Source: a virus
Lineage: Duplodnaviria > Caudoviricetes
DNA length: 24,208 nt
Strand: one strand, 5' to 3'
IMG/VR virus record: IMGVR_UViG_3300017706_001625
Coordinates: 1 to 24,208 of that record
The translations under genes were made by a program, and so were the position numbers. Within the stretch, counting starts at the first letter, position 1, and each line of letters begins with the position of its first letter. Below are positions 1 to 24,208 of the stretch, one piece after another. The notes beneath the pieces were generated by a model. The model searched no databases, had not been told where the DNA came from, and saw nothing but the letters and a program-made list of their open reading frames with translations.

Positions 1-2
1 CC

Positions 3-191
3 GCAAATAATGTCATCTCTGAATCAATTTCTACACATACTAATAATTGCTGTTTTAATCAGTTTGGATCAAGCAACACAAGCGGAGGAACAAACAATGT
101 ATTTTCAGACCCTCTATTCGTAGACTCTGCTAACAGTGACCTTCGCCTTCGTCCAAACAGTCCTTGCATCAACGCTGGAACAGCAAGTTAA
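3..191 (+). CDS. 3' end of a truncated gene, C-terminus typical of right-handed beta-helix (pectin lyase-like) proteins; possible tailspike or receptor-binding protein
   Basis: Frame 3 is open from the window edge to TAA 189-191 and ends NVFSDPLFVDSANSDLRLRPNSPCINAGTAS, matching the DPLFVD..D.RL...SPCI.AG ('choice-of-anchor Q'-like) motif; next gene starts 3 nt later. Confidence 0.65.
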   Translation, partial: ANNVISESISTHTNNCCFNQFGSSNTSGGTNNVFSDPLFVDSANSDLRLRPNSPCINAGTAS

Positions 192-194
192 GTC

Positions 195-1388
195 ATGGCA
201 CAGCAAAAATTAGGACGCAAGGATTACTCCATCGCTGTTAAGACAGGGACGGATGCTAATAAGACAAAGTTTGCCAAAGAATCTACCAAAGGAGAATTGT
301 ACTTTGCTACTGATTCGGGAAGTTTGTACGGGGCATCCACGGATGCTGGATCAAGCGATTCCACAGTTCGGAGTTTCGGTCCGTCTAGTGAAATTGTAAC
401 TGAATCTACAACCACCCGAACACTCAGCAATAGCGATAATGGTAAAGTAATAGTGTGTACGAACAGTGGTCAAGCTATCGTAACCATACCTAGCGGCTTA
501 ACAACAGGTTTTAGTTGTACTGTAGTTCAAAGTGGGACAGGTACGGTAACAGTCGCTGGGTCAGGTGCAACCATTAATGGTTTTGGAAACAAAACAGCAA
601 CAGCAGGTCAATATGCCGCTTTAAATGTAATACCTGTAGGTGCTAATTCTTACATTGTCGAAGGTGATGCAATTACAGCACCTCTAGTGAATAATTATAG
701 CGTAGATTTAGACGGCTCAAATACCTACATTTCGACAACAAGCGCATCATTAGACGTTTATGCCGCTAGTTTTTGGGTAAAACCTGATTCCACTATAAAC
801 TCATCGAGCGGCGCTCAAGTCCTTTTTAGTTCGAGTACAAATCGCTTTGCGTTAGGTAATGTAACTTCATATTTAGCTAGTAACGAGTCAATCGGAATAG
901 CCTATTCAACAGGAGCTTTTGGGACAGGTAATGTCTCAATTCCAAATTCTTCTTGGACTAATATTTTCATAGCTTGGAAAACTTCATCGCAGACAAATAG
1001 CGGAAGTGCTGGATATGATTTTTGGGTTAATGGGGTGTTACAAACTACGGCTATGGGCGCACATTCAGGAGGCACTCAACCTACCTCTCCACTTACCGCT
1101 TCAAATATAAATATAGGCAGAAGATCGGATGGTCAAATGTACTACGCAGGTCTAGTCGATGAAGTAGCTTTGTGGTCTACTGATGTTTCAGGAGATATTG
1201 CAACGATTTACAACTCAGGTAAACCTGACGATTTAAGTAGCTCAAGTGTGGTTTCTACCGAACCTATAAATTGGTATCGAATGGGAGATAACAACTCCGG
1301 CACAGGCACAACTATTACCGATCAAGGTTCTTCGCCAGCGAACGGCACACTAACTAACGGGCCAACCTTTTCAACTGATGTACCTTAA
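195..1388 (+). CDS. Tail fibre or receptor-binding protein with C-terminal LamG/concanavalin A-like domain
   Basis: Ser/Thr/Gly-rich 397 aa; fibre-type module TLSNSDNGKVIVCTN..VTIPSGL..GFSCTVVQSGTGTVTV; LamG-like motifs ASFWVKP, NIGRR...GLVDEVALW, WYRMGD, NGTLTNGPTFS. Confidence 0.8.
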   Translation: MAQQKLGRKDYSIAVKTGTDANKTKFAKESTKGELYFATDSGSLYGASTDAGSSDSTVRSFGPSSEIVTESTTTRTLSNSDNGKVIVCTNSGQAIVTIPSGLTTGFSCTVVQSGTGTVTVAGSGATINGFGNKTATAGQYAALNVIPVGANSYIVEGDAITAPLVNNYSVDLDGSNTYISTTSASLDVYAASFWVKPDSTINSSSGAQVLFSSSTNRFALGNVTSYLASNESIGIAYSTGAFGTGNVSIPNSSWTNIFIAWKTSSQTNSGSAGYDFWVNGVLQTTAMGAHSGGTQPTSPLTASNINIGRRSDGQMYYAGLVDEVALWSTDVSGDIATIYNSGKPDDLSSSSVVSTEPINWYRMGDNNSGTGTTITDQGSSPANGTLTNGPTFSTDVP

Positions 1389-1394
1389 TAAATT

Positions 1395-1640
1395 ATGAGC
1401 AGAAAATATGTAATTATTAACTCGGACGAAGTAGACTCCGTGGATTTTAGTCAAGTAGAAGAGACGAGTGAAAGTACGCTAAGATATAATATTAATCCAG
1501 TTGGCACAAAAACTTTTGTTAAGTTCGATTCGGACACAACACCAGCATTTTTAGATGGTAAAACGCAATACTCGCATTCTGAAATACTCGCAATACTAGC
1601 AACGGACGAGTGGACTGACCCTAATCCTCCTGGCGAATGA
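1395..1640 (+). CDS. Small acidic phage protein, possibly a tail fibre assembly chaperone
   Basis: 81-aa ORF directly after the fibre gene with ATGA overlap to the next gene; function inferred from position only. Confidence 0.6.
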   Translation: MSRKYVIINSDEVDSVDFSQVEETSESTLRYNINPVGTKTFVKFDSDTTPAFLDGKTQYSHSEILAILATDEWTDPNPPGE

Positions 1641-2095
1641 TCTACACCATACTATTATTGGCGATATGCCTCACGGGATGCAGTTTTCGCTCTGTCTACC
1701 CAACCTTGGGCGGAGTGATTGGCGGATCAGCCGGAACGCTTGCGGGCGGTCCATTGGTCGGCGGACTTTCTGCCGGTGCGGGTGTCCTTGCGGGCGAAGC
1801 CTTAAAAAACAAAGACGCTTTAATCGAGGCCGAAGAAACTATCGAGGCATTAAGTCACGGAGATGTCTCTGCCATTGTTGCGAACGGGTTGGCCGAGCAT
1901 AAGACAGGATTTGAAAGTTTCACATCGTACATAAAGAAAATCCTGATCGGAGCGGCAATTCTGCTCGGAGGGTATTTAGCCATTCCTATTTTTGTTGCAA
2001 AAAGAACAGCCCGTAACTGTTCAAAAACAGAAGCGGAAAAACATCTGACCCGCGCACCCTTTCCCGTCAAACCTCCCTCCCGTGAAAAATCTTAA
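1637..2095 (+). CDS. Lipoprotein with C-terminal transmembrane helix; unimolecular spanin candidate
   Basis: Hydrophobic N-terminus ending in lipobox LTG-C (Cys15), Gly-zipper segment, hydrophobic ILIGAAILLGGYLAIPIFVA followed by a basic tail. Confidence 0.55.
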   Translation: MIYTILLLAICLTGCSFRSVYPTLGGVIGGSAGTLAGGPLVGGLSAGAGVLAGEALKNKDALIEAEETIEALSHGDVSAIVANGLAEHKTGFESFTSYIKKILIGAAILLGGYLAIPIFVAKRTARNCSKTEAEKHLTRAPFPVKPPSREKS

Positions 2096-2198
2096 ATTAC
2101 TCGCAGATCAATTTTCAACGCTTTCGACAAAAGCAAAGATGTTTACTGTTTTAGCTGGCCTAATTATTGGCATCATAATCCTCGATTGCCTGTTCTAA
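2082..2198 (+). CDS. 38-aa single-pass membrane protein (not in ORF track)
   Basis: GTG 2082 to TAA 2196-2198 gives MKNLKLLADQFSTLSTKAKMFTVLAGLIIGIIILDCLF; fills the gap and has a TAATG overlap with the next ORF. Confidence 0.6.
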   Translation: MKNLKLLADQFSTLSTKAKMFTVLAGLIIGIIILDCLF

Positions 2199-2341
2199 TG
2201 GACCGAACTGCACTAGCTGGATTCGGTGGATCGTTAGCGAGCATAAGCGGATCTTTCCATGAAATCATTGGTATCATTGCCGGTGGAATGACCATCATTT
2301 ATATGGCGGTAAAGATTTACCAGGAGGTAAAAAAGAAGTGA
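2198..2341 (+). CDS. 47-aa holin-like membrane protein (not in ORF track)
   Basis: MDRTALAGFGGSLASISGSFHEIIGIIAGGMTIIYMAVKIYQEVKKK; hydrophobic with basic C-terminus; TAATG and GTGA overlaps on both sides. Confidence 0.65.
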   Translation: MDRTALAGFGGSLASISGSFHEIIGIIAGGMTIIYMAVKIYQEVKKK

Positions 2342-4815
2342 GCCGGTATCGTTCATACGGTAAACTAGACGATCCATTCACATCGGAGGGGGATACTTTC
2401 TTTCTGCGGATGAATGCTCGTTTACGGCCTAATCAGTTAAAGCCTGGTGAGGTAGCATTGTCAAAGAATGGCCGCATGAATAAGGACGGAACTTGGCAAA
2501 CTCGCAAAGGGTTATCCACTCTGTTTGGTTCGATCACATCGGGAGCCGATGCAATTCGATTACCTTATTTAATTACCTCGGCCCAACGGTTTTCCAATGT
2601 GGTAACATTAACTTTAAATGCGACTCCGTCTTTATCTTTTATTCCTGGTAATAATATAACTATTGCAGACCTTGGATTTACCGGTGACGATCCGAACGGG
2701 ACTTTCCCTTTGGTCGATGTAAATTTTACGACCAAAACAGTTACTTACGCTGAAACCGGTGCGAATGAAAATTTTGCAATACGGCCCGAGACTGTGGCTA
2801 ACACATCGGTCCTTTTCCCTGGCGATTCCATACCAACCACTTTAAATTTTACACTTAACGATTTTGGAATTAACGAGGTTTTTGGATCGGCAGTTTTTAG
2901 TGACCCGTCACAAAACTTAGACGATTTTATTTTCATCGCAACAGACAGCACGGCGATAGCGATTCGCTTAAAAGATTCCACCCTTTTTAAATGTCGATAT
3001 GAATCGGGAGGGGAGTCTGTAGATGCCCCCGTAGGAATGCTACAAGGGTTGGGGAAGATGTTTATATTTCGGACCAATCAAACAACTTTAGAAGCCACTC
3101 CCTCGCTCCAATCTGTACCCGTCGCATCGGCATCCCAAAGTGGTCAGACTATAACGGTAAACACATCATCCGCCCACAATCGAGTAGCGAATGACTATGT
3201 CACTTTGTCGGGATTAGGAGCGGCTAGTGTGTCTCACGATCCCAACGGATGCTATCGGGTTTTAACCACACCTTCGGCCACTCAATTTACTGTAAGTATG
3301 ACGGGCAGTCAGACGGCCACTTTCTTTGTAAGCGGATCGACTGTTGAATATTTTGCAGACTTTGAACGAGTTCCAAGCGGTGATTATACATCGCCCTTAT
3401 TCTTAACCGATACAACGGCAACCTCGGCCAATGGCCTAGTTACTTTTGACATTCCAGGAGCGAATCAAAATCCGGCAAATTCATCATACCATAATATTTC
3501 TGTTGGCGATACGATTACCATCCGAGCGGGTGCAACTCCATTTGATACTTTTGTGGATGATAAAGCTCGATGCGTTAGCTCGTCCAACACTCAAGTAACT
3601 TTTAATTTAGGTGCAGTCAATGGGACAGCCAGCCTAACCATTTCTAAGCCATTGAGCGTGGGAAAAGGATTTATTCATCAACCAGCGGCTCCTTGGGCAG
3701 TAGTCCATCAAAGAAGGCTTTGGATGCCGTACTGGTATACTTCAGCCGCCCCACCGGTAGATCGAAATATTCGGGATGAAATAGTGGCCTCGGACATTCT
3801 TGATTTTAATACGATGGACCAAATTTCCAACCAATTCAAGCCAAGCTCAGGCCAGTCGGATTATTTGGTTGCACTGAAGCCTTTTACTCAGGATTCCATC
3901 GTAGCCTTTTTTAGAAAATCAATTCATCTAATGTCGGGAGTAAGTGGATCTTTAGCCGATGTATCGACCAATTTAGTCACCGATGAAATTGGATGCTCGG
4001 CTAGAAAATCTGTGGTCCAGGTTGCCAATCAAATTCTTTTCCTTTCGGATCAAGGCGTGTATGGAATCCAATTCCTTGACGAGTTCAATTTGCGAGGAGT
4101 GGAAATCCCTTTATCGGAAACTATCCAGCCATTTATCGACCGGATTAATCAGGACTATGTTCATCTGTCATGCGGAGTTTACTTCGACAATCGCTATTGG
4201 CTGGCCACTTGTTTGGACTCTGCTCCTGGTGTGGGAAATGCCACAACTCTAAACACTATTTTAGTTTATAGCTTTATAAATCAGGGGTGGGAAAGTATCG
4301 ACACAGTTAACTCCACAGAATTTGCGATCCGTGAACTTTTAGTCGCAAAAGAGGGCACGAAGAATGCCTTATATTTAACGACTGAAGAAGGCGGGGTCCA
4401 CAAAGTTGATGGATTTGAGGGAGGGGATGTGGTAAGCATTCAGGCTGGAGCATCGAGCGCGCAAACGATCCCCGTAGTCAGCCAAATAACTACCCGCCAA
4501 TATGATGCTGATCAACTCGACAGAAAAATGTTCAGCCGAGGCGAAATTCAATTAAAAAGCAATTTAGAAAGCCCGAGCGATGGTGATATCACTTTCATTA
4601 CGGAAGATCCCGATGCGGTATCACCCACAACAGTAGTGAGTGATTTACTAGGATCGACTTTAGCGGCAAGCGAAGATTCATCCATCCGATTAGGAATCAG
4701 AAAAAGAGGGTTTGGCATACAGGGAGATTTTAAGCCCACAACCGGCAGACCATTTGTTCGAGCGGTCAAAGTAGAAGCTCGAATCGCTGACCGATCAACC
4801 ACTTCAATAAAATAA
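2338..4815 (+). CDS. Podovirus-type tail tubular B / nozzle / head-stabilisation-like structural protein with inserted beta-rich repeats
   Basis: 825 aa, beta-rich; GTG start with GGAGG about 10 nt upstream; propeller-like segments (VVHQRRLW, IGCSARKSVVQVANQILFLSDQGVY, PLSETIQPFIDRIN, YFDNRYWL) typical of this class; position upstream of ejection proteins. Confidence 0.7.
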   Translation: MSRYRSYGKLDDPFTSEGDTFFLRMNARLRPNQLKPGEVALSKNGRMNKDGTWQTRKGLSTLFGSITSGADAIRLPYLITSAQRFSNVVTLTLNATPSLSFIPGNNITIADLGFTGDDPNGTFPLVDVNFTTKTVTYAETGANENFAIRPETVANTSVLFPGDSIPTTLNFTLNDFGINEVFGSAVFSDPSQNLDDFIFIATDSTAIAIRLKDSTLFKCRYESGGESVDAPVGMLQGLGKMFIFRTNQTTLEATPSLQSVPVASASQSGQTITVNTSSAHNRVANDYVTLSGLGAASVSHDPNGCYRVLTTPSATQFTVSMTGSQTATFFVSGSTVEYFADFERVPSGDYTSPLFLTDTTATSANGLVTFDIPGANQNPANSSYHNISVGDTITIRAGATPFDTFVDDKARCVSSSNTQVTFNLGAVNGTASLTISKPLSVGKGFIHQPAAPWAVVHQRRLWMPYWYTSAAPPVDRNIRDEIVASDILDFNTMDQISNQFKPSSGQSDYLVALKPFTQDSIVAFFRKSIHLMSGVSGSLADVSTNLVTDEIGCSARKSVVQVANQILFLSDQGVYGIQFLDEFNLRGVEIPLSETIQPFIDRINQDYVHLSCGVYFDNRYWLATCLDSAPGVGNATTLNTILVYSFINQGWESIDTVNSTEFAIRELLVAKEGTKNALYLTTEEGGVHKVDGFEGGDVVSIQAGASSAQTIPVVSQITTRQYDADQLDRKMFSRGEIQLKSNLESPSDGDITFITEDPDAVSPTTVVSDLLGSTLAASEDSSIRLGIRKRGFGIQGDFKPTTGRPFVRAVKVEARIADRSTTSIK

Positions 4816-4819
4816 AATT

Positions 4820-5608
4820 ATGGCAGTTATAGCGACATCACAAACTTTTACGACTAACGAACAGGTCACATCGGGAAAACTTAATGATATTGTGGCCCAA
4901 GCGACTTTTTCTGACCCCGCAGATGGATCTACCATAATCGCCAATAATTCGACTTATGGAGTTTCGGGCGGAGATGGAAAACTGAAAGTAAAGGATGCCG
5001 GAATCACCGCGACTCAGTTGGCCACGGATTCCGTGATTGAGACAAGGATTCAGAATGGTGCGGTAACCTCAAGCAAATTGGCGGCGAGTGCAATTAGTGC
5101 CATTATGCCCAGCGGTTCGCTCATGCCATATGCTGGGGCATCTGCTCCGACTGGTTATTTACTTTGCGATGGTGCGGCGATTTCAAGGTCAACTTATTCA
5201 GCTTTATTCGCTTTAGTCGGTACAACCTACGGGGCGGGCGATGGTTCATCGACTTTTAATATCCCCGATCTTCGAGGCCGAGTGATAGCCGGTCAGGACG
5301 ATATGGGCGGAGCATCCGCCAATCGATTAACCGGTTTGTCGGGCGGAGTTGACGGAGATATATTAGGCGGCACGGGAGGGGACGAAAAGCACGGTTTAAC
5401 ACATTTAGAGTCCGGCTTGCCGGCACACGCTCACACCACTCAACTCCGTGACACCGGTCCAGCGGGTGGTGGGCAACTAAGTGGCTATCAGGCATCTGCT
5501 GGTTCGGGAGCATTTTTTAATACGGACTCAGTCGCCGGTGCTAATGCAGCTTCAGTACACAACAATGTCCAGCCAACCATTATTTTAAATTACATAATAA
5601 AGACTTAA
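4820..5608 (+). CDS. Tail fibre protein with phage tail collar domain
   Basis: MPSGSLMPYAGASAPTGYLLCDGAAISRSTYSALFALVGTTYGAGDGSSTFNIPDLRGRV is a canonical collar domain; LPAHAH and HNNVQPTIILNYIIK C-terminus. Confidence 0.9.
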   Translation: MAVIATSQTFTTNEQVTSGKLNDIVAQATFSDPADGSTIIANNSTYGVSGGDGKLKVKDAGITATQLATDSVIETRIQNGAVTSSKLAASAISAIMPSGSLMPYAGASAPTGYLLCDGAAISRSTYSALFALVGTTYGAGDGSSTFNIPDLRGRVIAGQDDMGGASANRLTGLSGGVDGDILGGTGGDEKHGLTHLESGLPAHAHTTQLRDTGPAGGGQLSGYQASAGSGAFFNTDSVAGANAASVHNNVQPTIILNYIIKT

Positions 5609-5609
5609 T

Positions 5610-6680
5610 ATGGAAAATCCACAAATAGATCCACTAGCTGAAGCCGCTAGATTGCTGAACGAGCAAGCCCCGCAAGGCGAAGCACTCGCATATATTAATC
5701 GTGATGAGGCAGATGTTTTAAAACAATTAGGCGGAGCCGGTGAACCGGTTAACTCTTCGGGCGTTCCTTCCTTCTTTTTAAATAAACTTTTTGGAGGTGG
5801 AAAAGCACCCCCTCCCTTACCCGAATTTAATGTCGGAGCATCGGCAAAAGATTATGTCGGAGCGATGGCCGACTCGGGACTTCAAGACCAGCTTTTAGGA
5901 GTTCGCCAGCAATACGATCCGCAATATCAGGATTTACAGATAGGACTTGCCCAACGAGCCGCCGATCCAATGGCCCGACTGGCCGAAGCAAATACTTTGC
6001 GGTCACAAGATTTTGGAAATAAAATCGCCGGAAGACAGGCTGGATCAGATATCAGTTTCATGAACCAATTCGGTTCAGATTTAACAGAGGCTAAACGCTC
6101 CTCCGACCCTCTTATGCAAGCTCGGGTGCAACAGGCGAACGAGTTAGCCGATCAGGCATTCAATGAAGCACAAATGACTGACCTTTCGCCCGAGATGAGA
6201 CGGCGAGCCACTCAGTCCGCCCGTGAAGGATTAGTCTCACGGGGCAGAGAAATGAGTAATGCGGGCATTGCCGCTGAAGCGATGAGCCGAGAAGATTATT
6301 TACGGAAGATGATAGGTGAAAATCGAAGACAAGCACAGGGTTTAGGTACTTATGCTTCTAATTTAAACGAGGCAACCTCAGTCGATCCACTTGCCATGCT
6401 TCGAGGGGGGCAGAATTATACCGCCCAAGGATTTAACGAAAGATCCGCCCTTTTCGGCATTCCACAAGAGCAGTCCACTAGGATTAATCCGGATGCCGGA
6501 GTAAATATCGGAATGCAAGAATATGCGAACCGAGCAAATTACAATGCCAATACTTATGCGGCCCGTGAACAGGCGGCCAGTGGGGCGGCTCAGGGATTTA
6601 TGAAAATGCTTGGTTCGATTGGTTCAGCGGCAGTAGGGAATATGGGAAAAAGCGGCTCTCGCCAAACACCTAGGGGATAA
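5610..6680 (+). CDS. Putative internal virion (ejection) protein
   Basis: Ala/Gln-rich helical 356 aa; N-terminal LAYIN..EA..LK.LGG.G.....GVPSF motif recalled from podovirus virion proteins; Gly/Ala amphipathic C-terminus; position. Confidence 0.6.
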   Translation: MENPQIDPLAEAARLLNEQAPQGEALAYINRDEADVLKQLGGAGEPVNSSGVPSFFLNKLFGGGKAPPPLPEFNVGASAKDYVGAMADSGLQDQLLGVRQQYDPQYQDLQIGLAQRAADPMARLAEANTLRSQDFGNKIAGRQAGSDISFMNQFGSDLTEAKRSSDPLMQARVQQANELADQAFNEAQMTDLSPEMRRRATQSAREGLVSRGREMSNAGIAAEAMSREDYLRKMIGENRRQAQGLGTYASNLNEATSVDPLAMLRGGQNYTAQGFNERSALFGIPQEQSTRINPDAGVNIGMQEYANRANYNANTYAAREQAASGAAQGFMKMLGSIGSAAVGNMGKSGSRQTPRG

Positions 6681-6682
6681 TT

Positions 6683-8173
6683 ATGGCAATTGGAGATACA
6701 GTTCAGGCGGGTTTAATGAGGACAGATTCCTCGCCCATTCTTTTAGCGGGTCAGGCACAGGCGAAAGCAAACCAGGCATTCGGCGATGCTTTAAATACAG
6801 CGGCACAGGGTTATTTTCGAGGACAGGAAAAGAAGAAGAAATTAGAATCCACGAAGGAAGGGCTTCGATCTTTATTTCCCGATGCACCCGATGGATTAAT
6901 AAATTCAATGGCGAAAAACCCTGAAGTGGCTCAAACCAAAATGGCTCTTGAAAAATTAGCCATTGATCGAGAAAGAATCGCATCAGCGGCGGCCAGTGCG
7001 GCAGCCGCAAGGGCGCAAGCGGCGGCATTCCAGCAAGATAAGTTGGACGAGCGAAATCGTATTTTAAAAGAGGCGGAGGAGGCGGAGCAAAAGCAAATTG
7101 GCTTATCAAACTTTATCATGTCCGGCACGGAAATGAACCCCGAAGTCTTAGAAGATTTCAACGAAGCACAGCCTGGTCTTTTTGCTTTAGGCGGTGACCA
7201 AGGTGCAAGGAATCGATTTTTAGAGTCTCAAAGAGATAACGCTCCAAAAGTTGGTAAATTAGGCGGAGAGCTTGACTCCTCTGAATTTGGTCCGATGGCA
7301 ATGGAGGCGGGAGTTGATCCCGTGCTTGCTGGTAATTACTTTATGAAGTTACAGGCGAGGGAGGCTGAAGCTGCGCAGAATGCTCCAACTATATCGAGGG
7401 TGGGAAATGAATTAAACCCAAAAACAGGCGAGTATGAACAAGTTGCAAGAGACAAATTTGGGAATCCCATTGCCAATTACGGTCCGCCTAAACCTTCGGG
7501 GATGTATCGTACACCTAAAGAGGCGCGGGAAGAAGAAATCTTAGTTGGAAGGACTAAGGCTGCGATGGCATTTAATAAAGAATCTCGAAATAATTCTAAT
7601 ATTGCGATTTCACAAGCTGAACAAGCTCAACAGGCATTAAAATATTTGCCTGAAACGACTGGCGGTTTAACTAGCTTTGTAAACGAGATGAAAGTAATAG
7701 CTGAATCTTTGGGAATAGATTTACCGGAAGGATATCAAAAAGATATGGCCGATATTGGGGCATTTAGACAATTAACAGGTCAGTTCTTGTTCGAAGCAAT
7801 GAGCAACACCAAAGGGGCAATAACAGAAAGAGAAATGGCATTATTCCGCCAAATTTCTCCTGATATAGATAACTCTAGAGCGGCTAATAAATTAATGCTT
7901 GAAATTTATGTTAAGGCGGGAGATCGCGCGAAGAAAAGAAGAGACTTAATTAGGGACTTGCAGAGAAAAGATGTAGACCCAAGACAAATTCAAATCGCTA
8001 TTGAGGACTTCGATGATGCAAATTCTTTTATGGATGACATAAGAAGCTTACCTCGTAAAACAACCAAAAACTCTCCCGCCCAACCAAATCGTTCAGGAAG
8101 GCGCGGAAGTAATCCTTCACCCAACCCAAACGCTCAAACTCCGGGCGGATTTATACCTAGACAAATTAAATAG
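6683..8173 (+). CDS. Putative internal virion (DNA transfer) protein, coiled-coil
   Basis: 496 aa, charged helical composition; KGAITEREM motif near the C-terminus like ejection proteins; sits between two similar genes. Confidence 0.6.
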   Translation: MAIGDTVQAGLMRTDSSPILLAGQAQAKANQAFGDALNTAAQGYFRGQEKKKKLESTKEGLRSLFPDAPDGLINSMAKNPEVAQTKMALEKLAIDRERIASAAASAAAARAQAAAFQQDKLDERNRILKEAEEAEQKQIGLSNFIMSGTEMNPEVLEDFNEAQPGLFALGGDQGARNRFLESQRDNAPKVGKLGGELDSSEFGPMAMEAGVDPVLAGNYFMKLQAREAEAAQNAPTISRVGNELNPKTGEYEQVARDKFGNPIANYGPPKPSGMYRTPKEAREEEILVGRTKAAMAFNKESRNNSNIAISQAEQAQQALKYLPETTGGLTSFVNEMKVIAESLGIDLPEGYQKDMADIGAFRQLTGQFLFEAMSNTKGAITEREMALFRQISPDIDNSRAANKLMLEIYVKAGDRAKKRRDLIRDLQRKDVDPRQIQIAIEDFDDANSFMDDIRSLPRKTTKNSPAQPNRSGRRGSNPSPNPNAQTPGGFIPRQIK

Positions 8174-8175
8174 AT

Positions 8176-11100
8176 ATGGCTGAGTACGAAATCTCTCACC
8201 CCCGTATTCCACAAATCGGAAACACTGTCCTCGAAGGGCCGGACGATTTACCCCCGCCTACAGAGCAAGATTTTTGGAATGTGGTTCAGCAACAAGTTCG
8301 GCCTATAGGACTTTCCCAGTTGACTGATGAGGAGAAGATTTCCGCATACAAAAATGGATACTTCGATGAACCTGAACCGGTAGAAGGTCAACCCGAACAA
8401 CCTGGCATGGTTGACAGTCTGCTTGACTTAGGCGGTAAGGCTGTACTTCGAGGGTCGCAGATGGCCAATGTATTAACTGCCGGCACTATTGGACACTCCG
8501 GTCCATACGATAAACTTTTAAAACTCGAAGACGAAGCAGTCTCCTACGAAAAAACAGAGAATGCGGATCAATTTCGAGAGGCGGGGAAATACCTTTTTGG
8601 ATTCCTTGACAACACTGAGGAGGAACTAGATTTCGACCCCGTAGCCGAGGCACTCAAGCGAACAGGTATGCCATTCTACTCGAAAAATAAGGATGCCCGT
8701 GGCCGAGTGAAAACAGCCGCTATGGACTATGCACAGGATTCTATGGTTGCCGGAATGGGGGAGGGGTACATCCGAGCCGCCAGCGGTGGAGAGTTTTTGT
8801 ATAAAGGCGGGAAGTTTTTAAAAGATAAGCTCTTTTTAGATGAAGCCGATGACTCCGACATTCTTGACTATGTAAATTCTGCAATTGAGTTTGATGCGTT
8901 AAATCATCGTTATGAAAATTCAGCCGAATTGGCGGCCTTTGTCTTAGAAAATCCACAGGAATCCGTAAAAGCAATGGGGGCGGGATTAGTAGGAGGATTA
9001 ACCCCAATTGTTGAGGCGGAAGACTTGAACGAAATTCTAATCGACGAGGGAGATATAAACTTGGATTCAGATCTTCAACAGGATATCCGTTCGGGATTCG
9101 TACAGCCCGATGTTGGAGTTTCTTTTCTCTCGGAGGTAGTCGGAGATCCAATGAATTTAGCTGGCGGTACAACAGCCAAAGCGGTAACCGCTCCCCAGCG
9201 AGTTGCATTGTCCGGAAAAATCACACAAACTTTAAACGAGGTTACTAAACTCAACCAGGGCAAGGGCATGGCAATCCGTGCATTAGAGAAATTCCCCGAG
9301 GACTCTTTAATCGCCCAGCGACAAGCAAAGTATTTAGAGGCCGCCAACCAATCACTCGCACAGAAACAAAAAGTCCTAGATAAATATGCTCGTAATTCAA
9401 TGTTCTTACGAATGGCGGCTCAATCATCGCCCGATGAATTATTAAAGGTCGCCGCTCAGAATATTGACACCGCATCCGATGCCGGAAAGGCATCCATGAA
9501 CATGGTATATAATGCCATGAAGCCAAGCGGAAAAATGGGCATCGCCCGCAAAGGAATAGCAATGGGTGCAAGACTAACTCCCGAAATTGCTGGGGCAACT
9601 ATCGGTGCATCTTTGGCCGGTCCCGAGGGCGCGGCAGTTGGTGCTATTACCCCATCCTTGATAAAGGCGGCAAAAATAGTTTCCACCATGCCGGAAAATG
9701 TAGCGATATCTTATATTATGAGATCCGCCACAGAAGCGGGGGAGGAGATAACCGAACAGGCGGCAAGGAAGCAATGGAGGGGGATCACAAAATACTTATA
9801 TCCTTCGGGAATTTTAGGGATCGGAATTGGTTCTGCTTCGGAGGGGAGAGAGGAGGGTGGAACTAATCCTTTGTTAAAGTTTGGGGCCGCAGCATTGGGT
9901 TTAAAAGCTTTACCAAAAATTGCCAAATTTGCCGATGCCGCAATAAGGGATAGTCGAGTAATTGGGCCGGAATTAATTTATGCGAGAGGGTCAGAGGCTA
10001 GTCCGTTCTTTAATAGGCTGGCATTGTTACCATCGGGTGAGGAAGGATTAATCGGAGCTAATGCTGACCGCTTTCAGGCACTCACTCGGACATCTAGTGG
10101 CGAGACTTTATTAGAGAAAGCGATTGATAAGGTCAGACCAATGGGCCGAGGGATCGCAACATCGATTAAAGATGAAGTACCGCTTTCCGAGGGGGCAAGA
10201 AATTTAATAAATAAAATACCGGGTTTCGATAGCGTACAAGGTAAAACCGGCGCACCCTTTCGACCAGGGCTTAGTGACACCAATAAAATGCTTTCCAACC
10301 CAACAAGGAAAGCCGCCCAGTTCTTGGATCGCAATCCGGCACTTGGACGGAGTATCGAAACACTCGGGCGATTTGGTGCTGTGGTAACTGCGGGGTCAAC
10401 TTTACCCGCCGCCTTTGGTTATGTTGGGTCGGGCGGACAAGCAGAAGGTGCGATTGCCGGAGCATTAGTATCTGCTCCATTTACATCAATCGGTGCGGGT
10501 GCTGGGATGTTTCAAGCGTACAAAAATAAGAGCGATTTATTTCAGCAAAAGATGGGCGATGTTTATTACTATCGGGAACATCTCAATAAAAGTGAACAGG
10601 CTGACTTTGATAAGTTGCCGATGGAAGCGCGTATGGGATTAGCGGGTTACAGTTTGTCGCATCCCGATATTCTTTTTAAGCCCTTACCGGCGGACAAAAT
10701 GGAGGGACAAGGGAACTGGTCATTTGATGAAAATACTGGGACTTCAGTTGTACAATTTGATAAAGATACGGGGGCTGGATTAGTCGAGGGAGTTTTAGCC
10801 CATGAGGTCGGACATCACATCGAAATTCACGGGCTTACCCCAATGGTCAATAAAATATTTTTCGGAGACCAAGTGACCGGCGAGGCGGGAATATATGGGA
10901 AGTTTAATGAAGAAGGCGAAATCGTACCAAACCAGGCGTTTGAGGATTTACGGACTTTATATTTAAACCGACTAACTAAAGACGCTTCTATCAAACCCGA
11001 AAATTTAGATCAGTACCAAGGTAAAGAGGGGAATGAAATAATCGCAAAGGAAATTTTTGCTGAAACTGCCCGAGATTATTTATTGTCGGGGAAGAAAAAT

Positions 11101-14100
11101 AAAGGTAACACGGCAATCGAGAAAATGATTACATCCGCATCGAATGCAATGATGGGAACTTCATTTGTCCGAGACTTTTTGCTGAAGTTTAATTTACCCA
11201 TGAAAGCGGACGGAAAGTTTATTGAGGGCGGCCCGTTTGAAGGTACATTAAAAAGGAATCCGAAACTCTCTAAACTGATCGATCAGTATTATTCTGACAC
11301 CCGTGCTTTGAGACAAAGAGAGATCCAAGGCGACGAAATTACGACACCTGGTTCAGGGCGAGTAGATAAAAAATTATCAGCGGACGGAAGAAGGCCAATC
11401 GGAGGGGACGATTTCGAAAGTTCATTCTCATTGAAAGACCAAAACGATCCGGCGATTAAAGCAAAATTAGACACCGGTGGAATCTTTAAATGGAGACCAA
11501 CAGCAGACGGAAAAGGATCGGAATTAGAGACTGGTGCGACTGGTACTCCGAAGCGATATACTGCGGGGGAATTAAAGAAAGAACAGAGACTACAGGGTGA
11601 CCATGCTATTAAAGTTTTCGAGGACAATGGAATAGAAATTATTACTAATAAGGACGGAAAGAAATCGACAGGAGATATTACAAATTTAACCTCCAAAATG
11701 ATTGACGAATTGGCGGCTGGTCCGTGGCATCCTCGTCAGATTCAAACACTCCGAGAAATCAGTCGATCATTACGAGAAGGTGATGGAGAAAGAGCGGGAT
11801 TTTTAATTGGATATTTTGCCGCCTCTAGTGGCAGAAAACCGAAGGCCGTACCATTCACTTTGAGGCAAGAAATGCCATACGGATTTAAGCTCACAAATGA
11901 TGGAAATATCCTTGTCCTTTTACACGATGTTCCGCAACTCGAAAAAAATCTTAAATTCTTAAAAGGGGGCAAGAGATTGCCAGGTAAATACAGAGACGAA
12001 TATAATCAACTTTTTGACAACGATACAGAAGTTTGGAAAGCATTTCAGCAGTACAGAATTAACACCGCAAATGGCATGGATGGACAGCTTGGATTAGACG
12101 ATGATCCAGCCCGAGCAATGCGTAAGAAAAATTTCTTAAATTCATTGCATGGGGCGATAGATAAAGAGCATATAAAACTAAACCCGGTTTTACTTGAAAT
12201 AAGTAATATTAAGGGCATGGATATGTTCAATCCAAAAAAGACAAGTCCGTTCGGTCCAGCGACTAAAACCTTTCGACTAGATCGCATTTTTGATGTCACT
12301 AGATCGGGTAATAGAAACTCGAATGTAAACCTTGATCGAGTAAGAACATTACTAATGCCTCGTCAGTCTAAAAACTATGATAAAAAAGTAGCACTTAGAA
12401 CTAACGATAGTTTAATCGAATTAGTAGATAAAATAGCGAACGAAGAAGGAGTCTCTAGAAACGATGTTTTGAATCGGATTTTGCAAGAGAAATTTAGTCC
12501 CGAAGAAATTAAAACACCGGACTCGGAAAATGTTCCACCATCACCAAGAAAAGAATCTCAAAATTTATCTGAACCAACATTAAAAAAACCTTGGTCCGAG
12601 GACAGCGATCAAAGTTTAAACTGGTTGCAAAATGACCCGAATAAAAAACTTTTTATGCCCGCTGAAAGTGTCGAACAAAGACGGGCAAATAAATATGGTC
12701 AAAAGCTTCAAGAAGCAACTTTGTCAGACAAACAAATTATTGCAGAAGCAAGACGGGATTGGATGGAGAATGGATTCAAGGCCGAGAACTTTCAGGCATG
12801 GATGTCCGGTGGAATTGAACGGCCAATTTTAGCCAATGAAAAGGATGGTTTCTACGAGCCTATAAAACTATATTATGGTGGGCCTTTGGGCATGGCAAAA
12901 CGCCCCGGCTTTAATGCCGCCGCCCCGTTAGAAATTTTACAGAAATCAGAATTTTCTGAGGGAGTAACAAAAAAGGCCACTGATCAGTATAAATCGGATA
13001 AAACAATCGTATTAACTGATAGTAAGAAACTCGCAAAAGCTGAACAGGATGCCACCGCAGAAGGGGGTAAACCATTAGAGTTTGCAACCAACGCAAGCTT
13101 TATATTTGACCCCGCTGTTCCGCAACATATTGAACTGCTTAAAAATTCAATCGAACGAGTAGAACCTGACTCTCCGGAAATTCAAAATATCGACAGGTTG
13201 AAAAATAATCCCGATGATACTTTTGCCTACGAAGATCTTTTGAAAAAAGCCGGTTGGGATGGGTACAAAATTGACAATAAGGATGGTGTGGGATATGCCA
13301 TTTTTGACGCTAAAAAAGTGAAGCTAATATCCGACCAGGCGGGTGAAGGAAAGTTCTTTACAAAAGACCGGCCTTATGGAAAAGTTTCCGGCCTCTTTGG
13401 CCGACCACTTCCATCGGATCGAATGAGTGCGATGGGGCAAAGTGAGCGGGGTAGGGATGTCCGATTCATGCCTCAAATGGAAATGGATTTTGACGGCAAA
13501 AGTAAGACTACTAGGCCGACTGAACAACCCTCGCAAGGTATATCCTTTTGGAAGCTTTTTGGCATAGATAAAAATGATAAACAAGTATATAAAAAAGTAG
13601 CTGAAAAACTTATCAATACTGGTAGCCCGGATATGGACCCGCAGACCGCTTTAGACTATGGTCCGAGGCTCGGTTTAAATACCAAAAGACTTCGCCAAGA
13701 AATGCGACTGGCGCAAAAAAGAAATAGTTCATCCGGTAAATATTTTTTACCTAAATTACCGACTTATAAAAAAGATGGAAAAACCTTTAAAATCCCATTG
13801 CCTCCAACCAGCCCCGATGCGCCAAGAGCATACCACGGTTCGAAGAAAAAATATGGCTATCCAGATGAAAAATATTTAGGCGATTTTACAAAAAATTTGG
13901 GGTACATAGGAATGGGTTATTATGGCCACCCGAAACGCATCGATGCAGAAATGTATGCAGTCTCGGAAAGCAAAAGTTTATACAGCTTCGAAATGCTCCC
14001 TGAAGGCCAAACTATGGACTCTCATTTACCAGTCGGCGAACAACACCCAAGCATCAAAAAAAATCTAAAAAAATTATTCGAAACTAAGGTCAGCGGAACC

Positions 14101-15123
14101 GGTCAAAATTTAAAAGATTTATGGGCTAAATTTTACACCGAAAACCCCACCCGATATGTTGACGAAATGTTGCGATCCGATAATGATATTTATGGGGGGC
14201 AGATCAACCCCGAAATCAACAAAAATATCGGTAATAAAATTTACATGGGCTTAGTAAATCTATACTCGAAAAATCCTGTCGAAACAGTGGGCTACCTCGC
14301 TAATAGTCCAGACAATATCGCCGCCGCTTCAACAGTAAATAAAATTCTAGCCAAAAATAATATCAAAGGAGCAATTTCATCTCCACATGAAGGGCCTGGT
14401 GGCCGGCAAGTTTCACCCGAAGTCGTAGTCTTTGATTTTAATGAAATTAGAGATTTTCGAAGTGAGGGAAATAAACTTTTCATGCCAGCCTCCGAAGCGG
14501 GTGCGACTAAGGGGAAGGTGGCCGAGGCCGCAAAGCTATGGAATGAGAAGGGGATTGATTCGCCATACTTTAAGAAGTGGTTCGGCAAGTCCAAGGTAGT
14601 CGATGAGAACGGCGAGCCGTTGGTGGTTTATCATGGGAGTAAAGCAGATTTTACCGAGTTTAAAAGGTCAAAGGGGGGCGAATTTGGATCAGGAATGTAT
14701 TTCTCTGATAACATTGATTCGGCAAAAATGTTTGGAAGTTTTCAAAAAGGGGACTCGGAAGTTGTCACAATGCCGGTCTATTTAACTTTAAAGAATCCAT
14801 TGATTACCAACGATAGAAATGTCCCAAGGGGTGCGGGGATCAAATCTCTAATTAAAAAAGGATATGACGGAGTAATTGGGACTACACCAAACGGGCAAAA
14901 GCAATACATCGCCTTCTCCCCCGAACAAATCAAATCGGCCACCGGCAACCGAGGGACTTTCGATGCGGGGGAGAGGAATATAAACTATATGCCTTCAGAC
15001 CCCAAAGCCCCAAAGGCTCAACCCGCCAATCGCATCCAACAGCAAGCACCAGCTATGCCTGGTAATCGCTTCATGGCTCCAGCCGCAAGTGCCGGATCGA
15101 AGTTATCGGAAAGATTTCGGTAA
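8176..15123 (+). CDS. Giant internal virion / polyvalent protein: membrane-like Gly/Ala segments, zincin HExxH motif, RHH domain and three ADP-ribosyltransferase-like (ART-PolyVal-type) modules
   Basis: 2315 aa; HEVGH at 10801-10815 with downstream EIFAE at 11050; FKKWFGKSKVVDENGEPLVVYHGS...GMYFS...VYL.LKNP...GYDGVI...AFSPEQIKSATGNRGTFD in the last module; AYHGS at 13828; last gene of the virion operon. Confidence 0.8.
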   Translation: MAEYEISHPRIPQIGNTVLEGPDDLPPPTEQDFWNVVQQQVRPIGLSQLTDEEKISAYKNGYFDEPEPVEGQPEQPGMVDSLLDLGGKAVLRGSQMANVLTAGTIGHSGPYDKLLKLEDEAVSYEKTENADQFREAGKYLFGFLDNTEEELDFDPVAEALKRTGMPFYSKNKDARGRVKTAAMDYAQDSMVAGMGEGYIRAASGGEFLYKGGKFLKDKLFLDEADDSDILDYVNSAIEFDALNHRYENSAELAAFVLENPQESVKAMGAGLVGGLTPIVEAEDLNEILIDEGDINLDSDLQQDIRSGFVQPDVGVSFLSEVVGDPMNLAGGTTAKAVTAPQRVALSGKITQTLNEVTKLNQGKGMAIRALEKFPEDSLIAQRQAKYLEAANQSLAQKQKVLDKYARNSMFLRMAAQSSPDELLKVAAQNIDTASDAGKASMNMVYNAMKPSGKMGIARKGIAMGARLTPEIAGATIGASLAGPEGAAVGAITPSLIKAAKIVSTMPENVAISYIMRSATEAGEEITEQAARKQWRGITKYLYPSGILGIGIGSASEGREEGGTNPLLKFGAAALGLKALPKIAKFADAAIRDSRVIGPELIYARGSEASPFFNRLALLPSGEEGLIGANADRFQALTRTSSGETLLEKAIDKVRPMGRGIATSIKDEVPLSEGARNLINKIPGFDSVQGKTGAPFRPGLSDTNKMLSNPTRKAAQFLDRNPALGRSIETLGRFGAVVTAGSTLPAAFGYVGSGGQAEGAIAGALVSAPFTSIGAGAGMFQAYKNKSDLFQQKMGDVYYYREHLNKSEQADFDKLPMEARMGLAGYSLSHPDILFKPLPADKMEGQGNWSFDENTGTSVVQFDKDTGAGLVEGVLAHEVGHHIEIHGLTPMVNKIFFGDQVTGEAGIYGKFNEEGEIVPNQAFEDLRTLYLNRLTKDASIKPENLDQYQGKEGNEIIAKEIFAETARDYLLSGKKNKGNTAIEKMITSASNAMMGTSFVRDFLLKFNLPMKADGKFIEGGPFEGTLKRNPKLSKLIDQYYSDTRALRQREIQGDEITTPGSGRVDKKLSADGRRPIGGDDFESSFSLKDQNDPAIKAKLDTGGIFKWRPTADGKGSELETGATGTPKRYTAGELKKEQRLQGDHAIKVFEDNGIEIITNKDGKKSTGDITNLTSKMIDELAAGPWHPRQIQTLREISRSLREGDGERAGFLIGYFAASSGRKPKAVPFTLRQEMPYGFKLTNDGNILVLLHDVPQLEKNLKFLKGGKRLPGKYRDEYNQLFDNDTEVWKAFQQYRINTANGMDGQLGLDDDPARAMRKKNFLNSLHGAIDKEHIKLNPVLLEISNIKGMDMFNPKKTSPFGPATKTFRLDRIFDVTRSGNRNSNVNLDRVRTLLMPRQSKNYDKKVALRTNDSLIELVDKIANEEGVSRNDVLNRILQEKFSPEEIKTPDSENVPPSPRKESQNLSEPTLKKPWSEDSDQSLNWLQNDPNKKLFMPAESVEQRRANKYGQKLQEATLSDKQIIAEARRDWMENGFKAENFQAWMSGGIERPILANEKDGFYEPIKLYYGGPLGMAKRPGFNAAAPLEILQKSEFSEGVTKKATDQYKSDKTIVLTDSKKLAKAEQDATAEGGKPLEFATNASFIFDPAVPQHIELLKNSIERVEPDSPEIQNIDRLKNNPDDTFAYEDLLKKAGWDGYKIDNKDGVGYAIFDAKKVKLISDQAGEGKFFTKDRPYGKVSGLFGRPLPSDRMSAMGQSERGRDVRFMPQMEMDFDGKSKTTRPTEQPSQGISFWKLFGIDKNDKQVYKKVAEKLINTGSPDMDPQTALDYGPRLGLNTKRLRQEMRLAQKRNSSSGKYFLPKLPTYKKDGKTFKIPLPPTSPDAPRAYHGSKKKYGYPDEKYLGDFTKNLGYIGMGYYGHPKRIDAEMYAVSESKSLYSFEMLPEGQTMDSHLPVGEQHPSIKKNLKKLFETKVSGTGQNLKDLWAKFYTENPTRYVDEMLRSDNDIYGGQINPEINKNIGNKIYMGLVNLYSKNPVETVGYLANSPDNIAAASTVNKILAKNNIKGAISSPHEGPGGRQVSPEVVVFDFNEIRDFRSEGNKLFMPASEAGATKGKVAEAAKLWNEKGIDSPYFKKWFGKSKVVDENGEPLVVYHGSKADFTEFKRSKGGEFGSGMYFSDNIDSAKMFGSFQKGDSEVVTMPVYLTLKNPLITNDRNVPRGAGIKSLIKKGYDGVIGTTPNGQKQYIAFSPEQIKSATGNRGTFDAGERNINYMPSDPKAPKAQPANRIQQQAPAMPGNRFMAPAASAGSKLSERFR
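12349..15081 (+). repeat. Dispersed peptide linker repeat [FYL]-[ML]-P (seven copies) within the giant ORF
   Basis: LLMP 12349, KLFMP 12646, RFMP 13462, KYFLP 13738, KLFMP 14473, NYMP 14983, RFMAP 15067; copies fall at apparent domain boundaries. Confidence 0.7.
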
Positions 15124-15124
15124 T

Positions 15125-15367
15125 CTATTCCCGCTCAATTTCCTCAATGTAAAAATCTCCGACCTCTCGCATCAACTTTGCTAGTAAGGCGGGATCATTA
15201 CCAGGAGGATCGATAAAGGTAGGGTCGAATGTTTCGCCATCTTCTGATTCTATCAGTTCAGCTATAAACTTTGGACTATGGAGGTGAACAACGAATGTCC
15301 GATCCTCTGTATCGCCGATGATAAACTTTGGGAACTTTGCCTCGAATGAATTAGGATCGTTAACCAT
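15125..15367 (-). CDS. Small acidic hypothetical protein, the only credible minus-strand gene
   Basis: Occupies sequence with no + strand gene; stop abuts the giant ORF stop with a 1-nt gap; ATG at 15367 preferred over TTG at 15373. Confidence 0.7.
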   Translation of the reverse strand: MVNDPNSFEAKFPKFIIGDTEDRTFVVHLHSPKFIAELIESEDGETFDPTFIDPPGNDPALLAKLMREVGDFYIEEIERE

Positions 15368-15472
15368 TCCCAATTAAATAACCCAAAGCTACATGAGTAA
15401 AGTATTAACAGCCTCCCATTTCTTTCGCTAACCCTTGCCTTAGAATTAGTCTATTTTATAGCAATTTAGTCC

Positions 15473-15501
15473 TTGCATGGGTGTTTTCAGTCCAATATTG
15501 T
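15473..15501 (+). promoter_or_regulatory. Putative sigma70-type promoter for the 133-aa gene
   Basis: TTGCAT (15473-15478), 17-nt spacer, TATTGT (15496-15501), about 25 nt before ATG 15527 with AAGGA RBS. Confidence 0.5.
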
Positions 15502-15526
15502 ACGCAACCACTAGCGAAAGGAAAAT

Positions 15527-15928
15527 ATGAGAAAAGGTACTAAAAAATGGATAAATGACTTAAGTTGCACTTTATACTATAAGGGCGAAAATCGTAAGTG
15601 TTTTGCGCAAGATTTTCGTCATATGAGATTAAAGCTTCCCGAAGCGGTCCATCGGAAGTGGAAATTATGGTGCAACATGAATAGTGACAGCTTGGAACAA
15701 ATCAGTCAGAATGAATGGCATGGCTACACAGTCTGTGCAACTGGCGAACGAATTAACTACACCATCATTGACCGCAAGGAGAAGGTTAAAGAGGCGGCTA
15801 GGCTTTTGGGTCAGGTTGGCGGCCAAGCTGGATATGGGAAGAAAAAAGTTCGAGGAGATTCAAATTATTACCGCTTACTCCGAGCTAAAAGAACGATAAA
15901 AGAGTCAAAGAAAAATAGGAAAAAATGA
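15527..15928 (+). CDS. Basic hypothetical protein with KGG-like C-terminal motif; possible nucleic-acid binder
   Basis: RBS AAGGA, 133 aa; C-terminal EAARLLGQVGGQAGYGKKKVRGDSNYYRLLRAKR. Confidence 0.65.
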   Translation: MRKGTKKWINDLSCTLYYKGENRKCFAQDFRHMRLKLPEAVHRKWKLWCNMNSDSLEQISQNEWHGYTVCATGERINYTIIDRKEKVKEAARLLGQVGGQAGYGKKKVRGDSNYYRLLRAKRTIKESKKNRKK

Positions 15929-15977
15929 ATATTAATAAAGAAATTATTAATTTTATAGCAGAAAAAGTTAAAACTTG

Positions 15978-16006
15978 TTGACATGATCCGATTTATTCCA
16001 TTTAAA
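15978..16006 (+). promoter_or_regulatory. Putative sigma70-type promoter for the replication operon leader
   Basis: Perfect TTGACA at 15978-15983 preceded by A/T tracts; -10 is weak (TTTAAA at 17-nt spacing). Confidence 0.4.
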
Positions 16007-16061
16007 AGCATTATTCAACCAGTGGATGGGTTGAAGTTGATCTTTAAAATTCTAAATAACT

Positions 16062-16186
16062 ACCGGTTGGCGCATATTCTGTTTCGCCCTATATGCATTA
16101 CGGGTTTATTTCGACATAAATAGTCAGTAAATAGACCTTAGTTTTTCCAGCCGGTTTTAACATTAACCGGCAAAATGGAAAAACTA
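16062..16186 (+). ncRNA. Structured cis-regulatory leader RNA with alternative folds
   Basis: Manual pairing: P1 16062-70/16147-55, P2 16072-77/16091-96, P3 16102-11/16129-38; competing hairpin 16139-49/16176-86 plus 16150-56/16165-71 covering ATG 16175; G-U pairs favour the + strand. Confidence 0.55.
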
Positions 16187-16366
16187 CTAAACCAATATCA
16201 CAACTTATTCCTCACCAAGAGTGAGGTCAAAGAGATTTTCAGATTAAATTCTGACAAGGCTCTCAATGCTTTTAAGCGAGAGTTTGGCATTCGGAAAAGA
16301 GGCCAGCACTATCTTGCTTCCGATGTTAAAAAAGTAATTGCCATCTTTTCCGAGGAGGCCGCATGA
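16175..16366 (+). CDS. Excisionase/AlpA-like small winged-HTH DNA-binding protein
   Basis: 63 aa, basic; FLTKSEVKEIFRL...RGQHYLASDVKKVI pattern; ATGA overlap with the next gene. Confidence 0.6.
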   Translation: MEKLLNQYHNLFLTKSEVKEIFRLNSDKALNAFKREFGIRKRGQHYLASDVKKVIAIFSEEAA

Positions 16367-16821
16367 AATTGACCATCGGAATTGATCCAGGTAAGTCAGG
16401 CGGCTACGCAATCGCTTGGGGCGGGATGCACGATATTAAACTGCATTCCATCGGGGAGGACTTCGAATTTGTTGAGCACATCCAAGATCTTCAAGACCAT
16501 CCAATTGTCACCTCAATTGAAGCGGTGGTTGAATTGGTCCCGCCTTTTGCCGGCAAGATGATTCCTTCGAGTAGCTCATTCAAATTAGGCAAATCATGTG
16601 GCTTTCTTGAAGGGGTACTTCGGATGGCCGAAATTCCATTTACTTTAGTCCGCCCACAGGAATGGCAAAAAGGATTAAGTGGATTGACTAAGTTAACCTC
16701 GGGAAAACGAAAGAAGGTTTTGGCCAACCATGCCAAGCAATTCTTTCCATCGACTAAAGGGATTACCCTCAAGACAGCCGATGCGATCCTCATTTTAAGA
16801 CACTTTCTTATTAATCAATAA
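16363..16821 (+). CDS. RuvC-like Holliday junction resolvase (phage type)
   Basis: IGIDPGKSGG, AVVE, VRPQEWQK, ADAILI: RNase H-fold acidic residues in the RuvC arrangement. Confidence 0.85.
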   Translation: MKLTIGIDPGKSGGYAIAWGGMHDIKLHSIGEDFEFVEHIQDLQDHPIVTSIEAVVELVPPFAGKMIPSSSSFKLGKSCGFLEGVLRMAEIPFTLVRPQEWQKGLSGLTKLTSGKRKKVLANHAKQFFPSTKGITLKTADAILILRHFLINQ

Positions 16822-16865
16822 TGGGCCTCCACCCGTAAAAATGGAGATAGAAAACATAAAATATC

Positions 16866-17573
16866 ATGGCTATATTACAGCAATCATCTAACGGAGGCGG
16901 ACCTATTACAGGTTGGCCACTAACTACACTCGCACCGCAAGGACAGACTTTCGCAGTCTGTTTAGCAGTTAAAGACTCAATGAATATTCAGCGACCTTCA
17001 TATGAAGATCCGAGCATAATCGAGACTAAAAACTTCTGCCGTTTCCTTTTTGGATTAACTGACGGAACAATGATTCAGACCGGTGAAATGGTTATATCGC
17101 TCCATGAAAAGAGTAAGCTGTTTAAAACTCTGACCTCATGGAACGGCACTATGCCATTCAGCGGATTCGATACCGAAACAATGGTAGGTAAAGGAGCAAC
17201 TCTAAATATTATCAATAAGGTCAGCCAAAAAGGTCGGGAGTATGCTGATATCAGTGCCATCATGCCGGTCATGGCGGGGATGGAAAATCAGATACCTGAC
17301 AAATCAAGATTTGTCATACCATCGGGCGAAAATCAAAATGATATCACTTTGCAACCGGCTCCGGTTCAACAAGTTGCACAGCCGAGCATAATGCCGCAAA
17401 CTCAACCCGCTCAACCGGTTCAGCAACAGCCGATGCAATCAACGACTCAGGTGAATATCGACCAACCCCAACCTGTTCCCGCCGTACAAGAACCCGTACA
17501 ACAACCAGCCCCCCAACAGGCAACAATGGGAACTCAGTTCACCGGACCACAATCCACGAATGTACCTTTCTAA
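16866..17573 (+). CDS. Putative single-stranded DNA-binding protein
   Basis: Beta-rich N-domain (LHEKSKLFKTLTSWNG, VGKGATLNII...YADISAIMP), long Gln/Pro linker, C-terminal VPF tip; adjacent to exonuclease. Confidence 0.65.
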   Translation: MAILQQSSNGGGPITGWPLTTLAPQGQTFAVCLAVKDSMNIQRPSYEDPSIIETKNFCRFLFGLTDGTMIQTGEMVISLHEKSKLFKTLTSWNGTMPFSGFDTETMVGKGATLNIINKVSQKGREYADISAIMPVMAGMENQIPDKSRFVIPSGENQNDITLQPAPVQQVAQPSIMPQTQPAQPVQQQPMQSTTQVNIDQPQPVPAVQEPVQQPAPQQATMGTQFTGPQSTNVPF

Positions 17574-17575
17574 AA

Positions 17576-17641
17576 ATGAATCCGATAGCTATATTACTAA
17601 TGATCGGATGGGCGGCTGTAGTGGCCGACATGGTGCTGTGA
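17576..17641 (+). CDS. Possible 21-aa hydrophobic micropeptide
   Basis: MNPIAILLMIGWAAVVADMVL starts 2 nt after the SSB stop; no clear RBS. Confidence 0.3.
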   Translation: MNPIAILLMIGWAAVVADMVL

Positions 17642-17704
17642 AATATCTGAAGCGAGCGATCCACCTGGTATACTTTTTATACCGCTATGGAAAGGAGTTA
17701 ATCA

Positions 17705-18520
17705 ATGGCTATTCTGCAAGCAAAACCGAAAAGAGGTAGTGGCGGACATTGGTACACCCGAGAGGGGAAAGCCAAGCACACCATGCCTCGGGCTTCCGGT
17801 GATGGTGAAAGAAATACTACTCTCCGAGATGCTAAGAAGCACGGGCTATTCCCATCCGTTACAACTCTTCTTGGCCTGTTTGCCAAGCCGGGCTTGGACC
17901 GATGGAAACAGAACCAGCTTATATTAATAGCATTCAGCAATCCTCCGAAAGCCGGGGAAACAATTGAACAATATACAGACCGATGCTTAGTAATGCACGA
18001 AAAGCCAGTCGAAGAGGCGGCAGACTTTGGGACGAAGGTTCACGATGCGATTGAGTGCTATTGGAAGGGCGAGCATATCCCCGATGAGTTGTTGGAATAT
18101 ATCCAACCGGCCCTTGACTGGAAACAAGAAAACCAACTGTCCTTTATCGAGTTTGAGAAGATGTTGGTAAATACGAATCATGGATTTGCTGGTACTGTTG
18201 ATATTGTCGGTAAAGGATCAGATAATCAGATGTTCATCGTTGACTGGAAAACCCGCAAGACGAAGAAGGGGCAGAAGGTAACCGCATATGATTTTCAGAT
18301 TCATCAGATTGCGGCATATGCGGCAACCTATTGGGGTGAGGAGAATGTTCTGAACCATCGAGTACATGGAGCAAATGCCTTTATATCTAGTACCGAGAAA
18401 GGTCGCTTTGAAGTCATTCGCTATTCCCCCGAGGATCTCGCCAAAGCATGGGTCGATTTCACCGCCCTCTGTCAGCTTTGGCGGAGTCTGAAAAACTACG
18501 ATCCTCGAAATCATGCATAA
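17705..18520 (+). CDS. PD-(D/E)XK family (Cas4/RecB-like) phage exonuclease
   Basis: PSVTTLL, GTKVHDAIE, FAGTVDIV, IVDWKT, QIAAYA motifs; AAGGAG RBS. Confidence 0.88.
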   Translation: MAILQAKPKRGSGGHWYTREGKAKHTMPRASGDGERNTTLRDAKKHGLFPSVTTLLGLFAKPGLDRWKQNQLILIAFSNPPKAGETIEQYTDRCLVMHEKPVEEAADFGTKVHDAIECYWKGEHIPDELLEYIQPALDWKQENQLSFIEFEKMLVNTNHGFAGTVDIVGKGSDNQMFIVDWKTRKTKKGQKVTAYDFQIHQIAAYAATYWGEENVLNHRVHGANAFISSTEKGRFEVIRYSPEDLAKAWVDFTALCQLWRSLKNYDPRNHA

Positions 18521-18671
18521 CTGGGTAAAAATAGGAACTGGTTTTCGGCCTGATGATTCGCCGTATCAGGTAAACAAAATCCATTGCACCGAATGCGATC
18601 AATTATGGATGGATGATGAGGATGAATTGTGCGATTGCGAGGATGAGGAGGAATGTGCAGATGAGAGCTAG
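18513..18671 (+). CDS. 52-aa acidic Cys-rich protein (not in ORF track)
   Basis: MHNWVKIGTGFRPDDSPYQVNKIHCTECDQLWMDDEDELCDCEDEEECADES; overlaps both neighbours and fills the gap. Confidence 0.6.
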   Translation: MHNWVKIGTGFRPDDSPYQVNKIHCTECDQLWMDDEDELCDCEDEEECADES

Positions 18672-18906
18672 GAAATTCAGATCAGCTAATTTTTCACTCG
18701 GAGGGAAAGTAACGGAAAGCCACTTAATTGTTGGCCTTCCAGCTTACTTAAAATCAATGATTCAAGATTTCTGCCATCAGCAAAAAATAAGCATGAGCGG
18801 ATATGCCATGAAATTAATTTTAGCGGATTTAAGACCGAAGATTAAAAAGCTCGATGATTACATGAAAGAGGTCGAAAGAGTTCAGGAAATCGAAAGTAAA
18901 CTGTGA
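18661..18906 (+). CDS. Ribbon-helix-helix-like DNA-binding protein
   Basis: Start moved to ATG 18661 (GAGGAGG upstream); HLIVGLPAYLKSMIQDFCHQQKISMSGYAMKLILADL fits strand-helix-turn-helix of RHH. Confidence 0.6.
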   Translation: MRARKFRSANFSLGGKVTESHLIVGLPAYLKSMIQDFCHQQKISMSGYAMKLILADLRPKIKKLDDYMKEVERVQEIESKL

Positions 18907-19118
18907 GCGATTTCTCGGATTTCGGAAGTAATCTCTCACGGGAAGTGTCTGAAGCGTATGAGCGTTTTTGGAGTAAGAACCAACTGACTACGGTTTGGGA
19001 TAATGGGGAAGGGCGGACCGTGCGGACTACAATGCCGAGGGTCCGCCCGAAATCCAAGGGTGAATTAGATTTTAGAAATAAGAAGAAAGGGACGAAAGAA
19101 GATGGCAAAGTTTATTAG
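18903..19118 (+). CDS. Hypothetical protein
   Basis: 71 aa; GTGA overlap with the upstream gene and short overlap with the methyltransferase. Confidence 0.6.
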   Translation: MSDFSDFGSNLSREVSEAYERFWSKNQLTTVWDNGEGRTVRTTMPRVRPKSKGELDFRNKKKGTKEDGKVY

Positions 19119-20610
19119 TTTATTCGCTGGGGTCGGTGGATTCGATCTTGGCATGGAACAGGCGGGGCATGAATGTGTTGCCCAAGTGGAATGGGACAAG
19201 AATGCGGCGGGTGTATTAAAGCATCGCTGGCCGAATGTTCCCCTGTTCTGCGATGTATCCAAAGTATCGGCGGATGATTTGCCCGATGCAGATTTTATAA
19301 CATACGGATTCCCATGCCAGGACTTGAGCGTGGCCGGTAAAAGAGAGGGATTAGATGGAAAACGAAGCGGATTATTCTGGGAAGCCACACGCATTATCAA
19401 ACAACTTGCAGAGCGAGCTATTCGGAGAGGAGGAGCTGGCGGAGGTAGGTTCATCGCAGTCGCTGAGAATGTCAAAGGATTGCTCTCTAGCGGAGATGGT
19501 TACGACTTTGCGAGGTGCATCCGAGAGTTACACAACATCGGGGCTAGTGAAGTCGGATTCTCAGTATTTGATTCTCAATACTTCGGAGTGGCGCAAAGAC
19601 GCAAGCGTGTGTTCCTTGTCGCAGATTTTGGAGGCGAATCCACATCCGAAATACTCGCTTTCTCCGAAGGCATGTCAGGGCATCCTCCGCCGAGCAGAAA
19701 AGCGGGGAAAGGAACTGCCGGAGATGCTACAGAAAGCGTTGGAGAGGGTGGCAAGTGCGACTGTGATCCAAACGGAACAGCAGGAACACTCCTCGCAAGA
19801 GACTACAAAGGACTAGGGAATCAAGACTTAGAGACGGGTAGAGGTTTAGCATTACAAGCCCAATCCACAGGAAGTGACCCCGATCTAATGGCCACGCTAT
19901 GTGCGAAGGATAATGATAAGATTGGATCGAACCAATGGGTGAAGGAGGGGGAGGCAATTATCGAAGGAGTAGACTGGTATAACAATGCAGTCACAGGAGA
20001 TATAAATCATACCCTTAAAATAGGTGGAGATGTACCTGGTGTAATTCAACAAGAAGGCATCGCCTTTGAGCCTAGAAGTGCAGATGGCGAACCTAGAATA
20101 ACAGGTGATATAAAAGAGGTTGTCAGTCCTACCTTAAACTGCATGGGCGGAGGGCAGCGTGAACCTTCAGTAGTCTCCTGGAACGGAGACACAACCCCTA
20201 AGGCTTCGGAGGATGTATCGGTAACTCTGCGTAGCCAGCAAGGCGGGGAAGGCGTGGGGGTGGCTCATGCGGCAGATCTTTATAATTTTACGACTAACGA
20301 TCAAACAAACCAAACTCTGAGAGGAGGGGCGGCGCAATGCAAAGAGCATTATGGGGCGGTCGTTAAAGAAAACCTAACAGTCCGCCGACTCACTCCAATC
20401 GAATGTGAGAGGCTACAGGGATTCCCCGATAATTGGACATCGGAAAAGATGGAAATGACCCTTGAGGGGAACGAGTGGAAGGCTACCGGCAAGGTGGTCA
20501 AACAGGCTGATGGACCACGATATAAAGCCATGGGGAACGCTATTACTGTCAATGTTGGAGCGTGGATAGGGAAACAGATTGGAAAGGTACTTAATGAAAA
20601 CAATATATAA
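19102..20610 (+). CDS. dcm: DNA (cytosine-5)-methyltransferase with expanded variable region
   Basis: Motif I LFAGVGG, IV GFPCQDLS, VI ENV, VIII QRRKRVF, IX-like RRLTPIECERLQGFPD, X GNA. Confidence 0.95.
   Translation: MAKFISLFAGVGGFDLGMEQAGHECVAQVEWDKNAAGVLKHRWPNVPLFCDVSKVSADDLPDADFITYGFPCQDLSVAGKREGLDGKRSGLFWEATRIIKQLAERAIRRGGAGGGRFIAVAENVKGLLSSGDGYDFARCIRELHNIGASEVGFSVFDSQYFGVAQRRKRVFLVADFGGESTSEILAFSEGMSGHPPPSRKAGKGTAGDATESVGEGGKCDCDPNGTAGTLLARDYKGLGNQDLETGRGLALQAQSTGSDPDLMATLCAKDNDKIGSNQWVKEGEAIIEGVDWYNNAVTGDINHTLKIGGDVPGVIQQEGIAFEPRSADGEPRITGDIKEVVSPTLNCMGGGQREPSVVSWNGDTTPKASEDVSVTLRSQQGGEGVGVAHAADLYNFTTNDQTNQTLRGGAAQCKEHYGAVVKENLTVRRLTPIECERLQGFPDNWTSEKMEMTLEGNEWKATGKVVKQADGPRYKAMGNAITVNVGAWIGKQIGKVLNENNI
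19355..19816 (+). CDS. Nested +1-frame gene resembling the beta polypeptide of M.EcoHK31I-type two-chain C5 methyltransferases
   Basis: LNTSEWRKDASVCSLSQILE...KYSLSPKACQGILRRAEKRGKELPEMLQKALE recognised from memory; GAGGG 5 nt before ATG 19355; alternative in-frame ATG at 19469 inside the ENV codons. Confidence 0.7.
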   Translation: MENEADYSGKPHALSNNLQSELFGEEELAEVGSSQSLRMSKDCSLAEMVTTLRGASESYTTSGLVKSDSQYLILNTSEWRKDASVCSLSQILEANPHPKYSLSPKACQGILRRAEKRGKELPEMLQKALERVASATVIQTEQQEHSSQETTKD

Positions 20611-20806
20611 AATGGGCAGAGGATTACCTCGGGGAGAGAAGGTAGTCGTAAAGGTGGGAAGCCGCCAAGCGGATGTAATCCTAGATACCGACAAAATGAA
20701 TTGGCGGGTCAAGCTCGATACTCCCGACCTCCCCGAACTAGAATATCCGACTTTGCAGAATGCGGTAATGTCAGCAGAAACCATTTTAAAGGAGGATCGG
20801 AATTGA
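20594..20806 (+). CDS. Hypothetical protein
   Basis: ATG 20594 with AAGG upstream; 70 aa; stop overlaps the polymerase TTG start. Confidence 0.6.
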   Translation: MKTIYKMGRGLPRGEKVVVKVGSRQADVILDTDKMNWRVKLDTPDLPELEYPTLQNAVMSAETILKEDRN

Positions 20807-22557
20807 TCGCCCTCGATGTTGAAACCGTTTGGTCCAAGCAGTACAGCGTGGCCACGATGGGACTCGACCGCTATGTCAAGCACCCTGACTTTCGGGTAAC
20901 CATAGTTTCCCTGGTAGCCGATGATGGTTTCGAGTGGGTTGGCGATCCCCGAGACTTACCGGTTGATATTCTAAACGGACAATCGATCTGCGCACATAAT
21001 GCTGAGTTCGATTCGGTATGCTGTCGAATGGCAATGGCGAGGGGGCAGATGCCACAGTTTACTCCGAAGGAATGGATTTGTACGGCTGATATGGCAAGCT
21101 GGCATCAGTTGCCGAGGTCATTGGCGGGTTGTTATAAGGAGCTATTTGGCGAGGAATTGAACAAGGATGCCCGCAATGAAATGAGCGGGTTAAGGCCCGA
21201 AGAAATTCTACAGAATGAATCCTTTAAAGAGTATGCACTGGGTGACAGCCGAGCGTGTATTCGGATTTACAATGAACTGAAAATATCCTTCCCCGAGAAA
21301 GAGTTTTTACTTTCCGCATTTACCCGAAGGACTGCTTCCCGAGGCATGGCGATCGATCAGCCACTATGCCAAGAATATATAAATAAGACTGAGGCGATTA
21401 TGAAAGAGGTCGAAACCTTTCTGCCTTGGGTTGGACCAGGAGGAGGTGAACCAACTTCAACAGTTGCAATGGCCGCCTATTTAAAGATGCAGAATGTCGA
21501 ACCTCCCAAATCGACTCAGGAGGGAGATTCGGAACTACTTTTATGGAAGGCTAAGAATCCGCAATACGCTCCGATCCTTGAAGCGATGACGAGGTGGAGA
21601 AAAGCGAATAAAGCGAGGCAGACTTATATATCCATGATCCTTCGAGTCCGCCCCGACCATCGAGTTTCCACCCGACTGAAATACTGCGGTGCGCCGCATA
21701 CCGGTCGATGGAGTGGAGCGGGTGGATTAAACTTTCAAGGCATTCCTCGGGACGAAGTTGAGGGTACATCGGCAAAGAAATGTCTTACACCTGGTAAAGG
21801 CCGAGTTATGGTCTCTGCCGACCTATCGCAAATCGAGCCGAGGGTATTGGCTTATCTTTGCGGGGACTTTGATTTCCTTGGTTTGGTCAGAGGCGGGATT
21901 GATCTTTACGAGGCACATGGCCGAGCGACTGGACTCTATAACGAGGATGAGCCAATGAAGGATTTAGCCCCCGAACTTCGCCATCTCTGTAAAGCCCGTG
22001 TGTTGGGATTGGGCTACGGATGCGGTCCGAAGAAATTCGGCCAAGTGGCACAAGCCCTTACCGGCGGGAAATTAAATATGACCGATGCTGAGAGCCGAAA
22101 ACAGGTCAAAGATTTTAGGAATCAGAACCCCAAGATTGTCGAACTTTGGAAGAAGTGCGAGGGCCACATCCGAGAGGAGGCCAAGCAGACTCCCGAGTGT
22201 GCCACAATGAACATGAGATCAGGGAATGTGATCCGATATTTCAATGTAAATGATAACGGCAAGGAACTGACCGGTCAGAAGGTAAGAGGGCAAGGGTCGA
22301 TGAAATTATATGGCGGACTCCTTGTTGAGAATTTAGTCCAGGCAACAGCGAGAGATATCATGGCGGATGCACTTCTAAGAATTGAGGCCGCTGGTCTGCC
22401 CGTTGTCCTTCATGTCCATGACTCGGTCACAGTCGAAGTGGCTGAGAATGAGGGGCAACAAGCACTCGACTTAATGATCCAACTATTAACCAAAGAACCT
22501 CTCTATATGCCAGGACTACCCTTGGCGGCGGAGGGGGAAATTAAAACGCACTACTGA
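20803..22557 (+). CDS. polA: Family A DNA polymerase with 3'-5' exonuclease domain
   Basis: Exo motifs DVET, HNAEFD, YALGD; HTGRWSG, motif A ADLSQIEPR, motif B RHLCKARVLGLGYG, motif C VHDS; start placed at TTG 20803 (GGAGG at 20791-95) rather than 20701. Confidence 0.93.
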   Translation: MIALDVETVWSKQYSVATMGLDRYVKHPDFRVTIVSLVADDGFEWVGDPRDLPVDILNGQSICAHNAEFDSVCCRMAMARGQMPQFTPKEWICTADMASWHQLPRSLAGCYKELFGEELNKDARNEMSGLRPEEILQNESFKEYALGDSRACIRIYNELKISFPEKEFLLSAFTRRTASRGMAIDQPLCQEYINKTEAIMKEVETFLPWVGPGGGEPTSTVAMAAYLKMQNVEPPKSTQEGDSELLLWKAKNPQYAPILEAMTRWRKANKARQTYISMILRVRPDHRVSTRLKYCGAPHTGRWSGAGGLNFQGIPRDEVEGTSAKKCLTPGKGRVMVSADLSQIEPRVLAYLCGDFDFLGLVRGGIDLYEAHGRATGLYNEDEPMKDLAPELRHLCKARVLGLGYGCGPKKFGQVAQALTGGKLNMTDAESRKQVKDFRNQNPKIVELWKKCEGHIREEAKQTPECATMNMRSGNVIRYFNVNDNGKELTGQKVRGQGSMKLYGGLLVENLVQATARDIMADALLRIEAAGLPVVLHVHDSVTVEVAENEGQQALDLMIQLLTKEPLYMPGLPLAAEGEIKTHY

Positions 22558-23069
22558 TGGGATGCCACAAAGCAATATCGTTTAAGCAGTGCGATGAACC
22601 GAGTCGCTGGGTCAGAGTTAAAACCCATCCGTACTACTCGCAAGGGAGTGGCATTAGCCATAAAAAGCAATGCGTCCTTTGCGGGGCTTGCGGGGTACTG
22701 ACTGCGGATTACCCTCCGACTGGAGTTGAGGTTATCGATGAGGATAAGGCGAAAGAATTTGAGAATCAAAAAAACATCGAACGGCAGAATCAAATCCGAG
22801 AAGAGATTGAAGTTAGGAAAGCCCGAAAGGAGGAAGAGCATTTAGAGTGGAAACAATCATATAAAATATATCTACACTCCGAGGTTTGGAAGGATAAAAG
22901 AGGTTTAATTCTCCAACGAGATAAGAACATCTGCCAGTGCTGTCTAAAAAGGCAAGCGACTGAAGTCCATCACATGACCTACGATTCTTATAATCTATCT
23001 CCAGGCAGTGAACCAGCATGGGAATTAATCTCCATCTGTCGGTCATGCCACGAAAGGCAACACGCATGA
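22557..23069 (+). CDS. HNH endonuclease-like protein with N-terminal Cys-rich region
   Basis: YLHSEVWKDKR..ILQRDKNICQCC...TEVHHMTY...LISICRSCHERQH; N-terminal CVLCGAC. Confidence 0.8.
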   Translation: MGCHKAISFKQCDEPSRWVRVKTHPYYSQGSGISHKKQCVLCGACGVLTADYPPTGVEVIDEDKAKEFENQKNIERQNQIREEIEVRKARKEEEHLEWKQSYKIYLHSEVWKDKRGLILQRDKNICQCCLKRQATEVHHMTYDSYNLSPGSEPAWELISICRSCHERQHA

Positions 23070-23185
23070 ACCTCCTCCGCTCAATCGGCTTAATCGGATT
23101 ATTCATCACCGCAGTCCTCGTCTTAGCCTACATCGTGGCCGCCTTCGTACTTACAATAATAACATCACTATTCTACACTACATGA
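23066..23185 (+). CDS. 39-aa single-pass membrane protein (not in ORF track)
   Basis: MNLLRSIGLIGLFITAVLVLAYIVAAFVLTIITSLFYTT; ATGA overlaps with both neighbours. Confidence 0.65.
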   Translation: MNLLRSIGLIGLFITAVLVLAYIVAAFVLTIITSLFYTT

Positions 23186-23697
23186 ACCACAAAATTATCG
23201 GACTGACAGGTCCAAAAATGGTAGGCAAATCGACATATGCTAAATCTTATGTCGATGCGGTAACCCTATCCTTCGCCACTCCAATAAAAGAGATGCTCAA
23301 GGTCATTCTGCCGGGGGAGAAGTATCTGCACTTTAAAGAAGAACCAATACCTGGTTTCCCCGACGGAATTAATGCCCGAAAGATGCTTCAGGAACTCGGG
23401 ACTACTTGGGGGAGAGAAGGACCAGCGGGGTATGCTAATATATGGATCGACTTAGCCTATAAGGCGGCTCTCCCTCACATCGGCAAGCGGACAATCGTAT
23501 TTGACGATATAAGATTCCCGAATGAAGCTTGGGCGATTCGTAGGTGGGGCAATACCCACGAAGTGCTTACAGAAATCGTTCACATCTCTCGGAAGGGACA
23601 TGAACCCGATCCGAATGAAAATCATGTCTCAGAGGCGGGACTACCTAAAGGGATGATCGATCAATGGGTGTCGGTGGGTGAGGATGGGAAAATCTAA
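23182..23697 (+). CDS. Deoxynucleoside monophosphate kinase (phage type)
   Basis: IIGLTGPKMVGKST P-loop, SFATPIKEML, RKMLQELGT.WGR, DDIRFPNE, HVSE. Confidence 0.85.
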   Translation: MNHKIIGLTGPKMVGKSTYAKSYVDAVTLSFATPIKEMLKVILPGEKYLHFKEEPIPGFPDGINARKMLQELGTTWGREGPAGYANIWIDLAYKAALPHIGKRTIVFDDIRFPNEAWAIRRWGNTHEVLTEIVHISRKGHEPDPNENHVSEAGLPKGMIDQWVSVGEDGKI

Positions 23698-23902
23698 GGA
23701 CATAGCCAAGCAAATGGCCACCGAAGCAAAGTTAAAAAATATGCTTCTTAAACTCCCCGATGATCATGCTGGAATGTCCCAAAGAGAACTAGCAGATAAA
23801 TCGGGGATACCAAGGCGGACTATTCGCAAGATTGAGGCCGAGGCAATTACGAAGCTGACTGAATATATAGCCCAGTTTATAGAGGGCGAGGGTTCCGACT
23901 AA
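23684..23902 (+). CDS. Small HTH protein (sigma region 4 / Cro-like)
   Basis: GMSQRELADKSGIPRRTIRKIEAEAITKL; start ATG 23684 or GTG 23678. Confidence 0.7.
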   Translation: MGKSKDIAKQMATEAKLKNMLLKLPDDHAGMSQRELADKSGIPRRTIRKIEAEAITKLTEYIAQFIEGEGSD

Positions 23903-24208
23903 TGGCTATTCTATCAGCAGATATGGCGGGGTTCTTCGACCGACTCCCGCAAGGAGACTTTGGCCATCATACCTTTATTGCCCGCCTAACCATTCGTGCC
24001 GCAATGCACCAGGCAGACTTTGAAAAGGCACACGAATATTGTGTGGCCGTGGCATCCGAATTTACCCGCCGACCACTCCAGCCAAACGAGATCCGCAATG
24101 CTTTAACCGGTGCATATCAAATTCTGTCAGGTGAGAAGATTATCAGCCCGACTAAAAAAGTATCAATTGATACCACAATCTCAACAAGCTCAAAGGGTAA
24201 ACCCGAGG
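23902..24208 (+). CDS. 5' part of a gene truncated by the window end; possible primase-related protein with PriCT-like helical domain
   Basis: TAATG overlap; open to the window end: MAILSADMAGFFDRLPQGDFGHHTFIARL...RRPLQPNEIRNALTGAY; PL...EI......AY resembles PriCT-1. Confidence 0.5.
   Translation, partial: MAILSADMAGFFDRLPQGDFGHHTFIARLTIRAAMHQADFEKAHEYCVAVASEFTRRPLQPNEIRNALTGAYQILSGEKIISPTKKVSIDTTISTSSKGKPE

Follow-up and report, generated by a model that had tools for sequence, protein, structure and literature searches.

Polyvalent proteins are giant phage proteins that combine a zincin-like metallopeptidase and an ART-PolyVal domain with unrelated domains (Iyer, Burroughs, Anand, de Souza and Aravind 2017, PMC5512222). 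It was proposed that these proteins are delivered together with the DNA and are autoprocessed by their zincin; the sections of that report drawn on here name neither a cleavage site nor a junction motif for them. In this current study, the window, a stretch of 24,208 nucleotides of DNA from an uncultured phage (Caudoviricetes), was found to contain a giant ORF, P0001 (8176..15123; this and all features given below are on the plus strand), whose 2315-aa product displays the domain make-up of a polyvalent protein: a zincin core and an ART-PolyVal domain are joined in one chain by another ART-like module, an RHH-like module and a helical unit. To this plan, the window family adds an explicit inter-module motif, a conserved tail and a fixed order of scaffold, zincin, cargo and tail. 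The protein is thus organised as a conserved scaffold with zinc-protease residues, followed by a string of motif-separated cargo modules and then by a conserved 46-residue tail.

On our reading, a comparable logic operates in the MARTX toxins, in which a protease within a large delivery scaffold processes, in cis, the regions between effectors and so releases an effector array that varies among strains (PMC6315884, in the sections drawn on here). Flexible inter-module regions are present in the giant protein, where their processing in cis is a prediction. MARTX toxins are made by bacteria and directed against eukaryotic cells, and their protease is of the cysteine type, with inositol hexakisphosphate as its activator (PMC6315884). 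No sequence or fold relationship to MARTX was found for the giant protein, and Pfam (E≤1) recognised neither a cysteine protease domain nor RTX repeats in it. Given that the predicted protease here is a zincin and that MARTX domains are missing, the giant protein is not a MARTX member, and the two are alike in logic only. VENN and DPxGL are the demarcation motifs of polymorphic toxin systems. In these systems (Rhs, CdiA, MuF-type), a short motif likewise lies at the border between the constant and the exchangeable part, and cassettes are swapped by recombination (PMC3482391, in the part used here). Each of these has one terminal toxin plus an immunity gene, whereas here up to seven tandem modules, each with a motif, are encoded in a phage structural gene; a demarcation motif before exchangeable C-terminal domains is found in both, by analogy only. 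Lethal factor, an M34 zincin, cleaves some of its targets behind a proline and makes use of an E-x-x-A-E helix. The scaffold zincin resembles the M34 zincins (lethal factor and the PPEPs) in having HExxH together with a Glu further downstream that lies on another helix, although sequence searches gave no link between them. The substrates of PPEPs have several consecutive short Pro-containing sites in linker regions (PMC8610288, in the part consulted); PPEPs are small secreted enzymes acting in trans, whereas the zincin here is part of a giant scaffold.

The giant-protein gene is the final gene of the tail/structural gene block, and ORFs after position 15123 had no match in a PHROGs scan. Relatives of the window protein P0001 were assembled as P0002-P0092. 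In 50,697 phage records, the scaffold had no match at E≤0.01, and comparison of DNA likewise returned nothing; of the giant protein, only the ART domain was matched, in 41 records. The best solved match of the ART module (model of module 5, VIA) was a chain of the cyanopodophage A4 pre-ejectosome (PDB 9k3a, chain B; Z 8.1, rmsd 2.9, 103 aligned), a packaged complex of ejection proteins located at the capsid centre; the sections of that report on the complex mention no ADP-ribosyltransferase, cargo array or processing (PMC12002296). Gene position and this one structural precedent suggest that the giant protein is likely packaged in and ejected from the virion.

The C-terminal part of the protein is punctuated by seven copies of a short motif. 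Motif 1, LLMP (aa 1392-1395; 12349..12360), marks the end of the scaffold and was modelled at pLDDT 32-35. It is followed by motif 2, KLFMP (aa 1491-1495; 12646..12660; pLDDT <50 in both models), motif 3, RFMP (aa 1763-1766; 13462..13473; within a pLDDT<50 stretch at aa 1721-1787), motif 4, KYFLP (aa 1855-1859; 13738..13752), motif 5, KLFMP (aa 2100-2104; 14473..14487), motif 6, NYMP (aa 2270-2273; 14983..14994; pLDDT <50) and motif 7, RFMAP (aa 2298; 15067-15081), which lies inside the conserved C-terminal tail. KYFLP is a degenerate copy that falls outside the pattern [FYLM]MA?P; its counterpart in the nearest relative is KYFMP. The pattern occurred 6 times in the whole ORF (0.69 expected), a number reached by 2 of 20,000 residue shuffles; all 6 were in the last 935 aa, where 0.33 were expected and none of 20,000 shuffles reached 6. 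The punctuation, which a preliminary description of this DNA had reported from the sequence alone together with the positions of the seven motifs, HEVGH and EIFAE, is therefore real, and all of these positions were recovered in the 2315-aa ORF. Among the 92 relatives, 384 motif copies were counted, with a logo of D/N-K-L-F/Y-M-P-A/S over 220 distinct contexts. In the 88 of these 92 that have HExxH, 363 copies were C-terminal (100,975 residues) and a single one was N-terminal (66,742 residues); co-occurrence of motif and zincin is not independent evidence, because the zincin is inherited as part of the entire scaffold. In the complete 38-kb relative G001, the giant protein holds 7 of the 9 loose motif matches. 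A literature search on FMP-type motif strings returned, among the matches listed, only chance letter strings in unrelated words.

Codon usage within the motif was examined in the fetched loci. The 85 motif instances there comprised 56 distinct 18-mers, and all four Pro codons were in use (29, 24, 17 and 15 times), as anticipated by the earlier statement that codons differ between copies. There was some bias to CTC/CTT and TTC, and AAACTCTTCATGCC[A/G]GCC was found in 17 of the 85. Since the codons vary, constraint acts on the peptide, and conservation of the motif is at the peptide level. As to structure, all seven motifs fell in AlphaFold2 segments with pLDDT <50, between flanking blocks at pLDDT 65-96, with the proviso that the module at aa 1860-2099 was itself poorly modelled (pLDDT 23-59), which makes the linker status of its flanks undecidable from the model. 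A search for motifs placed inside folded domains or missing at homologue junctions yielded neither. The composition-based disorder index gave no clear separation of the motifs, and pLDDT was used instead. A reading in which the motif would form the last strand of the ART fold was also considered and rejected: 91 of 104 small ART-PolyVal proteins are without such a motif, and non-ART modules are bounded by it as well.

Comparison with relatives showed that the motif is the point where related phages exchange cargo modules. A single cassette replacement separates the window from its nearest relative, L001 (93% DNA identity). Collinearity of the two runs up to aa 1859 (KYFLP) and resumes at aa 2100 (KLFMP), so that the breakpoints lie on KYF[L/M]P (motif 4, left) and KLFMP (motif 5, right), within one codon; the interval between them holds one 240-aa module in the window and two other modules in L001. 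More broadly, the N-terminal ~1390 aa are retained among homologues, whereas the cargo differs from one to another. Scaffold and tail were both present in 65 of the 92 proteins, which displayed 40 cargo orders of 1-7 modules each, with at least 24 module types (24 counted). Of the BLASTP block ends, 3915 of 11,573 on the left were 1-10 residues ahead of the motif Pro, and 2438 of 8739 on the right were 0-4 residues past it. Residues from +1 onward track the downstream module (identity ~0.7 versus 0.1-0.2), and residues up to -5 track the upstream one (0.3-0.4 versus 0.05-0.23). When DNA was compared by megablast, 37 of the 114 internal block ends were within 8 aa of a motif, compared with 9% for random positions. 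The remaining 77 of 114 ends were away from motifs, and in eight loci one conserved block crosses a motif, extending from 116 aa before it to ~50 aa after; motifs are thus not the sole sites of recombination. With these data, the second of the two roles that the preliminary description had offered for the motif, that of a cassette-exchange junction, is directly supported. Short matches for free-standing cargo with motif or tail mostly start at the motif's own Met on ~1 kb contigs and look like gene-caller fragments; a few others are on contigs of 32-39 kb (P0121, P0123, P0132 and P0151).

The conserved scaffold (aa 1-1391; 8176..12348) is 40-82% identical among homologues and 23-29% identical in remote versions. 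Within it, a zincin-like core at ~aa 798-1049 (10567..11322; model pLDDT 70-86) contains HEVGH (aa 876; 10801-10815) and EIFAE (aa 959; 11050-11064). Residues H876, E877, H880, Y929, E959 and A962 were invariant in 49 sequences, some just 17-30% identical, and Y1038 was likewise invariant; this invariance was seen again in 19 zincin cores. In the model, HEVGH and E959 are placed on two helices (84-95 and 160-182 in the numbering of the model) beside a three-stranded sheet, corresponding to the gluzincin arrangement of a conserved HExxH on a helix and a conserved Glu ligand on a later helix. By VIA, the best structural neighbours of the core were zincins: the catalytic domain of anthrax lethal factor (Z 5.9, rmsd 5.1, 138 aligned), PPEP-2 (Z 5.0), and neprilysin and thermolysin (Z 4.4-4.5). 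These matches are all middling (Z < 8), which counts against the cleavage reading set out below. Foldseek of the model that includes the core against the PDB gave nothing at E≤0.001 (best E 0.13), phmmer of the core against the PDB gave no match, a PDB profile search matched the HExxH helix only (E 0.038), and Pfam placed the core in no peptidase family. A complex prediction pairing aa 800-1079 of the core with a motif peptide of 42 residues, run without controls, scored 0.31 and 0.00 (mark 0.32) and is counted neither for nor against binding. The invariant residues and the model suggest that the scaffold carries a predicted zincin-like metallopeptidase, with a zincin-like arrangement in the model at middling Z. 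Downstream of the core, a confidently modelled alpha/beta domain with a WYL/Sm-like barrel occupies ~aa 1132-1381 (11569..12318; pLDDT 80-94); its VIA matches to the WYL domains of PafBC, BrxR, CapW and DriD were likewise middling (Z 5.3-6.5).

Five cargo modules follow the scaffold in the window. Module 1 (aa 1396-1490; 12361..12645; module family 6) consists of a weak RHH/Arc-like unit and then a low-complexity linker; the PHROG Arc-like match was at E 0.0014, Arc repressor matched at E 0.12-0.29, and the model contains two helices at pLDDT 73-83. Module 2 (aa 1496-1762; 12661..13461; pLDDT 74-91) had no Pfam hit, but it appears to be a diverged ART-PolyVal relative, as it was aligned with the ART cluster by hhalign (97.2% probability, E 3e-11, 155 columns) and by BLASTP (E 0.001), with YHG replaced by YYG (LYYGG). 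Module 3 (aa 1767-1854; 13474..13737; pLDDT 81-96) is a helical unit of ~90 aa that matches recurrent module family 4 (hhalign 99.9%). Module 4 (aa 1860-2099; 13753..14472), the one replaced in L001, is common only to P0002 and P0050 besides the window. It is possibly ART-like: its language-model score was 0.94 to clusters in which 22-35% of members have PF18760, and BLASTP gave short ordered matches (YHGS, Y[IL]AxSP; E 0.17-0.44). Among the best 30 hhalign pairs listed, its profile being made of 3 sequences only, there was no link to the ART cluster, and module 4 as an ART is only a lead. Module 5 (aa 2105-2269; 14488..14982) is an ART-PolyVal domain (PF18760; Pfam aa 2143-2262, E 7.6e-28, 98.5 bits against a cut-off of 31.2) whose model resembled PARP catalytic domains (VIA Z 7.3-7.9). 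Thus, of the modules listed in the preliminary description, the helical unit, the ART at 2143-2262 and, by profile, the first ART-like module were upheld, while the RHH is weak and the second ART-like module is a lead; by a strict test, three ART modules was an overcount, with one Pfam pass, one profile-supported module and one lead.

Two further features of the cargo region concern the sequence around the motifs. The ~10-30 residues past the motif (ASEAGAxKGK...) are common to several module types, and some inter-motif intervals are empty spacers of 8-28 residues. The protein ends with the conserved C-terminal tail (14995..15120; ...SERFR), which in 18 loci matches the window at 27-45 of 46 residues, although 5-10 of 14-23 four-fold sites are changed. 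For the 13 loci with tails starting ...MPS, the values were 35-45 of 46 residues and 5-10 of 15-23 four-fold sites. The tail was near-identical even on scaffolds with 23-29% identity. This pattern of substitution indicates that the tail is under strong purifying selection, and the motif may therefore also, or instead, be a binding element; cuts at the last two motifs would free mere 29- and 13-residue peptides, which counts against the cleavage reading.

Given this organisation, the mechanism that we prefer, and which we put forward tentatively, is that the motif, besides being the exchange point, is a candidate cut site for the zincin of the same chain, with cargo freed in the host after the likely ejection. 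Under this cleavage reading, the giant protein would be packaged in the virion and ejected into the host, the scaffold zincin would be active and would cut at or beside the motif, and the modules thus released, ART-type and others, would have their targets in the host; specificity might lie in the motif's proline or in its aromatic residue. Exchange would fall at the motif because unrelated modules have no other sequence in common, and because recombinants would survive only with intact sites and intact modules. The N4 virion RNA polymerase, ArdC and TraC1 all possess a zincin of this kind, yet they undergo packaging or transfer without being cut (PMC5512222, in the sections drawn on here), which counts against cleavage.

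The same observations were weighed under other explanations. The motif, above all the tail, could be a short linear docking element with the modules staying tethered to the scaffold, which we consider rather unlikely. During packaging, the partner might be the portal, another ejection protein or the inner face of the capsid; alternatively, a host chaperone or translocation factor could pull and refold each module as the chain, likely unfolded, exits the tail. In favour of docking is the tail, which carries two motif copies and no cargo, is 35-45/46 identical in the ...MPS loci and persists on highly diverged scaffolds, and the motif does form a basic-plus-hydrophobic patch in a flexible segment. 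Moreover, the zincin region of the N4 virion RNA polymerase, packaged uncut, is needed for encapsidation (PMC5512222, in the part consulted). Yet docking leaves the invariant catalytic Glu and the zinc ligands without a role and does not explain why a motif precedes every module, even the empty 8-28-residue spacers; its partner is, in addition, hypothetical. It is less probable still that the motif is merely a tolerated linker for in-frame joining, which arrives with each cassette and has no biochemical role of its own. The position of the breakpoints at the motif, its partly shared codon pattern (over-used CTC/CTT and TTC, and the 17/85 sequence given above) and the post-motif residues common to several module types would all be expected from such a junction. 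Against it, M and P are retained although any Pro codon may be used, the motif is still present on scaffolds with just 17-30% identity and in spacers that have degenerated, and a related motif is present in unrelated polyvalent lineages; in addition, its 12-18 imperfect bases would make a poor substrate for homologous exchange.

Cleavage at the motif might also be the work of another protease, a phage head-maturation or host enzyme, with the zincin acting on the host cell wall or on defence proteins; we regard this as highly improbable. Head proteases do trim packaged phage proteins (T4 Alt and the internal proteins), which provides a precedent. Zincins as effectors were also allowed for by Iyer et al. 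(PMC5512222, in the part used here), and in the A4 pre-ejectosome a hydrolytic function is ascribed to the metallopeptidase of gp28, which is found next to a lytic transglycosylase (PMC12002296, in the sections on that complex). However, the motif is essentially confined to the zincin-bearing protein, and no head protease was recognised in G001, of whose 41 ORFs 19 were scanned with Pfam and 16 with PHROGs, which is weak evidence.

The autoprocessing of polyvalent proteins, put forward in 2017 with no site attached to it (PMC5512222, in the part consulted), gains in this giant-protein family a candidate site that can be mutated, and, with the catalytic residues to change now named, the question is directly testable. 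The exchange data in turn give a codon-resolution view of phages swapping likely-injected effectors between near-identical genomes, and the catalogue of at least 24 module types, mostly of unknown function, represents candidate host-takeover or anti-defence proteins. A wider version is possible, if doubtful: polyvalent proteins would be true polyproteins with a lineage-specific site, D-x-[R/L]-[F/Y]-[M/S]-[P/L], read by the zincin of the same chain, perhaps host-activated via the adjacent WYL-like sensor, and the site would double as module connector. If the related motif of other polyvalent proteins, D-I-R-Y-S-L, works likewise, the same principle would hold for many giant proteins of phages and plasmids. 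A literature search on RYSL-type motif strings returned, among the matches listed, unrelated ones throughout. The FMP motif was absent from 28 classical polyvalent proteins (P0093-P0120), and 11 of the 28 have the RYSL-type motif instead. In other zincin-bearing polyvalent proteins, 3-4 copies of [D/K][I/V]R[Y/F]SL[R/S] bracket ART domains, and the RYSL-type motif and the zincin share one ORF in all three complete loci.

When the seven FMP-type motif copies, HEVGH and EIFAE were re-located in the 2315-aa giant ORF (8176-15123, + strand), every position assigned to them in the preliminary description proved to be correct. The pattern [FYLM]MA?P was observed six times in the giant protein against 0.69 expected, and six times in its last 935 residues against 0.33 expected, a count reached in 0 of 20,000 shuffles of those residues; the seventh site, KYFLP, corresponds to KYFMP in the nearest relative, L001. 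Among the matches listed, a family search returned 120 proteins, of which P0002-P0092 carry the motif, as does the query (P0001); P0093-P0120 are classical polyvalent proteins that were reached via the ART domain and are without it. The 92 motif-bearing proteins have 384 copies between them, with a median of 162 residues from one to the next, and the recurrence that had been noticed in the window is far more general than the window alone could reveal. In the 88 proteins having an HExxH, 363 copies lie after it and one before; the remaining four, with unusual N-termini, are possibly fragments. The consensus derived from 220 distinct contexts was [D/N/E]-K-L-[F/Y]-M-P-[A/S]-[S/D]-E.

Conservation at the protein level, as had been proposed, was borne out by the DNA of 85 motif instances, in which 56 different 18-mers were found and the motif proline used all four codons at near-background frequencies. 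The leucine and phenylalanine codons were biased, and 17 of the instances belonged to one 18-mer family, as if copied from a single ancestral linker. The constraint on the motif is therefore mainly at the peptide level. The same picture was obtained for the C-terminal tail, whose 46 residues were identical to the window at 35-45 positions in 13 loci with a tail beginning ...MPS, and at 27-33 positions in five loci beginning ...NFLPAG, while 5-10 of 14-23 four-fold sites differed from the window. This tail is nearly unchanged even on scaffolds just 23-29% identical to the query.

The N-termini of P0001-P0092 also start alike across diverged scaffolds (MAEYEI, MAKYEI, MPKYEL, MPKYRI, or MGQYRI; window 8176-8193). 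Several database proteins (P0121, P0128-P0130, P0133, and P0135) begin MPASEAGA..., at the motif's own methionine; most of them come from ~1-kb contigs and seem to be pieces of giant genes created by the gene caller. A 75-kb viral contig encodes a 2638-aa protein (L044:5429-13342) with SAGFMPGE and NVSFMPGE, 91 residues apart and preceding ART-PolyVal and DUF7178 domains; these may be a further motif variant.

Cutting the 92 proteins at their motifs and clustering the pieces separated a single scaffold class, many module families, and two short C-terminal pieces, the tail piece (29 residues) and the end (13 residues). Scaffold and tail were both present in 65 of the 92 proteins, with 40 cargo orders of one to seven modules drawn from 24 types. 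Pfam recognized ART-PolyVal, DUF7178, a weak GNAT, a Phage_L5_gp82 domain and DUF3990 among the cargo, and gave no match for the majority of module types. In junction pairs with only the downstream module in common, identity was ~70% from position +1 on and 5-23% before -5; pairs sharing only the upstream module had the opposite pattern, and positions -4 to -2 tracked both modules. BLASTP blocks between family members began 1-10 residues before the motif proline at 3915 of 11,573 internal left ends and stopped 0-4 residues past it at 2438 of 8739 right ends, counts that take in many related pairs and alignments lengthened by the motif itself, so that the junction pairs are the cleaner test. 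The sharpest example is given by the giant genes of the window and L001, which are collinear over codons 1-1859 (93% nucleotide identity), diverge completely, and are collinear again from codon 2100 (94%). Collinearity is lost immediately after K-Y-F-[L/M]-P and regained at K-L-F-M-P; the interval holds a single 240-residue module in the window and two modules, of ~135 and 276 residues, in L001. These combined data support the earlier suggestion that the motif is a cassette junction and, as judged from sequence comparison, the motif marks the border where unrelated modules substitute for one another.

At the DNA level (85% identity), a motif was present within 8 residues of 37 of the 114 internal block ends, compared with 9% of random positions; the other 77 were away from motifs, about twenty of them in the scaffold. 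A recurrent block of at least 85% identity in eight loci (L001, L018, L020, L024, L025, L028, L037, and L042) crosses KLFMP, from 116 residues before it to ~50 after, into the ART module. Block ends off the motifs and this crossing block indicate that ordinary homologous exchange within shared modules also occurs. The crossing block starts at the end of an 'AAYHGTPH...NYVIFDEADV' module and is common to phages whose scaffolds differ; the two modules that it joins, this one and the ART module, thus travel as one unit.

In a 49-sequence alignment that included sequences just 17-30% identical to the query in the aligned part, P830, H876, E877, H880, Y929, E959, A962, Y1038, N1258, and G1326 were invariant; a core-only alignment of 19 sequences returned these residues again and added G914, K983, and R999. 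EIFAE does, as predicted, contain the likely third ligand, its first glutamate, E959, being invariant in both alignments. Anthrax lethal factor carries an E-x-x-A-E helix. Pfam placed the zincin region in no peptidase family. Its structural match to the lethal factor catalytic domain was middling, a term used here for Z below 8 (Z 5.9, rmsd 5.1, 138 aligned), followed by the edema factor and Certhrax N-domains, PPEP-2 (Z 5.0), and PprI (4.9), with neprilysin, thermolysin, and ArdC at a likewise middling Z of 4.3-4.5.

Two overlapping parts were folded with alignments by AlphaFold2, aa 790-1500 (model 1, mean pLDDT 69.9) and aa 1480-2315 (model 2, 57.2). Model 1 has a zincin-like core (pLDDT 70-86), in which HEVGH is carried by one helix and E959 by a subsequent helix, a confident alpha/beta domain between zincin and first motif (about aa 1089-1378, pLDDT 80-94), and, as its third folded region, the two helices of the RHH-like module. 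Model 2 has confident blocks at aa 1499-1720, 1788-1853, and 2108-2254. When the motifs were checked for position inside folded domains, all were in low-pLDDT stretches: LLMP and KLFMP of model 1 at 32-39, and all six motifs of model 2 in segments below 50, for which the chance probability is near 0.013 given that ~48% of that model is below 50. Module 1860-2099 was poorly modelled because it has few relatives, so the linker status of its flanks is based on neighboring blocks only. The best solved matches of the alpha/beta domain (aa ~1132-1381, window 11569-12318, + strand) were, at middling Z of 5.3-6.5, the ligand-sensing WYL proteins PafBC (6.5), BrxR, CapW, and DriD; the domain may act as a sensor that regulates the protease. 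Sm/Hfq barrels also matched it with middling scores. For the ART module, the best solved match was a cyanophage A4 pre-ejectosome chain (Z 8.1, rmsd 2.9, 103 aligned), then PARP catalytic domains (Z 7.3-7.9) and ADP-ribosylating toxins; predicted viral structures gave 60 matches at E<=0.001, mostly ART-PolyVal proteins.

The giant gene is the final gene of the structural block, and packaged ejection proteins of cyanophage A4 are described as forming a pre-ejectosome (PMC12002296); on these two grounds, it is probably an ejection protein carried in the virion. Once the protein is ejected, its own zincin would cut at or beside each motif, so that the ART-type modules and the rest of the cargo would come off the scaffold. 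We prefer this predicted autoprocessing tentatively, as a reading just short of probable, because the catalytic residues are invariant without another evident substrate, the motif is confined to flexible linkers on the C-terminal side of the protease, and its aromatic and proline are conserved in a way that suits zincin pockets, PPEPs (family M34) being described as recognizing repeated short proline sites (PMC8610288). For the logic of the predicted processing, precedents are offered by MARTX toxins (PMC6315884) and by the 2017 proposal of autoprocessing in polyvalent proteins (PMC5512222). The main doubt comes from the tail, where two motif copies without cargo are under strong selection; a docking or leader signal fits the tail motifs at least as well as cleavage. 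Autoprocessing is also made doubtful by zincin-bearing proteins recorded, in passages of the same source, as travelling uncut (PMC5512222). The cleavage reading can be put to the test.

By its defining domains the giant protein is a polyvalent protein, and what is new in it is the explicit cassette architecture. A related motif was found in other members of the class. The giant ORF of L048 (6587-15547; 2987 aa; HEITH zincin) is without FMP; it contains three copies of DIRYSLS and a single TYSLS, and one pair of these copies brackets the ART domain. Moreover, 11 of the 28 classical polyvalent proteins (P0093-P0097, P0099, P0102, and P0104-P0107) carry 3-4 copies of [D/K][I/V]RYSLR, with R[FY]S occurring 4-7 times against 0.5-0.8 expected; NPD[I/V]RFSLA ends three small ART proteins, and DIRYMPA and DIRFMPQ variants occur within the query family. 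FMP thus seems to be the form taken in one lineage by a broader junction motif, putatively D-x-[R/L]-[F/Y]-x-x. Literature string searches gave, among the matches listed, no paper naming the FMP or RYSL motif. In FMP-less zincin-bearing polyvalent proteins (L048, P0093-P0107, L057, L058, and L060), 3-4 copies of [D/K][I/V]R[Y/F]SL[R/S] bracket ART-PolyVal domains, apparently as a sister form of the FMP motif. A RYSLR-type protein seemingly without a zincin proved to be an internal piece of 3294-3608-residue ORFs with the zincin upstream (three of three complete loci).

All sizeable ORFs of the window are on the + strand. By PHROGs and Pfam, virion and tail proteins, including a tail-collar fibre protein (4820-5608, +), precede the giant gene, and it is followed by replication genes (resolvase, exonuclease, DNA methyltransferase, family-A DNA polymerase, HNH endonuclease, and dNMP kinase). 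The source record is limited to the 24,208 bases of the window; its nearest complete relative, the 38,001-bp viral contig G001 (= L001/L012/L013), additionally encodes an SU10-type major capsid protein, large terminase, primase-helicase, and integrase, and no head protease was recognized in it (19 and 16 proteins scanned, of 41 ORFs). The scaffold had no match among 50,697 deposited phage genomes, the ART domain being the sole part of the giant protein to match there. The phage belongs to an uncultured podophage-like lineage. The only family member in the species-representative bacterial genome set, a 2,584-bp contig (L051) bearing giant-protein motifs and tail, is binned to an Opitutales genome, a single weak hint of an Opitutales host. 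Directly after the giant gene, G001 has a tyrosine integrase (24030-25041) where the window has 73 bases (15346-15419), and the 502-aa DNA methyltransferase of the window (19102-20610) is absent from G001 (window 18649-20593 versus G001 28292-28844). The stretch most similar between the two is the giant gene (window 7144-15346), at 92-94% nucleotide identity compared with 70-87% for the flanking structural and replication genes, which suggests recent exchange of, or stronger constraint on, the giant gene.

Follow-up and report, generated by a model that had tools for sequence, protein, structure and literature searches.

A two-state leader RNA in front of the replication genes of a tailed phage carries a dif-like site in the loop of its outer helix and may be switched by Xer integration

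The leader and its genomic context

For the leader RNA in front of the replication genes of this virus two alternative folds have been drawn, one of which buries the first start codon of the operon. This raises the questions of whether both folds exist in related phages and which input might decide between them. As an answer we propose, with a confidence a little above even, that the leader is a two-state RNA which encloses a partial copy of the dif site of the likely host in its outer helix and is switched by Xer integration.

The window, i.e. the whole 24.2-kb virus record analysed here, comprises tail and virion genes, the gene of a 2315-aa protein and a co-directional replication block of resolvase, replication-initiation-like, exonuclease, methyltransferase, DNA polymerase A and kinase genes. 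The leader lies in the 246 nt that separate a 133-aa gene from the 63-aa gene at the head of the replication block, where the following features were assigned:

15527..15928, + strand: 133-aa gene, on the XerC side of the dif-like site, without known family
15978..16005, + strand: candidate promoter with TTGACA at 15978-15983, from an alignment of 35 leaders
16014..16049, + strand: small hairpin (16014-16035) and conserved TCTTT element (16038-16049)
16062..16070, + strand: 5' strand of P1 (ON strand), from folding and covariation; integration would remove it from the operon
16072-16077 / 16091-16096, + strand: P2 as drawn in the preliminary description (GCAUAU / AUAUGC), present in the window
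16081..16108, + strand: dif-like site and candidate attP, with XerC arm (16081-16091), centre (16092-16097) and XerD side (16098-16108)
16102..16138, + strand: P3 hairpin, which is paired in the window but differs in register and length between relatives
16139..16155, + strand: U-rich run and 3' strand of P1 (16147-16155), the switching strand common to both folds
16165..16186, + strand: anti-P1 strand (16165-16171), AUG 16175 and the A-rich strand that extends the OFF hairpin
16175..16366, + strand: 63-aa gene, starting at AUG 16175; no Shine-Dalgarno motif is visible upstream of the AUG
16363..16821, + strand: Holliday junction resolvase gene, with an ATGA overlap with the stop codon of the 63-aa gene

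The TTGACA of the candidate promoter was detected at the equivalent place in most relatives, with a weak and variable -10 box (35 leaders aligned); a consensus promoter scan did not list this promoter. Downstream of it, the stem of the small hairpin differs between relatives yet stays paired, and its purine-rich loop and the TCTTT element are kept in most of them. The hairpin and the TCTTT element may be a boxB/boxA-like antitermination signal for the long operon.

The 63-aa protein is likely a MerR/excisionase-like winged helix, although the scores are weak: the best fold match of its model (pLDDT 81.7) was BldC with a probability of 0.89 but an E-value of 0.48, and HTH_17 was detected in one distant homologue with an E-value of 0.015, below the cut-off. 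Behind the resolvase gene follow the replication-initiation-like, exonuclease, methyltransferase and DNA polymerase A genes. The search against cultured phages returned only distant resolvases, which are 28-35% identical among the matches listed.

Family and atlas searches and a search of a limited fold library gave no match for the 133-aa protein. Its C-terminal half resembles a chromosomal protein of about 60 aa that was found, with weak E-values, in 17 of 401 Opitutales genomes, and the 133-aa protein is regarded as a candidate regulator or Xer helper. The chromosomal relative (L206-L222) is basic and without known family, and in most of the 17 matches its gene lies near genes labelled, from the sequence alone, as obgE-like GTPase genes. 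Further upstream, the 2315-aa protein (8176-15123) carries an ART-PolyVal ADP-ribosyltransferase domain near its C-terminus and is probably injected from the virion. An 82-aa acidic protein without known family is encoded at 15125-15373 on the - strand and is conserved even in the distant relative G008.

Two mutually exclusive folds and their covariation

In fold A the leader is closed by P1, which encloses P2 and P3, whereas fold B replaces P1 by a hairpin over the start codon, the inner 7 bp of which pair GCCGGUU (16150-16156) with AACCGGC (16165-16171). All ten helix arms of the two folds lie where the preliminary description had placed them, and its three wobble pairs are indeed G-U on the + strand, one in P1 and two in P3. 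The leader region is far more stable than its shuffles: positions 16040-16200 yielded -43.8 kcal/mol (z = -5.69), with none of 200 shuffles as good. On 16062-16186 fold A amounts to -30.8 and fold B to -39.9 kcal/mol. Being about 9 kcal/mol more stable, fold B is expected to dominate the full-length RNA at equilibrium, and P1 reaches a probability of 1.0 only on transcripts up to about 16165, before the anti-P1 strand. The sequence had not been recognised as a known family, and Rfam gave no match in the window (four rows at chance level, none at E <= 10 in 301 bases). For ten relatives no Rfam match at E <= 1 was obtained apart from one chance-level row.

Searches with the 63-aa protein and the resolvase yielded 104 viral loci. 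Among these loci and the window, 39 were without the core motif (see below) in the stretch tested; five of these were too short, and in the remaining loci without the motif other genes precede the resolvase gene. The loci with the core motif gave 35 distinct leaders. Motif scans added three viral and 17 metagenome leaders, resulting in 54 distinct leaders in all. The metagenome rows are biased towards structure since the search pattern required the 3' arm and the anti-arm; the 37-row alignment used for the pair counts is mostly protein-anchored.

In this 37-row alignment 90.3% of the 350 P1 cells are paired, and seven of the ten pairs have changes on both sides. None of 500 shuffles was as high, and slid controls, which matter because related sequences can beat shuffles, were 23-55% paired. 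Furthermore, G-U pairs on the + strand make up 37 of the 350 cells, which is what an RNA helix would show. The anti-P1 helix was assessed in 45 haplotypes, where the strands with their own partners gave -13.3 kcal/mol versus -11.3 kcal/mol with permuted partners, a value reached in none of 2000 permutations. The 5' arm, 3' arm and anti-arm change together, as in CTCGG/CCGAG/TCGGC, CCTCGG/CGAGG/ACCTC and GACAGG/CTGTC/GACAG. P1 and the competing hairpin over the start codon are thus both real and covary among the 54 distinct leaders. This supports the preliminary description in that two mutually exclusive folds expose or bury AUG 16175; they are conserved and covary in three strands. The helix length on the + versus the - strand (10.7 vs 7.3) was not used as proof, since this comparison is biased by helices having been found with G-U allowed.

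The details of both folds are conserved to different degrees. Of the three-way junction, P1 is retained with compensatory changes, whereas the 6-bp partner of P2 occurs in only 15 of the 54 leaders. Similarly, the inner 7-bp hairpin of fold B is conserved with compensatory changes but its AUG-covering helix has the originally described 11 bp in only two of the 54 leaders; it reaches at least 6 bp in 46 of them, both being counts without a control. The interior with P2 and P3 folds differently from relative to relative. An ACA in the loop region of P3 is nearly invariant.

A dif-like site within P1

The sole long conserved stretch within P1 is TCGCACAA-TATGCA-TTAY. Its counterpart was recognised through a recombinase gene in one of the phages. 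A tyrosine recombinase (PF00589) is absent in nine of ten near-complete relatives, and the tenth encodes a xerC-like gene 0.7 kb from the site (312 bits versus an XerC-model cut-off of 335), the product of which has its best genome matches (58-59%) in two Opitutales assemblies. In both assemblies a single exact copy of the core is present, as part of a 28-bp site whose end is TTATGTCTAAT. The xerC-like gene (L002:1257-2222 on the - strand, also in L003 and L012) is inserted between the 82-aa reverse gene and the 133-aa gene, is limited to one sub-clade and is absent from the window.

Within one Opitutales family 59 of 76 genomes have the host site, each of them once (control 0), as do 67 of 201 genomes of the order (control 1). 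Its conservation stops at the edges of the 28-bp frame (32 loci), and the GC skew turns from + to - across it in all three long Opitutales contigs tested. From the single copy, the conservation ending at the frame edges and the skew flip we conclude that it is the chromosomal dif; it comprises two 11-bp arms and a 6-bp centre and is present once per chromosome at the terminus defined by GC skew. The assignment of the arms to XerC and XerD is presumed, following the literature on TLC-phi and XafT. The XerD-side arm TTATGTCTAAT resembles the Vibrio consensus as quoted in the accessible text of PMC12715192. In all 32 host loci examined an S26 signal-peptidase gene ends upstream of the XerC arm on the same strand, often within a few bases. 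The dnaA gene lies 130-540 kb from dif in three of five genomes and, in G160, away from the skew-defined origin (G040, G065, G138 and G160 are concerned), and thus could not serve to mark the origin.

Agreement of the 54 phage leaders with the host consensus amounts to 78-100% at positions 3-20 of the 28-bp frame and to 9-30% at positions 24-28. The inner eight bases of the XerC arm are identical in 49 of the 54, and the XerD arm is divergent in all of them, with 4-9 mismatches in 11 positions. The phage centre equals a host variant in 52 of 54 leaders, the other two centres being unseen in hosts: TATGCA, TATACA, TATGTA, TATGGA and TATGCG were counted 38, 11, 7, 2 and 1 times in hosts and 36, 4, 4, 6 and 2 times in the 54 phage leaders. 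TATATA, found in 44 of 67 cases in the wider order, is absent from both the phage leaders and the host family; although the host search patterns specified some positions of the centre, TATATA was compatible with them. The XerC arm of the window, GTTTCGCCCTA, carries two changes from the family consensus that also occur in L006 and L007, next to the centre TATGCA and a degenerate XerD side; due to these two changes the site of the window may recombine poorly.

One good dif-like site was detected per phage genome (5/5), and none in five genomes of sister phages without the leader. The sister clade (L047, L058, L069, L073, L093 and about 30 more loci), whose resolvase is more than 80% identical and preceded by other genes, represents a natural lytic comparison group without dif-like site. 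Apart from these phages, sixteen viral contigs unrelated to the leader carry a full or near-full Opitutales-type dif with both arms (L105, L106, L111, L112, L116, L117, L121 and L123, as well as L126, L136, L137, L140, L144, L146, L147 and L149, the motif being central in each locus), and runs of G or C are frequently no more than about 100 bases away; they possibly represent other Xer-using phages of the same hosts. In L109, L130, L132 and L148 the sites are symmetric, an inverted copy of the XerC-type arm replacing the XerD side.

One of the 76 family genomes holds a 28.5-kb contig of the phage clade, the centre of which equals that genome's own dif; infection, an episome and a binning error are all possible origins of this contig. 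Taken from the sequence matches, the host of the phage clade is likely this one Opitutales (Verrucomicrobiota) family.

The site shares several features with the attP of TLC-phi, which is used in Vibrio cholerae together with XafT, namely a single dif-like site, a host-like XerC arm and centre and a divergent XerD arm, as far as the available text of PMC6744903, 10.1101/2021.09.09.459576 and PMC5357621 describes it. Like the TLC-type IMEX of these sources, most of the phage genomes are without an integrase of their own; a resolvase-type serine recombinase (PF00239) was absent in five of five genomes and the XafT-like domain DUF3653 was found in none of five. However, the present phages are tailed, of about 37 kb and with a Verrucomicrobiota host, and the site lies inside a structured mRNA leader between promoter and replication operon, unlike TLC-phi in the portions of its literature consulted. 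The G at position 5 of the XerD arm, which XafT needs according to the same sources, is kept in only 35 of 54 leaders. As no DUF3653/XafT was found, the site is said to work like a TLC site and is not filed as a TLC member. The double-jelly-roll prophages of dif type, according to the main text of PMC12715192, also have double-stranded DNA genomes and a one-armed dif-like attP that is flanked by small genes, but they are non-tailed and possess a P15/P16 (XafT/repressor) module, and no RNA switch is described for them there. As one good site was found per genome in five of five, assignment to the CTX type was rejected. An attP of CTX type consists of two inverted dif-like sites folding back on one strand.

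Xer integration as the putative switch

The dif-like site in the loop of P1, which the preliminary description does not mention, suggests that the switch responds to DNA recombination rather than to a ligand or antisense RNA; an insertion at dif would cut the switch in half. In the scheme that we infer, host XerC/XerD would insert the phage at dif with the crossover at the centre, which would place host DNA in front of the 3' half of the leader; the promoter, the small hairpin, the TCTTT element and the 5' strand of P1 would end up at the other end of the prophage. Because the peptidase gene ends before the XerC arm on the same strand, host transcription would run into the operon, and a host gene pointing into attL in 32 of 32 loci would provide a reason for a default-OFF fold.

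In the intact leader of the free phage, P1 is predicted by folding to form first and still to hold as the AUG emerges, and this ON window would expose a start codon without Shine-Dalgarno motif to ribosomes. In the half-leader at attL the anti-P1 hairpin is predicted to form before the AUG emerges and to bury it. This OFF fold would prevent the excisionase-like first gene and the genes coupled to it from being translated, silencing the host read-through, and excision would bring back promoter and P1 at the same time. It is further presumed that the block is polar on the remaining operon, that the 63-aa protein acts in excision and that the resolvase completes the XerC-made Holliday junction. 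The 133-aa protein, the phage XerC of the sub-clade and the resolvase are candidates for activating Xer on the poor XerD arm.

Folding of natural leaders, either intact or cut at the XerC arm to give half-leaders (plus L254, see below), is consistent with this scheme. As the AUG emerges, the probability of P1 exceeds 0.5 in 49 of 54 intact leaders and that of the anti-hairpin in 53 of 54 half-leaders, and in all 54 cases fold A leaves the start region more open than the half-leader does. L254 buries the U and G of its AUG. The median refolding barrier is 12 kcal/mol, and 15 nt past the AUG only 17 of 54 full leaders keep P1 at equilibrium, so that the ON state appears to depend on kinetics or on a helper. 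The ON state is therefore predicted to be a kinetic window, which would be shorter in the leader of the analysed record itself, where P1 has a probability of 0.54-0.56 at the AUG.

With respect to integration itself, the core together with the downstream half of the leader was present in 37 metagenome loci, and 36 of these also contain the phage promoter side. The exception, L254, consists of non-phage DNA up to the XerC arm, followed by 90 bases scoring 78 against the nearest phage relative; upstream of the XerC arm the comparison with its twelve closest relatives gave 11-16 of 35. L254 thus looks like the form expected of an attL junction. However, the junction rests on 32 bases at the end of a contig with 3.3x coverage and its flank has no match in the 76 host genomes or the collected loci, and it may therefore be chimeric or stem from a cross with some other element that carries dif. 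An attR was not found in three scans, nor was an attL with the peptidase end; the viral loci contain no junction (0/29), no loose read end was seen at the site among the matches listed (seven runs, as assembled contigs), and no integrated copy was present among the 76 family genomes. The sole phage contig among them has an intact phage site beside an intact host dif. One contig from an RNA library ends near position 16080, but a lone contig end is not informative. Integration at the host dif is considered likely, although L254 is the one attL-like junction and no attR was found.

A site that does not serve integration would fit part of these results. It might resolve dimers of a plasmid-like prophage or act as an XerC roadblock, the two folds then being a kinetic or protein-controlled translation gate on the intact leader. 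The lack of attR next to one weak attL, the intact phage site together with an intact host dif in one genome assembly and two phage records that close with direct terminal repeats favour this explanation, as does ColE1 cer, which produces a 70-nt RNA from Pcer (PMC5357621). We nevertheless regard it as unlikely. Recombination of the phage with itself need not track the host, yet the phage centres mirror five host variants and avoid TATATA, the commonest variant of the wider order. Moreover, a self site with 4-9 of 11 mismatches in the XerD arm would bind XerD poorly on both partners, and the junction form of L254 would not be expected.

Clearly less probable is that the phage integrates at dif but the folds are uncoupled from it, P1 being a processing or antitermination stem or presenting the site in single-stranded DNA, with silencing brought about only by promoter loss or a repressor. 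Promoter loss alone would lower expression, the hairpin and TCTTT element in front of P1 resemble antitermination leaders, and the location of the site between the P1 strands could reflect scarce intergenic space. However, the anti-P1 strand covaries with the switching strand, which a processing stem does not need, and the G-U cells in P1 are those of an RNA. The host gene pointing into attL gives the default-OFF fold a reason, and one good dif-like site per genome is unlike the folded two-site attP of CTX.

The preliminary description had compared the leader with the immunity RNAs P4 CI and P1 C4. Accordingly, a small RNA closed by P1 could be excised and, like P1 C4, P4 CI or IsrK, confer immunity in trans; it may also flip incoming leaders between the folds. 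The stalk, small hairpin, bulge and larger hairpin of the window resemble the three-stem C4 layout (PMC5320573), the long form of IsrK switches between two folds (PMC4825925), and the nearly invariant ACA in the loop region of P3 might have such a role. On the other hand, Rfam yielded only chance-level rows in the window and ten relatives, no complementary site was found at a common position and duplex energies were similar to those of shuffles in 53 leaders; furthermore, dif accounts for the conserved stretch, which lacks the variation expected of a specificity loop. A trans-acting RNA is thus very unlikely, and the likeness to CI and C4 is not supported. Membership in the C4/CI antisense class was rejected, as neither an Rfam match nor three conserved stem-loops nor target-complementary loops were found. 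A 9-nt complement at 15582 was also rejected as an antisense target: it is present in relatives with a different loop and missing at the equivalent place in L006, the loop of which equals that of the window.

A metabolite- or ion-sensing riboswitch with the three-way junction as aptamer, the other reading first suggested, would likewise explain mutually exclusive folds over a start codon, but its interior pairing is not conserved, the conserved bases match the DNA site base for base and Rfam gave no match, so that it is hardly to be believed and the leader was not assigned to the riboswitch class, for which a conserved aptamer structure was missing. Of the earlier proposal that an RNA switch gates the coupled replication genes, the exclusive folds and the ATGA overlap remain, whereas the riboswitch or antisense input does not.

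We therefore return to recombination at dif as the input. That these integrase-less tailed phages, with attP in the loop of the ON helix, possess a recombination-gated RNA switch for which a classical repressor is not needed is a tentative proposal, which we place just short of an even chance. It would mean that the topology of the DNA records whether the phage is lytic or lysogenic and that the folding of the RNA translates this record, a notion we hold to be about as plausible as doubtful, leaning slightly to the latter.

Related principles are known from other phages and plasmids. In mycobacteriophage BPs attP also lies within a control element and integration changes the regulatory state; BPs, however, uses its own integrase, an attP in the repressor gene and the loss of a degradation tag (PMC3694055), whereas here an RNA helix would be cut, the output would be the translation of lytic genes and the recombinase would be that of the host. 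With the site in a non-coding leader and no integrase in nine of ten genomes, the leader was not placed in the BPs class and only works like it. A structured leader in front of phage replication or regulatory genes is shared with P1 C4, P4 CI and IsrK (PMC5320573 and PMC4825925), and IsrK also has two folds and a translationally coupled first ORF. The present leader differs from all three in having no Rfam match, no antisense targets and no conserved interior, and its input appears to be DNA recombination. For ColE1, the Rcd RNA reportedly acts on tryptophanase. At ColE1 cer, too, an Xer site is associated with a promoter and with a structured RNA, but cer resolves plasmid dimers (PMC5357621), whereas here the operon leader would act in cis and its site mimics the host dif. 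No open-access description of an attP within an RNA switch or of Xer use by Opitutales phages was found outside supplements, of which that of PMC12715192 could list further one-armed sites.

Attachment sites exploiting Xer are already known; that the present one amounts to a new kind of switch we judge nearly, though not quite, as probable as its opposite. Tailed marine phages without integrase are normally called lytic. The phage clade described here appears to borrow the Xer system of its host and would be temperate on an uncultured or little-studied family of Verrucomicrobiota, the likely host family being named by the dif mimic itself. If true, a site inside a covarying two-state leader represents a minimal lysis-lysogeny circuit, in which recombination decides on the folding of the mRNA, and a site between the strands of an ON helix may serve as a rule for finding similar switches.
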